This document shows positions 1 through 64,000 of a stretch of DNA of 64,000 nt, piece by piece. How positions within the stretch are numbered: the first letter of the stretch is position 1; every line of letters begins with the position of its first letter. The notes below the pieces were generated by a model. The model was not told the DNA's origin. It ran no database searches and saw nothing but the letters and a program-made list of their open reading frames with translations. A program made the translations under genes and the position numbers. The stretch is from a virus, in the UHGV virus genome UHGV-0096064, one strand, 5' to 3'.

Positions 1-163
1 AGTGGCTGCGGAAGAAGCTCGGCGGCAGCTTGCTCAGGAACAGGGCTTCGGCACGACCATGACGGTTCAGGCCCCGGCGCAGCCCTCGGCAGGAAGTGAA
101 GATGTAAACTCCGCCCTCTCCAATCTGCTGGCGGCGGCTGGCAGCTACGGCGGACAGGCATAA
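1..163 (+). CDS. C-terminal fragment of unknown protein (window edge)
   Basis: Frame 2 is open from the window start to TAA at 161-163; Ala/Gly-rich tail ...LLAAAGSYGGQA. Not in the ORF track because it is truncated. Confidence 0.3.
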   Translation, partial: VAAEEARRQLAQEQGFGTTMTVQAPAQPSAGSEDVNSALSNLLAAAGSYGGQA

Positions 164-188
164 AATGATACGCTAACCTCCAAACAAG

Positions 189-3100
189 TTGGTGGGTATA
201 GTCATGCAACAGAATATCTTCCAGTCTCCAGCATCTCAAATCTCACCAACTGTTTGGCAGACCGCTGTCAACTTCCTGCGGCTGGTCTTGCCTACGGGCG
301 TGGGGTTCTACAGCACCTCCTCGGTGGGGGCGAACCCCGGCTCGTGGCGAGACCAGCCGCATGCCAACATCGAGTCGATGGCCCAAACGGTGCTCTCGCT
401 CTCGGCGCAGCAATGCAACACCTACTTCGCCATGTCCGGCTTCCGTGAAGGACTCCATGAAGAACAGAAGCCGAACGGGAAGACGGCTACAGTCTTCCGC
501 ACGCAGGCCAACGCCATAGCGCAGCGTTGCCTCTGGCTCGACATCGACTGCGGGAAGGCGAACAGCGTCTATCCCAACGATGTCGCCGCCATCAATGCGC
601 TTACAAATTTCCTCAAGCAGACGGGACTCCCTCTTCCTGTCGTCGTCAGCTCCGGCCACGGCCTCCATCTCTACTGGCCTTTCATGGAGTCCGTAAGCAC
701 CACGCAGTGGCTGCAAATGGCCGGGATGCTCAAGTCCCTCTGCACCCACTTCCAGTTCGACGCCGACCACAGCCGGACGATGGATGCCGCCAGCGTCCTG
801 CGCGTGCCCGGCACCTACAACTACGACTTCAAGGGCAAGTATGACGGGCAGCCCAAGCTGTGCCGCATCCTCATCCTGCCCAAGACCATATACCATGTGC
901 TGGATATTGCCGGGACTCTGGTCAAGGCCATCAAGTCCAACCGGATAGCCCCGGCTACCTATACGTCGCCGCGCTCCACCTATCCTCTCCCGTCCGTAGG
1001 AGCCGTGCCTCCCGCTCCCGAAGGGCTGTCCTTCGTCGGGATGGAGGAAGCCTTCAACGGGCCGAAGCGTCATCCCTTCCAGATTATCAGGAAGTGCCGC
1101 CAGATTCAGCAAGCGGGCCTTGGGACGTACACCCAATGGTACAACATGATGCTGGTCATGAAGCACTGCGCCTTCGGCGAGCAGGCCGTCCACGACATCT
1201 CGAAGATGGACAAGGTGCGCTACGACTACAACAACACCCAGACGAAGCTGACGCAGGCCATTGAGGGCGGCTACGGGCCGTGCCGCTGCGACACCTTCAA
1301 CGAGAAAGACCCCGGCATCTGCCAGTCGTGTCCTTTCTGGGGGAAGATTACCTCCCCCCTCCAGTTGGGCGACCCGTATGTGGAACGCAAGCCTGTGAAG
1401 CTGGTCGCCGCCGATGTGAACAGCGACTCGCCCGTGGTCACGGCGTCCCCCTGCGCTCCCGTCATGGAGGTCATGCCCTTCAACAATCAGGAGTTCTCGG
1501 TCGTCCCCGGCAAGGGCGTCATCTGGCACAAGAAGACGCTCGTGTCCGCAGCCGAAGCCGGGGCCAACGATGATGAAGACCACTACATCACCAAGGACAT
1601 CCTCATTTGCGATGTGGAAATTTATGTCCATAGCGTCTGCATTGACGACACCGGGCCGGACTTGCAGCGCAGCTACCTCGTGCGCAAGCAGGCTCCGGGG
1701 AAGGCACCGGAAGAACTGCGGCTTAACGTGACCTCGGACTTGGGAACGCAGAAGCTCTGGAACTGGCTGGCGAACAATGCGATGCTGCCTGTACACCCCC
1801 GTTACAACAAGCAGTTGAGTGACTTTATGAGCACATATCTAGCGTCCATTCAGAACAAGCTGCCGGAAGTTTTTGTCCGCGACACGTTCGGTTGGGTGAC
1901 GAACCATGACGGCGTGACTGGAGAGTCCTATCCCGGCTTCATCGTCGGGCCTGAGATGTTCACGTCCCGTGGCGTCAAGCCTGTCAAGCTCACGCCCCGC
2001 GCCGCACAGGTGGCCGAGTCCTTCTCCCGTGTCGGGAATCTGGAGAAGTGGAAGATGGTACCGCAGATGTACCGCATCCTCGAACAACCCTTCTCTCAGC
2101 TCATGATGCTGACCGGGTTTGGCGCTCCGTTTATGAAGAACGGCGTCGGCACGGCCACCAACGTGGCCTACTCCCTCTGGGATGTGAAGGGCGGGAAGGG
2201 CAAGTCCACCGTCCTTGAAGCCGTCTCCAGCATATGGGGCTGCCCGAAGCATCTCCTCCAGACGAAGAACGATACCGTCTCGTCCCGTTTCCAGAAGTAC
2301 GCGGTTCACAAGAACCTGCCCATCTTCATCGACGAGGTGACGAACATCAGGGAAGCCGACCTCTCCGACCTTATCTACGACATCGTGAACGGACGGGAAA
2401 AGAGCCGTTCGCTTGGCTCCGGTACGGCGCTGGCCCGCTCCGGGTCATGGTCGACCACGACTCTGTTCACCTCGAACAAGTCTCTTTACGAGATGCTCAA
2501 GAGCAGCCACATCCAGTCTGACGCCACCTGCATGCGCGTGGTCGAGCACCAGTGCGACTTCAAGGACTATACGGGCACGCCCTACCAGAAGTACATCGCC
2601 AGCGTGCAGAACGTGATGCACACCAACTATGGGCTCGCTGGCCCGGCGTTCCTCCAGTATTGTTTCGACCATCCCGAAGTGATGGACGAGATTACCCATA
2701 AGGCCAAGGCTTTCGCCCAGACCTATACCGTCCAGTCCGACGAACGGTTCTGGATGTACGGCATCGGCATCCCGCTGGCGGCTGGTGAAATCGCCGTCCG
2801 CGCCGGACTCATCGACTACGACATCCCGTACCTGCGCGAGTGGTGCGTCAAGGTGCTCCTGCCCTCGCTCCGCGAAAAGATTCGCGACACGAAGTCCAGC
2901 GGCGACAACCTGCTGTCCGAGTTCCTCAACGAGAACATCAGCCACACCCTGTCCGTGAGCTCGGCCAAGCGCCCCTCCAGCCAGAAAGACCCCGGCATCC
3001 AGTCCGGCCTCGACACCTACGTCAAGTTTTACCCGGTCGGCGCTCTCTATATCCGCCACGAACAGGACACGAACACCTACTACGTCAGCACGAAGCGGCT

Positions 3101-3278
3101 GCAATACTGGTGCCGGGACAACCGAATCTCGATGGACGTCATGCTTCAAGAGCTGCGGAACAAGGGCGTCTACCAGAAGAACGACAAGATTCAATACGCC
3201 CTCGGCAAGTGGGTGTCGGCTCTTGACCATAGCAGGTCGACGGTCTTCCGGTTCGTCATCCCGCAGGATAAGGAATAG
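189..3278 (+). CDS. DNA primase-helicase (AEP prim-pol domain + P4/D5-type SF3 helicase)
   Basis: 1029 aa. N-terminal region has the AEP primase-polymerase signature (LWLDIDCG ... SSGHGLHLYWPF). C-terminal region has a P4-alpha-type Walker A (DVKGGKGKST). This arrangement is common in phage and plasmid primases. Confidence 0.8.
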   Translation: MVGIVMQQNIFQSPASQISPTVWQTAVNFLRLVLPTGVGFYSTSSVGANPGSWRDQPHANIESMAQTVLSLSAQQCNTYFAMSGFREGLHEEQKPNGKTATVFRTQANAIAQRCLWLDIDCGKANSVYPNDVAAINALTNFLKQTGLPLPVVVSSGHGLHLYWPFMESVSTTQWLQMAGMLKSLCTHFQFDADHSRTMDAASVLRVPGTYNYDFKGKYDGQPKLCRILILPKTIYHVLDIAGTLVKAIKSNRIAPATYTSPRSTYPLPSVGAVPPAPEGLSFVGMEEAFNGPKRHPFQIIRKCRQIQQAGLGTYTQWYNMMLVMKHCAFGEQAVHDISKMDKVRYDYNNTQTKLTQAIEGGYGPCRCDTFNEKDPGICQSCPFWGKITSPLQLGDPYVERKPVKLVAADVNSDSPVVTASPCAPVMEVMPFNNQEFSVVPGKGVIWHKKTLVSAAEAGANDDEDHYITKDILICDVEIYVHSVCIDDTGPDLQRSYLVRKQAPGKAPEELRLNVTSDLGTQKLWNWLANNAMLPVHPRYNKQLSDFMSTYLASIQNKLPEVFVRDTFGWVTNHDGVTGESYPGFIVGPEMFTSRGVKPVKLTPRAAQVAESFSRVGNLEKWKMVPQMYRILEQPFSQLMMLTGFGAPFMKNGVGTATNVAYSLWDVKGGKGKSTVLEAVSSIWGCPKHLLQTKNDTVSSRFQKYAVHKNLPIFIDEVTNIREADLSDLIYDIVNGREKSRSLGSGTALARSGSWSTTTLFTSNKSLYEMLKSSHIQSDATCMRVVEHQCDFKDYTGTPYQKYIASVQNVMHTNYGLAGPAFLQYCFDHPEVMDEITHKAKAFAQTYTVQSDERFWMYGIGIPLAAGEIAVRAGLIDYDIPYLREWCVKVLLPSLREKIRDTKSSGDNLLSEFLNENISHTLSVSSAKRPSSQKDPGIQSGLDTYVKFYPVGALYIRHEQDTNTYYVSTKRLQYWCRDNRISMDVMLQELRNKGVYQKNDKIQYALGKWVSALDHSRSTVFRFVIPQDKE

Positions 3279-3288
3279 GATAAAAGAA

Positions 3289-3320
3289 GGGTGCCCCTCC
3301 AGTCTCATAAAGGGGCACCC
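3289..3320. terminator. bidirectional hairpin between convergent genes
   Basis: Perfect 10-bp stem GGGTGCCCCT/AGGGGCACCC with a 12-nt loop. A-tract on the plus-strand 5' side gives a U-tract for the minus-strand transcript of gene 3388..4101. Sits 11 nt after the primase stop. Confidence 0.6.
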
Positions 3321-3387
3321 CGGCGGTGGGTAGCGTCCTGCAACAAGACACCGGGCCAACCATAGGCCAAGTGGCCCGGTGTGTCAA

Positions 3388-4101
3388 TTACGCCTTTTTA
3401 CGGCGCGGACGTACCGTGGGCGACTCATCCATCGCGTCAGGCTGGAAAAGGTCTACAGAGGCCGTTTCTGTCGCATTGGCGGCCACGCTGGAGGTGGACG
3501 CAGCCGCTGCCTTGGCGACCTTGACCTTCACTTCCTCGACCACGATGCTGTTGCCCATGCAGTTGGTGGCGGCGACGGACACGTTGAACGTCCCGGACGC
3601 GGTCGGCGTACCGGAGAGGCGAACCAAATCCTGCTCATACTCGGCGCTCATCCAGTCGGGCATCCCGGTCACATCGTAGTTGATGGGGAGCGTGCCGTCG
3701 AAGGTGACGCGCCCTTCCCATTCCTCATTCACGAGGGCAGTGGGGGAAACGGTCTGCTTGTGGGTCACTTCGACGCACTCGCAGTCGCCGCCCTCGCAAC
3801 AGTTGTAATTGCAGATGAGCCACTTGATGACGGGCACGCTGGTCTCGAAGAAGAGGCAGGTGCCGCGAGGGAACTTGCGTGCCTCGCTCCCGCCGTAGCC
3901 CCGCTCCATGACGAGGGTGCCGCACTGGTTCTCAATGTACACCCACTCGGTATACAGGTTGTCCCGCAGGGACAGGATGGTGGAGTCACCGTCCGGGATG
4001 TGGGCCAGCAACCGGGCGTAGTCCCGTGGCGTCAGCGGGAGAAACGAGTCATCGGCATAGAGTACATCGTGGAGCGTGGCGGAAAATGGTTTGAGAATCA
4101 T
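3388..4101 (-). CDS. hypothetical Cys-rich protein (last gene of late block)
   Basis: 237-aa ORF with a Cys cluster (CNYNCCEGGDCEC). No recognisable family. Confidence 0.45.
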   Translation of the reverse strand: MILKPFSATLHDVLYADDSFLPLTPRDYARLLAHIPDGDSTILSLRDNLYTEWVYIENQCGTLVMERGYGGSEARKFPRGTCLFFETSVPVIKWLICNYNCCEGGDCECVEVTHKQTVSPTALVNEEWEGRVTFDGTLPINYDVTGMPDWMSAEYEQDLVRLSGTPTASGTFNVSVAATNCMGNSIVVEEVKVKVAKAAAASTSSVAANATETASVDLFQPDAMDESPTVRPRRKKA

Positions 4102-4111
4102 GGTGTCTCCT

Positions 4112-4594
4112 TTAGCAGTCGTCGCTGTTGCAGGGGGTTTGCGTCACCGAAACGGAGTCAATCAGGACAGGGGTCGTGCAAAGGTCGATGTCCAGTTTGG
4201 CGATGAGCCGCCCGTCATTGAACTCAAGGATGCCCCAATACCGTCCGGGCGGAAGGTGCCAGAGCTGGTCGTCAAACCGGAAGACCGTCTCCCCCTTGTC
4301 GTTGGTGTCGAAGGCGGGATACACCAGCGCCGGAAGCTCATGAGGGTAGACGGCGTCCGTCCACGGCGTCTCGTATCCGGGCCAGCATCCTGTGAAAATC
4401 AGTTCTGACTTGAGGCGGCACTTGCAATGGGGCGCTTGGATGACAAGGCGCACATGCTCATAGTCGATAAGCTGCCCGCCGTTGCACCCCGGCTGTACCA
4501 GCTTGACCGCGAGCTCCGGCTGCCCCCAACAGATTCGGGTGATGGTCGATTTCATATCCTTACCTTGACTTCCGATAGTGAGTGTCGTAAACAA
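4112..4594 (-). CDS. hypothetical protein
   Basis: 160-aa ORF packed 10 nt upstream of gene 3388..4101 on the same strand. Confidence 0.45.
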   Translation of the reverse strand: MFTTLTIGSQGKDMKSTITRICWGQPELAVKLVQPGCNGGQLIDYEHVRLVIQAPHCKCRLKSELIFTGCWPGYETPWTDAVYPHELPALVYPAFDTNDKGETVFRFDDQLWHLPPGRYWGILEFNDGRLIAKLDIDLCTTPVLIDSVSVTQTPCNSDDC

Positions 4595-4665
4595 CCTAGG
4601 TCATGTCTCACCATTTGGCAATCCCGAATGGCGTACCACTCTGACATGACACATCACCTGCCACG

Positions 4666-4707
4666 CCCTCCCGGTCTTGCCTTCGTACCGGGAGGGTTTC
4701 TCTTTTT
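4666..4707 (+). terminator. intrinsic-terminator-like hairpin (U-tract on plus strand)
   Basis: Perfect 10-bp stem CCCTCCCGGT/ACCGGGAGGG with an 11-nt loop, followed by TTTCTCTTTTT on the plus strand. Lies immediately 3' of the giant minus-strand gene (stop at 4709-4711). Confidence 0.5.
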
Positions 4708-4708
4708 C

Positions 4709-7700
4709 CTAGTTCATGTACAAGTCCGCTTGATCATCGTGCAGCGCAATGGCGGCCTTCTCCGCAGCCTCCAAGGTGCGGAACTTGCCGAGATGCTCAC
4801 CCGTCAACAGGTAGTGCTGCCACGCCTGTTCCGGCGACCACCGCTCCCCATTGGGGCCGATGGACGGGAAGTTGACCCAGAGGCCGTCCCCATCCTGTTC
4901 GGTCATGGTGGCTACCGTACTGATTGTCCCGTCCGCGTTCTTCACCACGGGCCGATTGTAGAGGTCGATGTTGCCGGGGATGACCGGGGCGTTGGGCACC
5001 TCATGACGCAGCGCCGCCGACGCATCCTCATCCGGTACGTCGAACCGACCACGGTAGCCGCGGTTGAAGTAGTTCAGGCCGTTCACCGTGTTCTCCTGCA
5101 CCGCATTGCGGGCAATGCTCCAGTCCGTATACACTTGGCGGATGGCGTCCTCGTCCATGTCTGGGCCGAACAGCGCATCCAGCGTCTTCCGCGTCTCGCT
5201 GTTCAAATCGGACAACTGCCTGTCCGCCACGTAGATGGAGATGTAGTCGTCGGCTTCTTCCTGAGTGAACCCGGCGGACAGGAGGATGTCCTTCTTCTCG
5301 CCCACCGTCCCCTTCAAGGCGTTGCCGATGCCAGCCCTGCGGATGAGGTTCTCGTAGTGCTCACGCGCATTGTAGAAGGAGGTCTGGGTCACGTTCATGC
5401 CCGTGGCGTAGATGGACGTGGCACCGAGCGCCGACCAGAACGGCCCCAATTGCTCCCGTGTGGACTGGTAGATGGGGTTCTTGTAGAGCGGGTCGTGTTC
5501 AATCCAAGCCATGACGCCCTGCAACACGCCGCCCAGATACCCGTTGGCGAGGGCGCGGATTTCTTCCGGGGCCATGTCCACGCCGATGGCGTCGTAAAGA
5601 CCCTTGGCGATGTTCACCCATGTCCTGTCTGTCGTCAGGTTGTAGTGGTCGGACTGGCGCGCCGTCCTGTTGTACGAGTCGTAGGACAGCTTGGCACCGG
5701 AATAGGAGTACCCTGTAGCCACCTGAACGGCAGGCTGCATAATCATGGGCGACATGGTCTGGATGATGAACTGCATCGGGTTCTGCTTGAACTCGAACGC
5801 AGGCATCGAGTTGGGCACGAGCGACTTGCCGAAGACGACCATCATGGTAGCCATGAGGTCGCCGCAGCTCATCTTCCCCCGCTCCACCCGGTCGAAGCCG
5901 TAGGCCGCAAGCGCGCCGAGCATGGCCGGGCCGAAGCCTGTGGGCCACTTCACGTAAGCGCCGCCGCCCGTGCCGACCGGGATGAAGGTGCAAACCTGCG
6001 ACAGCGGCATCATGTCGAGGATGCGCTCGCCTTCTTCCCCTTCTCCGAGGCTGTCCTGAATCAACGGGATGAGCGCCCGGATGGAGGCGTAGGATGCGAA
6101 CAGGACGGCCCATCCACGGATGGCCTTCATCCTGAGCTGCCTCGCCTGCGGATGGTTGCCGAACGTCATGGTGTGCAGGCCGAGTGCGCCGAGAAGGTTG
6201 CTTGCCGTCTGTCCTATCGAGTTGGTGAACGGGAACAGGGGCGAGAGGTAACGGGACGTGAACCGCCCACGCTGCGCCATGTTCATCAGGGTCGACACCC
6301 CGCTCACGGTGTCGCGCATGTTGATGCCGTTCTCCCGCATCTTGATGAACTGCGCGAACGTGGGCAGAGCATAGAAGAAGTTGCCCCACTCCGTGATGGT
6401 GTTGATGGCCTTGCCGATGGTGCCGCTTCCAAGTTTCTTCAACGAGTTGGGGATGACGGCGCGCACATCGGTGGCCGTCCGGCGCTTGTTCAGACGCAGA
6501 AGCTCGTTGTAGTTGGAGGAGGAGTCCACCCCGCTGGCCTTGAAGTCCTGCATCATCCGGTCGATGTAGGCGTTGCCTGACGTGCCCGTCGACCAGTACC
6601 GCGCAAGCCGGATGAAGTTCATCGGGTTCAGGGCGAAGCCCACCATCTGGCAGGCGATGCGCGCACCCGGCACATTCTCCCCGCGCTCGTTGGTGAAGTT
6701 CCTCGTCGGCAGATAGGACACACGTTCCGTGAAGTCGCGCACGCTGGTCAGGACGGGGAAGTATGGTTTGAACCTCGTATAGACGCTGGCATAGGAGCGC
6801 GTCACCGTCGCCAAAGCCGACAAGACCTTGTCCGGTGCCGCAGCGTAGAACGGGTTGCGGACGGACTCGTGAACCTTGGGGTCATCGAACATCACCCGGT
6901 AGGCTTGGATGACGCTCTGCCCACTCTCGTCCACATCCAGTACGCGGATGACCACGTCCGTGCTGTCCTCGACGTTGCGCGCCCATTGCTCCGCCTGCTT
7001 CGTGTGCTGGCCCGTGCCGTATCGGATACCGTTCACGATGTTCTCAGGCACCATCGCCATGCCGTTGTAGAACTTGGTGTTCCCCGCCTCGCTCGTGACG
7101 TTGCCCTGTTTCTCGAACATGAGGTAGGCTTGGCGCAGGTAGGAGCCGAACTCGGACATCCCGACGCTGCGCGACGCCCGCGTCCCGTATTGGACAAGCG
7201 CCGTCCATGCGTCCTGTGCAGGGGTGCGGGAACCGTAACGGTGGAAGTTCTGCCGGGGGGCATAGTAGGAGATGTCGTTGATGCCCCCAGTGCCAGCTTG
7301 CTTGTCCGTGGTCATGGCGCAGTAGTAGAGCCACTCGTCGAACCGGGCGAAGTCGGCATCGGAGAGCTGCCCATTCTCAAACAGGAATCTTGTTACCCAT
7401 GAGTAACCATTGCCGAGCATGGCAAGGCCCGCGTTGCACTTCTCCTGTCCATACCGGGCCACGACCTCGGCGATTTCCGCCTGAGCCTCGGCTACCGTCC
7501 GACCGCCGTACAGGTTCACGTCCACATCCTCGCCCGCTTGCCGGGCCAAGTACGCGGAGAGTGCGCTCTTGGCGGCCTTCACAGCGTCAATCTTCTCCTG
7601 TCCGTTGGGCAGCATGTACGCTTCCTGAACGGCGCGCTCTAGTTCAATCTGCTGCTTCGGCGCGGCCTCAAGCGTATGCTGCGCCGTGCGGTAGCGGCCC

Positions 7701-10700
7701 ATATCGGACATGAACTTGTCCACGTCCACGGACTTGCCGTCGATGTCGTAGGCGTTCTCATTGGCCCACTTCATAATGGGCTCGTAGACGTTGTTCATGA
7801 AGAGCCGTGCGGCACCCGTGATGCGATTCTGCAACGTGTTGAACGACTGGAGGAGAGGAGTCTCGTCCGGGTTCGTCCTGCTGTTCGACAGATGCTTCAA
7901 GCAGTACAGCCGGAAGTCGGCCCCGCCGTCGACGAAGTTGCGCCGGATGCTGGTGGCGAACGACGCCCAACGCCCGGCCCGCCACTCAGGAGAATAGGCC
8001 GTCTCAATGAACCCCTTGCGGCGGTACGCCTCCATCTCCTTGCCCTTGCGCAAGGACTCGGCGTTCTCCCGTGCGATGGTGCTGACAAGCTCGGCGGCGC
8101 GGGCAAGCCCATCCTCCTCGACGTCGCCAAGGGGGGCGTACTCGTTCACGTCGAAGGTGCCGTCAGGATTGGCCGTCTCGCCTGCGTCGCCGGGGGCCAT
8201 GCCCTCGGACAGCTCGGCGTTGATGGCGTCGCCGAGTTCAATCTTCTCGGCGGCAATCTCTTCCGGCGTGCGGATGACGGGAGGCTCGGACGCAGTCTCG
8301 GCCCCGCGCACCACATCGGAAGTGGAGTCCAGCATGTTGCCGTTCTGCATCCCGTTCACGGACGTGTCGGCCTGCGGAGTCAGGAGACCGGAGACAAGCT
8401 GCTGCGTCACGTAGGTGGGCGTGTTGCCGAGCGTCGCCAGCGGAGAGGTCATGTTCTGCGGGTCGACCATCGCCTCGTTGATGGCGTTGTTGTAGAGGCT
8501 GTCCGGTGCGGCGTCCGCCATCTCCATCGTCTGCGCGGCGTAGTCGATGGAGGTGTCCAGTGCATTGTCCTGTTCCAGATTGATTTGCTCTCTGGGGGAA
8601 GCGGTCTGCATGCCGACTGCGTCGCGCATGTAGTCGGCGGCGAAAGTGTACGCGGCACGCGGGTCATAGCCAGCCTGCATCATGCTGGTCATGACGTTGG
8701 TGAACTGGACATCCAGAGCCACGCGGGTTTGCAGGTCGACATCCAGACGCAGCGCGTCGATGATGTCGTTGACCGGAGTGTTCAGGCCCGTGAGCTGGCG
8801 GTCGAAAGCATCCCGCACCTCGACGGGAAGCACGGCATTGTAGATGTCGTTGCGCAGCTCGTAAGCCACCGAGTCCTTCTTGAGCTGGCGGAAGGAAGAG
8901 TATCTCAGGTATTGGTCAATAACCTCCCGAACCTGCACATACCACCGGAGAATGAACTCCTTCACGCGCTCGAAGATGGGCTGCAATCCGGAGTTCTTGG
9001 GCACCGTGCCGTCCATCATGTACCGCTCGAAGGCCGTGGTGATGGACTCATGCGCCCGTGAGCCCCATGTCGGCGGGTTGAAGAAGTTGGCTTCGGGTAC
9101 GCCAGCGTACCGGGCCAGCGTCTTCAAGTCCGCAAGAAGCTGCGACGCCATCGGGTTGGACTGGATTTCAGCCTGAGACATCCGGGACAGGACAAGCACG
9201 CCCTCGTAGATGAAGTAGTGCTCGAACTCGTGCAGGATGGTGTTGACGTCAGCGTCGGGGCGGACGCGGACGGCGCGGTTCGCAAGGTTGTAGTTCGGGT
9301 CGTAGATTCTCTCCGCGACGAAAGACCCACGCTGGTTCTCACTCCGGGTAGTGGGAAGAAGCGTAATCTCGTCGAGCATCTGGCGCACCGTCTTCTGCGA
9401 CACCTGCGCCAAGGTGTTGAGCATCCGGTACACAAGGACGGCGGCTGTGTTGGCAGACTGCTCATCCCTTTTCAGTTCCTTGCGGAAACGGTCGAGGAGA
9501 TGCTGGAGGTCATTGAAGGCGTCCATAGACTCCGCAGAGTTGCGGATGTCTTGGAGGAAGGCGTTGATGGTGTTGGCGGTAGCCATGTCCATCTCGGCCT
9601 GACGCAACGCCTCGGCATCCGAGTAGCCGCTGCTCTTGTAATACTGCTGACGGTCTCTGCGGAACTGCTCAAGGATGCTGGTCGTGGACTCTACAGAATC
9701 CCCGGATTCCGCAAGGCGGCCAAGGACTCCTGTGAATCGACCATCGCTTGAGCGTTGCTCTGTCGTGCTTGGATAGCCTCCATCGCCAACAGCCTGTCCC
9801 GCGCCTGCGGTATCATCTGGGCGACCACTTCGTCCGCTGTCGGCTCCGTCTCCGGCCTGCGGCCCCATTGGTTGATTAGGCTGAACATCGCCAGCAACCG
9901 TTCCGGGGTTCGCGTATGCGGCCCCACCAGCCCCTGCGCCTTGAGTTGTTCCACCAGCGCCAACAACATCTTGAGGGCTTCCGGCGACAACGCCTGCACC
10001 ATCTGCGGGTTGAGCGGCTGCTGTTTGGCGATTTGCCGCAACGCCGCCTGCACCAGCTTCCGTTGCTGTTCCGGCGTTAGTTCTAAGAAGTCTGTCATGT
10101 TCTACCTTCTTCCATTGCTCAAAGCGGTTCTTGATGTCCTGTCCGGAAAGCTGCGACAAGTTCGCGTCCACGTTGTCGATGACGGACTGGACGCTTGCAC
10201 GCATGCGCTCATCCGGGGCAATCTGGTACGCCCGCGCCAAAAGGGACAGAAGTTCTTCCGTCTTGTCGTAGAAGGACAACCCATACTCGGATGTCCACGA
10301 GGCGGGCGGTTGGCTGCTGGCGATGTCGCGCATGACTTCCCGCGCACGGTTGACCAGCGCGTTGAAGTCTGCGGTACTGGACACGGGCACGGTCGGGCGC
10401 GGCGCTTCCGGCACAGGCGAAATGGTGGGCTCTACCGGAGTGCTGACAGGCTCGACAGTGGGCTCGACGGTAGGCTCAACACGGGGCTCGGTCTGGACTG
10501 GAGCAGGCGTCGGGTTCACGGGCGTAAGCGGCGTCACCGGGCGGCCCGTGTTGTTCATCTTCCAGTCCGTATACGCATTGACGGCGTTCACCGTCACCAT
10601 CGGGTTCCGGTTCAGGTAGCCCTGCAACCGGACGAAGACAGGCTCAAGGCGCTTGATGTCGAGGCCAGCGGCTTCGGCGCGCTGCATGTTCTCGAACATG

Positions 10701-12259
10701 GGCGTGAGGTCGGCGATGGACACGGGCGCTTCGGATGCGTCTATCCTGTCCATCTCCTCACTGACCCCGGCGAGGGCCGCAGTAATCTCACTCTCCCTCG
10801 CAGCCTGCTCAGGAGTGTACTTCTGGTTGACGACGCCGCCGGGCAATGCAGGGGCCTGAGAGGGCTCAGGAACGTTGAAGCCGCCGACCGTACCTTCCGG
10901 TTCGGGAGTGCGCGTTCCGCGTCCGGGAGGGGGCGTTGTGGGGCCGGAATCGGCATCCCCTCCACGCAGCCCACCGATGCCGCCGAGGAACCCGCCGACT
11001 GCGGCACCAGTGACGCCCGCTTCAAGCGCACCCTCGGTCAAGGGTCGGGCGTCACCAGTCGCCGCATTGTATGCGTAGTTCTGGGAGACCTGTTCCGCAT
11101 ACTCGGAAGGGAACTCCTCAGCCGCGCCGAGGGCGACGCCGGAACCGAGGCGGCGGATGATGCCGCCGCGAATGAGCGGGGCCAGCACACTGGAGCGGGC
11201 GATGAGGGCTTCCGGCCCAAGGACGCCGGATGCGGCACCGATGCCCGATGCGATGGGCAGGGCGGCGGCAGCGGCGTCGCGGGCCATCACAGCGCGGATG
11301 TCCGCGTCGCTCATGCCCTGTGCGGCGAGGGCCTGATACTGCGGCACACGGGACAACTTCTCCGTGGGCGCGTCAAAAATCTCCTGTGCGACCTGAGCGA
11401 CCACACCTGTGGCAGACTGGACGGCACCAGCCGCAGCCGCGCCTGTAGCCGCGCCGACTGCGGAACCCACGGGGCCGCCCACGGAACCGACAGCGGCACC
11501 GCCACCTGCGGCACCGATGCTGGTCAGGACATTGGGCCACTGCTCAAGCACGAGGTTCAGGAGAGGACGAAGGCTCCTGTCCTCATACATGCGGCGGAAG
11601 ACGACCCAAGAGTCCGAGTCGGCGGCACGCAGCTCCTGTTCGCGGCGGTAGTCGTTAAGGCGCTGCGCATTCTCCGAACGGCGCTGCACCTCGTTGGCCG
11701 CGCTCTGGGAAAGCTCTCTGGCAAGCGCGTCGGCAGACTCGCGCAAGTCCGCGCCTTCGGTCTTGGACATGGCGTCGGCAAGCAACGGGATGGTGTACCC
11801 TTGGTCAATGGCCGTGTCCAACCCCTTCTGCATACTGGCGTAGAAGTTGGACATCATGGCAGGGAACCCGGTAGCTGCCGCTTCCTGTTCCTCGGCTTCC
11901 CGGCGCAAGGGCTGGAGGATGCCGTTCTTGAAACGGTTCGCCGCCGTGGTGTCCTGACCAAACCGCTGCTTGGCGTATTCGGGCCACACCTGATTCTCGT
12001 ACTGGTCGAGAATCTCGTACTTCCTCTGGTACGACGCCTCCTGCCACCACGGTTGCCCACGGAGTTCATCAATGACCCGCCGGGTCTCCTCCATCATGTA
12101 GTTCTGCTCAAGTTTCTGAGCGAGCTTGGCCTCCTCTTTCTTGTTGAGTGAGGGGGCCTTGGGAGTGGCGGGGAGCGGCGCGTGCCTGTAACCCTGCAAG
12201 GGGTCGATGGGTTCGGTAAGGATGGAGCCGCTAGGAAGACCCATGTTGTTGCGTGCCAT
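4709..12259 (-). CDS. giant virion-associated/ejected protein (2516 aa) with internal HExxH (zincin-like) motif
   Basis: Uninterrupted 7.5-kb ORF. Gly/Ala-rich and Pro/Thr/Val-rich (TVEPTVEPTVEP) low-complexity linkers. Motif NTILHEFEHYFIYEG (HExxH) near the middle. C-terminal NIDLYNRPVV...DGTISTV segment. Position at the 3' end of the structural operon next to a lytic-transglycosylase virion protein. No polymerase or other enzymatic motif confidently recognised. Confidence 0.55.
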   Translation of the reverse strand: MARNNMGLPSGSILTEPIDPLQGYRHAPLPATPKAPSLNKKEEAKLAQKLEQNYMMEETRRVIDELRGQPWWQEASYQRKYEILDQYENQVWPEYAKQRFGQDTTAANRFKNGILQPLRREAEEQEAAATGFPAMMSNFYASMQKGLDTAIDQGYTIPLLADAMSKTEGADLRESADALARELSQSAANEVQRRSENAQRLNDYRREQELRAADSDSWVVFRRMYEDRSLRPLLNLVLEQWPNVLTSIGAAGGGAAVGSVGGPVGSAVGAATGAAAAGAVQSATGVVAQVAQEIFDAPTEKLSRVPQYQALAAQGMSDADIRAVMARDAAAAALPIASGIGAASGVLGPEALIARSSVLAPLIRGGIIRRLGSGVALGAAEEFPSEYAEQVSQNYAYNAATGDARPLTEGALEAGVTGAAVGGFLGGIGGLRGGDADSGPTTPPPGRGTRTPEPEGTVGGFNVPEPSQAPALPGGVVNQKYTPEQAARESEITAALAGVSEEMDRIDASEAPVSIADLTPMFENMQRAEAAGLDIKRLEPVFVRLQGYLNRNPMVTVNAVNAYTDWKMNNTGRPVTPLTPVNPTPAPVQTEPRVEPTVEPTVEPVSTPVEPTISPVPEAPRPTVPVSSTADFNALVNRAREVMRDIASSQPPASWTSEYGLSFYDKTEELLSLLARAYQIAPDERMRASVQSVIDNVDANLSQLSGQDIKNRFEQWKKVEHDRLLRTNAGTATEAGAGGVAANRQTAAAQPADGAGVVAGSPQDVVGAGGTTQGAGAGGAAYANPGTVAGDVQPNQPMGPQAGDGADSGRSGRPDDTAGAGQAVGDGGYPSTTEQRSSDGRFTGVLGRLAESGDSVESTTSILEQFRRDRQQYYKSSGYSDAEALRQAEMDMATANTINAFLQDIRNSAESMDAFNDLQHLLDRFRKELKRDEQSANTAAVLVYRMLNTLAQVSQKTVRQMLDEITLLPTTRSENQRGSFVAERIYDPNYNLANRAVRVRPDADVNTILHEFEHYFIYEGVLVLSRMSQAEIQSNPMASQLLADLKTLARYAGVPEANFFNPPTWGSRAHESITTAFERYMMDGTVPKNSGLQPIFERVKEFILRWYVQVREVIDQYLRYSSFRQLKKDSVAYELRNDIYNAVLPVEVRDAFDRQLTGLNTPVNDIIDALRLDVDLQTRVALDVQFTNVMTSMMQAGYDPRAAYTFAADYMRDAVGMQTASPREQINLEQDNALDTSIDYAAQTMEMADAAPDSLYNNAINEAMVDPQNMTSPLATLGNTPTYVTQQLVSGLLTPQADTSVNGMQNGNMLDSTSDVVRGAETASEPPVIRTPEEIAAEKIELGDAINAELSEGMAPGDAGETANPDGTFDVNEYAPLGDVEEDGLARAAELVSTIARENAESLRKGKEMEAYRRKGFIETAYSPEWRAGRWASFATSIRRNFVDGGADFRLYCLKHLSNSRTNPDETPLLQSFNTLQNRITGAARLFMNNVYEPIMKWANENAYDIDGKSVDVDKFMSDMGRYRTAQHTLEAAPKQQIELERAVQEAYMLPNGQEKIDAVKAAKSALSAYLARQAGEDVDVNLYGGRTVAEAQAEIAEVVARYGQEKCNAGLAMLGNGYSWVTRFLFENGQLSDADFARFDEWLYYCAMTTDKQAGTGGINDISYYAPRQNFHRYGSRTPAQDAWTALVQYGTRASRSVGMSEFGSYLRQAYLMFEKQGNVTSEAGNTKFYNGMAMVPENIVNGIRYGTGQHTKQAEQWARNVEDSTDVVIRVLDVDESGQSVIQAYRVMFDDPKVHESVRNPFYAAAPDKVLSALATVTRSYASVYTRFKPYFPVLTSVRDFTERVSYLPTRNFTNERGENVPGARIACQMVGFALNPMNFIRLARYWSTGTSGNAYIDRMMQDFKASGVDSSSNYNELLRLNKRRTATDVRAVIPNSLKKLGSGTIGKAINTITEWGNFFYALPTFAQFIKMRENGINMRDTVSGVSTLMNMAQRGRFTSRYLSPLFPFTNSIGQTASNLLGALGLHTMTFGNHPQARQLRMKAIRGWAVLFASYASIRALIPLIQDSLGEGEEGERILDMMPLSQVCTFIPVGTGGGAYVKWPTGFGPAMLGALAAYGFDRVERGKMSCGDLMATMMVVFGKSLVPNSMPAFEFKQNPMQFIIQTMSPMIMQPAVQVATGYSYSGAKLSYDSYNRTARQSDHYNLTTDRTWVNIAKGLYDAIGVDMAPEEIRALANGYLGGVLQGVMAWIEHDPLYKNPIYQSTREQLGPFWSALGATSIYATGMNVTQTSFYNAREHYENLIRRAGIGNALKGTVGEKKDILLSAGFTQEEADDYISIYVADRQLSDLNSETRKTLDALFGPDMDEDAIRQVYTDWSIARNAVQENTVNGLNYFNRGYRGRFDVPDEDASAALRHEVPNAPVIPGNIDLYNRPVVKNADGTISTVATMTEQDGDGLWVNFPSIGPNGERWSPEQAWQHYLLTGEHLGKFRTLEAAEKAAIALHDDQADLYMN

Positions 12260-12263
12260 ATGC

Positions 12264-13481
12264 TTATCCTAATGCCGTTACGGGTACGGCGTCGATTAAC
12301 GCCAACAATTCATTCTTGTACGGACTGTTCAGGGCATCCACATGGAGGAAGTCCGCCGTGCCGAAGGCGTTGGTGCGGCGAAGCTCGTTCTCCAAATACT
12401 CCAGAGGCGTCGGCTGCGCCGGGGCTGCCGCGACCGGGACAACGTTGCGCGGGTCGGCCAAGAGGTCGGCCATCCCCTGTTCAAACGAGGTGCCCTTCGG
12501 CTGGATGACGTTCCCGTTCGCATCCATAGGCAGGGTCTGGAACTGAGTGGGTGCCGCCGCCATCTGCTGCGGCGGGGCGAGAAGGAACTCAGGAGTATCC
12601 AGAGGGCCGACCGCAACTGGAGCTGGAGCCTGCTGAGGGATAATCTCTACGCCCGTGCTCGTCCTGTCAACATTGGGCTGCTGGACAAGGGTCGGCTCGT
12701 CGATGTGGTACGAGGGATAGGTGTGCCGGGGCGTGAGCGGCGTCGGCGCACGCAGCACGCTGTCGAGCGCGGCGAAGGTATCGGGAGTCAGCGGGCCGGG
12801 AGCGATGGCAAGAGGCCGCCTCCTGTTGTACCGGGCGTTGAGGGCGTCGCGCACGGAGCTGCGGTTGTAGGCGGGGATGGGGCCGACCGAGACCTTGGGC
12901 ATCGGGCGGGCCATAGGCGCAGGCTGCGTCGCTCCGCCGGGCAGGGTGGGATACTTCACATCCTGTCCGTTCGCCCACCGCTTGAGCGCGGTGTTATAGG
13001 CGGTATAGGCGAAGTCGGAAGTCCGTGTGCCGTGCCGTCCTTTTGCGAGGCTGGAGGATGGGAGAGCAGCCCAACGCTGTGCGAGCTTGGGGAGGGCCGC
13101 GTCGAAGTCGCCGCGCATCAACGGGTCGAGGGCACCCGTGTCCATCATGAGCGCAATCGCCATCCTGTCCTGCGCTTCGGGAGAGAACCCGGAGATGTTG
13201 TACCGCTTGGCGAGGTCATCGGCTGTGGACTTGAGAATCTGGTAGCGGCCCGCAGCCGTGGACTTCTGCTGTTTCCCACGCAGGTCGGTATATGTCCCGG
13301 CGACGTTGGGGTGCGCGGAGAAATCGGACATCCGCCCGGCACCGAACAGGGCGTCGTAGCCCTGCCCGGCGGCGTAGGCGTCCTTGCCGACTTCCGCTTC
13401 GGCAATCATGTCCAGAGCGGCACGCACGTAAGGGTTGCGTAACGCCTCTTCCATCCGTGTTGTACGTGACGATGCGGCCAT
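12264..13481 (-). CDS. virion protein with N-terminal lambda-R-like lytic transglycosylase (GH104) domain
   Basis: STAAGRYQILKSTADDLAKRYNISGFSPEAQDRMAIALMMDTGALDPLMRGDFDAALPKLAQRWAALPSS aligns residue-for-residue with phage lambda R (STGAGRYQLLSRWWDAYRKQLGLKDFSPKSQDAVALQQIKERGALPMIDRGDIRQAIDRCSNIWASLPG). Has a ~250-aa Pro-rich C-terminal extension. Confidence 0.8.
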   Translation of the reverse strand: MAASSRTTRMEEALRNPYVRAALDMIAEAEVGKDAYAAGQGYDALFGAGRMSDFSAHPNVAGTYTDLRGKQQKSTAAGRYQILKSTADDLAKRYNISGFSPEAQDRMAIALMMDTGALDPLMRGDFDAALPKLAQRWAALPSSSLAKGRHGTRTSDFAYTAYNTALKRWANGQDVKYPTLPGGATQPAPMARPMPKVSVGPIPAYNRSSVRDALNARYNRRRPLAIAPGPLTPDTFAALDSVLRAPTPLTPRHTYPSYHIDEPTLVQQPNVDRTSTGVEIIPQQAPAPVAVGPLDTPEFLLAPPQQMAAAPTQFQTLPMDANGNVIQPKGTSFEQGMADLLADPRNVVPVAAAPAQPTPLEYLENELRRTNAFGTADFLHVDALNSPYKNELLALIDAVPVTALG

Positions 13482-14635
13482 TATTTCTTCCCTTGCTGCT
13501 GCGCGGCTCCGGTATCAATAAGGAACTGAGTCGTGGCGTTGCCCATCTCTGCGTTGATGGGAAACATCCGGTACTGTCCCTCTTGCGTGCGCAGGACAAT
13601 GTTGTTGCCAGCGATGACCATGTTGCCGGGGGTGATGCCGTCAAGGACATCCTGAGTCACGCCGATGTTCGCCAAATCGTCGATGGTGGCGAAGCTGTCG
13701 GCCTGCAACGGGTCACGCTCATAGGGCTGCCGCGTCGCATAGGAGGAGACCGGGAGACCCAAAAGGTTGTTGTAGTAGTCCTCGTTCGAGAACGGCGTCA
13801 GGTTGTCCGTGGCCCGGTACTGCCACTTCCCATCGACCATCGTCGGGTTCAGGTTGGGCAGGGCATAGGACGACCGAGTGCTCGGAGTAATCCCATAGTC
13901 CCGATAGAGCTGCTCGACGCGGGCGTTGTAGGCGTTGATGTCCCTCTGCTCCGAGTCGTAGGCCGCACGCTGCTCAGGAGAAAGCGCCTGATTCGCGTCG
14001 ATGGTGGGCGTCCGGCGAGGCAGCCCACGGTATTCCGGTTGCTGCTGAGTCGGGACGGTGGCGGCAGTGGGCTTCTGCGTCGAGGTCGGCGCAGTGGTCG
14101 AAGGCTGCGTCGGCTGTCCGCCCGGCTTGAAGTTCGGGATGGACGGGATGGAAGGTATCGTCTGCTGCGGGGAACCCGTCAGGCTCGGCGTGGTCGCGCC
14201 GCCCGGAACAGGATTGCCGTACTTGTCGCGGGGGATGCCCACGTTGTTGGCCGCCCAATCGTAAGCGCGGGTGTCGTACCCATATCTGGACAGAGCCGCA
14301 TTCAGGGCGGCGAGCTCCCCGGTCGCCCGGTCATTGGCGTACTGCGGGGCCACGCTGGTGCGCGCCTGCGAGAGTGCGGACTCCTGAGCGAAACGCCCCG
14401 GCATGGCCGCTTCTTCCAGAATGTCCTGCCGCTCAAGGGAACGGTTGTTCAGGGCGTGCTTGTCGGTAATCTCGAACTCCCGGTTGACGCGGGGGGAGAA
14501 AGTAGCCAAGGCTTCAAGGTTGTCCAGTTGGCCCTTCTGGACGGTGTTGTATTTCTGCAAGTCATCCCAATTGGCTTTGCGGGCAAGCTCGGTGCCTTCA
14601 ATCCAAGGGGTGAACAAATCGGGAATAATCAGCAT
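13481..14635 (-). CDS. hypothetical virion protein (Pro/Thr/Gln-rich middle)
   Basis: 384-aa ORF in the structural operon. No recognised family. Confidence 0.45.
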   Translation of the reverse strand: MLIIPDLFTPWIEGTELARKANWDDLQKYNTVQKGQLDNLEALATFSPRVNREFEITDKHALNNRSLERQDILEEAAMPGRFAQESALSQARTSVAPQYANDRATGELAALNAALSRYGYDTRAYDWAANNVGIPRDKYGNPVPGGATTPSLTGSPQQTIPSIPSIPNFKPGGQPTQPSTTAPTSTQKPTAATVPTQQQPEYRGLPRRTPTIDANQALSPEQRAAYDSEQRDINAYNARVEQLYRDYGITPSTRSSYALPNLNPTMVDGKWQYRATDNLTPFSNEDYYNNLLGLPVSSYATRQPYERDPLQADSFATIDDLANIGVTQDVLDGITPGNMVIAGNNIVLRTQEGQYRMFPINAEMGNATTQFLIDTGAAQQQGKK

Positions 14636-14657
14636 ACCAGCCCCCTCACTTCATTAT

Positions 14658-15494
14658 TTAGTTTGCAATCGGCCCCATTGCCAATACCGTTCCTAAAGAG
14701 GAGGACTGCCCCGTCAATGGGGATGCCGACGAGAACTGCGCCGGGTATCGCGTCTCCCGTGCGGTGCTCAGGTATCCGAGAAGTTTCATAGCACCTTGGG
14801 CACCGGAGTCAAGCAAGCCGCCGAGCTGCGCCAAGGCGTCGTTTGCGGCACCAGCGTAGCTTGCGGAAATCTGCTGGATGCCGCGACCTAGGTTGAGTAT
14901 CTGCGTCCTGCGGTTCCAACGCTGGTCGCTCTTGATGTACGACCAGAACGCTTCGTCCCGCAGGTTGTAGTTGATGGTGTCGTCACGGGAGATGGCTTCG
15001 GCGTAGTCCATGTCGTTCAGGAGGGACGTATCCACGCAGAGCGCATACTTCTTCGCGAGGTCGGCCATAATCTCATCGGCCCACCGGAACGCGGAGTTGT
15101 TGTAGGAGTTGCCCCGTTCCCGTGCTCCGGGATAGTCCGGTTCATGCTCCTCGGCGTTGCCCGCCTCGTTCAGCATGGCCCGCTCCAGCGGCGCATAGTT
15201 GTCCTTGAAGCGGTTCCATCTGTCCTCGGCTATGTTGGCGTAGTCCTTGGCGATATCATACCGCTTCTCCATGATGGAGATTTGCGCGATGGTGTTGGCC
15301 GTAGCCACGGCGATAAGCGCCGCCTTCCACAGCATCTTCTCCCACGACTCGCCCGCGTCCCCATATTCCGGCTGCGCCCAATTGCACATCTGCTCACGGA
15401 TGATGGCGATGTCGGCAGCCTGTTGCTGCTGGTAGCCGTCGATGGATGTGGACGATACGGTGACGTTCCCGTTCGGGATGCAATGGCAGCTCAT
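14658..15494 (-). CDS. hypothetical virion protein, paralog A of tandem pair
   Basis: 278 aa. Shares two conserved blocks with neighbour 15498..16319 (AALIAVATANTIAQISIMEKRYDIAKDYANIAEDRWNRF vs AAAVAVAGINTAAAIKIADWQYEIAKQYLDIAKWWRNYY; RWNRRTQILNLGRG vs RWKRRTEVMNRGRG ... RYP/QYP). Confidence 0.5.
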   Translation of the reverse strand: MSCHCIPNGNVTVSSTSIDGYQQQQAADIAIIREQMCNWAQPEYGDAGESWEKMLWKAALIAVATANTIAQISIMEKRYDIAKDYANIAEDRWNRFKDNYAPLERAMLNEAGNAEEHEPDYPGARERGNSYNNSAFRWADEIMADLAKKYALCVDTSLLNDMDYAEAISRDDTINYNLRDEAFWSYIKSDQRWNRRTQILNLGRGIQQISASYAGAANDALAQLGGLLDSGAQGAMKLLGYLSTARETRYPAQFSSASPLTGQSSSLGTVLAMGPIAN

Positions 15495-15497
15495 GGC

Positions 15498-16319
15498 TTA
15501 TCCTCCTAAAGCATTGCCCCCGGCGGCCTGCATCGAGCCGTCAGGGTTCACGACGACGCCCGACCGGATGGTGGGTTCCGGCGCAGGCTCAGGAGCGGGC
15601 GCGGCGGCAGGGGCCGCCATCGGCATGGGGGCCATCATCTGCTGCGTCCGGCCACGCATCAGGGTGGGATACTGCGTCTCATTCTTGTTCCACGAGTAGC
15701 CCAGATAGCGAAGGGCTCCGGCGGCACCCTTGCCAGCCTGCTTGCCCAAGTCGCCGAAGATGCCGAACGACAACTGAGAGAACTGGATGTTGTTCGCCAT
15801 CATGCCCCGGCCCCGGTTCATCACCTCGGTGCGCCGCTTCCAGCGCACGTCATTGCGCGCCTCAATGAACGCCCGCTCGTTGCGGTAGCCGAGACCGGAC
15901 AGAGCAGCCAAGGTAGTGGCTTCCGAGTTCAGCACGTCCTTGAGGAGCGCCTCACGCAACCCGGTGCAATACTCGCTCGTACACTGGATGGACTTCTCAG
16001 CCAGCCCCTTGAACTGGAGTCTGCCGTATGTCCGGGAACGACCAACGGCGATGTCGTAGAGAGGCTTCTCTTCCTCCAGCGCCCACGCTTCTTCCAGTTC
16101 CTTGTCTTCCCAAGGCTTGTAGGCAGAGTTGTAATAGTTGCGCCACCACTTGGCGATGTCCAGATATTGCTTGGCGATCTCATACTGCCAGTCCGCTATC
16201 TTGATGGCAGCCGCCGTATTGATGCCAGCAACGGCGACAGCCGCCGCCTCCATAATCGTATTGACTAGGTTCTTGTTGGAGTCCGTCTGTCCATGACGGC
16301 AAGTGAGTGACGTAGCCAT
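15498..16319 (-). CDS. hypothetical virion protein, paralog B of tandem pair
   Basis: 273 aa. See paralog A. Poly-Ala/Pro C-terminal tail. Confidence 0.5.
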   Translation of the reverse strand: MATSLTCRHGQTDSNKNLVNTIMEAAAVAVAGINTAAAIKIADWQYEIAKQYLDIAKWWRNYYNSAYKPWEDKELEEAWALEEEKPLYDIAVGRSRTYGRLQFKGLAEKSIQCTSEYCTGLREALLKDVLNSEATTLAALSGLGYRNERAFIEARNDVRWKRRTEVMNRGRGMMANNIQFSQLSFGIFGDLGKQAGKGAAGALRYLGYSWNKNETQYPTLMRGRTQQMMAPMPMAAPAAAPAPEPAPEPTIRSGVVVNPDGSMQAAGGNALGG

Positions 16320-16329
16320 AGCAACCTAC

Positions 16330-16788
16330 CTAGGCTTTTACATGACGGTCTACGGTAAACGAGTGCTTCTTGGGCCACGGCACCGTGGCGTCGCCCGGCA
16401 CCTCGGAACTAATCCATATCTCATTGATGCCCATGAACCCGATAATGTTCATGAGATACTTGAACAGGCCGTCCTGAATCTCCCGCGTCCGGCCATAATA
16501 AACTTCGGCCTGTACCGCCGTGGCGTTGTACAGGAGGGGGACGAACCGGACGCCGATGAAGAACCCGACAGGCTTGTCGTCCTCATAGGCAATGATGATG
16601 AGGAGACTCCCCATAATCCACATCTGGGTGAACGTGAGCACGTTGAAGCTCATGTCGCACCCGTACATGGACTTGCCCCGTTGAGCCCAATACTCATTGA
16701 GCATCGGCATCAACGTCTTCTGCATGAACTCGATGGCGTCCGAGTGTTCCCTCGGCTCCTCAATGTACTTGTATACAACCTTGGACAT
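16330..16788 (-). CDS. hypothetical protein
   Basis: 152-aa ORF, tight spacing within the operon. Confidence 0.4.
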   Translation of the reverse strand: MSKVVYKYIEEPREHSDAIEFMQKTLMPMLNEYWAQRGKSMYGCDMSFNVLTFTQMWIMGSLLIIIAYEDDKPVGFFIGVRFVPLLYNATAVQAEVYYGRTREIQDGLFKYLMNIIGFMGINEIWISSEVPGDATVPWPKKHSFTVDRHVKA

Positions 16789-16801
16789 GCTACCCTACCT
16801 T

Positions 16802-18445
16802 TTATCGTCCTGAGTTTACGGTCATTTCCGTCATGCCAATATCGACATAATCAACATCGCCAGTCCCATACAGGCCCACTCTATAATTAAGATGTCGGCC
16901 CACTCGTCCAAGTCGCACAGGTTCTTCATCATGGATGTAACACGCATAAGCCAAATCCGGGTGAGGTGTGAGAAGTTTAAACAGCGTCCCTTGCGTCCGT
17001 ACCTTGGCGGTCGTGGGGGATGCCTTGCCGCCGAACGACAGCTCCCGGCTCTCCCAAATGTAGGGGCGCAGCGTGTCCCCGGCGTTCCACTGGTAAATCA
17101 ACCTGTCCGTCTCCAGCATCATAAGCTCACCCGTGCTCGTTGTCACCATGTCCACAGGCTGGTCGCTGATAGTGGAGAGGGCACCCAACCGGAAGTCGGT
17201 GTAAGTATCCCCATCAATCTCCAGCATGAACGAGATGATGTCGGTGACGCAGATGAGGTACCCGCGCCAGTAGGCAAGGCGCACCGTGTCCGGGCGAATC
17301 TTTATCCAGTCGTCCGTACTGAACCACTGCGAGGTGATAATCTGGAACTTGGCATTTGGCATGACAAGGACAAGCCCATCCTTGGAACTGTACACCATCC
17401 CGAACGGCGTGGCGATGGCGGAGTTGGGATAGCCGCAGGCGATGTCCGGGAGAGGGATGTCGGCCTCTTCCGTGTTCCGGCACTTGCGGGGCTCGCAGCT
17501 CGGCCCCCCGTCGATGACGTAGGGGTAGCCATCCGTCGAGACGAACACCGTCGAGTCCACCGTCACCATATGGACGATGTTATACGGCAGAGTCATGTCG
17601 TACTCGGCGGGCCAGTTGTACGGCTGGAAGGCGGCGGAGAAGTGTACCTCGTTGTCGGTCACTCCAGTCAGCACGCCCGTTCCCCGCATGTACCGGATGT
17701 ACCGGAGATTCTTCGGGGGCACCCTGACCTCACGGGTGTTGCACACGGGGCCAAGGTACATCTCTTTCAGCGTGTCCGTATAGGAGTTGGTCGGCAACTG
17801 AATCTCGGCCACTTTCAGGAAGTCGGTGGCGGGTTCCTGTTCCTTCGTATGGTCATCCCGGTAGGCCGTCGCCGTCCGGTAAATCCATATCTCCGTGATA
17901 CCGTACCCATCCGGGGGAAGCGCCATGTTGCTGACGACCACCGGGTCGCCGTCCTTCACGGTGACGGACGTGCTGATAGGACTGGGAGCGGACTCCTCCC
18001 CGAAGATGTTCACGTAGGTGTACATATAGCTTCGGGAGGAACAGTCGCGCCCATCCTTCTCCGTGGCGGATACGGTCGGTGCCGACACCGGGGCCGGGAC
18101 GCCGAGGAAGTAGTAGGTCGGGATGCAGTCATCCAGCACCATCGTCTCCGGTTGGTCGACGCGCCCGGTGAGGAACAGCCGCCCGTAGTCGGTGACATAC
18201 TCGGCGACGGTGACGCACTCGGCCCACGTCAGGGCGTAGCACCCCTTGTAGTACAGGGTCTTGGCATCATTGACCGCCATGTCCACGGCCTTGCGTTCAC
18301 GCCATGCCTGCACCTTGCTGTTCCGCAGCTTCACATCATGGGCGACGGTCGCCTCGTTCTCACGCAACAGATGCCACGGGGTACGCGGTACGATGCCGCC
18401 GAAGTTCTGGATGATGGGCATAATGACTCCTACGATGCGCAGCAC
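16802..18445 (-). CDS. putative tail structural protein
   Basis: 547-aa ORF in the tail region. Beta-rich composition. No family recognised. Confidence 0.4.
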   Translation of the reverse strand: MLRIVGVIMPIIQNFGGIVPRTPWHLLRENEATVAHDVKLRNSKVQAWRERKAVDMAVNDAKTLYYKGCYALTWAECVTVAEYVTDYGRLFLTGRVDQPETMVLDDCIPTYYFLGVPAPVSAPTVSATEKDGRDCSSRSYMYTYVNIFGEESAPSPISTSVTVKDGDPVVVSNMALPPDGYGITEIWIYRTATAYRDDHTKEQEPATDFLKVAEIQLPTNSYTDTLKEMYLGPVCNTREVRVPPKNLRYIRYMRGTGVLTGVTDNEVHFSAAFQPYNWPAEYDMTLPYNIVHMVTVDSTVFVSTDGYPYVIDGGPSCEPRKCRNTEEADIPLPDIACGYPNSAIATPFGMVYSSKDGLVLVMPNAKFQIITSQWFSTDDWIKIRPDTVRLAYWRGYLICVTDIISFMLEIDGDTYTDFRLGALSTISDQPVDMVTTSTGELMMLETDRLIYQWNAGDTLRPYIWESRELSFGGKASPTTAKVRTQGTLFKLLTPHPDLAYACYIHDEEPVRLGRVGRHLNYRVGLYGTGDVDYVDIGMTEMTVNSGR

Positions 18446-19776
18446 ATTTCCAGAACGCTCTGGTTCTCGAATGCGGTCTCATCCACCTTGGTGACGCTAA
18501 TGGTGTAGGTACCCGGCTGCTGGTTGTCCAGCTTGCACCGGACTTCAACGAGGGCAATCTCAATGCTCTTCAACACGCCAGCGGCGGTGAAAGTGTAGTC
18601 CTTGCGGAAGATGCCCATGTAGTCGTTGGTCTCCTGTTCATTCACCGTGACATTGATGTACGCCTTGCACTTGTCGGTGTACTTGTTATAGTCCAAATCG
18701 GGAAGAACAGGTTCGGTGCCGGAAGTGCCGCCGATGGTAATCGTCGAGATGACCTCGTACCCAAACCACGACACGTAGATGGAACCACTCCGGTCGGTGT
18801 TGAAGGAATCGGAAACAGTCGTCTGGCCCACGGAGTGCGTATGGTGCCGCCCGATGTTCGCCGTCTCCCGGACAACCGGAGTGACCGCCGTGATAGAGCC
18901 GAGCCCATTCACGGTGATGGCGTTGTCGTAGGGGTCGAAGGTCTGCTCGGTGATGTCGATGATTTGGTCGACGCCGATGACGCGCCCGGCAAGGTCAAGG
19001 CTCAGGTCATAGCCGCCGCAGACGTAGTGCCCGGCATCAATCCCGGACTCGGACAGGGACACGGTGACGATGCCAGCCGTGTTCACCGCTTCGATGCCGG
19101 GGCCAGCCACCACACCGAGCACAGAGGTGGAACCATCCGGTGCCGCGTACTTCGTGATTTGCCCGTACTCGTTCACGGTGAACCCTACATAAGTGCCGGG
19201 GTTCGCCATCACGGGAACAAGGCCGAGGATGTAGGGGTCAGTCAGGCTACCCTGTCCAGTTACGGTGAGCGCGCCCGTGTCCTCGGACTGGACATAGGTC
19301 TTCGACGCCTCGACGGGATTGGAGGAAATGACCAGCGGACTGCTCGTGCTGCCGCACCCGGAGATGTTGATGCCGCTGCCAGCCGTTACCGAGAGGTAGG
19401 TGCCGAGACGCCCCGCCCCGTCGAGCGAGGAGAGGTTGCAGGCATTGGGTTGCAGGTCGATGGAGCCGCCGCCGGAACCCCCTCCAGAATCGCCGCAGGA
19501 GGCCGCTGCTGGCGCGCAAGGGCCGGGGGTATACTCGAACACGGGATTGGGGCGTGCGCTCACGATACAGCCGTTCTCGACGACAATGACGCCATATTCC
19601 CCATCCGGGATGTTGGCGTCGCCCTCGACCGACAGGCACTCCCCATTGTACACCAGCGACCGACCGAACGGCAGGCATACGCTGAACGGTTCGCAGACAG
19701 GTTTGGTGTGCTCGCCCCCAAGCGACGTGGGCTCGCATTGGGTCACACGCTTCTGTTTCCTACAAAGGTCATTCAT
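18430..19776 (-). CDS. putative tail/fiber-like protein
   Basis: 448 aa. Gly/Ser-rich (GDSGGGSGGGS) and Thr/Val-rich beta-type composition typical of fibers. Overlaps the downstream gene by 16 nt. Confidence 0.4.
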   Translation of the reverse strand: MNDLCRKQKRVTQCEPTSLGGEHTKPVCEPFSVCLPFGRSLVYNGECLSVEGDANIPDGEYGVIVVENGCIVSARPNPVFEYTPGPCAPAAASCGDSGGGSGGGSIDLQPNACNLSSLDGAGRLGTYLSVTAGSGINISGCGSTSSPLVISSNPVEASKTYVQSEDTGALTVTGQGSLTDPYILGLVPVMANPGTYVGFTVNEYGQITKYAAPDGSTSVLGVVAGPGIEAVNTAGIVTVSLSESGIDAGHYVCGGYDLSLDLAGRVIGVDQIIDITEQTFDPYDNAITVNGLGSITAVTPVVRETANIGRHHTHSVGQTTVSDSFNTDRSGSIYVSWFGYEVISTITIGGTSGTEPVLPDLDYNKYTDKCKAYINVTVNEQETNDYMGIFRKDYTFTAAGVLKSIEIALVEVRCKLDNQQPGTYTISVTKVDETAFENQSVLEMCCAS

Positions 19777-19785
19777 ATCAGCTCC

Positions 19786-20439
19786 CTACAGGACACGGGG
19801 GCGTTTCGCCCGGAGTGCGCCGCGCTGCCCGTTCATCATTGCTTGTACCGACGCCGTGCGGATGCCCTGAATAAACCGGGCCTCTGACTCCTGTGCCCGG
19901 TTGACGCTCGACCACGGCTTCGACGCCATACTGTACAGGTAGAACTTCGTCCCGTCCATTATGACATCATAGAAAGTGGTGAGCAATACGGAGTCCACCT
20001 CGCAGGCGTCATAGGTAGGAGCCACGGACATCGTCACCTTGAACACGTCCTTGCATTTCACAGGGCTGAAATGGATGACGTTGGGTTCCTCGAACCACGA
20101 GTAGGTGCCGCAGGGCAGGCGGCACGGCTCAGACGTCACGCGCACGACAGGACTGGAGCAGATGCAATGGCTGGTCTGGCACACGCTCAGAACGGCCACG
20201 ATGTCCATACAGTCCTGCGGCTCCAGCAAATAGTTCTCCACGCAGGGCTGCGCGAAGATGGTGGCCGTGCGCCGCAGGGCGTTGCTGTTCCTAGCGAAGC
20301 GATTGATGGCCCTAAGCAGGAAATGGGGGAAGGCATCGGACGGCATCTCGTTGAACTCGAAGGCCAGCTCCGGGACGAACTCCTGTAGGGACACCTTGGG
20401 GTAGGCGTCGAACACGACACTAGTTTGAGGGTCTTGCAT
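19786..20439 (-). CDS. hypothetical structural protein
   Basis: 217-aa ORF. Confidence 0.4.
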   Translation of the reverse strand: MQDPQTSVVFDAYPKVSLQEFVPELAFEFNEMPSDAFPHFLLRAINRFARNSNALRRTATIFAQPCVENYLLEPQDCMDIVAVLSVCQTSHCICSSPVVRVTSEPCRLPCGTYSWFEEPNVIHFSPVKCKDVFKVTMSVAPTYDACEVDSVLLTTFYDVIMDGTKFYLYSMASKPWSSVNRAQESEARFIQGIRTASVQAMMNGQRGALRAKRPRVL

Positions 20440-21082
20440 CGTCCTTCTCCGCGATGATGTCCTTGCTGTTTACCTGCGCATTGAGCAGTTCCCAGAACGC
20501 CGTCCGGTGGTCTTTGGCTACGGAGATGATGTTGGTGTTGTTCTCCCCATCCACCATCTTTGCCCGGTACAGAACCCACTGGACGACTGCGGCCCTAATC
20601 TCGATGGGCACGTCAAAATCCCCACCAAAATCCTTCGGCATCACGGCACATTCCACAGAGACGTAGACGTCCACACCAGCCGGGACTTGAGGATAAACCC
20701 AGAGCTTGTCGGTCACGTTGTCGATGGAATACTCGGTAAGCTCGAAGTCCTTGGGAGACCGGAGACATTTCCTCCCCGTCCACTGGAGCTTGTCGTCATT
20801 CTTCCTCGGACGCAGGGGACGGATGAGCCGTCCGTCTTTGGTAGTCTGGCCGATGACCCGGCGCACATGCGTGCAATCGCATGTATCATGCACCACGGTG
20901 CAAGGTTGCAGCTTAATGACGCGAATCTCCGTAAACAAATCAGGGCGCTCTATGAAGGCGGTTTGAATCGCCTCTTCCAGATACGCCCTAAGTTGCGCCC
21001 GTGACCATGTGGTAAACTCATGGCCCGGAGCCGCGTCGTTCAAGTCTACTGCAATCTCGTAAAGCAGCGACTCAACACTCAT
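20420..21082 (-). CDS. hypothetical structural protein
   Basis: 220-aa ORF with a 20-nt overlap to the neighbour (translational coupling). Confidence 0.4.
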   Translation of the reverse strand: MSVESLLYEIAVDLNDAAPGHEFTTWSRAQLRAYLEEAIQTAFIERPDLFTEIRVIKLQPCTVVHDTCDCTHVRRVIGQTTKDGRLIRPLRPRKNDDKLQWTGRKCLRSPKDFELTEYSIDNVTDKLWVYPQVPAGVDVYVSVECAVMPKDFGGDFDVPIEIRAAVVQWVLYRAKMVDGENNTNIISVAKDHRTAFWELLNAQVNSKDIIAEKDDARPSN

Positions 21083-21091
21083 TATATACTC

Positions 21092-21724
21092 CTAGCAGCG
21101 GTTCTGTCTGGTGAAAAATTCCTTAATGGCATCCCCGACCGGGGCGTTGGATGTCCCTACGGCGGACAAGGGCATGGCCGCCTGTACAGCCGAAGCCTCG
21201 GCATAATTCTGCGTGAAGTCCTGCGGGATGCCAAGCGTCGCGCTTGCCATCGTCATATCGGGAACCGCGCCCTGCGTGTCGCCAAGACTGAACTGCTCAG
21301 GGTAAAAGCACAGGCCGGGAGGAGTAGGAGGCAGAGGGGCCGAAGGTTCCTGTTCCGCCCGCTTGGGCAGAGGCTTTTCCTCCTTCGGCTCCTCATCAAC
21401 CTTCTTCGCGTCGATGGAGAGCTTCACCCTCTGGATGTCGTCAAGGGTAGCCGGGGAACGGCCACGCCAAGCAGATGGCTCCGTGTTCCCCTGCTCATCA
21501 CAGTTCTCGCAAAGGTCAGGACGGCTGGCGAAGAACTCAGACCAGACATGGATTTCTCCGGTCGCCTTCACCCGCACACATGGAGACACGGGAAGAGGGG
21601 GCTGTTCCCAATTCTTGGCCCCCATCTTCCTCAAGTCTGCCATGCGTTCCTCATAGTCCTCAGAGAAGGAGAAGTTCCCCATGATGCGGTCTTGTTGCAT
21701 TTGTCTAACCACCGGATGTTGCAT
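21092..21724 (-). CDS. hypothetical protein (Pro/Glu/Lys-rich middle)
   Basis: 210-aa ORF. Confidence 0.4.
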   Translation of the reverse strand: MQHPVVRQMQQDRIMGNFSFSEDYEERMADLRKMGAKNWEQPPLPVSPCVRVKATGEIHVWSEFFASRPDLCENCDEQGNTEPSAWRGRSPATLDDIQRVKLSIDAKKVDEEPKEEKPLPKRAEQEPSAPLPPTPPGLCFYPEQFSLGDTQGAVPDMTMASATLGIPQDFTQNYAEASAVQAAMPLSAVGTSNAPVGDAIKEFFTRQNRC

Positions 21725-21732
21725 GTGTATAT

Positions 21733-21912
21733 CCTAACGGCGCGAGGCGCGGGTTCCGCGAACCTTACGTTCGCCGTTGCCGCCCACGGTCGACTCGTTG
21801 CTCATGGAAGTCGTCGCATGGAGGCGCAGCTTCGAGGGACGGGTCGTGGTGTCGCGGGCGATGTCGCCGACAGGGGGCTTCGGGAAGCCGTTGAAAGTAC
21901 GAGAGTCAGCCA
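21733..21912 (-). CDS. small basic protein (59 aa) missed by the ORF track cutoff
   Basis: ATG preceded by AAGGAGG at 7 nt spacing. Exactly fills the gap between genes 21926..22633 and 21092..21724. Arg/Lys-rich (MADSRTFNGFPKPPVGDIARDTTTRPSKLRLHATTSMSNESTVGGNGERKVRGTRASRR). Coordinates +/-1. Confidence 0.5.
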
Positions 21913-21925
21913 TTATGGGCCTCCT

Positions 21926-22633
21926 TTAGTAATGGGTCGGGCACTCGAACGCCTGCGTCTTGGCGGACAGGTACCACCCGTTCTGCGCCATCCAAATCTT
22001 CACGTTGCTGTTGGAGGGCAGGGACACAATCTTGAGTCCGAGGTAGATGGTACGACCCGGAACCAGAGAACCGGAGTCGTCCGCCGGGGGCAGGGTCGGG
22101 TTGGCATACAGCGGCACGGCGTAGCCGCCCGTCACCTTCGTCAGAGAGACAAAAGCGTTATAGGGCTTGTCCACGGGAATGGGAGTGGTGATGGCCTGCG
22201 CGGTCACGGCATCGTCCACGTCATTGATTTCAGTGAAGGTGAAGGAACCGGAGTCCTCATCGTAGGACACGGCGCGGGCGGTCAGGGCCACCGTGCAGCC
22301 AGCAAGCTGCGGATCAGGCTCGACAATCTTGAAGTTGATGCCAGTGACGAAGTGGTCTTCGGGCACGGCAATCAGGTCGATGATGTTGTCCACCTGCGGG
22401 TTCTTGTCCCGCAGCATATCGCGCTGCCAGAACATGCCGACGCCGTTCGGACGGAAAGGCATCCCAAGGGTGAAGTAGCCGAGGTTGTAGGCCCCGTCAG
22501 AGTGGGAGTCGTAGGGCGGCGATTTCAGGATATTGTGTTCGGAGTGGGGCGGGAGGAACTGCGGATAGTCCCCTTCACACCACATATAACGGACGACAGG
22601 AGTACCGCCACGGATGAAAGAAACGTCTGCCAT
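21926..22633 (-). CDS. hypothetical head/decoration-like protein
   Basis: 235-aa ORF immediately downstream of the candidate capsid gene. Confidence 0.4.
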   Translation of the reverse strand: MADVSFIRGGTPVVRYMWCEGDYPQFLPPHSEHNILKSPPYDSHSDGAYNLGYFTLGMPFRPNGVGMFWQRDMLRDKNPQVDNIIDLIAVPEDHFVTGINFKIVEPDPQLAGCTVALTARAVSYDEDSGSFTFTEINDVDDAVTAQAITTPIPVDKPYNAFVSLTKVTGGYAVPLYANPTLPPADDSGSLVPGRTIYLGLKIVSLPSNSNVKIWMAQNGWYLSAKTQAFECPTHY

Positions 22634-22645
22634 GAGAATGTCTCC

Positions 22646-23605
22646 TTAGTTGGTCTTGAAAGTCCAGTACGCCACGGCCATCGCTTCGGGGTACAGCATC
22701 TTGCCGCCCCAAACGGCCAGCATCTGGTACTCGACGCCGAAGGTACGGGGCGAGGGCATGATGCGACCGTCGATGATGTCGGAAGCGTAGGCGAACGCAC
22801 CACGGTGGCCCGCGATGACATAGAAGCACACACGCCCATCCGGTTCGACAACGTAAGGAGCATGGGTGGTTTCGATGACGTTGAAGCCGCCAAGGGGCAC
22901 ATTCCAGAGGCCGTCGATGCCGAAGCTGCACGGCTTGCAGGAACCCGTCCAAGCGGCGTTGGCGAAGTTGGACATGGACAGGACAGGACGGAAGGCCACG
23001 GGCATGACGACGAACATCTCGCCGTCCTTCCACATGAGCTGTTCAGTCAGCACCTGCTGGAGCTGCGCCATACGCAGGGGGATGTTGTCCTTGTCCACGA
23101 CCACCGGGTTGCCACGGGAGCCGAGGTCGACGGTGCCGAACTTGCCAGCGGCGGAACCCTTGTTCTGGGTGCTGGCTTCGAGAATCATGGCGGTGAGAAC
23201 CCATTCGCGCTGCATGGCGACGTAGGTTTCATATACGCTGTCGAGGAACTTTTCTTCCCAAGCGGCCCAACGCTCGCAGGCGAAATGGATGTCCGTCTGG
23301 TCAATCTTGATGGCGTTGTAGGCCGCGTTGCAGATGGACAGACAGATGGCCTGCGCACTGACCTGATTGGGCACCATCTCCTGATTCTTCTGGTAGGCAC
23401 GCCACGGGCCGACTTCGGGAGCTTTCAGAATCTGCACCTGCTGGTTGCATTGCAGGATGCGTTCGTCAATCTCGGAGTTGGTGATTTCCGGCAGGAAGTC
23501 ACGTTCGTACACCCGTGCGATGATTTCATTGTAATAGCCGGGACGTGCAAGCGGGGTAGCCTCAAGACCACCATACCCGGAGGAAGACTGCAAAATCATA
23601 GACAC
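22646..23605 (-). CDS. candidate major capsid protein
   Basis: 319-aa ORF directly downstream of the scaffold-like gene. Call is by position only; no motif recognised. Confidence 0.4.
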   Translation of the reverse strand: MSMILQSSSGYGGLEATPLARPGYYNEIIARVYERDFLPEITNSEIDERILQCNQQVQILKAPEVGPWRAYQKNQEMVPNQVSAQAICLSICNAAYNAIKIDQTDIHFACERWAAWEEKFLDSVYETYVAMQREWVLTAMILEASTQNKGSAAGKFGTVDLGSRGNPVVVDKDNIPLRMAQLQQVLTEQLMWKDGEMFVVMPVAFRPVLSMSNFANAAWTGSCKPCSFGIDGLWNVPLGGFNVIETTHAPYVVEPDGRVCFYVIAGHRGAFAYASDIIDGRIMPSPRTFGVEYQMLAVWGGKMLYPEAMAVAYWTFKTN

Positions 23606-23625
23606 CTCTACAAAGTTTACGGACG

Positions 23626-24711
23626 CTATCTAAGAGCGTCGCGATGTTTCTTCATGACAGACCGGAAATCCTCACGGCTCATCTGTCCCGTCTGCACCAT
23701 GAACTTATACTGTGCAATCTGGTCACTCGTCAAACGCCCACCTTCCTCAGCCGCAGGCGCGGGGGCAGTGGTTGCCGCAGCCGGACTCACGCTCGCAACA
23801 TTGGCGAGGTCGGGCACCGACTGCTTCACCTGATTCAAGACGTTGATGACGTAGTCGGCATTACCCCGCTGGTACTCGGCAGCCACAAGCTGACCGACGA
23901 GAAGCCCCGCGTTGCCGCCGATGGGCGACATCATCATCTGCTGGTAGGCCGGAGTCTTCTGGAGGGACTCCAAATCGGGATGGGCTTTGAGGATAGCATC
24001 CCGCGTTTTATTGAGACGGGCCGTGAACTTCTCGTCATCCAGCTTGCGGAACCGCTCTTGCAGCTCCTGCTCAAGCTGCTGGACACGAGCTTCGGAATCC
24101 TTCACGGCACGGTTGGCTTGTTCCCGCACGGTACGAACAATAGGAGCAAGCAGCTTCTTCGCGTCTTCCTTGTCGATGGTGGTAAATTCAGTTTCGGACG
24201 AAGACAGGAGCTGCTCAATCTCCCGTTCTTCCTTCATCCGAGCCAGCTCATCAGGAAGGCGACGCGCTTCCTCAAGCTGCCTACGAGCCTCCTCCAGTTC
24301 GCGGCGAAGCGCCACGTTGTCGTCCGGCTCCGTGTGAGTAGGCGCGGCCTGACGCTGCTGTTCAAGGTTGGGATGCGCGTTCGTGTTGGAGTGGCCCATA
24401 ACCACGGACAGGGCATCCACATAATTCTCCGGCAGCTTCACGGAAGCGACAGGAGTGAGCGTAGGCTCCGTACTGTTCTGAGCGGTTTGGACAGGTTCCG
24501 TGATGGGTGGGATGGGCGGCACCACGGGAGGCTGAACCGGAGGCTGGACGACAGGCTGCGGGTTCGCCACAGCGGTCGTCTGCGCCGGGTTGCCGCCGCG
24601 CAGGTGGGCCGTCTCTTCACGGAACTTGGCAGCCGCAGCCGCAGCGGGATGCGGGTGCCGTACTTTCGGTTGTACCACAGGAGCCTGTGGCTGGATTGGC
24701 ATCGTCGACAT
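23626..24711 (-). CDS. candidate scaffolding protein
   Basis: 361 aa. Pro-rich N-terminus (PVVQPPVQPPVVPPIPP), then a long charged coiled-coil segment (ELEEARRQLEEARRLPDELARMKEEREIEQLL). Sits between the portal-side genes and the capsid candidate. Confidence 0.5.
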   Translation of the reverse strand: MSTMPIQPQAPVVQPKVRHPHPAAAAAAKFREETAHLRGGNPAQTTAVANPQPVVQPPVQPPVVPPIPPITEPVQTAQNSTEPTLTPVASVKLPENYVDALSVVMGHSNTNAHPNLEQQRQAAPTHTEPDDNVALRRELEEARRQLEEARRLPDELARMKEEREIEQLLSSSETEFTTIDKEDAKKLLAPIVRTVREQANRAVKDSEARVQQLEQELQERFRKLDDEKFTARLNKTRDAILKAHPDLESLQKTPAYQQMMMSPIGGNAGLLVGQLVAAEYQRGNADYVINVLNQVKQSVPDLANVASVSPAAATTAPAPAAEEGGRLTSDQIAQYKFMVQTGQMSREDFRSVMKKHRDALR

Positions 24712-24726
24712 GGAGCTACCCTCTCA

Positions 24727-25002
24727 TTATTTGGCTGTAGACCTAAGCTGTACAAGCCTTGTAAAAAGCATCTCGACCCCTTTCTTGATGCCATGCTTAT
24801 GCACTGCATCCATTCTGGCGTCAGGGTCGAATGCGGCTTTTCTCGCGGCTTTATCGAAGTCTTGATCTGCTTTCTGCACCGCCGTTTCCAAAAAGTCAAT
24901 CAACCCTTGCAGGGCTGCGGCGTCGGCAAGCAACGGACGGAGCTGGCTTGTCTCCATCTGTTCCGCTGCTTGCCTGATAGCGACGCTACTTTTTGGGAGC
25001 AT
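24727..25002 (-). CDS. hypothetical protein
   Basis: 91-aa ORF. Confidence 0.35.
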   Translation of the reverse strand: MLPKSSVAIRQAAEQMETSQLRPLLADAAALQGLIDFLETAVQKADQDFDKAARKAAFDPDARMDAVHKHGIKKGVEMLFTRLVQLRSTAK

Positions 25003-25153
25003 ACGTCAGGCCCGTGATGCGGCTACGCTGGTCGCCGGAACCGGAAGTCCCGGACTGGGCGCGCCCATTGCCGGGGGCGACGGTCGTCCCCGCAGGCGGC
25101 GTGATGATGGAAGGCTTACGGTACGTCCTCGGCTTACGGCAAGTAGAACACAT
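24986..25153 (-). CDS. small protein (55 aa) below track cutoff
   Basis: Fills the gap between 25159..25359 and 24727..25002 with short overlaps. N-terminus MCSTCRKPRTYRKP. Hand-derived coordinates +/-1. Confidence 0.3.
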   Translation of the reverse strand: MCSTCRKPRTYRKPSIITPPAGTTVAPGNGRAQSGTSGSGDQRSRITGLTYAPKK

Positions 25154-25158
25154 AGTCC

Positions 25159-25359
25159 TCACCTCTTATCGTAGCGCAGTTCGTCCAACTTCTCGAAACC
25201 GGGGCGGCGTCTGCGCAATTCACACCGCCTCGCTTCCTCCTCAAAACGCCTGTCCTCATCCTGTTGCTTGAGGTAGTCCATCCGGGAGCAGGACTCGCCG
25301 TCAAAGAGACGCCCAAGCATGGGGAACTGAGGACGCTTTCTCACAGGGCCAGTGTACAT
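25159..25359 (-). CDS. small charged protein (66 aa)
   Basis: Starts 10 nt after the stop of gene 25369..25842. Arg/Glu-rich. Confidence 0.35.
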   Translation of the reverse strand: MYTGPVRKRPQFPMLGRLFDGESCSRMDYLKQQDEDRRFEEEARRCELRRRRPGFEKLDELRYDKR

Positions 25360-25368
25360 AGGCTCTTC

Positions 25369-25842
25369 CTATTCGGCGGTATACGCCGGGATAAGGTACT
25401 TCCCTACCTTGAGGTACGCGGCAGGGCGGCCAAGGAGCTGGTCACGGAAGGAACCCACAATCGTGGTGGGCACATCATTCTCCACGGTGGCTTCCGTGAC
25501 CTGCGGCGATTCAGAAGCTACCACAGGCTCAACGGCCTCGGCAATAGCTTCCTGCATCTCGGCGCAGGTGGGCACTTGGGCATTCGGCACATGGGCCTTG
25601 CCAGCGCAGTCCTTGAATACGGCAGCCACATCCTCGGCGGGGAACTCGACGCAGCCCTTGACGTATTCGCAAAGGAACTGCGCAAGCTGTTTCGCCACGG
25701 CATCGTCCACTTTCACGGAACCCGTGAGGGACACGCCCGACAACTCGGAACCAGTGACGGTGCCGCCGCTGACATCCGGCGTCTTGATAATCGGGTCAAC
25801 CCAAGTTCCGCCGTCGAAAGGCCCGGTATTGGTGCAACTCAT
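25369..25842 (-). CDS. hypothetical protein
   Basis: 157-aa ORF. Confidence 0.4.
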   Translation of the reverse strand: MSCTNTGPFDGGTWVDPIIKTPDVSGGTVTGSELSGVSLTGSVKVDDAVAKQLAQFLCEYVKGCVEFPAEDVAAVFKDCAGKAHVPNAQVPTCAEMQEAIAEAVEPVVASESPQVTEATVENDVPTTIVGSFRDQLLGRPAAYLKVGKYLIPAYTAE

Positions 25843-25844
25843 AG

Positions 25845-26309
25845 TTACTCCCCAAGAAGAAATTTAGAGTCCCAAGGGAACTCATCCTTTGTAACGATGC
25901 GCAGATAAATCCGTGCATCCCCTACAGCCGTCTGGTCATTCAGGATGAACCTGTATGAACCGGGGATATGCAGCAACATGATGTTGTTGCACTTCGACAG
26001 TTCGTAAGTGCAGTCATTATGCCGCATGGTTTCTTTCGCAAGAAGCTGCGTCTGGTACTGGCGCAAATCCCACACAGGGCAGGTCTCGGCCTTGCGCTTG
26101 GGGATGACCCCTTCTTTGAACAGGAGCATCTCAAGGCAGGCCACCTGCGGGGCAAGCAACTCGGACTTGTCCGCACGTTCCTTGTAGTCCTTGAAGCCGA
26201 ACGCCTGAATGATAGCCACTTCACCGGGGAACACATGGAAGAAGGGGCTTTCCACGGACAAAGACGTTTCCGTCATGATAGGGACATAAATACTCTTGTC
26301 GATAGCCAT
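25845..26309 (-). CDS. hypothetical protein
   Basis: 154-aa ORF, 3-nt spacing to the neighbour. Confidence 0.4.
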   Translation of the reverse strand: MAIDKSIYVPIMTETSLSVESPFFHVFPGEVAIIQAFGFKDYKERADKSELLAPQVACLEMLLFKEGVIPKRKAETCPVWDLRQYQTQLLAKETMRHNDCTYELSKCNNIMLLHIPGSYRFILNDQTAVGDARIYLRIVTKDEFPWDSKFLLGE

Positions 26310-26312
26310 GAC

Positions 26313-26981
26313 TTAATTCGCCACCTTGTAATTACCGGGATAGTAGAATGCAGGCATGTGCATGATGGAAGCCAACGGAACGACCATGTATTCCACTTCC
26401 ATATCCCCAAGCATGTCGGTATCACTCAATTCCAACTCATACGTGCCGGGAATCATGACAATCAACTGGAGGATGGGCTGCTGTACAATACCGAGAAAGT
26501 GCTTTCCCAAACCCCAATATTGTCCGCCAAGCGTCATCTTTTCACGGAACAGAATACGGCCATCGGTGCCGTAGGCACCATCCATAGCGCAAGGGTCGCA
26601 AGTGTCCCCGGTCGTCGGCCCGGTCGTAGACTTCACCAGACGATTCACCCAAATCATACCGTTATCCGGCATGTTGTAGGTGTCGATGATGATGGCCTCA
26701 CCGGGATTCACAGTGAAACTGCGAGAATAGATGGTGCCATGCCGGGTCTCCGGACTGAACAGGATAACCTTCCCCGGTGCCGCCATGAGCGCCGTATCGT
26801 CCGGGCCACAACGCATGGGATTGATGGGATACCCGGTAGAGATTTTACTTCCGCACTTCATACAATACCCCAAAGCCAACTGCCCGCCACCCCAAGGATA
26901 ACCCCGTAGATGACGCCGCGCACCGACGCGCAGCACCAGCAAGGGTCTTCCATCCACGGGATAGGCCAGAACAGCCAACAC
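26313..26981 (-). CDS. hypothetical protein (start uncertain; possibly internal M at ~26861)
   Basis: 222-aa ORF. Confidence 0.4.
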   Translation of the reverse strand: MLAVLAYPVDGRPLLVLRVGARRHLRGYPWGGGQLALGYCMKCGSKISTGYPINPMRCGPDDTALMAAPGKVILFSPETRHGTIYSRSFTVNPGEAIIIDTYNMPDNGMIWVNRLVKSTTGPTTGDTCDPCAMDGAYGTDGRILFREKMTLGGQYWGLGKHFLGIVQQPILQLIVMIPGTYELELSDTDMLGDMEVEYMVVPLASIMHMPAFYYPGNYKVAN

Positions 26982-27068
26982 CAGAAGTCATAGAACAACG
27001 AGGGTTCTTTCGTCTGACCATTGCTCAACACCGGATGGCACCAGTTGATATGGTCGAGGAAAAAATCC

Positions 27069-27386
27069 TTAGCCTTTTTCCACAGCTTTTCCAGCATCTT
27101 CATCCTCGCCCAACTTGTAGAACACGGACACTTGGCTGAACAGAGCTTGCGCCACCTTGACGAAAGCACGCCACAGGCGGCGGTTCTTGGGCGGAACGAC
27201 AATCATCGGGTCGGCCCAATAAACGCGGCGCTGATTGCCCACGTATCCGCCGGAACGGTAGTAGGCTTCACCATTCCCGGTACGGACGGTGAACCCGCCA
27301 TCGTTGTTGACGGCGACCACATTGCCCGTCCCGATGCCAAGCACGTATACGGTGTCGCCAAGCTCTACAGGATAACCATCAATCAT
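27069..27386 (-). CDS. hypothetical small protein
   Basis: 105-aa Gly-rich ORF just downstream of the portal candidate. Confidence 0.4.
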   Translation of the reverse strand: MIDGYPVELGDTVYVLGIGTGNVVAVNNDGGFTVRTGNGEAYYRSGGYVGNQRRVYWADPMIVVPPKNRRLWRAFVKVAQALFSQVSVFYKLGEDEDAGKAVEKG

Positions 27387-27402
27387 CTCTCATACCTCTT
27401 GG

Positions 27403-29373
27403 TTACATGCTACCCGCAGGCAGTTGCGCGGCATCCTGCGATGGGGCGGCTGCCGCAGCCGACATATCTCCTGCATCCCCTGCGGGCAACGCCGTCGCCC
27501 CGTTGGGGCCGGGCGTACTGGATGGAACGGGCGAAACAGGCGTGAGGAACTCTTTCGGAACACCCATATTGCCAAGCACGTTATTCAAAGCCCACGCCAT
27601 AATCGCCATCCCATTCGGCATCTGGGCAAGCTGCTGCCCGGCGGAAGCAGTCAACTGCAAAATCTCATACGAATTTTGACGGTCTATTTCCCGTTGTAAC
27701 AGACCAGTTGCCCCCTGTGCAAGCACCTTGCAGTCGCCCTTCACGGACGGGTCTTTGCTGTAGACCATGTTGTAGTTGTACAACAACTGGCCCAACGGAG
27801 CGAATACGGACTGGTCGATGTTGGCGACGGCGGCCTGCAATGCTTTCTCCGCATTGCCTTGAAGCATCGCGGCACCACGGAAGGTACGGTTCACACCGGA
27901 ACCCTGCGCCGTCCCGTGCAGCGCCGCCGGGATATTGGACACTCTGTCCACCAAAGCCATAAAGTATTCAAGGACTTGGAGGTAGGAACCCATGACGCTT
28001 GGGATGTCGTAGAACCGCAGGGCCGGGTTGTTTCCGCTGACCTCCCCATCCGCCAAGTAGACGGTGTTGGGGACAAGCCGGGCGATGTCCTCGTCCGTCA
28101 TGTACTTGCTCAAGCGGGCGTAATCGGCTTCCACGATGGGGCCGGATGAACTGGCCGCGTTCATCACCAGATACCGCAGAACCGTGAGGTAGCAACGCTC
28201 CACGTCCCGGATACGCTGCGGGATGCTGAAACTTGGGATGCGGTCATGGGTCTTGTAAAAGCTCGCCGTGAACACCGGACGGACATTCAGATTCGGATTC
28301 GGCTGGACAACCACCTGAACCGTATGTCCTTTGATGACCGTCACCATCGCGTTGTAAAATTCCAAATCCTCAACGTGGGTGATGCCATACGTCCGCAGCT
28401 CCTTACCGCTGAAATACCCATAGTGGATGAGCACGTCGATGGTGGCAGAGCAGTTGGCCCACAGGACAAGGCGGTTATCCGGCTGGTCGGGGTTCTCGGA
28501 CAACCACTGGAACTCATAGTTGCTGTCCTTCTCCGCTTCCTCCAGAACCTTGATGATGTTCTCCTTGATGTAACTGTTCATCCGGGCAGCTTCCATCAAC
28601 TTCTGCCGCGTCCACCGCTGGCGAAGGAAGATGCCCGTGCCCCGCTGTGTGTCGGGACTGTCAGGAGAATACCAGAAATCCCACGGGGATACGGAGTGGA
28701 ACTCGTAGAACGTCTCCAGTTTGGTGGCGAGCTTGTCCCCATCCCACTGGAGGCGCGGCCTGCGAGTCGGCACCGGGCCATGCAGGACAGCGAACGGGTA
28801 GACGGTGAAGTCCGTGGCGAACCCATACATCGCCGTATTCCATCCGCCCTCAATGCACTGGTCGGTCATGAGCTTTTCCATGCCGTCAGCCGCACGCTTG
28901 GCGAAGTCGTACTCCTTCCGCATCACCGCAGTCTTCAACGACCGGACAAGTTCAGTAAGGTCGCCCGTATACTGGTTGTTGAAGATTTCATTCTGCAACT
29001 GAGAGAGCACCTCGTACCGCCCGGACTCGGACAGGGACGGGATGGGAGTAGGCTGAATCGTCCAAGGCAAGGCGTTGCCCTGAACCAACGTCTCGGTAAG
29101 ATACGACTGGACAAGACCGGACTTCATCGCCGTGATGTTGACGTAGGCATCCACCCCAATCTCATCGGCAATCTGCCTGTCCGGGCCGGAAAGGTTCCCA
29201 TTGAACTGGTCGTAGCATTCGCGCAAAACCTGACGAAGAGGCTTGTCGCCCACAAGTTCCTGCGACTGCCAACGGATGGCCTCATTGAACCGCGTGAGCG
29301 TGATGTGGGCCAGAGGGTCGCGAGCTTTCGGCGGCACTTCTATGGTTTTTGCATAATTATATACATCTGCCAT
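27403..29373 (-). CDS. candidate portal protein
   Basis: 656-aa ORF immediately downstream of the large terminase, start overlapping the terminase stop. Size and position are typical of portals; no motif-level confirmation. Confidence 0.5.
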   Translation of the reverse strand: MADVYNYAKTIEVPPKARDPLAHITLTRFNEAIRWQSQELVGDKPLRQVLRECYDQFNGNLSGPDRQIADEIGVDAYVNITAMKSGLVQSYLTETLVQGNALPWTIQPTPIPSLSESGRYEVLSQLQNEIFNNQYTGDLTELVRSLKTAVMRKEYDFAKRAADGMEKLMTDQCIEGGWNTAMYGFATDFTVYPFAVLHGPVPTRRPRLQWDGDKLATKLETFYEFHSVSPWDFWYSPDSPDTQRGTGIFLRQRWTRQKLMEAARMNSYIKENIIKVLEEAEKDSNYEFQWLSENPDQPDNRLVLWANCSATIDVLIHYGYFSGKELRTYGITHVEDLEFYNAMVTVIKGHTVQVVVQPNPNLNVRPVFTASFYKTHDRIPSFSIPQRIRDVERCYLTVLRYLVMNAASSSGPIVEADYARLSKYMTDEDIARLVPNTVYLADGEVSGNNPALRFYDIPSVMGSYLQVLEYFMALVDRVSNIPAALHGTAQGSGVNRTFRGAAMLQGNAEKALQAAVANIDQSVFAPLGQLLYNYNMVYSKDPSVKGDCKVLAQGATGLLQREIDRQNSYEILQLTASAGQQLAQMPNGMAIMAWALNNVLGNMGVPKEFLTPVSPVPSSTPGPNGATALPAGDAGDMSAAAAAPSQDAAQLPAGSM

Positions 29374-30980
29374 TACATTACCTTTCGCAAAATTTTGCGG
29401 CGTTGCGCCAACCTACGGACGACTTGCGAAGCCTTTACGTCATTGGCTGTTTCTTCCCGGCAAATATACATGGCCCCATACTGGACGGCGTCTGCGATGT
29501 GGGAGTACATATTTTTCTCAGGCTTGGCATCATATGCCGCGCCCACGGAACCCATAACCCGCAAACGCTTATACCTATACCCACCCTGAAACGCCTTGAT
29601 TGTCAAGCTGCAATGTGGCGATATGATGATGCCGCCAGCATTTTTGTTCAAGAGCTGGTCGACGGCACGGATACGAGTCTTCGGGTCATTGGTCTTCGGC
29701 ATATACACCTCGAACCCTTTCTGCTCAAGGTGGGTACTTGGAGCCAATCCCGTATAGGCGTCCTTGGCGTTGGCCGGGTCACAGGCAACAATGATGTTGC
29801 ACTTCGGATACTTGGACAGGATAAGGGGCATGAACGCCTGTTCAATGAACGCCTCCATCCCAAGGCCCTCACCATACAGCTCATCGACAATAGCCCACCG
29901 TCCCTGATTCTGTTGGAAGAAAACCGCGCCCGGATGGATGCCGGAAGTGTCGTACCCGATAATGGTGGTGCTGTACGGAATGGGCTCAATCTCGTTCCGG
30001 GCGACATGGGTGTCGTACTTGAACATGGGCCACACGGGTTTACCATCCCTCATCGGGACGTCGAGCATACAGAACAGGGAGTCGATTTTATCCGTCCGGC
30101 CTTCAAGCTGCCACGCCGCCATCTGGTTCCGGTAGTAGTCCATCCCCTTCTCACGAAGAAACTCTTCCTGTTTCTCGACGGGCCATTCGTTGAAATCGTC
30201 CGGCTTCGCCTTGGCTCCGAGATTCCGCAGGTTCTCGGCGTTGGGGTTCGTCTCGTACCGGACATTACCCAAGTCGTCTTCAATCTTGAACGCTGCCGGG
30301 GGCTGCTCGAATATCTCCCAATTCGGCTCAGGGTGAGCTTTCATGTGCAGGAGGAAGTGACCCTGCGGCGGCTGGTTGGTATCAATCAGGAGGCCAGCAT
30401 AGGAGCAACCGCCCATGTCATCAGAAGGATAACGACCCACACGGCCCAGAGCACTGACGAGGATTTCATAGTCGATACTGGTCGCTTCGTTGATGATGGC
30501 GAATGACCAGTTCTTTGACTTTAATTTTTCAGCATCCTCGGCAGCTTGGAGGGCAATCAGCTCGAACTCGACCTGCGCGATTGTCCCCATTCCCGGCTGC
30601 CACGGCTGGTGGAATTGCAGCCACTCATAGGAACCATCACCCACCGGGAAACGATAGACCCCCTTGATGGGAGAACCACCGAGACGGATGGTGCCGAACT
30701 TCGACGGAAAAACCTCCAGAATGCTCTCTCGCGTCGTGGAAACGAGTTCAGGATATGTACCACGGATAACCCCGATTCGTGTGTACCTGACCCCATCAGG
30801 GGCCGGATTTTGGGCAAGACAATAAAACTTCGCGTCGTTCATAATCATGCAGGTCTTGCCCGAACCATACGGCCCGAAAATCAACTTCACGACTGCATCC
30901 GAGTCGTGGAACTTTATCCCCGTAGGAGAGGGTATGTAATTGAAATCAGGAATAAACATGAGGTTACTCCGTATAATCAA
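29373..30980 (-). CDS. terL: terminase large subunit
   Basis: 535 aa. Walker A GPYGSGKT near the N-terminus. ATPase/nuclease-sized. Preceded by a small subunit candidate with a 17-nt overlap. Confidence 0.85.
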   Translation of the reverse strand: MIIRSNLMFIPDFNYIPSPTGIKFHDSDAVVKLIFGPYGSGKTCMIMNDAKFYCLAQNPAPDGVRYTRIGVIRGTYPELVSTTRESILEVFPSKFGTIRLGGSPIKGVYRFPVGDGSYEWLQFHQPWQPGMGTIAQVEFELIALQAAEDAEKLKSKNWSFAIINEATSIDYEILVSALGRVGRYPSDDMGGCSYAGLLIDTNQPPQGHFLLHMKAHPEPNWEIFEQPPAAFKIEDDLGNVRYETNPNAENLRNLGAKAKPDDFNEWPVEKQEEFLREKGMDYYRNQMAAWQLEGRTDKIDSLFCMLDVPMRDGKPVWPMFKYDTHVARNEIEPIPYSTTIIGYDTSGIHPGAVFFQQNQGRWAIVDELYGEGLGMEAFIEQAFMPLILSKYPKCNIIVACDPANAKDAYTGLAPSTHLEQKGFEVYMPKTNDPKTRIRAVDQLLNKNAGGIIISPHCSLTIKAFQGGYRYKRLRVMGSVGAAYDAKPEKNMYSHIADAVQYGAMYICREETANDVKASQVVRRLAQRRKILRKVM

Positions 30981-31536
30981 TCACATTGGTCTGCGGCTGC
31001 GCCATGATGTGCGCCAACTTCTTGTTGGTCGGCAGCTTCGGGATATTGAAAGAAATGTTCACAGCCGTCTGGTTCACGTTCCCGCCCTCGTTCTTGTTCT
31101 CGACAGGAGCATCCATGCCCGCGCTCCGCATCAGGATGGACAAGAGCTGGAGCATGGCCTTGTCTTCCATCTCGCCGCTCTTGGCCCGGAGATACAGGCG
31201 CTCCTGCAAGTCGCTGACCAATGACTCGGTACGGATACGGTAGCTGGCGAACGGCCCAAGTTCCCGCAGCCTAGCCATCTCGGACTTCACGAGGTCGACG
31301 AAGACCGGGAGCTTCATCAGGTGGACGAAGTCCTCAGCCGGGATGTCATAAGACTTGGCGATGTCCGAGGCCGTATATACGGTGCCCGATTGCGGTTGGG
31401 ACATCAGAGCGATGTCCCGCGCAATCATGGGCCACTGATGCTGCTTTTTCAACAGCAACGGCGATAAATCCAAGGGTGTATTCATTGCAGGCATAACCAA
31501 CCACCTAGGGAGAAAGGGGGCCTTTCGACCCCCCAT
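30964..31536 (-). CDS. candidate terminase small subunit
   Basis: 190-aa ORF directly upstream of and overlapping terL. Called by position only. Confidence 0.4.
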   Translation of the reverse strand: MGGRKAPFLPRWLVMPAMNTPLDLSPLLLKKQHQWPMIARDIALMSQPQSGTVYTASDIAKSYDIPAEDFVHLMKLPVFVDLVKSEMARLRELGPFASYRIRTESLVSDLQERLYLRAKSGEMEDKAMLQLLSILMRSAGMDAPVENKNEGGNVNQTAVNISFNIPKLPTNKKLAHIMAQPQTNVIDYTE

Positions 31537-31540
31537 TTGC

Positions 31541-34500
31541 TTACTTGAACCGGATGAGGGCCGCAGCTGCAGTCTGGTTCGTGTTACCGGACACGCTAAT
31601 CTTCACAGCCTTGCCAGCCAGCGCGGAGATGGCGGTGGCGCGGGTGCCAATCGTCACCGCAGAACCCGAAGAGAACTCAGGCTCAATGGAGAACGTCAGC
31701 GCATTGGCCCCGGCACCGTCCGCTTCCTTGGCGATAAGCTGCACCGTGGAGCGATCACCCGGAATGAAGGTGTGGATGATCGGAATCGTAGCACTGGACT
31801 CGAAGGTGTAGTACAGCGGCATGTCGGCATAATCAGCCGCATCCACAGCATTCGTGACCTGAGTCTTCAGCCAATCCGCATTCACAGACACCCCGGCAGC
31901 TTCCACCTTGATACCGCCGTTGACCTTGGCATTCACCGCCACAGACTTGGTGCCCGTACCGGAGATGGTCACACCGTTCCCGGCGGCCACCTTATCGCCC
32001 GTGTCCACGTTTTCCGCCAACCATGTGGTGTTGACGGAGATACCGCGGGCGTCGACGGTGATACCACCATCGGCCTTAGCCTTGGCAGTGATGGTCTTCG
32101 TGGTCGTACCGGAAATGATCACACCGTTCCCGGCGGCTACCTTGTCGCCAGTATCCACGTTTTTAGCCAGCCAATCGACGCTGACCGAGATACCCGTGGA
32201 GTCGACCAGAATACCGCCGTCCGGCTTCGCCTTGGCAGCCACGGTCTTCGTCCCGGTTCCGGTCAGGGTGATGCCGTTGCCAGCCGTAACCTTGTCGCCG
32301 ACCTTACCGGCCAGCCAAGATGCATCGACATAAACACCACTGGCATCGACCACGAGACCACTGGCAGCCTTCACCTTGACGGTAATCGTCTTAGTGTCAG
32401 TACCCTTAACGATCACACCGTTACCCGCAGCGACCTTGTCCCCGGCGGTAGTATGTTTGGCAAGCCATGCGGCATCAACAGAGACACCCGTTTCATCAAC
32501 GACAATGCCGCCGTCAGTTTTGGCCTTGACTTGGAAAGTCGAAAGCGCCAGTTCAAGACCATCACCCGCTTCATAATCACGCACATGCTTCTTGAAGAAG
32601 CTATACGTGATAATAGCCTCATTAATGGGATTCTGAGGCGTCATCGGCGCGACACCGTAAGGTGAAGGTGTATCTCGCAATTCCGTAAAAATAGGAAGCA
32701 CAACACCGAGAGAAGCCACTTGGTCATCCGCAGCTCCCTGAACAATATTCATCAGGATAGTGTGGTCTGTGGGAGAGACATTATGGCTAATGCTGGACAG
32801 CAACTTGCCGCCACCAACCCCGTAAGTCGTAACCAGATTGGCCCGGCCTGTTTCCTTAGTCAGAGCCGAACTCACCACAGCAATATGCTGAGTAATAGTC
32901 CCGTCCTGATTCAGCTTACCAGTAAAAGCCTTAAGGTCGGCAATGGTCTGATCACCGGAAGTACGGACAACCGTATCATCCACGGCGATGCCAGCGGCAG
33001 CCACCTCGATACCGTCACCCGCCTTGGCGGAGATAGTATCGGAAGCAATGGCAATACCATTGCCAGCCTTGTAGTTGCTGGCCGCATGCTCAGACAGCCA
33101 CTCGGTGTCCACGGAGATGCCGTCAGCGTCCACGATGATGCCGCCCTCAGCCTTGGCCTTGGCCGCAACCGTCTTGTTCGTCCCGTTCGCCGTGATGGAC
33201 ACGCCGTTACCAGCGACCACGGTGTCACCGCCAGCATGGTCTTTCAACCACTCCTCGTCGATGAACACGCCGTTCTCGTTGACGATAAGGCCGCCATCAG
33301 CACCCGGCTTCACGGAAATGTTTTTGGTGGTATCTTGATCAACGATGGTAACACCGCTACCAGCGGAAACGATGTCACCCTTGTCATGCTGCGCCAGCCA
33401 GTCCGTATCAATGTGGAGGCCATAGCTGTCGACCAACAGGCCCGCATCCAGCTTGACCTTGGCGTTGATGGTGGTGGTGGTGTCAGTCTCGGCACTGAAA
33501 CTGATACCGTCGCCCGGCTTGTACTCCATCACCTTGGGCAAATCGTCGGCAGACAGGTACGCACCCTTGTCAGAGCCTACGTTGATGAGGTTGCCCTCAT
33601 CACTGGAGACCACGTTGACGGTGAACTTCCCTTCGGAGTCGAACGTCAGAGCGTTTTCCTCGTCTTTGGTGGACACCATCGTCGACATATCGACACTCAG
33701 CTCATCAGCTTCGGTGAAGCTCAGGTGTCCATCAGCGGCAGCCTTCACGGAAATCTTGAACCCGTTGAAGATGATACCGTTGCCAGCGACATAATCGCCG
33801 CCCAAGCAGTGTTCCTCAATCCACTTCTCGTCGATGTAAACGCCGGAATCGTCGATGAGGATACCGCCAGCATCCTTCGGCTTGACCGCGATGGACTTGG
33901 CATCCTCGCCCTCGGTCACGGTAATGCCGAGACCAGCGTCGACCTTGTCGCCAAGCTGAGGCGTGAGCCACTCGGTGTCCACACCCACGCCATTCTCGCC
34001 GACAGTCAGGCCGCCTTCGGGGTCAACCTTAACGGAAACGGTCGCATCAGAACCGGACAGGGAGACGTTGATACCATCCCCGGCCACAGGTTTCGGCGCA
34101 TGTTCGCCAAGCCACTCCTCATCCACATAAACGCCATCGGCATCGGTACGGATACCGCCGCCAGCTTTCGTCTTCGTGGCAACGCCATCGGCGTCCTTGC
34201 GCAGACCCCCAAGGGGATTCAGCTTCACGGCCAGACCACCCTGAGAACCTTCGGAAGAGGCACCAGCGGCGAGGCACTCAAGGCCGGACGTGTTGTCGTT
34301 GGCGGCGGTCAAGTCCATCTTCACGGCGATAGTCTTGACGAACTCGTCATCCCCAGTAAGGGCGATACCACAACCCGCCTGAACCTTGTCGGAACGCTTG
34401 GCGAGCCAGTCCTCATCAATACTCAGACCATTGGCCGCGTTGCACAGGATACCACCGTCTTCATGGAGACGGACGATAATCTGCTTCCCGTCCATCTCGA

Positions 34501-35956
34501 TGCCGCAACCGGAAGTGTACGGGTCAACCCGAAGCTGACCGGACTCGTCGACATACAGGTCGTTATCGTCGCCACCAGTACCCACAATCTTGCTGGTGTC
34601 CACGGCGATGCCGCCGTCTTCACCGAGCTTGAGGGTGCCGTCCTCGCTCAGATGCACCATGATGGGAGACACCGACGCACCGGAAATGGTCTGAGCCGCA
34701 CCGAACATGAGGCCGGACTTGGCGATGAGGGGCAGGTCGAGGTACCCATTGTGGCAGGCAAGGCCGTTGTAGGGCTTGCCCGTGGTGCCGTCGCCGCGCA
34801 GGAGCACGGAGATGACATCGTTGGCAACCTTGATGCCGCAGCCACCAGTGTAGTTGTCGATGAAATCATCCACGTTCACATACACATCGACCACGTTGCC
34901 GTTCGACAGGAGATAGACGAAGCGCATATACTTGCCGGGGATGATGCCGACGCCGGGGGTGAAAGTGGCGGAACCCGTCAGCTTCATGCCAGTCAGCGCC
35001 TTCCAGTTGATGGTCAGGAGAGACCCGTCAGCGAACCGGAAGGTGGTCGGCTGCGTGGAGACAACGGCGGACTCACGGTGGTCTTCGAGGAAGGAGGCGC
35101 GGGCCACTTCGGGCCACAGGCCGGAGTGCTCGGCATCAAGCTCATACTCGAAGTCGATGGTCTGTTCGACGTTCAGCTTCGTGTGGAACTTGAGGCCCAT
35201 CCCGCCGTCGAAGTCGTAGTCGCCGTACTTCATCGCGATGGACAGCATGTAGTCGCCTACCGTGTCCTCTTCGCCGGAAGCGTCAGGTTTGCCGTCCACG
35301 ATGTAAACGGCGCGCAGGGAAGAGGTCGAGGTCATGATGGTCACGGTATCAACCACGACCCCATCATGCCCGGTGATGTTGAGCTTGCCAGTGTTGGCAT
35401 CGTACTCAACGCCGACCTCGGAAGAAATCTTCCCGTTGTTCCCCTCGTAGAGAATCTTGTCGTTGCGGTTGACCAGCGAGTCGAAGTCGGCGTAAGCGCC
35501 GCCGTCTTCACCGCGTTCGAGAAGGTTGCCGTCATCCTTGGAGATGACTTCGAGAACCTCGAACACGTCCTCACGGGTCAGCTTGATTTTGCCGTCCACC
35601 TCACTGATTGTCAGAAGGTTGATGACGGCGTTGGACAGGATGTCGTTCCCGTCAATCTTGACGCCGCCATCGGAACCGAAGCCGAGCATGTTGTCCGCGT
35701 CGGCGGAAATCTTCGGTTCGGCGGGCAGGGCGAACAGCTTGCCGTCCACACCGAGCTTGATGATGTTGTTGTCCGTCGCGCTGACGAAATCGTCAGCCTT
35801 CACGGACAGGCCGTCAGCAAGGTTCTTGAGCAGGTTCACGCCGTCCGTGGACACGGGGACGAAAACGGGACTGAGGAGGGAACCCTCGGTCGCCGATACG
35901 TGTTTCTTCCCATCGACAGACAGCGTAACCGGAGTAAAAAAGATAGCCACAGGCAT
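31541..35956 (-). CDS. tail fiber / receptor-binding protein with internal tandem repeats
   Basis: 1471 aa. Many copies of a ~45-48-aa unit (e.g. KVAAGNGVIVKGTDTKTITVKVKAASGLVVDASGVYVDASWLAGKVGD). Gly/Asp/Thr/Val-rich beta-structure composition. Confidence 0.6.
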   Translation of the reverse strand: MPVAIFFTPVTLSVDGKKHVSATEGSLLSPVFVPVSTDGVNLLKNLADGLSVKADDFVSATDNNIIKLGVDGKLFALPAEPKISADADNMLGFGSDGGVKIDGNDILSNAVINLLTISEVDGKIKLTREDVFEVLEVISKDDGNLLERGEDGGAYADFDSLVNRNDKILYEGNNGKISSEVGVEYDANTGKLNITGHDGVVVDTVTIMTSTSSLRAVYIVDGKPDASGEEDTVGDYMLSIAMKYGDYDFDGGMGLKFHTKLNVEQTIDFEYELDAEHSGLWPEVARASFLEDHRESAVVSTQPTTFRFADGSLLTINWKALTGMKLTGSATFTPGVGIIPGKYMRFVYLLSNGNVVDVYVNVDDFIDNYTGGCGIKVANDVISVLLRGDGTTGKPYNGLACHNGYLDLPLIAKSGLMFGAAQTISGASVSPIMVHLSEDGTLKLGEDGGIAVDTSKIVGTGGDDNDLYVDESGQLRVDPYTSGCGIEMDGKQIIVRLHEDGGILCNAANGLSIDEDWLAKRSDKVQAGCGIALTGDDEFVKTIAVKMDLTAANDNTSGLECLAAGASSEGSQGGLAVKLNPLGGLRKDADGVATKTKAGGGIRTDADGVYVDEEWLGEHAPKPVAGDGINVSLSGSDATVSVKVDPEGGLTVGENGVGVDTEWLTPQLGDKVDAGLGITVTEGEDAKSIAVKPKDAGGILIDDSGVYIDEKWIEEHCLGGDYVAGNGIIFNGFKISVKAAADGHLSFTEADELSVDMSTMVSTKDEENALTFDSEGKFTVNVVSSDEGNLINVGSDKGAYLSADDLPKVMEYKPGDGISFSAETDTTTTINAKVKLDAGLLVDSYGLHIDTDWLAQHDKGDIVSAGSGVTIVDQDTTKNISVKPGADGGLIVNENGVFIDEEWLKDHAGGDTVVAGNGVSITANGTNKTVAAKAKAEGGIIVDADGISVDTEWLSEHAASNYKAGNGIAIASDTISAKAGDGIEVAAAGIAVDDTVVRTSGDQTIADLKAFTGKLNQDGTITQHIAVVSSALTKETGRANLVTTYGVGGGKLLSSISHNVSPTDHTILMNIVQGAADDQVASLGVVLPIFTELRDTPSPYGVAPMTPQNPINEAIITYSFFKKHVRDYEAGDGLELALSTFQVKAKTDGGIVVDETGVSVDAAWLAKHTTAGDKVAAGNGVIVKGTDTKTITVKVKAASGLVVDASGVYVDASWLAGKVGDKVTAGNGITLTGTGTKTVAAKAKPDGGILVDSTGISVSVDWLAKNVDTGDKVAAGNGVIISGTTTKTITAKAKADGGITVDARGISVNTTWLAENVDTGDKVAAGNGVTISGTGTKSVAVNAKVNGGIKVEAAGVSVNADWLKTQVTNAVDAADYADMPLYYTFESSATIPIIHTFIPGDRSTVQLIAKEADGAGANALTFSIEPEFSSGSAVTIGTRATAISALAGKAVKISVSGNTNQTAAAALIRFK
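31800..32540. repeat. ~144-bp tandem coding repeats (about 5 near-identical copies) inside tail-fiber gene
   Basis: Repeated nucleotide blocks (...gatcacaccgttcccggcggc(c/t)accttgtcgcc...) corresponding to the C-terminal five 48-aa protein repeats. More divergent copies extend 5' to about 34300. Boundaries approximate. Confidence 0.6.
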
Positions 35957-36136
35957 CTCCTGATACTAAAGGTACGTTACTAGTAAATGACCATATATCA
36001 TTAATCGCCGCTGCAAGCACAACTGCAATCACAGGAACTGTCACACGCACAATCCCCGGCAGTATGGCCTGCATCAGCGACACCATTGGATGCAATCATA
36101 GCGGCGCAAGCTGCAACAGTGAGGGTCACGGTATCG

Positions 36137-36487
36137 TCAGTCGTCCGAAACCGTTCGTACCACAGCTTCTTCGTTTGCCGCTTGGATGAATCTGATTTCC
36201 TCAAACCTGTCATTGGCAACCTCCAGCTTGTCGTCATACTGACGAATGATAAGGAGTAAATCCTCAACCGTACAGATGGTATCACCCACGACAGGATGAG
36301 GAATAGGAGCAAGCAAATACTCCGGCACCCGCGTCGTATTCACCTTACTCACTTTCAGGGAAGGCGTGCAGCCCACGCACAAGCTCAGGAGGGATAACAA
36401 CAGACAGCACGCTGCGAACCTCTTGGCTCTGCGCAGCCATTTTAGACAGACGCTTCTCGAAAGATAGGAACTGTGTCTGGCGTTCAT
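36137..36487 (-). CDS. candidate o-spanin (outer-membrane lipoprotein)
   Basis: Signal peptide with a lipobox-like LLLSLLSLCVGC. Pro-containing ~70-aa mature part. Gene overlaps the 3' part of the i-spanin candidate in another frame (Rz/Rz1-like architecture). Confidence 0.45.
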   Translation of the reverse strand: MNARHSSYLSRSVCLKWLRRAKRFAACCLLLSLLSLCVGCTPSLKVSKVNTTRVPEYLLAPIPHPVVGDTICTVEDLLLIIRQYDDKLEVANDRFEEIRFIQAANEEAVVRTVSDD

Positions 36488-36704
36488 GCTCTCTATTCTC
36501 CAACCGTTGCGTCGCTTCTTCCACCCGTGCCGAACGAGCTATTTCTTCTGTCAACACCATATTCATGTCTTGCAGGGATTCTGTCAACAGCTCGTTGCGC
36601 TCACGCAAACTCTCCAACTCCCTGTACCCAAAATAAACCGCCAAGGCAACGACGCCGACAAACACCGCGCCTATGACGGCGGCAACCTTTTCCACTTCGG
36701 ACAT
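36345..36704 (-). CDS. candidate i-spanin
   Basis: N-terminal TM helix (VAAVIGAVFVGVVALAVYFGY) followed by coiled-coil-prone charged sequence. Located after the holin. Confidence 0.45.
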   Translation of the reverse strand: MSEVEKVAAVIGAVFVGVVALAVYFGYRELESLRERNELLTESLQDMNMVLTEEIARSARVEEATQRLENREHERQTQFLSFEKRLSKMAAQSQEVRSVLSVVIPPELVRGLHAFPESE

Positions 36705-37252
36705 GGCGGCACCTTCCCGTTGAGGGCCTCTTCGACATGGCGGCGCACTTCCGGGTCATTCAACTCCACGCTGATATGCGCGGCCACCCGCTGCCGAAGG
36801 ACGCCCATAATCTTCTCCAGCACCGGATGGATGGGACAGCCGAGGCTCCGCAGGTTGTTGATGATGCTCGCGGCTTCGGTGAGGCAGCAACAGAACAGAC
36901 CCCAATTCACGGCGTAGATGATGACCCCGGAAGTTCGGAAAAAGGCATAGCAAAGAAGCCCCGTGATGACCACCAGCGCCATATAGGTCAGGAACTTGCG
37001 CATCCAGTGGAACAGGTACTTGGGGTCGAACGTCCCGTAGACTCTGGACTTCAACACGCCCAAGACGAGATCGGCGGATGCGAACAGGATGTAGATGCCG
37101 AAGACGTTGACATCACCATAAAGCACCTCGGTGAAGAATGTAGCGACAGCGGCTATAACCATTTTAGCGTAGTAACCAAACATAAGCTGTCCTGCATAAT
37201 ATACGGTGCTGTCCCGAAGGCTCTCCAAGGACTCTATTACTGCATTCTTCAT
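36671..37252 (-). CDS. holin (phage holin 4_1 / LL-H-like family)
   Basis: Multiple TM segments. IYILFASADLVLGVLKSRVYG resembles the DxITG..K..SSKxGxxG core of family-4 holins. Adjacent to endolysin and spanin candidates. Confidence 0.55.
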   Translation of the reverse strand: MKNAVIESLESLRDSTVYYAGQLMFGYYAKMVIAAVATFFTEVLYGDVNVFGIYILFASADLVLGVLKSRVYGTFDPKYLFHWMRKFLTYMALVVITGLLCYAFFRTSGVIIYAVNWGLFCCCLTEAASIINNLRSLGCPIHPVLEKIMGVLRQRVAAHISVELNDPEVRRHVEEALNGKVPPCPKWKRLPPS

Positions 37253-37255
37253 AGA

Positions 37256-37864
37256 TTACCCCTCGAAATCCGAACGCTCAAGCAACGTATACGTAAAAGA
37301 ATTTCCATAGACCGACCGCGCTTTCTCCAATACTTCAATGAACTTCTTGTATTCCGCCGCCCCCGCGCCCACCGTGCAGCCCTCTGACCAGTTGTCCACC
37401 TGAATGGAGGTGTGGGTCTTGGACGACCAGTGAATGTTGATGCCGAACATCCCCCACTGGATGTCCCCATAGTCCATATACAAGTCCATGTTCTTGTCCC
37501 GGTATACGGCCACAGGCTTTATCTGGACGAGAGCCTTCTCCTTGCCCTTGTGCAAGCCCAGAGCATAGGCACCCCTGTATTGCCCCGGCACCATAACGGC
37601 CCGGCCATAGGATGGCGGGCTTATCATCGGCCCCTTGCCGGGGTCGGTGGTGCAGGCGAACCTGTCATCCACCCATTCACCATCCACCTTATATAACAGG
37701 CACAGCGTATCGTCAAATTTGTTGGTGACTTGGCGGCTGTTTCGGATGCCTACCACGTTGGTATTGTAGTCGCCCTCGGTAAACACGGCATACCCCTTGC
37801 GGCGCATGACCGAGAAAATATCGTCAAGGCTGTAGTCGACCATAGGATTCTCCTTTTGGAGCAC
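37256..37864 (-). CDS. putative endolysin (unrecognised fold; likely start at internal ATG ~37843 after AAGGAGA)
   Basis: 195-202-aa soluble protein immediately upstream of the holin. Called by position only. No match to lysozyme, amidase_2, M15, M23 or CHAP signatures by eye. Confidence 0.35.
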   Translation of the reverse strand: MLQKENPMVDYSLDDIFSVMRRKGYAVFTEGDYNTNVVGIRNSRQVTNKFDDTLCLLYKVDGEWVDDRFACTTDPGKGPMISPPSYGRAVMVPGQYRGAYALGLHKGKEKALVQIKPVAVYRDKNMDLYMDYGDIQWGMFGINIHWSSKTHTSIQVDNWSEGCTVGAGAAEYKKFIEVLEKARSVYGNSFTYTLLERSDFEG

Positions 37865-37901
37865 AGGGTAAAATAATTATGGGAAACCCTCAACAAAACC
37901 G

Positions 37902-37930
37902 TTGACATCCGGGACGAATGCGTCTATATA
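37902..37930 (+). promoter_or_regulatory. consensus sigma70-like promoter TTGACA-N17-TATATA
   Basis: TTGACA at 37902-37907, 17-nt spacer, TATATA at 37925-37930, on the plus strand inside a minus-strand block. Confidence 0.5.
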
Positions 37931-37936
37931 TGGCTC

Positions 37937-38136
37937 ACCGAAAAGGGAATGAACCACGAGCGGCCTGCCGAAGCTGGCTGGATTGACGGGGACTCGTAAT
38001 GGAAGACGGTCAGCTTGATGCTTCCCGCAACCGGTTTATATCTCTCTTTCGTAGAACTGCGCGATACCCACTATCAGCAGAACCCCCTTGGAAGGGTTTT
38101 ACCACCAACTTGTTCCTTCCAAGGGGGCTTTCTTTT
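37937..38136 (+). ncRNA. candidate ~200-nt small RNA (promoter to intrinsic terminator)
   Basis: Transcript predicted from the consensus promoter to the terminator at 38083-38136. Only a 58-codon low-complexity ORF (37999-38175) lies inside, and it runs through the terminator stem. Confidence 0.35.
38083..38136 (+). terminator. intrinsic terminator (13-bp stem, 19-nt loop, CTTTCTTTT tract)
   Basis: CCCCCTTGGAAGG ... CCTTCCAAGGGGG followed by a T-rich tract on the plus strand. Also lies 12 nt beyond the 3' end of minus-strand LRR gene 38149..39255. Confidence 0.6.
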
Positions 38137-38148
38137 GCCTATTGGCGC

Positions 38149-39255
38149 CTACCGCCAACTAGCTGGAATGTTTGAATAATTTGCCGCATTGGTACAATTC
38201 ATGAAAGTGAAGTCATGGGTCGGCGTGTTCGGGTACTTCGACCACAAGGCCGGGACGCTCGACGTAATGGCGGCATCATACGAGAACGAATGGGTGAAGT
38301 CCTCGACCGATTTGGTCGTATCGAACAACGATTCCGGCACCGTGATTAACCCTGTACAATTATTGAACACATAGGCGAAGTTGGTCACTTTGGTCGTGGT
38401 GCTGAACAGGCCAGACGGGACGACGATAATCTCAGGACACTCCATGAACGTGCCGTAAAAGCTGGTCGCCTCGGTGTTATTCTTGAAAAGCGTCGACGGG
38501 ACTTGAACCAGATTGCTGCACCGGGCGAACGTCCCGGCGAAAAGCTGCGCCTTGGAGTTGTTGGCGAACAGATTCTGCGGCACCTCACGCAACCCGTCGC
38601 AGCCGTCGAAGCAATAGGAAAAGTCCACGACATTGGGGTTCCCCGCGAACAGGTCAGCCGGAATGTCCGTCACCTTCACCAGCCCATGGAAGCAGTTCTG
38701 GAACCCGGTCGCCGCCTTGCAATTGGCAAACAAATTCTCCGGGATGGATGAAATCAGGGAACAGCCGTTGAAGCTGTTGGAGAACCCGGTACACTCCGTC
38801 CACAGGTCAAAGAGGCCCACCGGGATGGAGCGGAGATGCGAGCAGCCGTAGAAGTGGGAATAGGGGTCGGTCAGCACCGGGGGCAAGCTGTAGGTCTCGG
38901 CACCATCCGGCCCGATGTTGACAAGGGTCTCCCGAAAGAATTGGGTATGCGGGATAGCCGCCCGTTCAGGGTTGCTTCCCACGAACTGGACTTGGCGCAT
39001 GTCCTTTGCCCAGATGCGCATGGTGTAAACGCCGGACTGGTCATAGTCGTGGATGAGCTGGTCGGTATCGCTGCTTCCGGCCTTGACGGTCGTGACCTTG
39101 CCATCTCCCCACTCAATGAAGGTATCAATCAGGAATACCCCCCTCTCGTCTTCCAGATAACCGAGCGGCGCGCTCGTCCGCTTTCCCCCGGATGTGGTGG
39201 CCCCGGTGTCCACGACGAACACCATCGGCATCATATTGTCTCTGTATCCATACAT
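38149..39255 (-). CDS. LRR (BspA-like, LRR_5-type) repeat protein, paralog 1
   Basis: Repeats of F..C..L..I.IP..LF.NN..V..F...F. N-terminus MYGYRDN is shared with the other LRR genes. Start refined to an ATG 93 nt inside the track ORF. Confidence 0.7.
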   Translation of the reverse strand: MYGYRDNMMPMVFVVDTGATTSGGKRTSAPLGYLEDERGVFLIDTFIEWGDGKVTTVKAGSSDTDQLIHDYDQSGVYTMRIWAKDMRQVQFVGSNPERAAIPHTQFFRETLVNIGPDGAETYSLPPVLTDPYSHFYGCSHLRSIPVGLFDLWTECTGFSNSFNGCSLISSIPENLFANCKAATGFQNCFHGLVKVTDIPADLFAGNPNVVDFSYCFDGCDGLREVPQNLFANNSKAQLFAGTFARCSNLVQVPSTLFKNNTEATSFYGTFMECPEIIVVPSGLFSTTTKVTNFAYVFNNCTGLITVPESLFDTTKSVEDFTHSFSYDAAITSSVPALWSKYPNTPTHDFTFMNCTNAANYSNIPASWR

Positions 39256-39269
39256 AACGGCATATCCTA

Positions 39270-39285
39270 TGTGTGTGTGTGTGTG
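39270..39285. repeat. (TG)8 dinucleotide microsatellite in divergent promoter region
   Basis: tgtgtgtgtgtgtgtg lies 15-30 nt upstream of the LRR1 start codon (minus strand) and ~80 nt upstream of plus-strand gene 39366. Confidence 0.8.
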
Positions 39286-39365
39286 CATCCCTTGACGAAT
39301 CTGCCTGGCAGTGCATACTACCCCCAAAGAACACCCATTGTCCAACACCCAATACAGGAGCCAAT

Positions 39366-39953
39366 ATGGACAGACTCATTTGCGGCTACCCGGTCGTGCC
39401 CAAGGCGAAAACGCTCATGGTGTACTCCGACCCCGACTATACCAGCCCCTACCCCGGATATGCTCTGGAAGAAGTCATGAACTTCCGTGCGGACGACAAG
39501 CCCTATGTCGGCCCCGTCGAGTTTGAATACGACGACAGCATCACTGGCCCCGCGTCCGTGACGACCGACAGCAAAGGGAAAGCCACCGTCACCCTCACGC
39601 CGAACAGAGATGGCCTCTCCATCATCACATGCAAATTCGGGGGGGGAGAGTACGAACTCAGGTACAGTGTGCTAAACCATCAGGTGAGGTTCGGCGTCAG
39701 AACCATCTACCAGAACCGGAACACCTCCACAACGCTCTGGGTCAACAATAACTTGCAGGAATACAACGGGACGGTCTCCATCAAGTACCCGGCAGGGCTT
39801 ACCGGGCCGACCAGCGGTAAGATAAGCGCCGGGGCGATGGCAATCACCATCAACGGCTCCACGCTCGGACGCAAACAGGTCGACGTCCAGTTCGGCGTGC
39901 AGACCGCCTACTGCGCCGTGGAAGTCATTAAAGACCCGATGCCTCCTCAGTAA
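39366..39953 (+). CDS. hypothetical secreted/Ig-like protein
   Basis: 196 aa from an ATG preceded by AGGAG. Thr/Gly-rich beta composition (TVTLTPNRDGLSIITCKFGGGEYELRYSV). Confidence 0.45.
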   Translation: MDRLICGYPVVPKAKTLMVYSDPDYTSPYPGYALEEVMNFRADDKPYVGPVEFEYDDSITGPASVTTDSKGKATVTLTPNRDGLSIITCKFGGGEYELRYSVLNHQVRFGVRTIYQNRNTSTTLWVNNNLQEYNGTVSIKYPAGLTGPTSGKISAGAMAITINGSTLGRKQVDVQFGVQTAYCAVEVIKDPMPPQ

Positions 39954-40027
39954 CCCGTACACCCCCTGTCATTCCGGCAGGGGGTTTCGTTTTGAACAGG
40001 ATTGACTATCCATTACCCCCCTTAAAA

Positions 40028-40055
40028 TCCTTTGATAAACCCTATCATCAAAGGA
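40028..40055 (+). promoter_or_regulatory. inverted repeat TCCTTTGAT-N10-ATCAAAGGA overlapping the SD of gene 40063
   Basis: Perfect 9-bp arms. The right arm contains the AAGGA Shine-Dalgarno 8 nt upstream of the ATG at 40063. Confidence 0.5.
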
Positions 40056-40062
40056 TGGAACC

Positions 40063-40695
40063 ATGTACGGATATTTGGAAAACAAGGGCAGGGTCATGGG
40101 AAAACTCGCCTTCTCCTGCTCTTGGAACTTCGTCGGCGACCTCGCCAACAACCCCCGGTACAACGCGCTAGTGACGACGCCGAACCTCCTCTTCCTCTCG
40201 ACGTCCTATGAAGAGCCGGGAGCGGATGACGGGATGGAGTTCACCTCAAACGGCCTTGTCTGCACCGAGGGGTCGATTGCCACGAAGACGCAAACGGATT
40301 CAAGCTGGACAATCTCAGGACTTACGGGGTCACAAATCAACATGGGCGCGGGTTCGGCCAATGCCTTCAACATCATCAACTACCTGACCGCATGGGTCTG
40401 GAGTCCGAAGAAGGAACAGTGGTATTCTCTGGGCACACTCCCCTCGTATGCACCGGGGTCTCCGACTTCCGTCAACACCGACCAGCACCTGTCGATGGAT
40501 AGGCAAGGCGAGGTGAGCTACCTCGAAGCCAAGGAACCCTCTGACGACCACCGCATCATCCGGTGGGAAGACTTCGACTTCCACTTCCAGATGACGGCGG
40601 TCTATACGGACAAGTACGAGAGCTGCAACTTCAAGGAACCCATCGTGAACGTGCGCTTCGGCGCGCCCTACGAGTTCGACCCCGACTACTTCTAG
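40063..40695 (+). CDS. hypothetical protein (N-terminus MYGYLENK resembles the LRR paralog N-termini)
   Basis: 210-aa ORF on the opposite strand to the surrounding LRR genes. Confidence 0.5.
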   Translation: MYGYLENKGRVMGKLAFSCSWNFVGDLANNPRYNALVTTPNLLFLSTSYEEPGADDGMEFTSNGLVCTEGSIATKTQTDSSWTISGLTGSQINMGAGSANAFNIINYLTAWVWSPKKEQWYSLGTLPSYAPGSPTSVNTDQHLSMDRQGEVSYLEAKEPSDDHRIIRWEDFDFHFQMTAVYTDKYESCNFKEPIVNVRFGAPYEFDPDYF

Positions 40696-40801
40696 AAAAG
40701 GCCGGAATGGGGCCTAGGATGGCGATAACGGGTCAAGATAGCGTTGGATAAGGGATGAGGGATTGCGAGGCTCTGGAGGGCGTTTCTGCCCCGGAAAAGG
40801 T

Positions 40802-40834
40802 GAACCCCTCTCAAGTTGCAGTTGAGAGGGGTTC
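40802..40834. terminator. strong hairpin (13-bp perfect stem GAACCCCTCTCAA/TTGAGAGGGGTTC, 7-nt loop)
   Basis: Between convergent genes 40063..40695 (+) and the small membrane ORFs (-). TTTT follows on the minus strand. Confidence 0.5.
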
Positions 40835-40939
40835 GGAGGACTGGTCATGTCCATACGTTGGAGTACGTATACGGCAGGAGACCGAAATCAGGATGTTTCC
40901 TTAATTACCCCGCCAGTATACCCCGGACGGGGCTTGAAG

Positions 40940-41071
40940 TCAACAGCCGCCCCATCGCTCCATCGCGTAGATGAGGATGCAGGCTATCACCCATCCCCAG
41001 AAGATGCCGCTGCACGCGGCCCAGAACGGGACGCACAGGAAGACGAACGTGAGGAACAAGATGTAAGCCAT
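40940..41071 (-). CDS. small hydrophobic membrane peptide (43 aa), below track cutoff
   Basis: MAYILFLTFVFLCVPFWAACSGIFWGWVIACILIYAMERWGGC. Start codon 1 nt after the stop of 41073..41264. Hand-derived. Confidence 0.3.
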   Translation of the reverse strand: MAYILFLTFVFLCVPFWAACSGIFWGWVIACILIYAMERWGGC

Positions 41072-41072
41072 A

Positions 41073-41264
41073 CTAAAGAGTTCTCGTGGCCCAAAGGATG
41101 AAGGCGATGCAGGCCAAAAGGCTCACCAGCACGGCGCAGGCAATCGCGAAATCATCCGAGGGCACGGCCTCCCGGTTCTGGCAGGGGCACTGGACGACGA
41201 TGGTTTGGCACACAGGCTGGCACTGGACAGGCATCGGATACTGAACGGACGGAGAAGCATTCAT
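41073..41264 (-). CDS. small membrane protein (63 aa, C-terminal TM helix)
   Basis: Cys/Pro/Gln-rich N-terminus, hydrophobic C-terminus (AIACAVLVSLLACIAFILWA). Confidence 0.35.
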   Translation of the reverse strand: MNASPSVQYPMPVQCQPVCQTIVVQCPCQNREAVPSDDFAIACAVLVSLLACIAFILWATRTL

Positions 41265-41304
41265 ATCGAGGACTCCTTTGGGTTAAATGGTTCGAGAACG
41301 GATG

Positions 41305-42916
41305 TTACTTCCAATCGTCGGGAATGTCAACGTAGTTGGAAGCACTGGTCACGTTGCGGAAACACCTGCCATGGTCGGCGACATCAGGGTATGTCGTCCA
41401 TAGCGTGGGTACGGCGCTTGTTACCTGTGAGCAACCGAGGAATGTACTTACAAAACTTTCCACTTTGCTCTTATTGTCAAACAACCCGGACGGGATGCTC
41501 TTTAGAACCTGCCAATTCGCGAACGTATTCTGGAAAGATGTGACATCCGGCTGGTTCCTGAACAGTCCGGCGGGAATCTCCACACCAGCCCACCACTCGG
41601 AAAAGGCGTTATAGAAGTTGGTCGCCTTGATATTGTTGGCAAATATGTCTTCCGGTATATGCGTCATCTTGGACAAACCGGCAAACACGCTGCCGAAGTT
41701 AGTAACCTTGGTGTTCTTAGCGAAAAGGTTCGCAGGGATTTCTCCCACGATACTCTGACATCCGCTGAACGTGGCGAAGAACACCGTGGCATCCGGCTAG
41801 TTGTCGAACAGTCCTTCGGGTATCCCCGTTATCAGGCTGCAATCGGAGAACACATAGGAGAAATCGGTAATCTTGGGATTGTTGGCGAACAATTCCGCCG
41901 GGATAGTACCCGTCACCTTGTAGCAGCTTTCAAACAGATACTCGACATCCACGAGTTCCGTCATGGCGCTCAGGAGATTGCCCGGAATGGAACCCGTGAG
42001 GTTCCTGCAATTGTCGAACAGATGGGCCACGGTGGTGACTTTCGTATGCTTGGAGAACATGGAGGGCATGGGATTGGCCCAACTCGAACAATTTTGGAAG
42101 GTCGATGCAAACGAAGTCACTTCGAGATTGGTGTCGAATAATGTCGTGGGCACCGAAACCAGCGAGGTGCAACCATAGAACGTGTTGGTGAAGTCGACGA
42201 CTCTGGTGTTCTTGGCGAAAAGTCTGGACGGGATGGTGGTGATGCCGCACGTTGAGAATGTACCGTAAAAAAGTCGTGACGTCCGGGCAATTATCAAAGA
42301 GGTTGTTGGGAATGGCCTTGATGCCGAGGCATCCATAAAAACAATCGGAAAAACTGTTGACCTTGACGGTCTTGTCGAAGAGACCGGATGGGATTTCCGT
42401 CAAACCGGAACAGGTGTGGAACGTGGAGTTGAAGGTCTCGGTGTTCGGATTGCCGTCGAAAATCCCGGCGGGGATGGCCTTCAATTTGGAGCAGCCGTAG
42501 AACGCGCCCTTGAACGCGGTCGGGACAAGTTCCGGAAAGCTGTATCCGGTAGGGTCTTTCGGCACGATGCCGACAAGCGTGTCCTGCCACAAGTCCATGT
42601 TCTTTATGGCGTTCGTAAACGAGCACTTGCCGAGGTCGTCCGCCGTCACTCCTATGACGTACTCGCCCGGCGTCGCGTAAGTATGCGTGGCGTACTCGTC
42701 GAAATAGGCATCACTATACTCGATGCCCTTGGGGATGGTCGTAATGGTGCCGTCGCCCCAATCCACTTGTACGGCAGTCTGCGTTTTATAACCAGACATC
42801 ATATTCTCGAACGCATGGATGGAGCTCATGGCTTTCGTATTGCCCGATGTCGTAGCCTCGGTATTCACGACACAATAGACGTATTCCCTATCCTTATGAT
42901 TCAAATAAGCATACAT
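41305..42916 (-). pseudogene. LRR (BspA-like) paralog 2, disrupted by in-frame TAG (41797-41799) and a +1 frameshift in an A6/T6 run (42267-42272)
   Basis: Three track ORFs (41930..42940, 41797..42336, 41305..41784) are one continuous LRR reading frame. It reads DVTTF|YGTFSTCGITTIP across the homopolymer if one T is removed, and GLFDN-TAG-PDATVFFATFSGC across the stop. Confidence 0.65.
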
Positions 42917-42938
42917 AATGATACTCTCCTTATTTTCC

Positions 42939-42948
42939 ATATATATAT
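42939..42948. repeat. (AT)5 dinucleotide repeat upstream of LRR2 start
   Basis: atatatatat lies 23-32 nt upstream of the SD-preceded ATG (42914-42916) on the minus strand. Confidence 0.6.
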
Positions 42949-42992
42949 GGGGATTCAGTCAAAGAGCGACGCCATGTGAGGTCAGGAGGGGA

Positions 42993-44708
42993 CTACTTCC
43001 AGTCGTCAGGAATGTCGGCGTAGTTGGTCAACTTGCTGCAATTTCTGAAACATTTAGTTCCATTGGCGTCAGGATGAGTGACCCACAAGTCGGGAGCTGT
43101 TCCAACCAGCTTGTAACAATTCTCGAATATCTGGTGGAAATCCTTGATATTCGGATTGTTCACGAAGAGGTTCGTTGGCAGCGTCGTCAAATTGGTGCAT
43201 CCATTAAACATCATCTCCACGTCATCCAGAGCAGGATTGTTGTCAAACAACCCTTCCGGGATGGCACCCTCCAACGTGTTCAAACTATAGAAAGCGTAAG
43301 CCAAATTCTTTAACTTGGGGTTGTTGGCGAACAGCTTGGCGGGAATGGAGCCGTTGAAATCACAACCGTAGAACACGCTGTCGAGATACGTTAGCTCCGG
43401 GCAATTGGCAAAAAGATTCTCAGGAATGGGGCCGTTCAAATTGCATACCCTGAACAAACCGGAAAAAATCTCGGCAAGCGGGTTATGAGCGAACAACCCT
43501 TCCGGAATGGGGCCCACCAAACCATCACAACCATAGAAACAGCCGGAGAAGTTCGTCACTTCGGGGCAATTGGCAAAAAGGTTTTCAGGGATAGTTCCTG
43601 TGAGTCCCTCGCAGAACCGGAAGGTATCCGAAAACGTCTGCACCTTCGTGCAATTGGCAAAGAAGTTCTCAGGAATGGCACCAGTGAGCTTCTCACATTC
43701 ATAGAACGTCGCCTCGAAAGAAATAACTTCGGGGCAATTGGCGAACAAACCCGCAGGCAGGGAACCCGTCAGGCCCTTGCAACCGTAGAATGCAGAGACA
43801 AAGGTACCCGCCTTCCGGTTATTGGCGAAAAGATTCTCAGGAATGGAGCCAGTGATATTTTCGTCAAAATAGAACAATCGGTCAAAAGTGTAAGCTATGG
43901 TGTTGTGGGCAAAAAGGTTTTCAGGGATAGGCCCTGTCAATCCAGGGCAGTGGCTGAATACATAGGCGAACGATGTCACATTGGGATTGTTGGCGAAGAG
44001 ATTCTCAGGAATTTCAGTCAGTCCCTCACAACCATTGAACACGCTGTCAAACTTGTAAACTTTTGGACAATTGGCAAAAAGGTTTTCAGGGATAGACGTG
44101 ATATTTTCACAGCTATAGAATGTGGAAGCAAACGACTCGACCTTGGTGTTCTTGGTGAAAAGGTCTTCGGGAAGCGCACCCGTAAGTCCAAGACAATAAT
44201 AGAACGTATTTTCAAAAGTGGTGGCGTCTACGTTTTTGTAGAATATGCCTTTAGGAACCTGCGTCAACTTCTTGCAACTATAAAAGGCATAAGCAAGTCC
44301 GTCATGCCGGAAAACAGGCAGCGAATAGGACTCGGCACCCTTGGGGCCAATCCCGATAAGAGTTCTTCTATAGACATTCCATTCACTCTGGTTGATGTCA
44401 TAACCATGCAACTTGCAGACGCTGAAATCATCAGCGTAAACAGTCACAGTATATTCGCCGGGGGTGGCATAGTCATGCGTGGAATATTTATCCCAATACT
44501 GTGAATAAAACTCCGTACCCTTGGGAATTTCGGAAATTGAACCATCACCCCAATCAATAGTAATTGCCGTCAGGGATTGCTCATCAAGACCAAAGCTATT
44601 GAATGAATATACTGGAACCACAAACTCGGTATCACCCTCGTTGGTGGCCTCGGTATTTATAAGAAAGATAAGGCTTTCACGCGGCTCATTGTCACGATAA
44701 CCATACAT
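42993..44708 (-). CDS. LRR (BspA-like) repeat protein, paralog 3 (571 aa)
   Basis: About 18 LRR_5-type repeats (FxxCxxLTGxIPExLFANxP.V..F). Start refined to the MYGYRDNEP ATG with AAAGGAGA upstream. The track ORF extends a further 234 nt upstream. Confidence 0.7.
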   Translation of the reverse strand: MYGYRDNEPRESLIFLINTEATNEGDTEFVVPVYSFNSFGLDEQSLTAITIDWGDGSISEIPKGTEFYSQYWDKYSTHDYATPGEYTVTVYADDFSVCKLHGYDINQSEWNVYRRTLIGIGPKGAESYSLPVFRHDGLAYAFYSCKKLTQVPKGIFYKNVDATTFENTFYYCLGLTGALPEDLFTKNTKVESFASTFYSCENITSIPENLFANCPKVYKFDSVFNGCEGLTEIPENLFANNPNVTSFAYVFSHCPGLTGPIPENLFAHNTIAYTFDRLFYFDENITGSIPENLFANNRKAGTFVSAFYGCKGLTGSLPAGLFANCPEVISFEATFYECEKLTGAIPENFFANCTKVQTFSDTFRFCEGLTGTIPENLFANCPEVTNFSGCFYGCDGLVGPIPEGLFAHNPLAEIFSGLFRVCNLNGPIPENLFANCPELTYLDSVFYGCDFNGSIPAKLFANNPKLKNLAYAFYSLNTLEGAIPEGLFDNNPALDDVEMMFNGCTNLTTLPTNLFVNNPNIKDFHQIFENCYKLVGTAPDLWVTHPDANGTKCFRNCSKLTNYADIPDDWK

Positions 44709-44738
44709 ATTGGTTCTCCTTTTTGTCCTTTCTATACA

Positions 44739-44748
44739 AGAGAGAGAG
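44739..44748. repeat. (AG)5 dinucleotide repeat upstream of LRR3 start
   Basis: agagagagag lies ~31-40 nt upstream of the ATG at 44706-44708 (minus strand). Confidence 0.55.
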
Positions 44749-45255
44749 CTGGCAAGGACTGGAGCGGGACAGGGTGTGGGCCGGGAACTGGACTGGAAAT
44801 TTCTCCGAAAAAATTTTGGAGGGGGTGAATGCTGTGGATTCAGACGGGGGTCAACGAAGCCCCCACCCCCCCTCGGACTGGACTCATCTACGAACTCGGC
44901 GTCGACGGTGTCGCGCAATGTAGGTTGGCACAGGAATTGCATAGGAAAAGTTGCTCGAAGTCGCGAGCGTTCCTATATATGGAGTGGCCGGGGCGCGCCA
45001 AGTCCTTCGTCCAAATCCCCCGCCGGGCCGTCCCTACCCTCGACGCCCTCGACGCCCTCGACGCCCTCCCGCCCGCCTCACTCCATCACCTTGATGAAGC
45101 GGCCTGACGCGCCGCCTGCTCCACGTTCGCGGCTCATCCCTACCTTATATATACCCTGACCTTTTCGCCGCAAGCTGACGCGCTTCCCGTCCTGCTATGT
45201 CATCAGCTCCATCCAGTCCCGCCAGTCCCGCCAGTCCTACCAGACAACCAAGTGC

Positions 45256-45548
45256 ACAATGTAATATCAACAAACCTATATTACATTGTTACCTACACTG
45301 TAGTATTACACTGTTACAGGTGTTATATTGTAGCATTACACTGTAACGCGCAATGTACTTTTACAATGTAACACCTGTTACAATGTAATGTTATTGTAAA
45401 TTACATTGCACACTTGCTTACATTGTTATGGCATTGTTTTTTACATTGTTGCAGGTGTTACATTGTTTTTTACAATGTAAGTTACACTGTAAGTGTAATT
45501 ACATTGCATGTAACATTGCGTCGCGCAATGTAAATTTTTACAATGTAA
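45256..45548. repeat. dense array of 11-bp palindrome TTACAnTGTAA (about 17 copies in 300 bp; about 24 in 45250-46250) - putative iterons/operator array
   Basis: For example TTACAATGTAA at about 45361, 45378, 45470, 45538, 45817; TTACATTGTAA at about 45686 and 46119; TTACACTGTAA at about 45336 and 45482. Includes a perfect 12-bp IR ACAATGTAATAT-N10-ATATTACATTGT at 45256-45289. Confidence 0.75.
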
Positions 45549-45571
45549 TTACACACAGCGCGGGTTCCTTA

Positions 45572-45589
45572 TTGATAATGGATTATCAA
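45572..45589. promoter_or_regulatory. perfect palindrome TTGATAAT-GG-ATTATCAA (operator-like)
   Basis: 8-bp arms with a 2-bp spacer, immediately followed by CTTGCAACTTTTGCAA. Confidence 0.5.
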
Positions 45590-45752
45590 CTTGCAACTTT
45601 TGCAAAAAACGAGATTCCGTAAGTTGTTGAATTTGTTGACCCGGAAAAATTTTCGCAAACCCCAAAAAGTGGTGAAAAAATTACACAGGGAGAAAGTTAC
45701 ATTGTAAAAACGGGGACGAACGGGAGGACAGGAAGAGTAGAAAAATCAAGGG

Positions 45753-45811
45753 TTTATATATATTATTTTTTAAAAAAGAATAAAATATATATATGTACTA
45801 TGTAACTTTTT
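45753..45811. other. AT-rich stretch (~59 bp, 3-4 G/C) - candidate DNA-unwinding element
   Basis: tttatatatattattttttaaaaaagaataaaatatatatatgtactatgtaactttttacc in an otherwise ~60% GC genome. Flanked by iteron-like repeats. Confidence 0.45.
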
Positions 45812-46429
45812 ACCCCCTTACAATGTAACGGCCTATCCTAGTCGGCAAAAATGCAAAATGCTTTTTTCCAAATCGCCGAACTTGATTGTGAAAATTTTCA
45901 CCACTCAGGCGGCCTCGATTTACATAAGCTGCTATGTAACTTTTTGCGGAACCCCCCAAAAAAAACTTGCAAATTTGCATACCCCCTTGAAAATCAGCGT
46001 AACACTTCAACGATTTCAACAACTTGCAACCAATTTTAAAATGCAAGTGAATTTTTTCACACTTGCAACTAGTTGGAATATATTAGGATACATCTTGCAA
46101 GTCAATTTGCAACCCCATTTTTACATTGTAAAAAGTAAAATCGTGTTACTCGTTTACATTGCGCAACACCGTCGACGCCGCCTTACACTGCATAACGCAA
46201 TGTAAAAACAATGCAACAATCCTCACTATGTAATTACATTGTTCTGCCCCTTGTCCAGTTCTGAGCGCGACACACGCGACGCCGTCCCCAAGTCCTGAGC
46301 TCCGCCCTGTCGCCTCTGCCTTCCGAATCCGGTTTCACTATCCCCAATAATCCAGTTCACCTTAACATCTTGATATTCCTACTCAATCCAGTTCAACAAA
46401 AATAATTCCGAAAATTTTCGCTACAACTC

Positions 46430-46458
46430 TTGACAACATTTCAGTAACTCCTTATCTT
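46430..46458 (+). promoter_or_regulatory. sigma70-like promoter TTGACA-N17-TATCTT for the early operon
   Basis: TTGACA at 46430-46435 and TATCTT at 46453-46458, ~85 nt upstream of the first early gene (46544). Confidence 0.45.
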
Positions 46459-46543
46459 GGCATCAACAACGGCGAACAACGCCGCCGGTTGCTACCGTAG
46501 CAACCCGATAACTTCACCTAATCCTATTCAAAGGAGTTCCCCA

Positions 46544-46894
46544 ATGGCTATGAGCTTTATGCTTTCCGTCCAGTCCACGTTCGCGCCTGAGCCCATTACG
46601 GGCATCGTCAAGGGTGATCTTGTCGTCTACCATCATGACGGCACGGTTGTCGCCGTCTATCACAAGGGCTCTGTCCTGTTCGCTCCGGTCTATTCGGATT
46701 CCCATATCGAGGCCGTGAACTTCTTGATGCACCTGTTCGCCATCCCCTTTTTTGTCCGGAACATGAACGGGACGAACTGGATAACGTCCCGGCTCACGGG
46801 GGAAACCCGGTATACCGTGAAGCCATACCTTGTCGCTCTTGCCGACTATCAGCTTGAGTTCCTCGACAACCTTGAAGCAATCGTCAACGCGTGA
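46544..46894 (+). CDS. small early protein, paralog family member P1
   Basis: 116 aa. ATG preceded by AAGGAG. Weakly shares a Y.G..(V/I)A.Y core with the downstream paralogs. Confidence 0.5.
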   Translation: MAMSFMLSVQSTFAPEPITGIVKGDLVVYHHDGTVVAVYHKGSVLFAPVYSDSHIEAVNFLMHLFAIPFFVRNMNGTNWITSRLTGETRYTVKPYLVALADYQLEFLDNLEAIVNA

Positions 46895-46905
46895 GGAATC
46901 CAGTC

Positions 46906-47316
46906 ATGAGAACAAACATCCCCGATAGAATTATCAGGGCTATCCACGCTTATTCCCCGTGGGCTTGCGAGACTGTGCAAGTTGTCGTCGAATGCCGTCG
47001 ACTGGCGAACGGACGAATTGTTTCATCTCTCACTGTCCGGTATAAGGGGTTCGCCATTGCTTGCTATGATTCCGAAACCGGAACGCTTTCCATTATCCGG
47101 TGCCACAACTTTGACGGGATGGCGGCGGCTCGAATCAATTCCGTACTGCGTGCCTTCAAGTTGAATGAACGGCTGGCATATCATAAGGGGGAATGCCTGA
47201 TTCTTACCAGTGACGCCAACGTCCCTATGGAACCTTATGACGTATTCAACTTGTACGTCCCTATTGACAACCGTCCTGTTGTCCCTTACTATGGATTACA
47301 GTTGACCGACAACTGA
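46906..47316 (+). CDS. small early protein, paralog family member P2
   Basis: Core LTVRYKGFAIACYDSETGTLSIIRCHNFDGMAAARINSVLRAFKLN. Confidence 0.55.
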   Translation: MRTNIPDRIIRAIHAYSPWACETVQVVVECRRLANGRIVSSLTVRYKGFAIACYDSETGTLSIIRCHNFDGMAAARINSVLRAFKLNERLAYHKGECLILTSDANVPMEPYDVFNLYVPIDNRPVVPYYGLQLTDN

Positions 47317-47330
47317 CTTGCAACTATCCA
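47302..47330 (+). promoter_or_regulatory. promoter-like TTGACC-N17-TATCCA
   Basis: The -10-like TATCCA is part of the recurrent ATCCAGTTCAACC motif (47326-47338). ~35 nt upstream of the ATG at 47365. Confidence 0.35.
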
Positions 47331-47364
47331 GTTCAACCACACTGGCACCAAAGGAGTGTGTACC

Positions 47365-47757
47365 ATGCGGCAGATTACTAAGGAAATGGTGGAAGCGATA
47401 CGAGCCCCCCGGCGGTACTGGAAGGACAACACGCTTGTTTCCGTCATACACAACGAGGCAACCGGACTGTTCAGCTTGTCCGTCTACCTCCATGACCACC
47501 TGATTGCCCGGTACGTCAACACCGACAACACCTTGTGCATATCCACGGCGGGGTGGTCTACCATGACCACAAGGGAGAGGCTCAACGGCGTCCTTCACGC
47601 TTTCGGACTCCCGCACTATACCCGCCGCATTTGCCATAACCTTTGGCTGTTCGACGAGAACGAGAACCGGGAGGTGATGAAGGGCAATAACTTCTATGAC
47701 ATTCCCATTGACCGGGACAAGTGCCCCGTCAACCTCCCCCCGCTCGTCAAGCCCTGA
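47365..47757 (+). CDS. small early protein, paralog family member P3
   Basis: Core LSVYLHDHLIARYVNTDNTLCISTAGWSTMTTRERLNGVLHAFGLP. ATG preceded by AAGGAG. Confidence 0.55.
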   Translation: MRQITKEMVEAIRAPRRYWKDNTLVSVIHNEATGLFSLSVYLHDHLIARYVNTDNTLCISTAGWSTMTTRERLNGVLHAFGLPHYTRRICHNLWLFDENENREVMKGNNFYDIPIDRDKCPVNLPPLVKP

Positions 47758-47859
47758 CCCCGAACTTTCATCCAGTCCAGTACCCGGCGGACAAGCGGAC
47801 TCTACATCCGCCCGCCGTCACGCGAACCCTAACGCCCATGCCAAGCATGGAGGTACATC

Positions 47860-48666
47860 ATGCAACAAGTTATCCGCCACTCCGTCCAGTCCTTCATGGC
47901 CTGCACCCCCTACCGTCACCGGGATACCGAGATTGCCGTTTCCCATGACGACAACGGCACCCCGTCCGTCCGCCTCAACTACTACGGCAACCGCGTAGCC
48001 CTCTACTCTCAGGGCGTGCTCATGGTTTCCCCATGCGGATACGCCACCCGCTCGACTGTCGTCCGCATCAACGCCGTGCTTGACGCTTGCGGCATCCCCG
48101 CCCGCTTCATCCTTAAGCGCACCCCCTCCAATCGGAACCAGCTCCATATCAGCCACAAGGGGAAGACCTCCCTTGTCGGGAACCTCCACGCATCCCACGC
48201 TTTCAACGTCCCTGACGGCTATCAGCCGGGGTTCAACGGCTACTCCCATTCAAGCCCTGACCCCCTCCCTACCCGTGAACAGCCCACGCCCAACCGTTCC
48301 TATTCGTCCATGAAGACGTGGCGCATGGCCGCACAAGCCCTCTCCGCTTTCCGGGAGTACGACTCCCGCCATGTCCATGTCCGATACGTCGACTACGACA
48401 CGCCCGCTCAACAGGCGCGCCTCTATATGCACAAGACGAACCTTGTCTATCTTACCCACGGTTCCGTTGGCTTCTTCCCTCCCGAATCCAAGACGCAAGC
48501 TGAGTGCCTGTCCGTTGTCCTCCCCATCATCGACGTACCCGCCACCGTCCGGTGGAACGGCGGGCATCCTGTCGTCGTACCGAATGACGTCGACCAGCCG
48601 CCATTCCATTTCCCCGACAAGCAAGCCCCTGTCGTCTTTGTCAGGGCTTCCCAAATTTTCGTCTAG
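47860..48666 (+). CDS. early protein, paralog family member P4 (longer, 268 aa)
   Basis: Core VRLNYYGNRVALYSQGVLMVSPCGYATRSTVVRINAVLDACGIP. Pro/Ser-rich middle. Confidence 0.55.
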   Translation: MQQVIRHSVQSFMACTPYRHRDTEIAVSHDDNGTPSVRLNYYGNRVALYSQGVLMVSPCGYATRSTVVRINAVLDACGIPARFILKRTPSNRNQLHISHKGKTSLVGNLHASHAFNVPDGYQPGFNGYSHSSPDPLPTREQPTPNRSYSSMKTWRMAAQALSAFREYDSRHVHVRYVDYDTPAQQARLYMHKTNLVYLTHGSVGFFPPESKTQAECLSVVLPIIDVPATVRWNGGHPVVVPNDVDQPPFHFPDKQAPVVFVRASQIFV

Positions 48667-48716
48667 CCCTCGTCCAGTCCATCCCTTGAACCCATACCCA
48701 GACAGGAGAATACCCA

Positions 48717-49139
48717 ATGGAAGACCAGCGACTTGACCTGTCCCTGTGGGAGTGCCGCCACTTCCCGAACATCTTCAACGCTCTGAGGAATCGCGAATGG
48801 CGGTACGCCGCCGCCGACTACCTCGTTGCCACCGACAACGACAGGATACAGGTGACCCGCGCTCTCTATGACGGCTTCACCATCCTGTCCCTGTCGAACG
48901 GGAATACCCTGCACTTTCCCAACCCCCAACCCCCGGCGGATTCCGTCCCGTTCATCCGGTTTACGCTCATGCAATGCCGCGTTCCGTTCGCCGTCGAACT
49001 CCTCCCGTCCGGGCAACTGGAGTTCAGGACGAAAAACAACATGCGGATTGACCCGTCCGGGTTGCCCCTCGTGCTGAACTCCGAGTTCCGCATGTCCCGC
49101 AATACCTTTGTTCAAACCATGTTGAAGGCGTGGAGGTAG
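48717..49139 (+). CDS. small early protein P5 (divergent family member?)
   Basis: 140 aa, weaker similarity (RYAAADYLVATDNDRIQVTRALYDGFTILSLSNGNTLHF). Confidence 0.45.
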   Translation: MEDQRLDLSLWECRHFPNIFNALRNREWRYAAADYLVATDNDRIQVTRALYDGFTILSLSNGNTLHFPNPQPPADSVPFIRFTLMQCRVPFAVELLPSGQLEFRTKNNMRIDPSGLPLVLNSEFRMSRNTFVQTMLKAWR

Positions 49140-49140
49140 C

Positions 49141-49497
49141 ATGTCACACAAGCCGCCAGTCATTGCGCCATATGTCGACGCCTTCATCAAGCGCCATATC
49201 CTACGGCATCGGCAAGTGGTCATACAGAACTTCACCAGCGAGGAAGGACAACGGACGACTTGGCTATACAACAAGGGCAATCTTGTCCTTATGTTATCCA
49301 ACTTCCAGTTGTCCATCCATACTTATCACCTGACCGAATTTACTGAGGCACTTGCCAACGGCGTGCTGAAAGCCTATGATATGGGTATCCATATTCATGC
49401 TACCGACAGGTATGTTTATATTCAGTATGACAATGGGCATACCGTGAAGAAAGATAAAGGCAATATTTTTTCCGTCTTTGTCCCGTTAAAGGATTGA
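49141..49497 (+). CDS. small early protein P6 (family member; noticeably AT-richer coding sequence)
   Basis: Core TTWLYNKGNLVLMLSNFQLSIHTYHLTEFTEALANGVLKAYDMGIH. Start 1 nt after the P5 stop (GGAGG inside P5). Confidence 0.5.
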   Translation: MSHKPPVIAPYVDAFIKRHILRHRQVVIQNFTSEEGQRTTWLYNKGNLVLMLSNFQLSIHTYHLTEFTEALANGVLKAYDMGIHIHATDRYVYIQYDNGHTVKKDKGNIFSVFVPLKD

Positions 49498-49567
49498 CAA
49501 CCACAAGCCGTTGTGCCATAACCGAGACAAGGCAAGCAACCAAACCTTTATTACAGGAGTTTCCGTT

Positions 49568-49909
49568 ATGTATATGACTCTTTCTGTTGACGATTTCCTG
49601 GATGCGTTCAATGACGCCGGGCGTGGCAACCAGTTTTCCAGTCAGGGCTTGCGCGCCATGTTCGATTACTTCACGGACTTGGAAGACCAGACAGGCGAAC
49701 CGATGGAACTGGATGTTGTGGCTATCTGCTGCGACTATACCGAGTATGATAGCGCCCTCGACGCCGCTTCCGAATACGGATTCGAGCCGGAAGAAGACGA
49801 CTCCCCCGAAGACGTCGAAGATTCCGCTTTCGACTGGTTGCAGGAAAGGACGATGGTCATTCCTGTCGGCGAGGAGACAAGCGGGGGCGTGATTATCGCC
49901 GCGTTCTAG
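49568..49909 (+). CDS. small strongly acidic protein (candidate DNA mimic / anti-restriction)
   Basis: 113 aa, very Asp/Glu-rich (EPEEDDSPEDVEDSAFDW). Promoter-like TTGACA(49494)-N17-CATAAC upstream. Confidence 0.45.
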   Translation: MYMTLSVDDFLDAFNDAGRGNQFSSQGLRAMFDYFTDLEDQTGEPMELDVVAICCDYTEYDSALDAASEYGFEPEEDDSPEDVEDSAFDWLQERTMVIPVGEETSGGVIIAAF

Positions 49910-50003
49910 TTGTGGCCTCTACCCTATCCCGTTCATCCCGGACGGGGTAGGCTGTGAGTTCACAACAACCCGTCAACCAAAGGAGAAACCCCTGTTCAAC
50001 CTG

Positions 50004-50300
50004 TTGGCTCACACAATCGACGAGACTATGCTTGAGCTTATCGACAAGCAAATCAAGCGATTCGTTTCCGGGAAGTGCGACGCCGTCCACGCTATGGTTG
50101 TCATTGAAAATCTTGTGGACAAGTACGCCAACTATCGGACGGCGCAACGGGTGGCGGATGAAGCCAAGACCACCGTCGACGAACTGAACGCGCAAGCTGA
50201 GGCCACCGCTGTTGCCTACGACAAGGCGCGGACTGATGCAGAACTGCATTATGGCTTGTTGCTCAAGGGCTTGTCCCAAGCCAACGACCTGAACAATTAA
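50004..50300 (+). CDS. hypothetical small helical protein
   Basis: 98-aa ORF (start may be internal). Confidence 0.35.
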   Translation: MAHTIDETMLELIDKQIKRFVSGKCDAVHAMVVIENLVDKYANYRTAQRVADEAKTTVDELNAQAEATAVAYDKARTDAELHYGLLLKGLSQANDLNN

Positions 50301-50327
50301 CCATCCAATCACAAGTGAGGTATCGCC

Positions 50328-50957
50328 ATGAGGACTGAACAGATTACCCGTACATGGTACAAGTTCGAGGAACTTCCGGAAGACGACCAGCAAAAGATTA
50401 TGGATGATATGTTGCTGCGTTCTGATCTTGCTCAAAGAGAAATGGAATACGTGCAGGATAGGGATTTTTGGAGTGACCTTGAAAAGCAATTCCATTTGGG
50501 TGTACAGGTTGACCAGCATATATACTATGACGTTGCCCGTTACGTGGATGTTGTCGCCTACCATCGGGAAGATTTCTATGAGCATGTCCTGTCTTTGTAC
50601 GCCCGCAAGTTTACGGACGATGAACGCAAGTTTATCAATCAGCTCATTGATGCGGATGTTCTGTCGTTTTCTATCGACCGTCGCCATAAGTATTCTTGTA
50701 GCGGCGTCCGCGTCGAGTGTGCTCTCCGGTACATGAGCGAACTTACGGAGTTTGAAGATAACTATGACGAGGCCGTGGACATGGCGGACAAGTTCCTGTC
50801 TGTCGTCGAGGAATACGCTGAGGACTTTCTTGAGGAAGCGCGCCTCGCCATCCGCCGCCTCTATGAGTACGCCACAAGCGAGGAATATATCCGGGACTGC
50901 TGCATCAACTTGGATAGCGAATACACCTATGACGATCAGGGGAGGCTTGTCTTATGA
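50328..50957 (+). CDS. acidic protein (209 aa), candidate anti-restriction-like
   Basis: Asp/Glu/Tyr-rich. Contains YYDVARYVD, reminiscent of the YDVARYY segment in ArdA. Similarity is weak and by eye only. Confidence 0.4.
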   Translation: MRTEQITRTWYKFEELPEDDQQKIMDDMLLRSDLAQREMEYVQDRDFWSDLEKQFHLGVQVDQHIYYDVARYVDVVAYHREDFYEHVLSLYARKFTDDERKFINQLIDADVLSFSIDRRHKYSCSGVRVECALRYMSELTEFEDNYDEAVDMADKFLSVVEEYAEDFLEEARLAIRRLYEYATSEEYIRDCCINLDSEYTYDDQGRLVL

Positions 50958-51331
50958 GCCACGTACTTGGTTCCTTCTTCCGGGGCATCCCATGCACTGA
51001 CGGCACCCTGACTTGTTCCGTTGACGGGTTCTCCGTTCTCGACAGGAAAGACGTCACGCTTGCCTATTGCAAGGACGGTTGCGTTACCGTCTTTACCAGC
51101 CCCTCCATCCTTAACGATTTCAGGAACCGCGCCGCCGTCAACCGGATGTTGGCTTACGCTAGGACTAAGTACAACTGGAAGGTATCCTACATTTTCCACG
51201 GTATGCGTCCTTTCAACAATTACCTGAGTTCCGTTAGGGACGACAACACCGAGTCCTCTTGTTTCAGGATGGACGGCATAAGCTCCATCAAGTTCAGTCT
51301 TCAAACGGGTGACATTTACATCTTCAACTAA
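50954..51331 (+). CDS. hypothetical protein
   Basis: 125-aa ORF overlapping the upstream stop (ATGA). Confidence 0.4.
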   Translation: MSHVLGSFFRGIPCTDGTLTCSVDGFSVLDRKDVTLAYCKDGCVTVFTSPSILNDFRNRAAVNRMLAYARTKYNWKVSYIFHGMRPFNNYLSSVRDDNTESSCFRMDGISSIKFSLQTGDIYIFN

Positions 51332-51541
51332 CTGATTGTTCCTCACCTATCCCGGTCATGTTCCGGGGTAGGGCATGGAGCAGGCAGAAATGGCCCGCTG
51401 AGGCGCTTTCCTGTCCGTCCCCAACCCAGACAAGGGGACAGGAGAGAATGCCCCGGAGAATCCGTCTACGGCGGAACAAGTACGGGCCGTTGACAGGCCG
51501 CCGGATGCGGCGCAATCTTTCAAACACGGAGGCAAGAAGTC

Positions 51542-51883
51542 ATGGCGAGAAGACAACTCTTTGAAACGGGCGGCATCCCCAAGCATATTAGGGTTTACGA
51601 CAACGGCGGGGAGACTACCGACAGGTATACTATCGTATTCACCTACGCCCACAGGATAGGGTTCAAGGGCCGCGTCCCGTTCATGGGTAGCGGCGTTGAC
51701 CCACGGGGCATGTCCTACTTCACCGACTTGGCGCGGGAGATGTTCGCTCTGGAGAAGGGGAACAAGCGCATCCGGTTTACGGATTTGCCCGACGCCGTGC
51801 AGCGTGAGGTTCTCCACCTGTACCGGGAGTTGTGGAACGTGAAGCCTGACGTTACCCTTATGGACGGGGAAGCGGACGCATGA
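51542..51883 (+). CDS. hypothetical protein (YDNGGETTDRYT motif)
   Basis: 113-aa ORF. Confidence 0.4.
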   Translation: MARRQLFETGGIPKHIRVYDNGGETTDRYTIVFTYAHRIGFKGRVPFMGSGVDPRGMSYFTDLAREMFALEKGNKRIRFTDLPDAVQREVLHLYRELWNVKPDVTLMDGEADA

Positions 51884-51957
51884 CGTGGCTTACAGCCATT
51901 ATCCTGTGCATGCTCATTGCGCTTTCCGAACGCTAACTTTCAACGGTAGGTGTACAA

Positions 51958-52470
51958 GTGATGATAGGGCTATTCATTCAAGCAACCAGCATGGAGGGGA
52001 CGCGCAACGTCCTGCTTGTCCTGACCGGACAACAGGAGAAAGTCCTGAACCTTCAAGGCAACGAGTCGTTGATTGCCACGGTTATCAACGGTATGGACTT
52101 GGCTTTGCCTGAGACTCCTCCTGTTCCAGACAACGGGATGGGAGAGCCCCGGCAAGTCTGCATTCCTCATACCCTGTCTGAGCTTACGCCAACGGACAAG
52201 TTCAAGCTGGTCATGAGCAACCCCCCCCTGTATGCGGACGGGGAAGACGTCGACTTGCTGGACGTGGACTGGTCATGGGTTATCCCCCATCCCATACGGG
52301 CATCCCGGTTTGTTCGTATCTTGCAGAAGCTAGGCATCCATACCGTGGCGGATATGTCCATCCCGTCCCGTGCCGACTACATGCACACGCCGGGGATTGG
52401 GAGGATAAGCCTCATGGCTATCGAGGGCGTGCTCCATATGTACGGCTACACCTTGAGCGCGGGGGATTGA
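51958..52470 (+). CDS. protein with C-terminal RNA polymerase alpha-subunit CTD-like helix-hairpin-helix domain
   Basis: RASRFVRILQKLGIHTVADMSIPSRADYMHTPGIGRISLMAIEGVLHMYGYTL follows the alpha-CTD pattern (L.LSVR..N.L....I..VGDL......LL...N.G.KSL.EI...L...GL). Start uncertain. Confidence 0.5.
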   Translation: MMIGLFIQATSMEGTRNVLLVLTGQQEKVLNLQGNESLIATVINGMDLALPETPPVPDNGMGEPRQVCIPHTLSELTPTDKFKLVMSNPPLYADGEDVDLLDVDWSWVIPHPIRASRFVRILQKLGIHTVADMSIPSRADYMHTPGIGRISLMAIEGVLHMYGYTLSAGD

Positions 52471-52471
52471 T

Positions 52472-52795
52472 ATGAGAGAGCCCATTAAGCACGCCGTCGC
52501 CTCGTTGCGTAAGGACAAGGAGAAATACTTTGCCCAACTTAGACAGGCGCAAGACAGGTACGAGGCCAGCGCCCGGCTGTTGGCTGTAGCCGCTTCCCCG
52601 TACCAGATTGGGGACAGGCTCCGCTATTACCGTCCCGACATCGGAGACGAGGCCGCCGGGATTGTGGTCGACATTATTGCCCCTGCTGTGGGCAAGGGTG
52701 ACTTCTGCCTGACCGTGCGCCGCCGTCTCCGCAACGGCGCGTTCTACCCATACGTCGAGTTCGTCCACAAGGAGGACATTATATGCGAGAAGTAA
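52472..52795 (+). CDS. hypothetical protein, tandem paralog 1 (coiled N-terminus + GDxxRY beta domain)
   Basis: PYQIGDRLRYYRPDIGDEAAGIVVDII matches PYEVGDVVRYREKHTQRTLIGRIIKVV in the next gene. Confidence 0.45.
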   Translation: MREPIKHAVASLRKDKEKYFAQLRQAQDRYEASARLLAVAASPYQIGDRLRYYRPDIGDEAAGIVVDIIAPAVGKGDFCLTVRRRLRNGAFYPYVEFVHKEDIICEK

Positions 52796-53127
52796 ATGTA
52801 GAGGAAGCCATCCAGTCTATGGTTGGCGTACAGCGCATGGCGGACAGGCTGAACCGTGCCCGTCAGGACTACAGCGTGGTCGTCCATGAGTTTCTGGATA
52901 AGTTCTGCCCTTACGAGGTGGGAGATGTTGTCCGGTACAGGGAGAAGCATACCCAACGCACTCTGATAGGACGCATTATCAAGGTCGTCCCGAACCTGTC
53001 GGGCAACATCAATCAGGGGCTCTACAAACTGGAGATATGCAAGCGGACGGGCATCGGCACCTATCGCCGGGTGCCGGATATTGTGGACATGGGATATGTC
53101 ATGGAGGTTTTCAATGGCGGTTACTGA
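52783..53127 (+). CDS. hypothetical protein, tandem paralog 2
   Basis: Same architecture as 52472..52795. Confidence 0.45.
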   Translation: MREVNVEEAIQSMVGVQRMADRLNRARQDYSVVVHEFLDKFCPYEVGDVVRYREKHTQRTLIGRIIKVVPNLSGNINQGLYKLEICKRTGIGTYRRVPDIVDMGYVMEVFNGGY

Positions 53128-53461
53128 TTATCTCCGTCCGGTGAAACACCACACTTGCGGCATCCCGCCTCTCGTGATGATGAGCTTGCGCAACTTCTCC
53201 CTCGCCGCTCCCAAGCGGCTGGTGGACTTGGCACGGGAGACCTATGACAACCTGTGCGGACGGATAGAGGACTGCCTGTCCGGTCGTGGGGTGCCCGTCG
53301 ACAAGGAGGAACTCGCCGCCGAGATTGCGGCGCACCTTATCATTGACGCCGCCTATCTCCACGACAGGCTCAGGGTGGCGGGTGCCCTCGTCGGGCCATT
53401 CCCCTATGACTACCTCGCCGACCGTATCATGCCGAGGAAAGACAAGGAGATAATCCAATGA
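53114..53461 (+). CDS. hypothetical protein
   Basis: ATG preceded by GGAGG. 115 aa. Confidence 0.4.
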   Translation: MAVTDYLRPVKHHTCGIPPLVMMSLRNFSLAAPKRLVDLARETYDNLCGRIEDCLSGRGVPVDKEELAAEIAAHLIIDAAYLHDRLRVAGALVGPFPYDYLADRIMPRKDKEIIQ

Positions 53462-53904
53462 CTTACTATGTGTTGGGATTCGTCCTCGACCTTGAGCGCA
53501 ACAAGGCGTGGCTCATTGAGAAGCGCCGCCCGGAGTGGCAGTGCGGGAAACTGAACGGCATCGGCGGACACGTCGAGCCGGGGGAGGCACCCCTCGCCGC
53601 CATGCAGCGGGAGTGTTACGAAGAATCAGGATATGACACGGGAGACTGGGTAAATGTAGGCGTACTGGAAGGTAACAACTTTGTTATCAACGTCTATTAT
53701 ACCCTTGTAAATCCAGAGGTTAAGCTGAGGACAGCGACGGATGAGAACATTCATCTCGTCGATATGTACAAGGTAATGACCATCGGTTCCCGTGGGGTTG
53801 AACATCTCCCCCTCTGCTTGGGGTTGTGCTTGGCGCATATCCAAACTGGCGGGGCTGTTGATGCCCACATAACTTTTTCCGATTTTTATCCGCATAACGG
53901 TTGA
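53458..53904 (+). CDS. Nudix hydrolase
   Basis: Canonical Nudix box GHVEPGEAPLAAMQRECYEESGY (G-x5-E-x7-REUxEExGU). Confidence 0.8.
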   Translation: MTYYVLGFVLDLERNKAWLIEKRRPEWQCGKLNGIGGHVEPGEAPLAAMQRECYEESGYDTGDWVNVGVLEGNNFVINVYYTLVNPEVKLRTATDENIHLVDMYKVMTIGSRGVEHLPLCLGLCLAHIQTGGAVDAHITFSDFYPHNG

Positions 53905-53929
53905 CATTAGGTTCCCGTTCCAGTATCCA
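53901..53929 (+). promoter_or_regulatory. promoter-like TTGACA-N17-TATCCA with duplicated CCAGT motif
   Basis: Overlaps the Nudix gene stop, ~55 nt upstream of the MucR-like gene start. Confidence 0.35.
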
Positions 53930-53983
53930 GTACGTAAGGGTGGGCACTGCCACCAGCAACAAAACACTTTAAGGAGAAACGTC

Positions 53984-54427
53984 ATGTCTGACTATCGTGA
54001 AATGGCTCTGGACTTCATGAACAAGCAGGCTACCATTCGTGAAATGACTCCCGCCGAATACGTCGCCGGGGTTAAGGAAGCCGAGAAGCAGTTCGAGCTG
54101 CTCGATCAGGTCGAGGAGGAATCCTCTGACCAGACCATGCTCGTCGCTGACCCCGCCACTGCCATCAAGGAACGCACCATCACTTGCTGCTGCTGCGGGA
54201 ACCAGTACCGCCTGCTGACCCGCAAGCACCTTGCCAGCCACGGGTTGGACTATGAACAATACCGCCAGCTTTGCGGCTACAAGCCTGACCTTCCCCTTAT
54301 CGCCAAGTCCTTGCAGCGTGAGCGCCGCAACCGCATGCGCGAGATGCGCCTGTGGCAGAAGAAGGAAGGCGCTCAGGGTCATGAGCAGGCTCAGGTTCTC
54401 CCCAAGCCCAAGGCTTTAGAGGACTAG
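53984..54427 (+). CDS. Ros/MucR-family zinc-finger transcriptional regulator
   Basis: ERTITCCCCGNQYRLLTRKHLASHGLDYEQYRQLCGYKPDLPLIAKSLQRERRNRMREM aligns with the Ros/MucR core ([56 protein letters not shown]). Confidence 0.65.
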   Translation: MSDYREMALDFMNKQATIREMTPAEYVAGVKEAEKQFELLDQVEEESSDQTMLVADPATAIKERTITCCCCGNQYRLLTRKHLASHGLDYEQYRQLCGYKPDLPLIAKSLQRERRNRMREMRLWQKKEGAQGHEQAQVLPKPKALED

Positions 54428-54437
54428 GAGGCTGGTC

Positions 54438-55301
54438 ATGGAACAGCAAGAACTTGAACAGCGGATAGTCCAGTTGGAGGCTACCGTAAACGCTCTGGTC
54501 ACGCAGTTCCTTCCCCCCGTCACGGAACGGCTCGCCGCCTTGGAACGCATCGTCCGGGTTATCAAGCCGGAAGGGACAGAGGGAGAGGAGAAGCCAGCGG
54601 CTGAACCGCGCAAGCGTTCCGCCCTGTCCTACCGGATGTACCAGATGGTGAAGCTCCTGCATGAGCAGGGCGCTCCCGTGAAGGAAATCGTCAGTCGGTG
54701 CGACTTGCCCTATACGACCGTGCGGGCGTACATCAATCTCTCTCCCGAACGTGTCGAGCAGCTTCGGCAGAAGCAGGAGAAGAAGGATGCGGAAGCGGCG
54801 GAACGTGCGCTGCGTGCGATGCGCAAGCAGGCGAAAGAGATGGGCAACGACATGCCCGTACCTCCTCCGCCCGCTGGTGCCGATGCTGACGTGGACGCTC
54901 CGGCTGGCGTGGTGGTAGGCACGGTCGACCCGAAGACGCCTCGTGAGGAGGCGTATGTGGCGGCCCAGAACCAGTCCGTCCTGTCTGCCGAGGGGACGCT
55001 CGCCAACCCCACGGTGGCGGCGGAACCCGTGCCGACCGAGGCCGTAGCCGAGGACAGCTATCAGGTCGAGTGCCCCCGTTCGATGGAGCCCTACGGTTCC
55101 GCCGGATGGTATGACTGGACGCATGAGCTGCGGACGTTCGCTCAGTCTCACCAGTTCCCCGATGGGTTCCCTCGTTTCTATCCCGTCGACAGGGGTACGC
55201 TGGTCTACGTCCAGTACATGAACGAGCAGGTGGAGCCGACGCCTGTCGCCGCTGGCGCGGTCGATTGGGCCTTCTCCGTACTGCGTTGGAAGTTGGTATA
55301 G
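54438..55301 (+). CDS. HTH-containing putative transcription regulator
   Basis: Leu-zipper-like N-terminus. HTH-like YRMYQMVKLLHEQGAPVKEIVSRCDLPYTTVRAYIN. Poly-Pro/Ala linker. Confidence 0.45.
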   Translation: MEQQELEQRIVQLEATVNALVTQFLPPVTERLAALERIVRVIKPEGTEGEEKPAAEPRKRSALSYRMYQMVKLLHEQGAPVKEIVSRCDLPYTTVRAYINLSPERVEQLRQKQEKKDAEAAERALRAMRKQAKEMGNDMPVPPPPAGADADVDAPAGVVVGTVDPKTPREEAYVAAQNQSVLSAEGTLANPTVAAEPVPTEAVAEDSYQVECPRSMEPYGSAGWYDWTHELRTFAQSHQFPDGFPRFYPVDRGTLVYVQYMNEQVEPTPVAAGAVDWAFSVLRWKLV

Positions 55302-55348
55302 TTTTATCGGTGGCGGCACACGCTGCCGCTACCCATTAAAATTGTGCG

Positions 55349-57457
55349 GTGGGTACAATGCGTTGCGTCTATCTGGACATCGAGACTTACTACGACTCCG
55401 AGTATACGCTCAAGAAGCTGTCGATGGAGTCCTATATCCGAGACCCACGGTTCGAGCTGTACCTTCTCGGCGTCGCCGTGGACGACTATCCTGTCCATAT
55501 GGTCGACGCGGCACAGGTGCCAGCCGCATTGAAGGCTCTTGCCCTCGACGCCCCGGACTGCATCACCTTCATCCAGAACGCCAAGTTCGACGCGAGCGCC
55601 CTCGTGTGGAGGTACGGCGTAAGGATAGCCAACCCCGTATGCACGCGGGCAATGGCCCGGTGGGTGGGCATCAGCCGCCTTACGCAGGAGTCGCTGGCGG
55701 CGCAGTGCGAGTTCCTCGGCACGGGCGTCAAGGGAGACTTCATCCAGAACATGCAGGGCAAGCGCGTCGCCGACCTCACAGCCGACGAGTACGCCGCCTA
55801 CAAGCTGTACTGCACGCATGACGTGGAGCAGCTCAGGTCGAACGTGAAGAAGATGCTCCCGTTCATGACGGTCGACGCGCTCCGGTTCATCATCCTGACC
55901 ACCAAGATGTACACCGACCTCGTGTTCGACTTGGACAGGAACCTGCTCTCCAAGTATTACCAACAGTTGAAGGACAACCACAGGCGGGCGCAACAGGAGC
56001 TCCAGCGCCTGTTCCGGTTCGACTCGCCGGAAGAATTTCTCAAGGCCATCCGCAGCAAGAAGAAGTTCTGCGAGATGCTGGAGTCCATCGGCGGCGTAGT
56101 GCCCTACAAGGAGAGTGAGAAGAAGACGGCGACGAGGCTCAAGCAACTCCAGCTTGAACTGGAGGCGCTCCCTCAAGGCTCGCCGGAAGCCGCCGCCATC
56201 AACCGGACGATTGAGGAAGGGACGTATGTGGTCATGGAACCAGCCCTCGCCAAGAATGACTTGGCTTTCATCGAGCTCATGAACTCTCCCAATCCCGACA
56301 TCGCCGCGCTTGCCACGGCACGGGCGGAGAACAACAGCTCCATCTCCATGTCCCGTGCGGCGACGTTCCTCGACGTGTCCACACGGGGCAAGCTCCCCGT
56401 TCCGCTTGAAGCGTTCCACGCATGGACGGGACGCTACGCTGCGGGGAGTGGCGAGGATGCCAAGTCCGATGGGCTGAACCTCCAGAACCTAGCCAAGAGG
56501 ACGGGAGACAAGACGCTTCGCAAGTGTGTCCGTGCGCCGCAGGGCTGCAAGATTGTGGCTGCCGACTCCTCCCAGATTGAGGCCCGTACCTTGGCATGGC
56601 TTGCCAACGAGAATGACCTCTTGGAAGACTTCCGTTCCGGTGCCGACCCGTACTGCCGCATGGCTGCGGTCGCCTACTCCGAACCGTATGACACCATCCT
56701 GTATTGGGCCAAGGGTGCCGGGGCCAAAGACCCTGACGGAGACCCGGAGCTGAAAGCTAAGTACAAGCAGTACCGCAACATAGGCAAGACGATGGTGCTC
56801 CAGCTTGGGTACTACAGCGGCGGGGCCAAGCTCTCCCTGTACATGATGCAGAGCGGCATCCAGTTGAAGCCTACCAAAGAGGAACACGATGCCGAATGCA
56901 AGCGCCTCGTCCAGACTTATCGGCAGACCAACCGTGCCATCCGCGCCTTCTGGACTATATGCGATGACGTCATCGTCCAGTTGGTGAACGGGAACACGGG
57001 ATACTTCGGCGGCCCGGAAGGGAAGACGTACTACTATGACGGGCGGCATCAGGTCTTCGGGCGGACGGTGCCCGGCATCCTGTTCCCTGACGGGTACTGG
57101 TTGCTCTATCCCAACTTGCGGACATCCATAGACGAGAACACGCAGCGGCCCATTTACGTTTACGACAAGATGGAAAAAGGTCGCAAGGTAACTGTACAAT
57201 TGCATAGCGGTGTGTTATGTAACAACATCACGCAAGGGCTGGCGTTCTCATTGATGCGTTGGCAGGCGCTTCTCATTAACGAGAAGTATCCAGTTCGTAT
57301 CAACATCCATGACGCATGGGGCGTTGTGGTTGAGGAAGCGGAAGCTGACGAGGCCGTGGCCTATATGCGCAAGTGTATGAAGTCCCTGCCTGATTGGGCC
57401 AATGGGTTGCCTGTCAACTGCGACGTTGAAATGGGCGATGATTTCACCATAGTATAG
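55349..57457 (+). CDS. DNA polymerase, family A, with N-terminal 3'-5' exonuclease domain
   Basis: Exo I YLDIETYYD. Pol motif A DSSQIEARTLAWL, motif B KQYRNIGKTMVLQLGYYSGGAKL, motif C-like INIHDAWGVVVEE. ATG at 55358 is an alternative start. Confidence 0.8.
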   Translation: MGTMRCVYLDIETYYDSEYTLKKLSMESYIRDPRFELYLLGVAVDDYPVHMVDAAQVPAALKALALDAPDCITFIQNAKFDASALVWRYGVRIANPVCTRAMARWVGISRLTQESLAAQCEFLGTGVKGDFIQNMQGKRVADLTADEYAAYKLYCTHDVEQLRSNVKKMLPFMTVDALRFIILTTKMYTDLVFDLDRNLLSKYYQQLKDNHRRAQQELQRLFRFDSPEEFLKAIRSKKKFCEMLESIGGVVPYKESEKKTATRLKQLQLELEALPQGSPEAAAINRTIEEGTYVVMEPALAKNDLAFIELMNSPNPDIAALATARAENNSSISMSRAATFLDVSTRGKLPVPLEAFHAWTGRYAAGSGEDAKSDGLNLQNLAKRTGDKTLRKCVRAPQGCKIVAADSSQIEARTLAWLANENDLLEDFRSGADPYCRMAAVAYSEPYDTILYWAKGAGAKDPDGDPELKAKYKQYRNIGKTMVLQLGYYSGGAKLSLYMMQSGIQLKPTKEEHDAECKRLVQTYRQTNRAIRAFWTICDDVIVQLVNGNTGYFGGPEGKTYYYDGRHQVFGRTVPGILFPDGYWLLYPNLRTSIDENTQRPIYVYDKMEKGRKVTVQLHSGVLCNNITQGLAFSLMRWQALLINEKYPVRINIHDAWGVVVEEAEADEAVAYMRKCMKSLPDWANGLPVNCDVEMGDDFTIV

Positions 57458-57467
57458 GAGTGGTAAC

Positions 57468-58220
57468 GTGGCTGAAAAGAAGCAATACGGTATCGGCATG
57501 GGTGTCTTGTCGCCTACGGCGTTGAAGACATTCGCCACTTGTCCGAGGAAATATCAGGCAATGTACATCACCAAAGAGGTGAAGTATACGCAATCTCCCG
57601 CCGCCGTCCGAGGCGACAAGCTCCACACCTTGATGGAAGCGGCGTGCCGGGAAGGATGGAACACCATCCAGTGGCCCGAAGCGGGCAACATGCAGCATGC
57701 CCGTGGGTTCGTTCAGGCCGTCGCCAACTTGAAGGCCGCCGGGTGGCTTGTCCGTCCCGAACTCCAGACCGCCGTCAGCCGTGACGGGAAGACGAAGGAC
57801 TGGTTCGACAAGGCACCGGAAAGTTTCCTTCGCAGCCGCATCGACATCTGCGCCACCAACCCGGCGTTCCCCTACGCCATCGTCATCGACTGGAAGACGG
57901 GGAAGAAGTACGATGTGGACACCATCCAGTTGGCTATCAACGCCATGTGCTTGCAGCCCCAAACTGGAATCTCCGATTACAAGATGATGTTCGCCTACCT
58001 CGACAGCGGGGATGTGGTCGAACACTCTTGCCACCTCCCCCCTGTCCCTTTCTCCCGGTATGGGGAGGTGGTTCATCAGCTCCATCCTGACGTGGCGAAA
58101 GTGTACGAGCTCATCGGCACGTTGGAGGAACAATACAAGGTCGACGTGTGGCCTGAGAAGGCCAACCGTTTCTGTGACTGGTGCGATGTCCAGTCGTGCC
58201 CCAAAAAACAAGGCAGGTGA
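57468..58220 (+). CDS. PD-(D/E)XK nuclease, Cas4/RecB-like with Fe-S cysteines
   Basis: IVIDWKTGKK (D-x-K) core. N-terminal Cys (FATCPRKY) plus C-terminal CDWCDVQSC, a four-Cys pattern typical of Cas4/AddB nucleases. Confidence 0.65.
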   Translation: MAEKKQYGIGMGVLSPTALKTFATCPRKYQAMYITKEVKYTQSPAAVRGDKLHTLMEAACREGWNTIQWPEAGNMQHARGFVQAVANLKAAGWLVRPELQTAVSRDGKTKDWFDKAPESFLRSRIDICATNPAFPYAIVIDWKTGKKYDVDTIQLAINAMCLQPQTGISDYKMMFAYLDSGDVVEHSCHLPPVPFSRYGEVVHQLHPDVAKVYELIGTLEEQYKVDVWPEKANRFCDWCDVQSCPKKQGR

Positions 58221-58222
58221 TA

Positions 58223-58510
58223 ATGGCTATAGTGGATGTAGTTTACGTCCCCGGTACCAATGGAGTGGCAACGACCCCGTTGGCTGCGATGTTCGATAAT
58301 GTGTACAATATCATGCGCTCGTTGAACGGAACCACGCAGCCCATTGAACGAGTTCAGTTCAACACGGAGGTTCATAGTTTCTACATCACGACGCATGTGA
58401 ACGGTGAGAAACTTCGTATCCAGATGGATATGACCGACCTCGTCGTGGTTCAGATAGACAGCGAGCTGACGCGGAACCTTTTCAAGCAGTATTACAAACA
58501 GTTCAATTAG
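58223..58510 (+). CDS. hypothetical protein
   Basis: 95 aa from an internal ATG of track ORF 58181..58510. Confidence 0.35.
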   Translation: MAIVDVVYVPGTNGVATTPLAAMFDNVYNIMRSLNGTTQPIERVQFNTEVHSFYITTHVNGEKLRIQMDMTDLVVVQIDSELTRNLFKQYYKQFN

Positions 58511-58519
58511 GAGGACATT

Positions 58520-58831
58520 ATGACTCATAACGTGCTTATCGAAATTCACATGGATGAACCCAAGACCCTGCTGGACAAATGCTTCATTGATTTGAAAAGG
58601 GGGTTCGACGCCATCTGCACGGACGTGGACGGCTTTGGCGACATCCTGCTCGACACGGGTACCCATATCCTCCAGATTCCGCTGGTGATGGGCAACAATA
58701 CCCGGACGCTTGCCATCAACGTGGCGCTCTTGGCGCAGCTCACCATCGACTTCGATGAACTGTGCCGCATCCTCAAGCGGTATATGGAGTGGCGAGACGA
58801 AAAGGAGGGTAAGGGTTGTGGCAATCAGTAG
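58520..58831 (+). CDS. hypothetical protein
   Basis: 103-aa ORF. Confidence 0.35.
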   Translation: MTHNVLIEIHMDEPKTLLDKCFIDLKRGFDAICTDVDGFGDILLDTGTHILQIPLVMGNNTRTLAINVALLAQLTIDFDELCRILKRYMEWRDEKEGKGCGNQ

Positions 58832-59210
58832 TCTGTATGATGAAGAAACCCGGATGTACAACATCTATGGGGAGAACCTCTCCAACCGGGCCATCGAGTT
58901 TCTTGAGTTCGCCACCGAGGTGTTGCGTCATATCGAACATTATACGGTGCCTCAGTATGGAGACGCTCCTAGCGACCAGATGAGCACGGCGACGGAACAG
59001 GATGCCAAGTTCAGCATCCAGCGGTACTTGAACCGGATGGGGCAGAACAGCCGGGGCGCTGGCGAACAGGCCCGTGACCTGCTCAAGATAGCCCACTACG
59101 CTGCCATCATCTGGGGAATGCGTGGCCTCAATTCCATTAACCCCGTCATCTATCAGGGCGTCAATGAACTGGAACCCCTGACTATGGAGGATGCACATGC
59201 CCGTTCTTAA
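58818..59210 (+). CDS. hypothetical protein (probable GTG start after AAAAGGAGGG)
   Basis: In-frame part of track ORF 58710..59210. Confidence 0.35.
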   Translation: MAISSLYDEETRMYNIYGENLSNRAIEFLEFATEVLRHIEHYTVPQYGDAPSDQMSTATEQDAKFSIQRYLNRMGQNSRGAGEQARDLLKIAHYAAIIWGMRGLNSINPVIYQGVNELEPLTMEDAHARS

Positions 59211-59688
59211 CACTCCCGAAGGTAAGGTAAAGCGCGCTGGTCGTGCCATTTGCAAGGAAGTCGGCGTCTACCATTTCCCCGTCCAACAGGGCGGCACCAG
59301 CAACGCGGGCATCCCTGACGATGTGGTGTGCGCTTGGGGCCTCTTCCTCCAGATTGAGTACAAGCACCACATGGTCTGGGACAAGCGTACCGTGACGGCC
59401 TACCGCTCCCTCCCCTCTGACCGTCAGGTCTGGATGATGGAGAAGTGCCGCCGGGGTCTGGGCGTGACGTGGGTCATCGACGATACCAACCTGCACCTTC
59501 TCGAACCGAGCCTGCGGGCCATTGAGGAAGTGGCTGGCGAACCCGTCGCCTTTATCTGGCAGACGGCGATGAACGCTCCGGTGGTGTGGGATTGGTCGTA
59601 TGCCGACTTCGCCATGTACAAGAAGGGCATAGGCTCCGTCGAGCGCTGCCTCGGACGCAGCATTCCCGTCTACGTCAAGGGGATGTAA
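59191..59688 (+). CDS. VRR-NUC domain nuclease
   Basis: GIPDDVVCAWGLFLQIEYK fits the VRR-NUC PD-(D/E)XK core (G.PD...G...IE.K). Confidence 0.6.
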   Translation: MHMPVLNTPEGKVKRAGRAICKEVGVYHFPVQQGGTSNAGIPDDVVCAWGLFLQIEYKHHMVWDKRTVTAYRSLPSDRQVWMMEKCRRGLGVTWVIDDTNLHLLEPSLRAIEEVAGEPVAFIWQTAMNAPVVWDWSYADFAMYKKGIGSVERCLGRSIPVYVKGM

Positions 59689-59690
59689 TC

Positions 59691-60359
59691 ATGCCAAGCA
59701 GTCTCTTGCCAGCAAATGAATACTTTGTCGAGTTCATCCCGCAGGCCGGGAGTTCCGCTCATGTCGTCATTGACCTTGAGACCTTGGATACGAAGCCGTC
59801 CGCTGCCGTCATCGCCGTGGGCGCAGCCGCCGTCATCCCGGATTCACGCAAGACGTACCTCTTCTACTATCCGGTCACGCTCGACTCCAACCTTGAGGTC
59901 GGACGCACCATCAACGGCGACACGCTCGGCTGGTGGATGCGGCTGGTTCCTCAAAGCCCCGAAGCCGCCAAGCTCATGGAAGTGGTCAGCCTGTCCGGGG
60001 AGGAGAACACCCATTACGGATTGGGGCATGTGCTCATCAAGCTCTTCGACTGGTTGCATAATCTCGTAAAGGATAAGTCCAACCTGTACGTGTGGGGCAA
60101 CGGTGCCGACTTCGACATCGCCATCCTGAACAGCGCCTTTGCTGGCTGCGGTCTGGACATCCCGTGGTACTACGGGAATGTACGATGCTTGCGTACACTT
60201 CGGTTCGTGTCCGGATTCCACGACAAGTGGCCTGACTACTACGATATGGTCAAGCCTATGGTTCCCCATCACGCCATGTATGATGCACTAGCCGAGGCCC
60301 TGTGGCTCGACGTCATCCTCGACAACCTCAACCACCAGAAGTTCCAACATGCTGATTGA
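59691..60359 (+). CDS. DEDDh 3'-5' exonuclease (DnaQ/RNase T-like)
   Basis: Exo I VIDLETLDT, Exo II WGNGADFDIAIL, Exo III HHAMYDALAEA. Confidence 0.75.
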   Translation: MPSSLLPANEYFVEFIPQAGSSAHVVIDLETLDTKPSAAVIAVGAAAVIPDSRKTYLFYYPVTLDSNLEVGRTINGDTLGWWMRLVPQSPEAAKLMEVVSLSGEENTHYGLGHVLIKLFDWLHNLVKDKSNLYVWGNGADFDIAILNSAFAGCGLDIPWYYGNVRCLRTLRFVSGFHDKWPDYYDMVKPMVPHHAMYDALAEALWLDVILDNLNHQKFQHAD

Positions 60360-60759
60360 CAGATACAACGAAGACGACCTCACCATATCTTTCGATGCGG
60401 CCTATGATGTCTTCAAGAAGGCTACCGAGTATTGGCTGAACAAATTCGGTATGCACGATTGGGAAGTGTACATCGACTGCAAGAACCAGCCGGGGTACTA
60501 CGCCCACTTCGACATCAATTGGGAAGGGAAGATGGTTCAGATTGACATCTCCAATGCCCCGGAAACGGTATGGACTGAGGAGCGCGCCAAGCAGACGGCG
60601 TTCCATGAAGTGCTTGAGGTACTCCTGTTCGAGCAGAAGCACATCATGGAGACCATCAAGGACGAGGACGCCCGGCTGGAGGCTCTGGAAGCCAACCGCC
60701 ACGAGCTCATCCACAGGTTGATGCCCATCTGCCTGACGGCAAAAGCTGCGGGATACTAG
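60349..60759 (+). CDS. hypothetical protein
   Basis: 136 aa. Contains HELIH (HExxH) near the C-terminus; significance unknown. Confidence 0.35.
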   Translation: MLIDRYNEDDLTISFDAAYDVFKKATEYWLNKFGMHDWEVYIDCKNQPGYYAHFDINWEGKMVQIDISNAPETVWTEERAKQTAFHEVLEVLLFEQKHIMETIKDEDARLEALEANRHELIHRLMPICLTAKAAGY

Positions 60760-60760
60760 T

Positions 60761-61051
60761 ATGCAGGGCCGTTTCTTTTTCCGGGTTGAGCCAAGGGTAG
60801 GCAAGGACATGGTGGTGTATGCTTACCACATCAGCCATGCCGTGCTTATCTTCCGGGAAGTGGTAACGCATAACTTCTACTGCGACATCGACAGCGCCGT
60901 GCTGCGGAAGATTGAACTGGATGACCCCGTAAACTTCGCCTATCGTACCATAACCCGTGTCTCGTTGAAGCAGCTCCCCAACGATACGACGATATGGGCC
61001 GTGGACGATGACGACAACGTGTTGAGATTCAAGCCTGACGAGTGGGTATAG
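60761..61051 (+). CDS. hypothetical protein
   Basis: 96-aa ORF. Confidence 0.35.
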   Translation: MQGRFFFRVEPRVGKDMVVYAYHISHAVLIFREVVTHNFYCDIDSAVLRKIELDDPVNFAYRTITRVSLKQLPNDTTIWAVDDDDNVLRFKPDEWV

Positions 61052-61052
61052 C

Positions 61053-62741
61053 ATGGATGCCATGAACGATTTGTTGGTTGTGCCTGATACTGGCGTCATC
61101 ATCGACAAGGCTCACAACAACTACATCCTGAACATCACCGACCCTGCCATCACAGCGCAGATTAAGGAGGCTGTTCCGTTTGTAATGACGCGAGCTTACG
61201 ACAAGGGGGAACTCGTCCTTCTCCCTGTCCATGATGACACGCTCCGGTTGCTCCGTAACATGAAGCTCCCCACGGCGGGGATGGAGCCGCTCCGGTGGCA
61301 GTACCATGCCCCGTTGATTGAGGGTGAGTTTAAAGCTATGGTGCATCAGGTCACATCGGCTGCGTTCATGGCATCCCATAATCGGTGCTTCAATACCAGT
61401 ACCATGCGAACAGGCAAGACTGGCAGCGTTATAATGTGTACCGATTATCTCCAGTCGGTAAAGGGAGTTACTGGAGCTGTCCTTATCGTGGCTACAGTTT
61501 CTAACTTGACAGGCGTGTGGAAGCGGACTATAGATAAGACACTGCCGAATAGAATAGCGGTAGTGGTTCATGGTGGTACAGGCAAGGCCGACCGTGTTCG
61601 TCGGCTTAATACTCCGGCTGATTATTATATCATTAACTACGATGGGGTTAAGATTGCTCATGATGAAATTAAGGCGATGGTACTTGACGGACGCATCAAC
61701 ATTGTTGTAGTGGATGAATTAACCCATTACGGCAACCCCGACTCCGGCAGGTTTATCGCTATGAACGACATCGTGAACAAAGGCCCCCGCACCCCGGACT
61801 ATGTCTACGGACTCACCGGGTCTCCGGGAAAGAACCCCATCCCCATCTTCGGGTTCGTCAAGCTCATCAACCCGGAGAAGCTCCCGTGCAAGCGGCTCAG
61901 TGTGTGGCAAGACTACACACAGTACCGCTTCGGTCGGGAGACGTGGCAGTGGAGGAACCGCCCCGGCTGCGACAAGATTATCTTCGAGACCATGCAGCCC
62001 AACATCCGGTTCGACAAGGCCGACATCATGGACTTGCCCCCGGTCGTCCGTCAGACGCGGGACTGCGACCTGTCGAAAGAACAGAAGGTCGCCTACAAGA
62101 AGATGCGGGAAGACATGATGGCTCTGACCCAAGACGGGACGGTCATCGAAGCCGTCCACAAGGCGAGCCTCACCCACAAGCTGTTCCAGATTGCGCTCGG
62201 TACGGCGATTGGCGCGGACAAGAAGGCCCTCATCCAGTTGGACAACGGCCCCCGGATTGCCACCATCGTCGAGGTCATCAAGGAAGCGGCTGCCAAGGTC
62301 GTCATCTTCTGCACCTACACCGGAGTCATCGACAGGCTGGCGAAACAGCTCAAGGACAAGGGCTATACGGTCGGCGTCGTGGATGGGCGCGTCACCGGGA
62401 AGAAGCGGGACACCCTGTTCCACGACTTCCAGAACAGGAAAGACCCCCACATCCTGATTGTCCACCCCCAGACGGTGGCGTTCGGTGTGGAGCTGGCGGC
62501 GGCGGACACCATGATATTCAACGGCCCGCCCCTGTCCGGGGACTTCATATACGAGCAGGCGCTTGAACGGCTGTCGAGCCTGAAACAGAAGGCGAGGCAA
62601 ATATCCATCATCCAGATAGTTGCAACGGAAGAAGAACGGAACTTCTTTTCGGGTCTGGATATGGGGGTCAAGTCGAGCAAGCTGGTCAACGACCTCTTCG
62701 CCGAGGTCACGAAGGCAGGAAACAAGGGAGGTTCCCAATGA
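61053..62741 (+). CDS. SNF2-family (SF2) helicase
   Basis: Motif I MRTGKTGS, motif II VVDELTHY (DExH). C-terminal helicase domain with HPQTVAFGVELAAADTMIFNGP. Confidence 0.8.
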   Translation: MDAMNDLLVVPDTGVIIDKAHNNYILNITDPAITAQIKEAVPFVMTRAYDKGELVLLPVHDDTLRLLRNMKLPTAGMEPLRWQYHAPLIEGEFKAMVHQVTSAAFMASHNRCFNTSTMRTGKTGSVIMCTDYLQSVKGVTGAVLIVATVSNLTGVWKRTIDKTLPNRIAVVVHGGTGKADRVRRLNTPADYYIINYDGVKIAHDEIKAMVLDGRINIVVVDELTHYGNPDSGRFIAMNDIVNKGPRTPDYVYGLTGSPGKNPIPIFGFVKLINPEKLPCKRLSVWQDYTQYRFGRETWQWRNRPGCDKIIFETMQPNIRFDKADIMDLPPVVRQTRDCDLSKEQKVAYKKMREDMMALTQDGTVIEAVHKASLTHKLFQIALGTAIGADKKALIQLDNGPRIATIVEVIKEAAAKVVIFCTYTGVIDRLAKQLKDKGYTVGVVDGRVTGKKRDTLFHDFQNRKDPHILIVHPQTVAFGVELAAADTMIFNGPPLSGDFIYEQALERLSSLKQKARQISIIQIVATEEERNFFSGLDMGVKSSKLVNDLFAEVTKAGNKGGSQ

Positions 62742-63199
62742 CGTTCGACATTACCGAGGCCGTCGAGAAGTGGCGCGAATACCGCAAGTCCCGGCTCGAA
62801 CTGGAAGACCTCGCCAAGAAGATCAAGAATGGCCCCGAAGCGCAGATGCGTGCCGCCATCCTCATGTACCTTGACTCGCAGGGCATGAATGGGTCAAAGA
62901 CAGCGGCTGGCACCGTGTCGAAGACGAGCAAGGATCACCTTGAAGTGGTCGACACCGAGGCCTTGCTCCGCTTCATGCTCTCCAATATGATAACCGCGCT
63001 CAAGGAAGGACGCCCGCTGGCGGATGCCCTCATCCTCCAGAAGACGCCCCTCAAGAGCGGCATCACGGAACTGGTTCGCCAACGTCTCGACGTGGATGGG
63101 GGCACTCCCCTGACCGACGAACAGTTCAACGGTATCGCGGCGCAGTTCGGAATCAAGCGCGTTTCCGAACCGGACATCAGTTTCTCAAAGAACTCTTAA
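62738..63199 (+). CDS. hypothetical protein
   Basis: 153-aa ORF overlapping the helicase stop. Confidence 0.4.
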   Translation: MTFDITEAVEKWREYRKSRLELEDLAKKIKNGPEAQMRAAILMYLDSQGMNGSKTAAGTVSKTSKDHLEVVDTEALLRFMLSNMITALKEGRPLADALILQKTPLKSGITELVRQRLDVDGGTPLTDEQFNGIAAQFGIKRVSEPDISFSKNS

Positions 63200-63212
63200 A
63201 GGAGAATGAGTT

Positions 63213-64000
63213 ATGACTCAGGACAACAACACCCCGGCTGTCATCCCTTCCGCCATGCAGAACCTCATCATGTCCCCGCCTGCTGAACTCATGGGGATGC
63301 TTGCCTCGAACTTCGACGGGGCCTATGCCGACTTCGGCGGCGTGTTCCGCTCCATCTCGTTTAAGGGGTTCCAGTTCACGTTGAAGGAATCCGGTTCGTC
63401 CACCGTTCATCCTCTGCAATACCTGCCCATCGTCATCCTCGGCATGGCCCACGACAACCACTGCGTGTGGTACGGCAAGGCTTACGGTTCCGCGACCGAA
63501 GGCGAACGTCCTGACGCCGTGTGGTGGGAGAAGCAGGGCGCTCCGGCGAACGTCCCCGCTTCCGCTCTCGTGAAGGATGCCAATGGCCGCAACCAGTATC
63601 AGATTCAGCGCCGCCTTGCCGTGGCTCTGCTTCGCCAGAACCACAATGACGGCTCCATGTTCATCGACCTTGAGAATCCCTTCGTCATGGACATCGGTGC
63701 CATGTCCATCTTCGGTGCCGACATGCCGAACCAGTGGGCTTTCTCCCTCGCCGGACTCATCCGCTTCTGCTCCCGCAGCCGCGTGATGCCGCTCCATTTC
63801 GTCACCAATGTGATTTTCGACCGGAGCCAGTCCGTGCCTTCCGTCCGCTTCGTCCCGGCGAACCAGAATGGTCAGCTCGTGTTCCTTGACTCTTTCTCAC
63901 TTGAACAGGTATACCGGGTTGCGGCGTCCACGGAAATCCGCGACCTGCTGAATGTCCGTGTGACCTCGACCCAGAACCCGGCGGGCAACCCGCAGTCTCA
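63213..64000 (+). CDS. hypothetical protein, 3'-truncated at window end
   Basis: ATG preceded by AAAGGAGA. Open to the end of the window (>262 codons). Not in the ORF track because no stop is present. The antisense track ORF 63177..63797 is judged spurious. Confidence 0.5.
   Translation, partial: MTQDNNTPAVIPSAMQNLIMSPPAELMGMLASNFDGAYADFGGVFRSISFKGFQFTLKESGSSTVHPLQYLPIVILGMAHDNHCVWYGKAYGSATEGERPDAVWWEKQGAPANVPASALVKDANGRNQYQIQRRLAVALLRQNHNDGSMFIDLENPFVMDIGAMSIFGADMPNQWAFSLAGLIRFCSRSRVMPLHFVTNVIFDRSQSVPSVRFVPANQNGQLVFLDSFSLEQVYRVAASTEIRDLLNVRVTSTQNPAGNPQS

What the first reader, a model, noticed from the sequence alone, without database searches (positions are those of the whole stretch)
41797..42272. 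LRR paralog 2 is one reading frame split by an in-frame TAG and a +1 frameshift inside a 6-nt homopolymer
Across 42267-42272 (AAAAAA on the plus strand, T6 on the coding strand) the LRR repeat reads ...FDNCPDVTTF | YGTFSTCGITTIPSRLF perfectly if the run is 5 nt instead of 6. At 41797-41799 a TAG interrupts an intact repeat (GLFDN-stop-PDATVFFATFSGC) with no other change. The three track ORFs 41930..42940, 41797..42336 and 41305..41784 are therefore fragments of a single ~537-codon gene. There are three possible explanations. First, recent pseudogenisation. Second, a sequencing or assembly error at the homopolymer. Third, slipped-strand phase variation at the T-tract. TAG recoding is unlikely, since all other large genes are uninterrupted in the standard code.
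Basis: seen in the sequence. Interest (0 to 1): 0.6.

Follow-up and report, generated by a model that had tools for sequence, protein, structure and literature searches.

The report
Twice-broken phage LRR gene (recent pseudogene)
One of three leucine-rich-repeat surface-protein genes in an uncultured ~64-kb gut phage has been knocked out by a real extra T in a T-run plus a real CAG-to-TAG stop. Related strains have broken or deleted the same gene in other ways, so it is an ordinary, recently dead, dispensable gene and not a recoding signal or an assembly error.

Summary
On the minus strand, 42916->41305 is one 536-codon gene with an N-terminal Ig-like domain, about thirteen 27-residue BspA/DUF285-type LRR units and a conserved C-terminal cap. 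It is interrupted by a T6 run (42267-42272, one T too many) and by an in-frame TAG (41797-41799).

Both lesions are real. They are identical in at least five independent metagenome assemblies.

Related strains supply the ancestral states. L007/L008 carry T5 at this run, which is exactly the predicted in-frame allele. L004 carries CAG (Gln) where the window has TAG, inside a single ORF collinear with window fragments B and C.

No intact orthologue was found anywhere. Sister lineages disrupted the same gene independently:
- L007/8: T5->T6 at another run 80 nt upstream, plus a 990-bp deletion.
- L005/6: a 1.5-kb deletion.
- L004: an N-terminal rearrangement.

dN/dS is about 0.1 in two of the three compared segments, so inactivation is recent.

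TAG recoding is excluded, because TAG terminates paralogs 1 and 3 and many other genes and the window has no tRNA. Programmed +1 frameshifting is not conserved. Reversible phase variation is unlikely for this gene.

Poly-G/C and (CA)n tracts nearby in the same module are truly hypervariable.

Best explanation: a recent two-hit pseudogene. Low interest.

The parts
41305..42916 (-). Whole disrupted gene (LRR paralog 2): 536 codons plus the TAA stop once one T is removed. It has an N-terminal PKD/Ig-like domain, about thirteen 27-28-residue BspA/DUF285-type LRR units, and a C-terminal cap ...VPTLW...CFRNVTSASNYVDIPDDWK.
   Evidence: Pfam PKD and LRR_5 hits are sub-threshold. Phmmer E about 1e-99 to 1e-123 to proteins carrying PF03382/PF13306; one of them is named a BspA family LRR surface protein.
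42924..42931 (-). Shine-Dalgarno-like AAGGAGAG about 7-8 nt upstream of the likely start codon ATG 42916-42914.
   Evidence: Read from the sequence. The same upstream sequence is conserved in L005, L007 and L008.
42269..42916 (-). Fragment A in its native frame (216 codons, MYAY...DVTTF).
   Evidence: The product as called by gene finders is P0001 (328 aa): these 216 residues plus an out-of-frame tail.
42267..42272 (-). T6 run (A6 on the plus strand): a +1 insertion relative to the in-frame T5 allele. It creates the codons UUU UUA in the old frame.
   Evidence: T6 in the window, L001, L002, L003 and L029; T5 in L007 and L008.
42349..42353 (-). Second T run, about 80 nt upstream. It is T5 here (in frame) and T6 in L007/L008, where it causes a different frameshift (product P0122, 204 aa).
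41930..42268 (-). Out-of-frame tail translated after the T6 run (LRYILNVRHHHH... to TGA at 41930-41932); junk sequence, not a gene.
41800..42267 (-). Fragment B in its native frame (156 codons, YGTFSTCG...GIPEGLFDN).
41797..41799 (-). In-frame TAG (plus-strand CTA). The homologous codon in L004 is CAG (Gln), so this is a single C->T transition; plus-strand base 41799 is A here and G in L004.
   Evidence: TAG is present in the window, L001-L003, L026 and L029.
41305..41796 (-). Fragment C (163 codons plus TAA): the last LRR units and the conserved C-terminal cap. It is about 98% identical in protein to L004.
   Evidence: dN/dS is about 0.11 against L004.
42993..44708 (-). LRR paralog 1 (571 aa from MYGYRDN), intact here. 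Included as context for the paralog array.
   Evidence: PHROG 9915, E 1e-90. AF2 model with pLDDT 91.8: N-terminal beta-sandwich plus LRR solenoid. It ends ...IPDDWK followed by TAG.
38149..39255 (-). LRR paralog 3 (368 aa), intact here. Included as context.
   Evidence: It ends ...IPASWR followed by TAG.
41073..41264 (-). Small downstream ORF (63 aa) with a C-terminal hydrophobic helix. Both large deletions of paralog 2 in sister lineages end inside it, in frame.

Best explanation
This is a recent, two-hit pseudogene of a dispensable accessory LRR (BspA/DUF285-type) surface-protein gene in an uncultured ~64-kb, 58% GC gut phage.

Shown:
- Replication slippage added one T to a T5 run (ACT TTT TAC -> ACT TTT TTA C). 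This shifts the frame after codon 216 and ends translation at a TGA after 112 out-of-frame codons.
- Separately, a C->T transition turned a CAG (Gln) codon in a later LRR unit into TAG.
- Both lesions are fixed in a phage lineage found nearly clonally in several human gut metagenomes.

Inferred:
- The only product is an N-terminal domain plus about 3.3 LRR units with a junk tail. It lacks most of the solenoid and the conserved C-terminal cap, so it is presumably non-functional.
- The phage does not need this paralog, possibly because paralogs 1 and 3 remain, or because the function is accessory.
- The whole LRR module is turning over fast, because sister lineages inactivated or deleted the same gene independently.
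For: 1. The lesions are real. T6 and TAG are identical in the window, L001 (ENA ERZ28661800), L002 (ERZ28640557), L003 (Logan ERR911970) and L029 (JGI 3300029552). TAG is also present in L026 (ERZ27306873).

2. Ancestral states are seen in relatives. L007/L008 (97.6% identical) carry T5 at this run. L004 carries CAG at the TAG site and one ORF collinear across fragments B and C.

3. The same gene carries independent, mostly irreversible lesions in sister lineages:
- L007/8: T6 at another run plus a 990-bp deletion (window 42195-41205).
- L005/6: a 1.5-kb deletion (window 42662-41159).
- L004: the N-terminal domain is replaced or truncated with a frame break.

4. No intact orthologue was found. 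The word-indexed search of 5.8e9 proteins and the exhaustive phmmer of the native 216-residue N-terminus against 1.84e9 representatives returned only the frameshifted product P0001 above 51% identity.

5. Purifying selection acted until recently:
- Window vs L007, N-terminal 187 codons: 11 synonymous, 4 nonsynonymous (omega about 0.10).
- Window vs L004, after the TAG: 7 synonymous, 3 nonsynonymous (omega about 0.11).

6. No recoding machinery exists. The window has no tRNA. TAG terminates paralogs 1 and 3 at the family's conserved C-terminus, and also the 2516-aa, 1029-aa and 702-aa genes among others.

7. Paralog 1 folds as one continuous LRR solenoid with N- and C-terminal modules. A truncation inside the solenoid is therefore expected to be destructive.
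Against: - Only consensus contigs were available, so minority T5 or CAG sub-populations cannot be excluded.
- The T insertion happens to create UUU UUA. UUA is used only 1.0 per 1000 codons, so this resembles a +1 slippery site, and some frame restoration by the ribosome cannot be ruled out.
- Fragment C still shows omega of about 0.1, but this rests on only 10 substitutions.
- The segment between MFSK... and the TAG shows 10 nonsynonymous and 1 synonymous differences from L004. That could reflect relaxed or diversifying selection, or a recombination boundary.
- Other simple repeats in the same module are truly hypervariable, which keeps a contingency-locus reading alive for the module as a whole.
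- Several window-type samples come from related cohorts and are nearly clonal, so they are independent as sequencing and assembly events but not as evolutionary events.
Confidence: 0.8

Rival explanations
1. Contingency locus, or phase variation. The T run switches T5<->T6 by slipped-strand mispairing at a useful rate. This turns the LRR protein on and off in the phage population as a bet-hedging device.
For: - Two T runs 80 nt apart each show a T5/T6 difference between lineages.
- A 2025 preprint treats phage homopolymers of 6 or more bases as putative contingency loci, with indel frequencies around 1e-4 to 1e-3 (PMC12633550).
- The same module has truly hypervariable repeats: poly-G in paralog 3 (G5/G6/G8/G9/G10), (CA)3-10 upstream of paralog 3, G8/G9 in the 39366-39953 gene, and C6/7/9/11 upstream of the 210-aa gene. 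These are the only differences between otherwise identical contigs L005/L006 and L007/L008.
Against: - The TAG in the same gene cannot be reverted by slippage, so this lineage stays OFF whatever the run length.
- T6 is invariant in all five window-type assemblies that cover it, while (CA)n and a G5/G6 run do vary among these same near-identical genomes.
- No ON (T5/T5 plus CAG) genome was found.
- Sister lineages carry large deletions, which indicate loss and not switching.
- Runs of 5-6 T are short for classical phase variation (own knowledge).
Confidence: 0.1
2. Programmed recoding. The ribosome shifts +1 at U_UUU_UUA, with P-site Phe-tRNA re-pairing on UUU while the rare UUA codon waits. 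The TAG is then read through or decoded as Gln, giving a full-length protein.
For: - UUU UUA is a perfect +1 re-pairing site followed by a codon used at 1.0 per 1000.
- The TAG corresponds to CAG (Gln) in L004, the amino acid used in known TAG-recoded phages (own knowledge).
Against: - The site is not conserved. L007/8 have T5 in frame and L004 is in frame with different sequence. The UUU UUA motif is an automatic by-product of inserting a T into ACT TTT TAC.
- No Shine-Dalgarno-like stimulator is visible upstream (sequence).
- TAG is a working terminator for many genes here, including the two sister paralogs at their conserved C-termini.
- The window has no suppressor tRNA and no tRNA at all, and there are no other in-frame TAGs in the large genes.
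Confidence: 0.03
3. Sequencing or assembly artefact. The true genome has T5 and a sense codon.
For: Homopolymer indels are a classic error class, and the window is a metagenomic assembly.
Against: - T6 and TAG are identical in contigs assembled independently from different samples and by different pipelines (ENA x3, Logan, JGI).
- A different sample pair shows T5 here, so assemblers resolve this run both ways.
- A substitution error giving TAG would not recur across samples.
Confidence: 0.02
4. Silent donor cassette. The broken copy is kept as a sequence reservoir for gene conversion into the expressed LRR paralogs, as in antigenic-variation systems.
For: - The array is mosaic between strains. 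The C-terminal half is about 96-98% identical between the window and L004, while the N-terminal half is only about 40-50% identical.
- Paralog 1 is replaced by a different 753-aa allele in L005/6.
Against: - There are no long near-identical tracts between paralog 2 and paralogs 1 or 3 in the window. The best matches are 60-88% over 73 nt or less.
- The copy is freely deleted in sister lineages.
- It has its own RBS and start codon, and shows recent purifying selection typical of an expressed gene.
Confidence: 0.03

Closest known systems
Ordinary bacterial or phage pseudogene made by homopolymer slippage plus a nonsense mutation (classical frameshift hot spots at short A/T runs)
   Same: A single-base insertion in a short homopolymer and a C->T nonsense change interrupt an otherwise intact ORF. 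The ancestral alleles (T5, CAG) are extant in relatives. The gene is deleted outright in other relatives.
   Different: Nothing essential. It sits in a three-paralog LRR array of an uncultured phage, and the same gene has been lost by at least three or four independent routes, which is a striking rate of loss.
BspA-type / DUF285 (PF13306 / PF03382) leucine-rich-repeat surface proteins of Bacteroidota and other bacteria; phage family PHROG 9915
   Same: - 26-28-residue repeats of the form ..F..F..C..L..IP..LF.N...
- A preceding ..DWGDG...HTY..G.Y.. Ig/PKD-like domain and the C-terminal ...CF..C....NY..IP..WK cap.
- Phmmer E about 1e-99 to 1e-123 to proteins carrying these Pfam domains.
- Paralog 1 models as an LRR solenoid.
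   Different: - The window proteins themselves score below the Pfam gathering cut-offs.
- They are short (370-570 aa) compared with the 800-7000-aa bacterial proteins.
- They are phage-encoded, have no signal peptide or lipoprotein leader visible in the sequence, and begin with a phage-specific MYGYRDN...VVNTEATT N-terminus.
- Their function in the virion or the infected cell is unknown.
Hypermutable homopolymer tracts (contingency loci) in phage genes: Campylobacter phage poly-G tracts and T2/T4 SSRs (PMC12633550; PMC10877375 and the work it cites)
   Same: A homopolymer inside the ORF of a putative surface or adhesin protein whose length differs between related genomes and sets the reading frame. 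Neighbouring poly-G/C and (CA)n tracts in the module behave as truly hypervariable.
   Different: - For this gene the run is only 5-6 T.
- It is invariant among near-identical genomes.
- It is accompanied by an irreversible nonsense codon.
- No ON allele is known.
Programmed +1 ribosomal frameshifting (prfB CUU UGA C; yeast Ty1 CUU AGG C)
   Same: A P-site codon that can re-pair perfectly in the +1 frame (UUU), followed by a slowly decoded A-site codon (UUA, 1.0 per 1000).
   Different: The site is not conserved in orthologues. There is no upstream Shine-Dalgarno stimulator. The motif is a by-product of the insertion, and a TAG 156 codons further on would still truncate the product.
TAG->Gln stop-codon reassignment in gut phages (genetic code 15; some crAss-like and Lak phages; own knowledge)
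   Same: The in-frame TAG aligns with a Gln (CAG) codon of a homologue.
   Different: This is a single occurrence. TAG is used as a terminator throughout this genome, and there is no suppressor tRNA.

Membership tests
Pseudogene (disrupted copy of a formerly functional gene) | The reading frame is interrupted relative to intact homologues, with collinear homology on both sides of each lesion. | tested here: met
   one collinear HSP (629 bits) to the L004 ORF across both lesions, and a regular 27-residue repeat ladder.
Pseudogene (disrupted copy of a formerly functional gene) | The lesions are real and not sequencing or assembly errors. | tested here: met
   T6 and TAG are identical in at least five independent assemblies. 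The alternative T5 allele was assembled in two other samples.
Pseudogene (disrupted copy of a formerly functional gene) | No mechanism compensates for the lesions (recoding, suppressor tRNA, conserved frameshift site). | tested here: met
   (no tRNA; TAG is a normal terminator). (frameshift site not conserved). Low-level spontaneous frameshifting or readthrough could not be tested.
Pseudogene (disrupted copy of a formerly functional gene) | No full-length protein or function is produced. | not testable with these tools
   This needs proteomics or genetics on the phage, and no isolate is known.
BspA-type LRR / DUF285 (Pfam PF13306, PF03382) | A profile match at or above the Pfam gathering score. 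| tested here: not met
   LRR_5 scores 16.4-25.1 bits against a cut-off of 27.7. DUF285 scores 22.0 against 25. PKD scores 18-19.7 against 23.5.
BspA-type LRR / DUF285 (Pfam PF13306, PF03382) | Significant sequence homology to recognised members. | tested here: met
   E 1.8e-123 to P0002 (PF03382, PF18911) and E 1.1e-98 to P0016 ('BspA family leucine-rich repeat surface protein', Bacteroides sp.); 661 representatives at E<=1e-30.
BspA-type LRR / DUF285 (Pfam PF13306, PF03382) | Tandem units of about 23-28 residues forming an LRR solenoid. | tested here: met
   (27-28-residue ladder in the reconstruction); the paralog 1 model has pLDDT 91.8, and the top PDB matches are LRR ectodomains (5iyv E 7.9e-8).
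Programmed +1 ribosomal frameshift site | A slippery P-site codon that re-pairs in the +1 frame, followed by a rare or stop A-site codon. | tested here: met
   ACU UUU UUA, with UUA used at 1.0 per 1000 codons. This follows trivially from the T insertion.
Programmed +1 ribosomal frameshift site | Orthologues conserve the shift site and the two-frame arrangement. | tested here: not met
   L007/8 have T5 (a single frame) and L004 is in frame.
Programmed +1 ribosomal frameshift site | Measured frameshifting efficiency, or a trans-frame protein. | not testable with these tools
   This needs a reporter assay or proteomics.
Contingency locus / phase-variable gene | A simple-sequence repeat inside the ORF or promoter whose unit number sets expression. 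| tested here: met
   a T6 run in the ORF, which qualifies under the >=6-base criterion of PMC12633550.
Contingency locus / phase-variable gene | Repeat length varies among otherwise near-identical genomes (hypermutability). | tested here: not met
   T6 in all five window-type assemblies that cover it. T5/T6 differences are seen only between lineages about 2.4% diverged. By contrast poly-G/C and (CA)n tracts nearby do vary among near-identical contigs.
Contingency locus / phase-variable gene | Reversible ON/OFF switching, with an ON state present in the population. | tested here: not met
   The TAG at 41797-41799 keeps the gene OFF at any run length. No ON allele was found in any database searched. 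Minority variants within samples could not be tested.
Stop-codon reassignment (TAG->Gln) | TAG is avoided as a terminator and occurs in frame in many genes. | tested here: not met
   18 of 58 crude gene calls end in TAG. These include the 2516-aa, 1029-aa and 702-aa genes and LRR paralogs 1 and 3. The large genes are uninterrupted.
Stop-codon reassignment (TAG->Gln) | A phage-encoded suppressor tRNA. | tested here: not met
   ARAGORN finds no tRNA in the 64,000-base window, out of a genome of about 64.3 kb.

The most novel reading that the evidence does not exclude
The broken gene is one visible state of a simple-repeat-driven contingency module. In this reading, an uncultured gut phage diversifies expression of three LRR adhesin-like genes and two neighbouring small genes through hypermutable tracts:
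- T5/6 at two sites in paralog 2.
- Poly-G of 5-10 in paralog 3.
- (CA)3-10 placed 15 nt upstream of the paralog 3 start codon.
- G8/9 in the 39366-39953 gene.
- C6-11 upstream of the 210-aa gene.

The population would therefore always contain virions with different combinations of surface proteins. The window lineage would then simply have locked paralog 2 OFF with a later nonsense mutation.
Probability: 0.15. Interest if true: 0.55.

Novelty: new member of a known kind. Interest (0 to 1): 0.25.

Why it matters
For annotation, 41305-42940 should be recorded as one pseudogene, not as three hypothetical proteins. Nothing here signals an alternative genetic code or programmed recoding.

Biologically, it is a clear small example of how fast accessory repeat-protein genes of gut phages are lost. 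Five related haplotypes carry at least three or four independent knock-outs of the same gene.

The more useful lead is next door. Poly-G/C and (CA)n tracts in and upstream of the neighbouring genes are the only differences between otherwise identical phage contigs. That would be natural-population evidence for the recently proposed phage contingency loci.

Tried and rejected
- Megablast of 38-45 kb against GenBank phages found no match. The phage is uncultured, and its terminase is only about 30% identical to those of podoviruses.
- Exact DNA patterns around the T run and the TAG site found nothing in IMG/VR.
- The search for related loci with the neighbouring 210-aa gene in IMG/VR found nothing, because L004 lacks that gene.
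- The search for related loci with the 202-aa gene 37259-37864 found only the L004 contig again, plus relatives at 50% identity or less.
- The metagenome-contig scan found only the L008 contig again, plus distant LRR proteins.
- The genome-contig scan found nothing.
- A second word-indexed protein search with the C-terminal 251 residues returned no hit above 48% identity. It did not even return the identical 159-aa fragment that is on record. A negative from that tool is therefore weak. The exhaustive phmmer search was run to compensate.
Paralog 1 was modelled instead.
- The apparent three-way split of paralog 1 in L007, and a gap in L002 near 38490, are scaffold N-runs and not mutations. They are rejected as evidence.
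- The end of L008 is a Nextera adapter.
- The promoter and terminator scan around the gene gave nothing informative.
- NCBIfam gave only faint, sub-threshold hits.
- The silent-cassette idea was rejected because the paralogs share no long identical tracts.
Full report
**Observation**

The minus strand of 41305-42940 was read and translated in all three frames.
- Frame 0 runs from ATG 42940 or 42916 through ...NLFDNCPDVTTF and then degenerates into LRYILNVRHHHH... until a TGA at 41930-41932.
- Frame +1 picks up at exactly that point with YGTFSTCGITTIPSRLFAKN... and continues as clean LRR repeats to a TAG at 41797-41799 (GIPEGLFDN*PDATVFFATFSGC).
- The same frame then continues to ...NYVDIPDDWK and TAA at 41305.
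- The switch point is ACG ACT TTT TTA CGG, which is T6 on the coding strand at 42267-42272.
- Deleting one T gives a 536-codon ORF with one internal TAG.
- Cutting the reconstruction at the conserved IP..LF motif gives a ladder of 27-28-residue units that stays in register across both lesions.
- The likely start is ATG 42916 (MYAY..., compare MYGY... in the paralogs), preceded by AAGGAG.

**The lesions are real**

- The frame-0 product (P0001, 328 aa, including its out-of-frame tail) is on record from six contigs.
- The loci fetched (L001 ENA ERZ28661800, L002 ERZ28640557, L003 Logan ERR911970) are 99.7-100% identical to the window over 13 kb, and 100% identical across 41305-42940.
- Further look-ups added L029 (JGI 3300029552; T6 and TAG) and L026 (ERZ27306873; TAG only, because the contig starts just short of the run).
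- Two other samples assemble T5 at the same run (below), so assemblers are not biased to one length.
- Sequencing or assembly error is therefore excluded.

**Ancestral states and collinearity**

- L007 and L008 (ENA ERZ28625036 and ERZ1027043) are 97.6% identical to the window here.
- L004 (IMGVR_UViG_3300045988_120807) has a 500-codon ORF that aligns with reconstruction residues 92-536 in one HSP of 629 bits. Its two gaps are each exactly 27 residues, and it has CAG (Gln) where the window has TAG.
- The TAG is thus a single C->T transition, and the T6 is a +1 slippage from T5.

**The same gene is broken differently in every other lineage**

- L007/8 have T6 at a second run 80 nt upstream (window 42349-42353 is T5). 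This gives a 204-aa product (P0122). They also have a 990-bp deletion (window 42195-41205) at GTCGTC microhomology.
- If that upstream run is corrected, the L007 frame reads straight through the T5 run and the deletion, into the C-terminal hydrophobic helix of the small ORF 41073-41264.
- L005/6 (Logan SRR22388768/9) have a 1.5-kb deletion (42662-41159). It fuses residues 1-82 in frame to the same small ORF (P0123, 110 aa).
- L004 has a different N-terminal domain plus about 2.5 repeats. It then changes frame into the tail of another N-terminal domain, which looks like a fusion of two paralogs.
- No intact orthologue was found in IMG/VR, the JGI metagenomes, GTDB genomes or the 5.8e9-protein index.
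- An exhaustive phmmer search of 1.84e9 representatives with the native 216-residue N-terminus found only P0001 above 51% identity.

**Timing**

Nei-Gojobori counts:

| Comparison | Synonymous | Nonsynonymous | omega |
|---|---|---|---|
| Window vs L007, N-terminal 187 codons | 11 | 4 | about 0.10 |
| Window vs L004, after the TAG | 7 | 3 | about 0.11 |
| Window vs L004, from MFSK... to the TAG | 1 | 10 | about 3 |

- Most divergence therefore accumulated under purifying selection, so the inactivations are recent.
- The third segment may reflect relaxation or a recombination boundary.
- All counts are small.

**Recoding alternatives**

- ARAGORN finds no tRNA.
- A crude GC3-based gene set ends in TAA 23 times, TAG 18 times and TGA 17 times. 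TAG terminates the 2516-aa, 1029-aa and 702-aa genes. It also terminates LRR paralogs 1 and 3 directly after the family's conserved ...IP..W[KR] end. TAG is therefore a working stop.
- The insertion creates UUU UUA, and UUA is rare at 1.0 per 1000 codons. This formally resembles a +1 slippery site.
- However, that motif is the automatic result of adding a T to ACT TTT TAC. It is absent from L007/8 and L004, no Shine-Dalgarno-like stimulator precedes it, and the TAG would still truncate the product.

**Phase variation**

By the permissive criterion of a 2025 preprint (SSR of 6 or more bases; PMC12633550), the run qualifies as a putative contingency locus, and two T runs differ between lineages. 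Against this:
- T6 is invariant in all window-type assemblies, whereas other repeats vary among these same near-identical genomes.
- The TAG and the deletions are irreversible.
- No ON allele exists.

I put functional phase variation of this gene at about 0.1.

**What the gene is**

- The three paralogs are 42993-44708, 41305-42916 and 38149-39255.
- They share an MYGYRDN...VVNTEATT N-terminus, a ..WGDG...HTY..G.Y.. Ig/PKD-like domain, 27-residue repeats, and a ...CF..C....NY..IP..WK cap.
- Pfam LRR_5, DUF285 and PKD hits are all below their gathering scores.
- Homology to proteins carrying those domains is very strong: E 1e-123, including a 'BspA family leucine-rich repeat surface protein'.
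- Paralog 1 matches PHROG 9915 at 1e-90.
- An AlphaFold model of paralog 1 (pLDDT 91.8) is a beta-sandwich followed by one continuous LRR solenoid. Its top PDB matches are LRR ectodomains.
- Similar LRR segments occur in Klebsiella prophage proteins annotated as tail proteins, so a virion-surface or adhesin role is plausible but untested.
- The genome is a ~64.3-kb, ~58% GC phage with terminase, portal and internal-virion-protein genes and no close cultured relative.

**Verdict**

- This is a real, recently formed, two-hit pseudogene in a fast-turning-over accessory LRR gene array.
- The kind is well known, so this is only a new instance.
- The most interesting by-product is the set of truly hypervariable poly-G/C and (CA)n tracts in the same module. 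These are listed under things noticed in passing.

**Limits**

- Only consensus contigs were available.
- Several carriers come from related cohorts and are near-clonal.
- No expression data exist.

Noticed in passing
window 39138-39143 (minus-strand coding, codons ~37-40 of LRR paralog 3, 38149-39255): A poly-G tract inside the paralog 3 ORF is length-variable. The window type reads GAGAGGGGGG (G6, interrupted by an A). L004 has G5 and is 3 nt shorter (in frame). L005/6 have G8 (in frame). L007 has G9 and L008 has G10; both are frameshifted, with the ORF stopping at 43 aa in L007. This tract is the only difference between L007 and L008 over 5.3 kb. It looks like a true hypermutable ON/OFF tract. 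Caveat: L008 has only ~3x coverage.
   Followed up: partly
window 39270-39285 (intergenic, 15 nt upstream of the paralog 3 ATG at 39255; divergent promoter region shared with the + strand gene 39366-39953): The copy number of a (CA)n/(TG)n microsatellite differs between strains. It is 8 in the window, L001, L003, L006 and L029; 5 in L002, L007, L008, L026 and L032; 3 in L004; and 10 in L005. It differs even between L005 and L006, which are otherwise identical over 12.3 kb, and within the near-clonal window type. An adjacent G5/G6 run near 39324 also varies.
   Followed up: partly
window 39639-39646 (G8 inside the + strand 195-aa gene 39366-39953; faint Big_1 hit): This is one of the two longest G/C homopolymers in the window. 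It is G9 in L005/L006, where the gene is called as two pieces of 94 and 109 aa.
   Followed up: partly
window 40016-40021 (C6, ~45 nt upstream of the ATG of the 210-aa gene 40063-40695): This poly-C tract is C6 in the window type, C7 in L007/8, C9 in L005 and C11 in L006. Together with the (CA)n tract it is the only difference between L005 and L006 over 12.3 kb.
   Followed up: partly
window 43397 (LRR paralog 1, codon 438): Contig L002 (ERZ28640557), otherwise window-type, has GAG->TAG here. This splits paralog 1 into 437 and 127 aa, a second LRR paralog caught being inactivated.
   Followed up: yes
window 41073-41264 (63-aa ORF with a C-terminal hydrophobic helix, minus strand): Both independent large deletions of paralog 2 (L005/6 and L007/8) end inside this ORF only ~45 nt apart. 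Both are in frame with it and preserve its C-terminal helix. This could be chance (1 in 3 each) or selection to keep that segment expressed.
   Followed up: partly
L005/L006 3660-5921, compared with window 42993-44708: Paralog 1 is a different and longer allele (753 aa) in L005/6. Its LRR region is too diverged from the window's to align at nucleotide level. L004 lacks the 210-aa gene 40063-40695 altogether. L007/8 carry an in-frame 162-bp (two-unit) deletion in paralog 3 (window ~38742-38581). The whole 38-45 kb module is mosaic between strains.
   Followed up: partly
window ~45030-46250 (GC ~45%, no convincing ORF): This AT-rich non-coding region lies between the leftward LRR/lysis block and the rightward genes. 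It holds perfect 9-nt tandem repeats (CCCTCGACG x3.6 at 45037-45068; CCAGTCCCG x2.8 at 45213-45237). It also holds a dense field of TACAATGTA/TACATTGTA-type palindromic motifs: 7 exact TACAWTGTA against 0.1 expected, all in 45362-46130, with many more near-matches visible. These are probably regulator or replication-initiator binding sites.
   Followed up: partly
L008 5280-5317: The end of contig ERZ1027043 NODE_1069 is Nextera adapter sequence (CTGTCTCTTATACACATCT...), which is contamination in the public assembly.
   Followed up: no

What the first reader, a model, noticed from the sequence alone, without database searches (positions are those of the whole stretch)
45180..46543. 1.35-kb non-coding hub packed with ~24 copies of the palindrome TTACAnTGTAA: candidate replication origin or master regulatory region
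This non-coding region lies between the minus-strand late/accessory block and the plus-strand early block. Its dominant feature is an 11-bp palindrome TTACA(A/T/C)TGTAA repeated about 24 times. About 17 copies sit within 45250-45550, some overlapping or spaced 7-23 bp apart. At 45256-45289 a perfect 12-bp inverted repeat, ACAATGTAATAT-N10-ATATTACATTGT, is built from the same half-sites. In a ~60% GC genome this density of AT-rich dyads cannot be explained by coding constraints, because nothing here is coding. An iteron/operator array beside the first early genes is the classical signature of a phage origin. It could also be a binding platform for one of the phage-encoded DNA-binding proteins, for example the Ros/MucR homologue at 53984 (Ros/MucR proteins prefer AT-rich DNA in GC-rich genomes), or a pac site.
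Basis: partly seen in the sequence, partly recalled or inferred. Interest (0 to 1): 0.8.

Follow-up and report, generated by a model that had tools for sequence, protein, structure and literature searches.

The report
Probable replication origin of gut phage
A 1.8-kb gene-free stretch of a human-gut phage carries about two dozen copies of an 11-base palindrome around the most A+T-rich spot of the genome, and because the same palindrome forms the origin repeats of many unrelated phages, this is most likely the phage's replication origin and control region, though the protein that reads it is unidentified.

Summary
TTACANTGTAA occurs 9 times exactly (0.01 expected), and 24 of the 27 copies with up to 2 mismatches lie in 45254-46244. 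The gene-free hub is larger than reported: 44709-46543, between the first late gene (minus strand) and the first early gene (plus strand) of a ~64.2-kb gut podophage.

The sites lie on both sides of a 45-bp, 96% A+T tract, the most A+T-rich spot of the window. A relative with 50% PolA identity (L101) has the same layout with a TACANTGTA core.

The same palindrome lies inside ten replisome-organiser genes of unrelated (pro)phages, read in different frames. That is the position of the SPP1 gene-38 origin repeats. This phage has no replisome organiser. It has a SaPI-Rep-like primase-helicase, a conserved coiled-coil/HTH protein (54438-55301) and a Ros/MucR homologue.

Best reading: an iteron-type origin inside a control hub that also holds a unique sigma-54-type promoter and a sigma-70-like early promoter (confidence 0.45). 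Rivals are an operator or silencing platform, a packaging or terminus region, and an iteron decoy. A specific Ros/MucR link and GC skew are not supported. Nothing was tested experimentally.

The parts
44709..46543 (.). Whole gene-free hub between the first late gene (571 aa, minus strand, start 44708) and the first early gene (ATG 46544)
   Evidence: Public gene calls, ORF lists, sequence. No Rfam or tRNA match. It holds the two lowest-GC 300-bp windows of the window.
44926..44941 (+). Sigma-54-type promoter consensus TGGCACAGGAATTGCA, pointing into the array. A CAATGTA half-motif lies 3 bp upstream.
   Evidence: The only perfect TGGCAC-N5-TTGCW in 64 kb (0.09 expected). It is kept in L085. 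Relatives have the same element in the same place and orientation: L101 three times (0.07 expected) and L090 once.
44900..44922 (.). Left arm of a 23-nt long-range inverted repeat (partner 46155-46177) that brackets the array and the A+T tract
   Evidence: the repeat finder I3, 96% complementary, 1232 nt between the arms. L085 carries the matching substitution in both arms.
46155..46177 (.). Right arm of the 23-nt long-range inverted repeat
45037..45068 (.). GC-rich tandem repeat, CCCTCGACG x 3.6. A second one, CCAGTCCCG x 2.8, lies at 45213-45237.
   Evidence: TRF. Relatives have longer micro- or minisatellites at the same side of the hub.
45254..45548 (.). Dense array: 16 copies of TTACANTGTAA with up to 2 mismatches (6 perfect), nearly abutting
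   Evidence: Includes the perfect 12-bp inverted repeat at 45256-45289 and a 40-bp higher-order unit at 45371-45448.
45621..45639 (.). AAGTTGTTGAATTTGTTGA, left arm of an inverted repeat (partner 46007-46025) that flanks the A+T tract
   Evidence: the repeat finder I13. Similar words are found in L101 (561-582) and L090.
45697..45707 (.). Perfect TTACATTGTAA about 45 bp left of the A+T tract
45753..45797 (.). A+T tract (2 G+C in 45 bp), candidate DNA-unwinding element
   Evidence: The most A+T-rich 45-mer of the window; the next lowest has 10 G+C. It aligns with an equivalent tract in L101 at 666-743. L117 has a TATATA tract abutting the same palindrome.
45795..45828 (.). GTACTATGTAA and the perfect TTACAATGTAA (45818) directly right of the A+T tract, within the block cttttaccccCTTACAATGTAAC
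   Evidence: L101 has tttttaccccTTTTTACAATGTACA at the corresponding place.
45588..46115 (.). Second and third motif families. (A)ACTTGCAA(C)/TTTGCAA occurs about 8 times. A4T4-type palindromes (GGAAAAATTTTCG, GTGAAAATTTTCAC, GTGAATTTTTTCAC) occur here, with further copies at 44803 and 46409.
   Evidence: k-mer enrichment: TTGCAA 7 in the hub against 0.5 expected; AAAATTTTC 5 in the hub and 0 elsewhere.
46121..46244 (.). Right-hand cluster of the palindrome: perfect at 46121, degenerate at 46183, 46223 and 46234, plus TTTACATTGCG at 46153
46430..46458 (+). Sigma-70-like early promoter TTGACA-17-TATCTT. A CGAAAATTTTCG palindrome precedes it. Two hairpins and the Shine-Dalgarno sequence AAAGGAG follow, before ATG 46544.
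   Evidence: Promoter scan and sequence. This is a consensus match only.
54438..55301 (+). Candidate trans-acting binder gp287: N-terminal coiled coil, three-helix HTH and a conserved C-terminal domain. It lies between Ros/MucR and PolA.
   Evidence: Conserved in all relatives examined. 6 of 7 members give weak HTH_23, sigma-70 region 4 or GerE matches. The single-sequence AF2 model gives a long helix at 3-41 and helices at 65-99 with pLDDT 85-92. Foldseek gives only generic HTH matches, E > 0.1.
53984..54427 (+). Ros/MucR zinc-finger homologue, an alternative binder or nucleoid-type partner
   Evidence: Pfam PF05443, 5.9e-25. Conserved in L089, L090, L091, L101 and L149; an HU homologue takes its place in L092.
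204..3278 (+). Primase-helicase (DUF927, D5/SF3-like), the candidate replicative helicase loaded at the origin
   Evidence: Pfam DUF927 8.5e-16 and PHROG primase/helicase families. Its helicase part matches SaPI Rep structures 8tch and 5dgk (E 3.7e-4 and 1.9e-3).

Best explanation
The hub is the phage's cis-acting control region, and the TTACANTGTAA array is an iteron-type origin of replication.

Proposed mechanism:
1. A dimeric, sequence-specific protein coats the nearly abutting palindromes in the 300-bp dense array (45254-45548), the flanking sites at 45697, 45795 and 45818, and the right-hand cluster (46121-46244).
2. The resulting nucleoprotein complex melts the 45-bp A+T tract (45753-45797) that lies between these site groups.
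3. The phage's SaPI-Rep/P4-alpha-like primase-helicase is loaded there.
4. Transcription entering from the sigma-54-type promoter at 44926 and/or the sigma-70-like early promoter at 46430 may help opening. The same hub also drives early gene expression.

The most likely reader of the palindrome is the conserved coiled-coil + HTH protein gp287 (54438-55301). Ros/MucR would act as an A+T-binding architectural partner.

What is shown: the motif statistics and layout, the A+T tract, conservation of the layout in a distant relative, use of the identical palindrome as the internal repeats of replisome-organiser genes elsewhere, and the gene content.

What is inferred: that replication starts here, which protein binds, and any role of the promoters.
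For: 1. Exclusivity and density. 9 exact copies against 0.01 expected. 24 of 27 degenerate copies lie in 1 kb. The half-site is 37-fold denser in the hub.

2. Architecture. Sites lie on both sides of the most A+T-rich 45 bp of the window, 2 G+C against 10 or more anywhere else. This is the 'repeats + A+T-rich unwinding element' layout described for SPP1 oriL and oriR (PMC6316719).

3. The identical palindrome, found by DNA pattern alone, lies inside ten Phage_rep_org_N replisome-organiser genes from IMG/VR contigs and from Clostridia and Prevotella MAGs. It sits at residues about 120-190, directly after the N-terminal DNA-binding domain, and is read in different frames (LQCN/LHCN or YNVT). Selection is therefore on the DNA, as expected of origin repeats within the initiator gene.

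4. Conservation. L101/L150 (PolA 50% identical) has a ~1.27-kb hub upstream of its first early gene. 13 of 22 TACANTGTA matches with up to 1 mismatch fall in 7% of that locus. It has an aligned A+T tract, and the block ttttacccc-(N)-TACAATGTA follows the tract. The partial L090 hub and the unrelated L117 show the same syntax.

5. It is the only large repeat-rich non-coding region of the genome.

6. The phage encodes an SF3/D5-type primase-helicase related to SaPI Rep. From my own knowledge, not checked in the papers read here, the characterised relatives of that helicase start replication at repeats that flank an A+T-rich segment.

7. Both gene blocks point away from the hub and converge at about 3.3-4.7 kb. 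All genes would therefore be co-oriented with forks leaving the hub.
Against: - There is no experimental or read-coverage evidence.
- No replisome organiser is encoded: hmmsearch, hhalign against 39 non-structural proteins (all at or below 1% probability) and tblastn against the whole window found none. The known reader of this repeat is therefore absent, and the proposed reader gp287 is only an HTH protein by weak matches.
- In SPP1, and by my own knowledge in lambda, SaPI and P4, the origin lies in or next to the initiator gene. Here the primase gene is about 22 kb away and gp287 about 8 kb away.
- 24 sites over 1 kb is several times more than the 3-5 copies seen in the replisome-organiser genes here.
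- GC skew does not show an origin-type switch.
- The same palindrome serves as a centromere site, a MatP site, an operator and a terminase-proximal repeat in other systems.
- Sites gain and lose matches between 98%-identical genomes, so single sites are not strongly constrained.
- The cultured distant relative KPP25 has only a 328-bp divergent gap.
Confidence: 0.45

Rival explanations
1. Operator or silencing platform. The palindromes are binding sites for a phage-encoded regulator (gp287 or Ros/MucR) or a host regulator. Binding coats the A+T-rich hub and switches early transcription off, and possibly late transcription on, as infection proceeds. It would act on the sigma-54-type promoter at 44926 and the sigma-70-like promoter at 46430.
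For: - The hub lies between divergent early and late blocks.
- A half-motif sits 3 bp upstream of the sigma-54 -24 element here, and a full site sits about 10 bp upstream of one in L101.
- The right-hand cluster lies 190-310 bp upstream of the early promoter.
- In L043 three copies of the same palindrome overlap a promoter between divergent genes, an operator-like arrangement.
- Ros/MucR proteins repress A+T-rich promoters by oligomerising (PMC9779718).
- Ros/MucR and gp287 sit in the middle/replication module. An HU homologue takes the place of Ros/MucR in L092, which suggests a nucleoid-protein role.
- L151 lacks Ros/MucR and shows no array in the 572 bp available.
Against: - The dense array is 900-1300 bp from the early start codon and more than 500 bp from the late start codon. 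No promoter-like site lies inside it other than weak consensus matches.
- 24 sites is far more than operators usually need.
- None of 24 loci that encode relatives of this Ros/MucR has the motif.
- This reading does not explain the conserved central A+T tract or the identity with origin repeats.
Confidence: 0.25
2. Packaging or terminus region. The hub contains the pac site or the physical genome ends (direct terminal repeat), and the palindromes are small-terminase binding sites.
For: - Contigs of relatives end in or beside the hub. L079 ends at about window 44872. The L090 contig ends 832 bp beyond the locus start. Two independent assemblies of the L101/L150 phage end within about 14 bp of each other. 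The L151 contig ends 572 bp upstream of its first early gene.
- In L013, L025 and L053, arrays of the same palindrome sit at contig starts directly upstream of small and large terminase genes.
- From my own knowledge, podophages such as T7 and N4 have their terminal repeats next to the early genes.
Against: - The breakpoints coincide with micro- or minisatellites, (GCTG)n and (CACAG)n with an N run, which break assemblies by themselves.
- Several contigs of this phage (63.6-64.2 kb) run through the hub and end at unrelated places.
- The terminase genes are about 14 kb away.
- KPP25 is deposited as a circular record.
- The three terminase-proximal arrays were selected by the pattern itself, so they say little about this phage.
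Confidence: 0.1
3. Orphan iteron array that exploits someone else's initiator. The array binds replisome-organiser proteins made by resident prophages, or a host DnaD-like protein. It either borrows them to start phage replication or soaks them up so that competing prophages cannot replicate.
For: - The palindrome is identical to the internal repeats of ten replisome-organiser genes. Several are from gut Clostridia MAGs (Ruminococcaceae, Acutalibacteraceae), a plausible host group.
- The phage itself has no such gene.
- The copy number, about 24, is far above the 3-5 copies seen in those genes, which would suit titration.
Against: - This is purely inferential and the host is unknown.
- Relatives use a shifted motif (GTACA in L101). 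That fits co-evolution with a phage-encoded reader better than dependence on an outside protein.
- Depending on a prophage would narrow the host range.
Confidence: 0.07
4. Partition centromere: a parS-like cluster bound by a ParB-type protein, as on Vibrio chromosome 2.
For: The parS2 consensus NTTTACANTGTAAAN contains the motif (PMC7022226). Vibrionaceae dominate the genome scan for triple sites.
Against: No ParA, ParB, ParM or TubZ was found among 37 non-structural proteins. The genome has the gene content of a lytic podophage. Only the site at 46121 matches the full 13-bp parS2 core.
Confidence: 0.03

Closest known systems
Origins inside replisome-organiser genes (SPP1 oriL in gene 38; the Phage_rep_org_N family)
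   Same: Multiple copies of an initiator-binding repeat next to an A+T-rich unwinding element (PMC6316719). Here even the repeat sequence is the same as in ten Phage_rep_org_N genes.
   Different: - The array is intergenic, not inside an initiator gene.
- No replisome organiser, DnaC-like loader or DnaB-type helicase was found in the phage.
- There are 24 irregularly spaced, partly degenerate sites rather than 3-5 regular repeats.
- The helicase is of the SF3/D5 type.
SaPI and P4 origins (Rep or alpha primase-helicase with repeats flanking an A+T-rich segment)
   Same: The phage encodes a DUF927 primase-helicase whose helicase part matches SaPI Rep structures. Binding sites lie on both sides of an A+T tract.
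   Different: In SaPI and P4 the origin adjoins or lies within the rep gene and the repeats are short direct repeats (my own knowledge, not checked here). In this phage the gene is about 22 kb from the hub and the sites are 11-bp palindromes. Binding by the primase-helicase is untested.
Vibrio cholerae chromosome 2 parS2 / ParB2 centromere
   Same: The palindrome core is the same: NTTTACANTGTAAAN (PMC7022226).
   Different: No ParA or ParB is encoded. parS2 sites are dispersed over a chromosome, not packed into 1 kb.
Ros box / MucR targets in alpha-proteobacteria
   Same: A Ros/MucR homologue is encoded. The hub is the most A+T-rich part of a GC-rich genome. TATATTACA at 45277 resembles a Ros-box arm (TATATTTCA/TGTAATATA; PMC9779718).
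   Different: The arms are in everted order and differently spaced. Ros/MucR proteins have low sequence specificity. 24 loci with relatives of this Ros/MucR lack the motif.
Promoter-plus-A+T-tract origins (T7 primary origin, T4 oriF/oriG)
   Same: One or two promoters (two in tandem in L101) point into a region with an A+T-rich tract.
   Different: The promoters here fit the host sigma-54 consensus, not a phage polymerase or middle-mode promoter. The comparison rests on my own knowledge of T7 and T4 and was not tested.
Sigma-54 promoters in phages (Pseudomonas phage YuA)
   Same: There is a precedent for a virulent phage with a sigma-54-like promoter (PMC10914365).
   Different: No enhancer-binding AAA+ activator was found in this phage. 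The palindrome array lies downstream of the promoter, not at the usual upstream enhancer position.

Membership tests
Iteron-type phage origin of the replisome-organiser class (SPP1 oriL type) | Several copies of a short initiator-binding repeat | tested here: met
   24 copies with up to 2 mismatches, 9 perfect. The sequence is identical to the repeats inside ten Phage_rep_org_N genes.
Iteron-type phage origin of the replisome-organiser class (SPP1 oriL type) | Adjacent A+T-rich unwinding element | tested here: met
   45753-45797 has 2 G+C in 45 bp, the minimum of the window, and sites flank it. Actual unwinding was not tested.
Iteron-type phage origin of the replisome-organiser class (SPP1 oriL type) | Cognate replisome organiser (Phage_rep_org_N) encoded, with the repeats inside or next to its gene | tested here: not met
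   No hit by Pfam, hmmsearch, hhalign (at or below 1% probability for 39 proteins) or tblastn on the window. The hub shows no recognisable remnant of such a gene.
Iteron-type phage origin of the replisome-organiser class (SPP1 oriL type) | Supports initiator-dependent replication | not testable with these tools
   Needs a plasmid replication assay or marker-frequency data.
SaPI/P4-type origin (SF3 primase-helicase initiator) | Rep/alpha-type primase-helicase encoded | tested here: met
   DUF927 8.5e-16. PDB 8tch and 5dgk (SaPI Rep), E 3.7e-4 and 1.9e-3.
SaPI/P4-type origin (SF3 primase-helicase initiator) | Repeats on both sides of an A+T-rich segment | tested here: met
   Sites at 45697 (left) and at 45795 and 45818 (right). 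The dense array and the right-hand cluster lie further out.
SaPI/P4-type origin (SF3 primase-helicase initiator) | Origin adjoins the rep gene | tested here: not met
   The primase gene is at 204-3278, about 22 kb from the hub on the circular map. No repeats lie beside it.
SaPI/P4-type origin (SF3 primase-helicase initiator) | The helicase's own DNA-binding domain recognises the repeats | not testable with these tools
   Needs a binding assay.
ParB-parS centromere (Vibrio parS2 type) | parS2 consensus NTTTACANTGTAAAN | tested here: inconclusive
   The 11-bp core is shared. Only the site at 46121 has both outer T and A.
ParB-parS centromere (Vibrio parS2 type) | ParB and a partner ATPase encoded | tested here: not met
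   No ParB or ParA family among 37 non-structural proteins at E <= 0.05.
Ros/MucR target site | Ros/MucR protein encoded and target A+T-rich with TA steps | tested here: met
   PF05443 5.9e-25. Hub GC is 31-42% against about 57%.
Ros/MucR target site | The motif travels with the protein across related phages | tested here: not met
   0 of 24 IMG/VR loci with relatives of this Ros/MucR (33-59% identity) have the motif or a comparable array within the flanks held, up to 10 kb on each side. Only the close gut relatives L101 and L090 have TACA-type arrays.
Sigma-54 promoter with enhancer | -24/-12 consensus TGGCAC-N5-TTGCW | tested here: met
   One perfect match in the window, at 44926. Conserved in L085, L090 and L101.
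Sigma-54 promoter with enhancer | Enhancer-binding AAA+ activator and upstream activating sites about 80-200 bp upstream | tested here: not met
   No Sigma54_activat family in the phage proteins scanned. The array lies downstream of the promoter. A host activator cannot be excluded.
pac/cos packaging site | Next to the terminase genes and/or at the physical ends | tested here: inconclusive
   The terminase is about 14 kb away. Contigs of relatives end beside the hub, but at microsatellites. No read data are available.

The most novel reading that the evidence does not exclude
The array is an 'orphan' set of origin repeats. It copies the binding sites of replisome-organiser proteins that temperate phages of gut anaerobes use at their own origins, yet the phage encodes no such protein. 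It would either borrow a resident prophage's or the host's initiator to start its own replication, or act as a sponge that starves competing prophages of their initiator. That would be origin mimicry used as a weapon between phages.
Probability: 0.08. Interest if true: 0.85.

Novelty: new variant of a known kind. Interest (0 to 1): 0.55.

Why it matters
If the hub is the origin, it gives a testable cis element and candidate trans factors (gp287, Ros/MucR, the SaPI-Rep-like primase-helicase) for an uncultured clade of ~55-66-kb human-gut podophages. Most of this clade's replication and early genes have no annotation.

It also shows that one 11-bp palindrome is reused as the origin repeat by many unrelated phages of gut anaerobes, inside replisome-organiser genes and regardless of reading frame. 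That makes it a useful marker for finding phage origins in metagenomes.

The uncoupling of these repeats from their usual initiator, together with conserved sigma-54-type promoters in front of the early region of a virulent-looking phage, raises two testable questions. Who reads the repeats? And why would a phage tie its early region to an activator-dependent sigma factor?

Tried and rejected
- blastn of the hub against 50,697 phage records: no match.
- Rfam and tRNA scans of the window: nothing.
- First early protein and the Kyano_Gp96-like protein as anchors for relatives: only near-identical hits.
- PolA and Ros/MucR single-protein scans of IMG/VR: nothing.
- All-against-all BLAST between window proteins and ORFs next to palindrome arrays in 78 IMG/VR loci: no shared protein.
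- Ros/MucR co-occurrence test: negative.
- ParA/ParB, sigma-54 activator and replisome organiser in the phage: not found.
- Hub as a decayed replisome-organiser gene: only the repeat-encoded peptides match, with stop codons.
- N4-type virion RNA polymerase as a reason for hairpin promoters: the 2516-aa protein has only an N-terminal PHROG match and no PDB hit, and 4-bp A+T stems are implausible hairpins. Rejected.
- DnaA boxes: none. GATC clusters: none. IHF consensus: two weak matches only.
- GC skew: uninformative or contrary.
- KPP25, the nearest cultured relative at 28% PolA identity: same gene layout, only a 328-bp divergent gap, nothing annotated there.
The single-sequence model resolves only the coiled coil and the HTH, and Foldseek gives generic HTH matches with E > 0.1.
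- The last contig look-up (P0024) returned an unrelated element.
- The hubs of L089, L091, L092 and L149 lie beyond the 10-kb flanks and could not be read.
Full report
**1. What the window is**

The window covers almost all of a ~64.2-kb phage genome. The phage was assembled repeatedly from human-gut metagenomes as contigs of 63.6-64.2 kb whose ends fall at unrelated places.

A minus-strand block holds the virion genes. These are a terminase, an adaptor/portal-like protein, internal virion proteins, a 2516-aa virion protein, a holin and LRR/Ig-type fibre proteins. A plus-strand block starts at 46544. It opens with orphan early genes and continues through NUDIX, Ros/MucR, PolA, a PD-(D/E)XK nuclease, an exonuclease, an SNF2 helicase and a DUF927 primase-helicase.

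The nearest cultured phages are Pseudomonas phages KPP25 and phiR18, at 28% PolA identity and with the same two-block layout. PolA homologues at 39-66% identity define an uncultured clade of ~55-66-kb phages.

**2. The observation**

- TTACANTGTAA occurs 9 times exactly. Shuffles give 0.01.
- With up to 2 mismatches there are 27 matches against 10.9 expected. 24 of them lie in 45254-46244.
- All 19 copies of TTACANTG in the window lie in the region.
- The half-site is 37-fold denser in the hub than elsewhere.
- 16 sites fill 45254-45548 at centre spacings of 12-39 bp.
- The left half-site is better kept than the right (18 against 12 perfect), and the centre base is never G.
- The 12-bp perfect inverted repeat at 45256-45289 is present.
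- Gene callers leave the stretch empty, and no RNA family or tRNA matches.
- The gene-free stretch is wider than reported, 44709-46543. The late gene begins at 44708 behind a good ribosome-binding site.

**3. Anatomy of the hub**

From left to right:

- GGACTGGA words and the short GC-rich tandem repeats CCCTCGACG and CCAGTCCCG.
- At 44926, the only perfect sigma-54-type promoter consensus of the window, TGGCAC-N5-TTGCA, pointing rightwards.
- The dense palindrome array.
- A stretch with two further motif families, ACTTGCAA/TTTGCAA and A4T4 palindromes such as GTGAAAATTTTCAC.
- A 45-bp tract with 2 G+C at 45753-45797, by far the most A+T-rich spot of the window. Perfect or near-perfect palindromes lie at 45697, 45795 and 45818.
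- A second cluster of palindromes at 46121-46244.
- A sigma-70-like promoter at 46430, two hairpins and the ribosome-binding site of the first early gene.

A 23-nt inverted repeat (44900-44922 and 46155-46177) brackets the array and the tract. In a 98%-identical genome, both arms carry the matching substitution.

**4. Conservation**

Near-identical contigs add little. The hub is 98% identical between the window and L085, against 99% for the flanks, and single sites gain or lose matches.

A relative with 50% PolA identity is informative. It is held as L101 in IMG/VR and as L150 in ENA. Upstream of its first early gene lies a ~1.27-kb non-coding hub with these features:

- 13 of 22 TACANTGTA matches with up to 1 mismatch fall in this 7% of the locus.
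- An A+T tract aligns with ours.
- The block tttttacccc-TTTTTACAATGTACA directly follows the tract, where ours reads ctttttaccccCTTACAATGTAAC.
- There are three perfect sigma-54 consensus sites, all pointing towards the early genes (0.07 expected).

The preferred half-site there is GTACA rather than TTACA, so the core TACANTGTA is kept while the outer base drifts.

L090 (57% PolA identity) shows a partial hub with TACA-rich palindromes and a perfect sigma-54 site about 100 bp upstream of its first gene. L117, which shows no protein similarity to the window or its relatives, has a 670-bp intergenic hub in which GTTACANTGTAAC abuts a TATATA tract.

**5. What the palindrome is elsewhere**

Literature and collection scans show that the motif alone is not diagnostic.

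- It is the core of Vibrio chromosome-2 parS2 (PMC7022226), of a Photorhabdus MatP site (PMC8669397) and of an antitoxin operator (PMC11610964).
- In IMG/VR it appears upstream of terminase genes at contig starts (L013, L025, L053), in the inverted terminal repeats of an element that carries a family-B DNA polymerase gene (L017), and over a promoter (L043).

The most telling result came from the genome scan for three adjacent copies. In Clostridia MAG contigs L161, L176 and L212 the array lies inside a Phage_rep_org_N replisome-organiser gene. In L161 a DnaC/IstB-like loader gene follows.

A profile built from these proteins then found homologues in seven further loci, which had been fetched only by the DNA pattern. 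In all ten loci the palindromes sit at residues about 120-190, directly after the N-terminal DNA-binding domain. They are translated as LQCN/LHCN in some genes and as YNVT in others. The repeat is therefore conserved at the DNA level.

Its position is that of SPP1 oriL, where direct repeats within gene 38, bound by gp38, lie next to an A+T-rich unwinding element (PMC6316719).

**6. Who could read it here**

The phage has no replisome organiser. Pfam, hmmsearch, hhalign against 39 non-structural proteins (all at or below 1% probability) and tblastn on the whole window all failed, and the hub shows no recognisable remnant of such a gene.

The recognisable or candidate DNA-binding proteins are these:

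- **The Ros/MucR homologue.** It is conserved in the close relatives, and an HU homologue takes its place in L092. None of 24 IMG/VR loci that encode relatives of it has the motif, so a motif-specific link is not supported. A role as an A+T-binding architectural protein remains plausible (PMC9779718).
- **gp287 (54438-55301).** It is conserved in every relative and lies between Ros/MucR and PolA. It has an N-terminal coiled coil, a three-helix HTH with weak sigma-70 region 4, LuxR or HTH_23 matches in 6 of 7 members, and a conserved C-terminal domain. Its putative recognition helix is nearly invariant (PYTTVRAY), which fits the conserved TACANTGTA core. This is inference only.
- **The primase-helicase.** Its helicase part matches SaPI Rep structures.

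**7. Weighing the explanations**

The origin reading (0.45) explains the most:

- the exclusive, dense and partly abutting sites;
- their position on both sides of the extreme A+T tract;
- conservation of that syntax across distant relatives;
- gene blocks that leave the hub in both directions.

Against it stand the missing cognate initiator, the distance to the primase gene, the large number of sites, an uninformative GC skew and the complete lack of functional data.

The regulatory-platform reading (0.25) is favoured by the position between early and late blocks, by sites next to the sigma-54 elements and by the Ros/MucR gene. It does not account for the central tract or the distance of the dense array from any start codon. 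The two readings are not exclusive.

The packaging or terminus reading (0.10) rests on contigs of relatives that end beside the hub. Those ends coincide with microsatellites, and contigs of this phage run through the hub.

A centromere is close to excluded (0.03).

The most novel reading not excluded (0.07-0.08) is that the array is an orphan copy of other phages' origin repeats, used to borrow or to soak up their initiator.

**8. Verdict**

This is a real and statistically extreme feature in a hub that is conserved within an uncultured gut-phage clade. It is best read as an iteron-type origin embedded in the early control region.

It is a new variant of a known kind. The repeat sequence and the 'repeats + A+T tract' logic are known. 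The differences are that the array is uncoupled from the usual initiator, several-fold expanded, intergenic and associated with sigma-54-type promoters.

Noticed in passing
window 44926-44941; L101 270, 311, 1206; L090 521: Perfect sigma-54-type promoters (TGGCAC-N5-TTGCW) are conserved at the edge of the hub and just upstream of the first early gene in relatives, always pointing towards the early genes. No enhancer-binding activator was found in the phage. Phage YuA is a published precedent (PMC10914365).
   Followed up: partly
window 44900-44922 and 46155-46177: A 23-nt inverted repeat brackets the array and the A+T tract. In the 98%-identical genome L085 both arms carry the matching substitution, so the arms evolve in concert. 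It could mark an invertible or looping unit. No inverted-orientation contig was seen among the assemblies read.
   Followed up: partly
L079 start; contig ends near L090 and L151; L101 pos 1 / L150: Four relatives' contigs end in or beside the hub, and two independent assemblies of one phage end within about 14 bp of each other. The ends coincide with (GCTG)n and (CACAG)n micro- or minisatellites left of the array. The window has short GC-rich 9-mer repeats at the same place.
   Followed up: partly
L161, L176, L212, L247, L001, L075, L073, L162, L249, L040: Ten replisome-organiser genes carry 2-5 GTTACANTGTAAC repeats directly after the N-terminal domain, translated as LQCN/LHCN or as YNVT depending on the frame and followed by acidic EIE/ETE repeats. 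This looks like a widespread internal origin type in (pro)phages of gut anaerobes.
   Followed up: partly
window 54438-55301 and homologues in L089-L092, L101, L149, L151: An unannotated protein family conserved next to PolA, with an N-terminal coiled coil, an HTH (motif PYTTVRAY) and a C-terminal domain with invariant tryptophans. It is a candidate initiator or regulator.
   Followed up: partly
L092 9417-9746 compared with window 53984-54427: In one relative an HU-type protein (Bac_DNA_binding) is encoded just upstream of PolA and no Ros/MucR gene is called in the locus. This suggests that the Ros/MucR homologue acts as a nucleoid-type protein in these phages.
   Followed up: no
whole window: GATC is strongly avoided (17 copies in 64 kb, none in the hub) and CTGCAG occurs once. 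This is consistent with selection against host restriction sites.
   Followed up: no
window 42948-44542 compared with L085: The fibre-like gene next to the hub is replaced by non-homologous sequence in an otherwise 99%-identical genome, a receptor-binding cassette swap.
   Followed up: no
window 46405-46418; L101 1145-1162; L090 438-455: An A4T4-type palindrome (CGAAAATTTTCG here, GTACAAAATTTTGTAC in relatives) sits directly upstream of the promoter of the first early gene in all three phages.
   Followed up: no
window 46467-46509: Two adjacent hairpins (cggcgaacaacgccg and ggttgctaccgtagcaacc) lie in the leader of the first early gene and are unchanged in L085.
   Followed up: no
window 31938-32299: A 150-bp tandem repeat (about 2.4 copies) lies inside the 1471-aa fibre-like gene.
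   Followed up: no
L163, L177, L181, L193, L207, L214-L216 (Hallella multisaccharivorax) and several Prevotella MAG loci: Many separate loci per genome carry three copies of the same palindrome at a 22-bp period. This is an unexplained dispersed repeat family in Prevotellaceae.
   Followed up: no
L089 1046-1056 and 1568-1578: Two small early ORFs of a relative end exactly in TTACANTGTAA, so the stop codon lies inside the palindrome.
   Followed up: no
L017 116-168 and 13655-13686: A 13.8-kb contig with inverted terminal repeats made of 21-bp units that contain the palindrome also encodes a family-B DNA polymerase. It looks like a protein-primed linear element.
   Followed up: no

What the first reader, a model, noticed from the sequence alone, without database searches (positions are those of the whole stretch)
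45590..46130. Second repeat family (CTTGCAA, at least 7 copies) and a 59-bp AT-rich block (45753-45811) consistent with a DNA-unwinding element
Downstream of the iteron array the motif (A/C)(C)TTGCAA recurs at about 45590, 45600 (TTTTGCAA), 45966, 46021, 46062, 46094 and 46110 (TTTGCAA), often with short A/T tracts between copies. In the middle is a nearly pure A/T stretch, tttatatatattattttttaaaaaagaataaaatatatatatg. Iterons + AT-rich DUE + a second site family is the architecture of theta-type origins. Alternatively the TTGCAA copies are -35-like elements (TTGACA with the middle bases swapped) of several stacked promoters.
Basis: partly seen in the sequence, partly recalled or inferred. Interest (0 to 1): 0.55.

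Follow-up and report, generated by a model that had tools for sequence, protein, structure and literature searches.

The report
Probable phage replication origin region
The repeated CTTGCAA motif and the A/T-only block are real, conserved parts of the single large non-coding control region of a ~64-kb uncultured gut phage, and they most likely belong to its replication origin, a well-known kind of element, though this has not been shown experimentally.

Summary
Seven of the window's 16 TTGCAA hexamers lie in 45591-46112 (0 of 2000 local shuffles reach this). The A/T block 45753-45811 is the least stable duplex in the 64 kb and opens at far lower superhelical stress than any other site in a simplified SIDD model.

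The window is a nearly complete ~64-kb podophage genome. The finding sits in its only large non-coding region (44709-46543), where the late (-) and early/replication (+) arms diverge.

TTACAnTGTAA iterons lie on both sides of the A/T block, not only upstream. Relatives with about 80% DNA identity, and one with only about 48% protein identity, keep the same layout. That layout is an iteron field, proximal iterons, a purine tract, an A/T block, and a CTTGCA cluster starting about +185 nt from the block centre.

The phage encodes an AEP-primase fused to a Cch/SaPIbov1-Rep-like initiator helicase. This class uses iterons flanking an A/T-rich region.

Best reading: a replication origin with its unwinding element. 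The CTTGCA array is a conserved accessory site array in a promoter-bearing block. It is not a set of -35 hexamers, because no -10 partners exist. It is a new member of a known kind. Function is inferred, not shown.

The parts
44709..46543 (.). The only large non-coding region of the ~64-kb genome. It lies between the first late-arm gene (start 44708, - strand) and the first early-arm gene (start 46544, + strand).
   Evidence: ORF and family scans. The ORFs inside it are not conserved (indels in relatives). The assembly is circular.
45254..45548 (.). Main iteron field: 16 copies of TTACAnTGTAA with at most 2 mismatches, at irregular 11-39-nt spacing and in both orientations.
   Evidence: Positions are largely kept in L094-L096. 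The same core is present in L101.
45590..45605 (+). Left CTTGCA pair: CTTGCAAC-TT-TTGCAA. The first copy is conserved. The second lies in a replaced cassette that in relatives carries four other WTGCAA copies.
45696..45707 (+). Proximal iteron GTTACATTGTAA, left of the A/T block. It forms a perfect 12-bp inverted repeat with 45818-45829.
   Evidence: Lies in a 97-100% conserved block.
45708..45752 (+). Conserved purine-rich tract (…GGGAGGACAGGAAGAG…). AGGACAGG is also found 17-20 nt before the A/T block in L101. The tract contains the IHF-consensus match AATCAAGGGTTTA (45744-45756).
45753..45811 (.). A/T block, the candidate DNA-unwinding element. Its core, 45753-45795, is an imperfect A/T-only palindrome.
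   Evidence: (I22). The right half varies in sequence but stays A/T in relatives. An equivalent least-stable block is present in L094, L101 and L105.
45795..45829 (.). Right proximal iterons: degenerate GTACTATGTAA (45795-45805) and perfect TTACAATGTAAC (45818-45829).
45910..46165 (.). Conserved block D (93-100% identical in the ~80% relatives). It holds the main CTTGCA cluster.
45966..45980 (+). CTTGCAAATTTGCAT, which contains the 12-bp perfect palindrome TGCAAATTTGCA.
46023..46047 (+). CTTGCAAC … ATGCAAG, an inverted pair 13 nt apart.
46062..46068 (+). CTTGCAA copy lying in the spacer of the + promoter and at the predicted start of the - promoter.
46094..46112 (+). CTTGCAAG-TCAA-TTTGCAAC. 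The first copy lies in the spacer of the - promoter and at the predicted start of the + promoter.
46056..46105 (.). Two overlapping sigma70-like promoters, each matching 10/12: + TTCACA-17-TATATT (46056-46084) and - TTGACT-17-TATATT (46105-46077). They lie in the 100% conserved core.
45888..45901 (.). GTGAAAATTTTCAC palindrome (CRP/Rex-like). A second one lies at 46047-46060. These are the only two GTGA-N6-TCAC sites in the genome.
   Evidence: Conserved in relatives.
46121..46244 (.). Right-hand iteron group (46121, 46183, 46223, 46234).
46430..46458 (+). Early-arm sigma70-type promoter TTGACA-17-TATCTT. In other strains it reads TTGACA-17-TATATC, with an unrelated spacer of the same length.
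189..3278 (+). Candidate trans-acting initiator: a 1029-aa AEP-primase fused to a DUF927 Cch/SaPIbov1-Rep-like helicase.
53984..55301 (+). Candidate DNA-binding proteins for one of the repeat families: a Ros/MucR-family protein (53984-54427) and a conserved coiled-coil/HTH protein (54438-55301).

Best explanation
The segment is the core and the early-gene side of the phage's replication origin, embedded in the genome's single non-coding control region.

Proposed mechanism (inferred):
1. The C-terminal DNA-binding part of the 1029-aa primase-helicase, a Cch/SaPIbov1-Rep-type self-loading initiator helicase, binds the TTACAnTGTAA iterons. These flank the A/T block as an inverted pair at 45696 and 45818, and are reinforced by the distal iteron fields.
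2. The A/T block, by far the easiest place in the genome to unwind, melts. This may be helped by an IHF-type bend at 45744.
3. Two helicase rings load there, and the fused AEP primase starts synthesis. Forks leaving in both directions would run co-directionally with transcription of both gene arms.
4. The CTTGCA(A) family is a separate, orientation-biased site array. It begins about 185 nt from the block centre and lies inside a conserved block that carries two overlapping sigma70-like promoters. It most likely binds a second conserved protein, phage (HTH or MucR-like) or host. That protein would control these origin-proximal promoters and so couple transcription to origin firing or early expression.

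Shown here: the motifs, their enrichment, their conservation in place, the predicted duplex instability, and the identity of the helicase family.
Inferred: who binds what, and that replication starts here.
For: - Motif enrichment: 0/2000 local shuffles reach the observed counts. This is the only clustered-repeat locus in the genome.
- The A/T block is the global stability minimum. It opens at sigma -0.042 with P 0.97, against <= 0.001 elsewhere.
- A perfect inverted iteron pair and further iterons lie on both sides of the block.
- Conservation in ~80% relatives: six of seven TTGCAA copies are kept in place. The seventh lies in a replaced cassette that independently carries four WTGCAA copies. 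The right half of the A/T block changes sequence but stays A/T.
- In L101 (HTH protein 48% identical, same synteny) the same iteron core, the purine tract AGGACAGG, an A/T block that is the locus minimum, and four + strand CTTGCA copies at +185 to +275 are present. The window has them at +187 to +315. The distance from the block to the first early gene is +777 versus +765.
- In L105 the iteron has changed to CTAGTATCA, but CTTGCA/TGCAAG copies still abut the A/T block.
- Initiator: the DUF927 domain. A family profile hits SCCmec Cch at E 4.5e-27 and SaPIbov1 Rep at E 7.4e-24. The AlphaFold model (pLDDT 88) matches both over its full length.
- Such helicases use iterons on both sides of an A/T-rich region (PMC9371898; PMC7581432).
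- Both IHF-consensus sites in the genome lie in this region, one touching the block.
- No Rep_3, lambda-O or DnaA-type initiator was found among the proteins scanned.
Against: - There is no replication data of any kind.
- The cumulative GC skew minimum (49359) and maximum (24715) do not fall on the region.
- SaPI and SCCmec origins lie directly downstream of rep. Here the helicase gene is about 21 kb away, and nothing repeat-like follows it.
- The iterons are 11-bp palindromes in a field of about 24 copies. This looks as much like operators of a dimeric regulator or a nucleation array for the encoded MucR-like protein as like helicase iterons.
- In L101 an iteron overlaps the -10 of the early promoter, which points to a repressor function.
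- Block D is conserved as a whole, so conservation of the individual TTGCAA copies within the ~80% relatives is not independent evidence.
Confidence: 0.55

Rival explanations
1. The region is only a transcriptional control hub. The palindromic TTACAnTGTAA sites are operators or a nucleation array for a phage regulator (the Ros/MucR-like or the HTH protein). The CTTGCA sites are operators of a second regulator over the divergent promoters in block D. The A/T block is bent or UP-type DNA, or a silencer nucleation site. The origin lies elsewhere or is not sequence-defined.
For: - The motifs are palindromic.
- Two 10/12 sigma70-like promoters sit in the 100% conserved core, with CTTGCA copies placed symmetrically over each promoter's spacer and the other promoter's start.
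- Both CRP/Rex-like palindromes in the genome lie here.
- An iteron overlaps the -10 of the early promoter in L101.
- MucR-family genes are present in the window, L101, L103 and L106. L105 has a different iteron and carries an HU-like gene in place of MucR.
Against: - It does not explain why the genome's most unstable 50-60 bp is kept A/T-only across three lineages and bracketed by inverted iterons at fixed distances.
- A Rep/Cch-type initiator helicase needs a cognate repeat-plus-A/T origin, and no other candidate locus exists in the genome.
- The two roles are not mutually exclusive.
Confidence: 0.25
2. The segment is the packaging and terminus region (a pac site or direct terminal repeats). 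This is where genome ends lie in N4-like phages with divergent arms. The repeats would be terminase-binding sites flanking a cleavage region.
For: - It lies at the junction of the late-arm start and the early-arm start in a circular assembly.
- Some short contigs end inside the region: L001 at about 44870, L006 at 44986 and L088 at 45808.
- The P1 pac site also has repeats on both sides of a central region plus an IHF site (own knowledge).
Against: - Full-length contigs from at least six samples break at different places, none in this region.
- Breaks in short contigs are what tandem and dispersed repeats would be expected to cause.
- No terminase small subunit was recognised next to it.
- Termini cannot be assessed without reads.
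Confidence: 0.08
3. The TTGCAA copies are -35 hexamers of several stacked early promoters, or -12 elements of sigma54 promoters.
For: - TTGCAA matches TTGACA at 4/6 positions.
- Phage early regions often carry tandem promoters (own knowledge).
- All five exact CTTGCAA copies read on the + strand, the direction of the early genes (the copy at 46094 is the palindrome CTTGCAAG, so it also reads on the - strand).
- TTGCA is the sigma54 -12 core, and one perfect sigma54 consensus exists at 44926.
Against: - None of the seven copies has a TAnnnT hexamer 16-18 nt downstream (reading). The same holds for the five copies in L101.
- None has GG 10 nt upstream of the GC (reading).
- The one promoter supported by comparison, at 46430, uses TTGACA.
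Confidence: 0.04

Closest known systems
SaPI replication origins (SaPIbov1, SaPI1) served by Rep self-loading helicases
   Same: The initiator helicase is of the same structural family. Short repeats lie on both sides of a central A/T-rich region with copies in opposite orientation. No separate loader is evident (PMC9371898, PMC7581432).
   Different: SaPI iterons are 5-6 nt and number 6-12, directly downstream of rep. Here there are about 24 palindromic 11-mers spread over 1 kb, 21 kb from the helicase gene, plus a second conserved CTTGCA family and promoters. Binding has not been tested.
SCCmec Cch / Cch2 helicases with a putative origin of AAGTG iterons
   Same: Cch is the best sequence and structure match of the phage helicase half. 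The concept of an iteron-dependent helicase also applies (PMC7581432).
   Different: The SCCmec origin is a short direct-repeat region next to the gene. The primase there is a separate polymerase-type pair, whereas here an AEP primase is fused.
Phage P4 ori/crr with the alpha primase-helicase (own knowledge)
   Same: A fused primase-helicase also recognises repeated sites through its C-terminal domain, and the repeats occur in more than one cluster.
   Different: P4 alpha belongs to a different helicase family (D5/Primase_Cterm type). P4 repeats are direct octamers, and crr lies 4.5 kb from ori.
Iteron-type theta plasmid origins (P1 oriR, RK2 oriV, pSC101; PMC4980987)
   Same: Iterons, an A/T-rich unwinding element and a second site family (DnaA boxes, IHF). 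IHF-consensus sites and one relaxed DnaA-box match are present here.
   Different: No plasmid-type Rep protein was found. The repeats are not 17-22-bp tandem direct repeats. CTTGCA is not a DnaA box.
SV40 / papillomavirus origins (own knowledge; PMC7581432)
   Same: Palindromic initiator sites lie next to an A/T tract, two helicase hexamers assemble, and promoter or enhancer elements flank the core.
   Different: Those are eukaryotic viruses whose DNA-binding domain lies N-terminal of the helicase. There is no sequence relation.

Membership tests
Origin of a self-loading Rep/Cch-type initiator helicase (SaPI-type) | The element encodes a Rep/Cch (DUF927, MCM-like AAA+) initiator helicase | tested here: met
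   Pfam DUF927. Profile against PDB: 5dgk E 4.5e-27, 8tch E 7.4e-24. Model pLDDT 88, Foldseek 5dgk E 4e-17 and 8tch E 7e-13.
Origin of a self-loading Rep/Cch-type initiator helicase (SaPI-type) | Short repeats on both sides of a central A/T-rich region, with copies in opposite orientation | tested here: met
   GTTACATTGTAA at 45696 and its reverse complement at 45818 bracket the block. Further copies lie on both sides.
Origin of a self-loading Rep/Cch-type initiator helicase (SaPI-type) | The A/T-rich region is easily melted | tested here: met
   In silico only: it is the nearest-neighbour stability minimum of the genome and the dominant site in the simplified SIDD model.
Origin of a self-loading Rep/Cch-type initiator helicase (SaPI-type) | Origin lies immediately downstream of the rep gene | tested here: not met
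   The helicase gene is at 189-3278 and the region at 44.7-46.5 kb. There is no repeat cluster downstream of the gene.
Origin of a self-loading Rep/Cch-type initiator helicase (SaPI-type) | The C-terminal domain of the helicase binds the iterons, and replication starts there | not testable with these tools
   The model ends in a helix-helix-strand-strand unit (residues 428-483 of the modelled half) and aligns to the end of Cch. Binding needs EMSA or footprinting.
Iteron-type theta plasmid origin | Plasmid-type Rep initiator (Rep_3, RepA, pi or TrfA class) | tested here: not met
   None was found among the roughly 45 proteins scanned with Pfam and PHROGs. Not every small ORF was scanned.
Iteron-type theta plasmid origin | Tandem direct repeats of 17-22 bp in one orientation | tested here: not met
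   The units are 11-bp palindromes at irregular 11-39-nt spacing, in both orientations.
Iteron-type theta plasmid origin | Host DnaA boxes as the second site family | tested here: inconclusive
   There is one relaxed-consensus match, TTTTTCACA at 46053. The repeated family is CTTGCA, which does not resemble a DnaA box.
Stacked sigma70 promoters with TTGCAA as the -35 hexamer | A -10 hexamer (TAnnnT) 16-18 nt downstream of each copy | tested here: not met
   The scans report no promoter whose first hexamer is TTGCAA. Manual reading of all seven copies and of the five in L101 agrees.
Sigma54 promoters with TTGCA as the -12 element | A GG dinucleotide 10 nt upstream of the GC (TGGCAC-N5-TTGCW) | tested here: not met
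   The only site in the window with 0 or 1 mismatch inside the region is 44926-44941, which is outside the finding. None of the seven copies qualifies.
Packaging site / terminal repeat | Physical genome ends or a terminase cut within the segment | not testable with these tools
   Only assemblies are available. Long contigs break at varied places.

The most novel reading that the evidence does not exclude
The conserved, orientation-biased CTTGCA array at a fixed distance (about +185 nt) from the unwinding element is a second, independent origin-licensing element. It would be either the loading or start-site array for the fused AEP primase, or the binding array of the conserved HTH protein. It would act together with host-signal-dependent transcription: a perfect, conserved sigma54 promoter at 44926 points into the iteron field, and CRP/Rex-like sites lie in block D. 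Replication of this gut-phage family would then be gated by host physiological state through a two-protein, transcription-coupled origin.
Probability: 0.12. Interest if true: 0.6.

Novelty: new member of a known kind. Interest (0 to 1): 0.38.

Why it matters
Origins of replication are essentially unmapped in uncultured gut phages. This work gives a concrete, testable origin model for a family of ~60-64-kb podophages that recur in human-gut metagenomes.

The model names a cis element with three conserved parts at conserved distances, and a trans factor of the Cch/SaPI-Rep self-loading helicase class fused to an AEP primase. It suggests that SaPI-type origin logic extends to lytic-looking phages.

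It also supplies defined DNA sites and candidate proteins for binding assays, and a marker region for replication-activity (peak-to-trough) estimates from metagenomes.

As a kind of element it is ordinary. Its value lies in the comparative support and in the conserved second motif of unknown binder.

Tried and rejected
- blastn of the region against the phage and plasmid collections found no match.
- Rfam and tRNA scans found nothing.
- RNA folding of block D (both strands) and of 44945-45250 gave z-scores of -1.2, -1.7 and +0.1, so a structured RNA is not supported.
- The ORFs inside the region (92 aa at 44829-45107; 115 aa at 45858-46205) are broken by indels in relatives and were rejected as genes.
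- A 20-mer from the cluster in IMG/VR hit only unrelated tail-fibre genes.
- Iteron-pair and iteron-triple patterns in IMG/VR and GTDB genomes returned 78 and 120 loci. None encodes a homologue of this phage's proteins, so they gave no host hint and no extra relatives.
- Protein-based locus searches found nothing useful. These used the 116-aa and 571-aa neighbours in IMG/VR and JGI contigs, and the HTH family in GTDB.
- The Kyano_Gp96-like neighbour gave only three homologue clusters.
- L103, L104 and L106 do not reach the non-coding region.
- A single global dyad axis was rejected, because the inverted-repeat seeds scatter over many axes.
- GC skew is uninformative.
- The giant 2516-aa virion protein has no PDB sequence relative and no Pfam RNA-polymerase match, so an N4-type hairpin-promoter reading of the iterons was dropped.
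- The terminase gave no packaging-type assignment.

Full report
**Context**

The window is almost a whole phage genome. Genes on the - strand run from 44708 down to 4709. They include BspA/LRR-like receptor-binding paralogues, terminase, portal, major head protein, an internal virion protein, a lysin and a 2516-aa giant virion protein. Genes on the + strand run from 46544 to the window end and continue at the window start. They include small early genes, NUDIX, a Ros/MucR-family protein, an HTH protein, family-A DNA polymerase, PD-(D/E)XK nuclease, an exoribonuclease-like protein, an SNF2 helicase and a 1029-aa primase-helicase.

Independent assemblies of 63.6-64.3 kb from several human-gut samples join the window end to its start. 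They break at different places, so the map is circular. Cultured relatives are remote: HMO-2011-type and Roseobacter CRP phages, and Rhizobium RHph_TM3_14A, with portal identity of 21-28%.

The finding lies in the only large non-coding stretch, 44709-46543, exactly where the two arms diverge.

**Observation**

CTTGCAA occurs at 45590, 45966, 46023, 46062 and 46094, and TTTGCAA at 45599 and 46106. Seven of the 16 TTGCAA hexamers in the window therefore lie within 522 bp. None of 2000 dinucleotide-preserving shuffles of the local sequence reaches the observed counts. A motif-blind scan for clustered 8-mers in the whole genome finds only the iteron words and ACTTGCAA.

The A/T block is the least stable stretch of the 64 kb at every scale tried (z up to 5.8). 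I wrote a simplified Benham-type SIDD calculation (closed state plus all single open runs, 5-kb domains). In it the block opens with P 0.32, 0.78, 0.97 and 0.999 at sigma -0.038, -0.040, -0.042 and -0.045. At -0.042 the six next-best sites in the genome stay at or below 0.001. The block also wins outright in a 10-kb domain shared with its nearest competitors.

One correction is needed. All 13 TACATTGT words lie between 45256 and 46242. The 24 copies of TTACAnTGTAA with at most 2 mismatches include sites at 45697, 45795, 45818, 46121, 46183, 46223 and 46234. The A/T block and the second family are therefore nested inside the iteron field. The block is bracketed by a perfect 12-bp inverted iteron pair, 45696-45707 and 45818-45829.

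**Comparative evidence**

The first early gene is an ORFan with a single 90% cluster. Variants within that cluster led to strains whose non-coding region is 98% identical (L087) or about 80% identical and collinear (L094, L095, L096-98).

In these strains the region is a mosaic. Some blocks are 93-100% identical: 44901-45020, 45095-45185, 45686-45775, 45910-46165 and 46363-46430. Between them lie replaced cassettes.

- Six of the seven TTGCAA copies are kept in place, but five of them sit in block D, which is conserved as a whole.
- More telling is the seventh copy. It lies in a cassette (45597-45670) that cannot be aligned between lineages, yet the other lineage carries four WTGCAA copies there. 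That is about 0.14 expected per 100 nt, by my own estimate from composition.
- The right half of the A/T block differs in sequence but remains A/T only.
- The early promoter at 46430 keeps TTGACA, a 17-nt spacing and TATnTn, while the spacer itself is unrelated between strains. This marks it as a genuine sigma70-type promoter and shows what real promoter conservation looks like in this phage.

A much more distant relative was reached through the conserved HTH protein. L101 is a 59-kb contig. Its HTH protein is 48% identical, and its gene order is the same from the strand switch to the primase-helicase. Its 2.26-kb non-coding region shows no general DNA similarity but has the same design:

- GC-rich tandem repeats.
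- A field of more than 25 (T)ACATTGTA(A) iterons at -520 to -230 from the A/T centre.
- Three proximal iterons at -108 to -77.
- A purine tract containing AGGACAGG.
- A 60-nt A/T block that is the least stable 50-mer of the 20-kb locus.
- Four + strand CTTGCA copies at +185, +202, +227 and +275, against +187, +244, +283 and +315 in the window.
- More iterons at +313 to +386.
- The first early gene at +777, against +765 in the window.

A still more distant genome, L105, has a primase-helicase (P0043, carried on the same 63,153-bp contig) that is 46% identical to the window's. It has replaced the iteron with CTAGTATCA. It still has its stability minimum in the non-coding region, and CTTGCA/TGCAAG copies at -111, -40, -29 and +211.

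The density of CTTGCA in the non-coding region is 3-10 times that of the rest of each locus, in all lineages. The second family is therefore a selected feature with the core CTTGCA (CTTGCAAC in this phage). It is more conserved than the iteron sequence.

**What it is not**

None of the copies has a -10 hexamer at 16-18 nt, here or in L101, and none has the GG of a sigma54 -24 element. They are therefore not -35 or -12 elements.

Block D does contain two overlapping 10/12 sigma70-like promoters. They share the near-palindromic AATATATT as -10, and they lie in the stretch that is 100% conserved. The copies at 46062 and 46094 each lie over the spacer of one promoter and the predicted start of the other. 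This is an operator-like placement.

The only two GTGA-N6-TCAC (CRP/Rex-like) palindromes in the genome are also here. So are both matches to the IHF consensus, one of them abutting the A/T block, and one relaxed DnaA-box match. There is no evidence for a structured RNA or for a conserved ORF.

**The likely trans factor**

The 1029-aa protein has AEP-primase motifs (DxD, H), Cys clusters and a DUF927 helicase domain. A profile of 21 family members matches the SCCmec Cch helicase (E 4.5e-27) and the SaPIbov1 replication initiator (E 7.4e-24).

An AlphaFold model of residues 541-1029 (pLDDT 88) matches both over its full length. The next matches are MCM, SV40 large T and SaPI PriRep structures.

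The literature describes this class as self-loading initiator helicases. Their C-terminal domain recognises iterons placed on both sides of an A/T-rich region, with copies in opposite orientation, and two hexamers are thought to load there (PMC9371898; PMC7581432).

No other kind of initiator was found among the proteins scanned. No other locus in the genome has clustered repeats.

**Interpretation**

The most economical reading is that 45250-46250 is the replication origin. In this reading:

- The iterons are the initiator sites.
- 45753-45811 is the unwinding element.
- The CTTGCA array is an accessory, protein-binding array within an origin-proximal promoter block.

Forks leaving this point would be co-directional with transcription on both arms.

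What is shown: the anatomy, its statistics, its conservation, the predicted instability, and the family of the helicase.

What is inferred: which protein binds which family, and that initiation happens here.

Weaknesses:
- GC skew is unhelpful (minimum 49359, maximum 24715).
- The helicase gene is 21 kb away, unlike in SaPIs.
- The iterons are palindromic and very numerous.
- A MucR-like protein is encoded.
- In L101 an iteron overlaps the early promoter's -10.

A regulatory role for the iterons is therefore likely at least in addition. A purely regulatory hub remains the main rival, and a packaging or terminus function cannot be excluded without reads.

**Verdict**

The origin-type architecture holds, but the promoter alternative does not. 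The closest model is a SaPI/SCCmec-type origin rather than a classical plasmid theta origin. This is a new member of a known kind of element, of moderate interest. The interest rests mainly on the conserved CTTGCA array of unknown binder and on the testable origin model for an uncultured gut-phage family.

Noticed in passing
window 44926-44941 (+): TGGCACAGGAATTGCA is a perfect sigma54 (-24/-12) consensus. It is the only perfect match in 64 kb, lies in a 100% conserved non-coding block, and points into the iteron field. It is kept in L094, L095 and L096. L105 has TGGCACTAACTTTGCC at L105:562, also pointing at its A/T block. None was seen in L101, whose region has an N gap. No enhancer-binding protein gene was found.
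   Followed up: partly
window 44897-44922 and 46155-46180: A 26-bp inverted repeat (96% complementary) brackets the iterons, the A/T block and the CTTGCA cluster, with 1232 bp between its arms. Strain L087 carries a paired change (T44902G with A46175C) that keeps complementarity, but the arms are degraded in L095. L101 has an equivalent composite motif, TACATTGC..CACCTGGCG, five times. The paired change could reflect gene conversion or inversion, or it could be chance.
   Followed up: partly
window 44746-44756: An (AG)n microsatellite lies 38 nt upstream of the first late-arm gene. It has about 4, 5 or 10 units in different strains, so it may be a phase-variable leader or promoter spacer.
   Followed up: no
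whole window; 44756-44881 and 45213-45237: GGACTGG/CCAGTCC is over-represented (34 copies against 11.9 expected). Its orientation follows the gene arm (15:2 against 6:11, Fisher p 0.004). Six copies lie inside the non-coding region, and the polarity flips between 44881 and 45213. This could be codon-driven in genes, but the non-coding copies are not explained.
   Followed up: partly
whole window: GATC is strongly depleted: about 17 sites in 64 kb, none in the non-coding region. This suggests avoidance of a GATC-specific restriction system in the host.
   Followed up: no
window 45888-45901 and 46047-46060: The only two GTGA-N6-TCAC palindromes in the genome are here. TTGTGAAAATTTTCACCA resembles CRP/FNR or Rex operators. 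Both are conserved in relatives, and the second overlaps the -35 of the + promoter in block D.
   Followed up: partly
window 45039-45068 and 45213-45240; L101:290-735: GC-rich tandem repeats lie left of the iteron field: 9-bp CGACGCCCT x3 and CCAGTCCCG x3. The relative L101 has a 13-nt unit (CACCGACCTGCGT) repeated more than 30 times at the same relative place, interrupted by an assembly gap.
   Followed up: no
window 46350, 46386, 47326 (+): ATCCAGTTCAMC recurs upstream of early-arm genes, twice before the 46430 promoter and once between the second and third early genes next to a CTTGCAAC. With up to 2 mismatches there are 28 matches against 4.7 expected genome-wide.
   Followed up: no
window 38149-44708 (-); L087, L094: Four paralogous BspA/LRR-plus-PKD-like genes (phrog_9915) open the late arm. 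The first is swapped between otherwise near-identical strains: 571 aa here, 482 + 536 aa in L087, and 919 aa in L094. This looks like receptor-binding cassette exchange.
   Followed up: no
L094/L096 2633-2911; L101 842-1045: Relatives carry extra small genes inside or at the edge of the non-coding region. L094 and L096 have a 92-aa gene inserted between the early promoter and the 116-aa gene. L101 has a 67-aa gene with its own RBS and terminator.
   Followed up: no
L099 (Rhizobium phage RHph_TM3_14A) 2357-3125: This remote cultured relative has a 770-bp gene-free stretch of 22-37% GC, with ATAATGATAT-type repeats, about 2 kb into its early arm. It may be an analogous element.
   Followed up: partly
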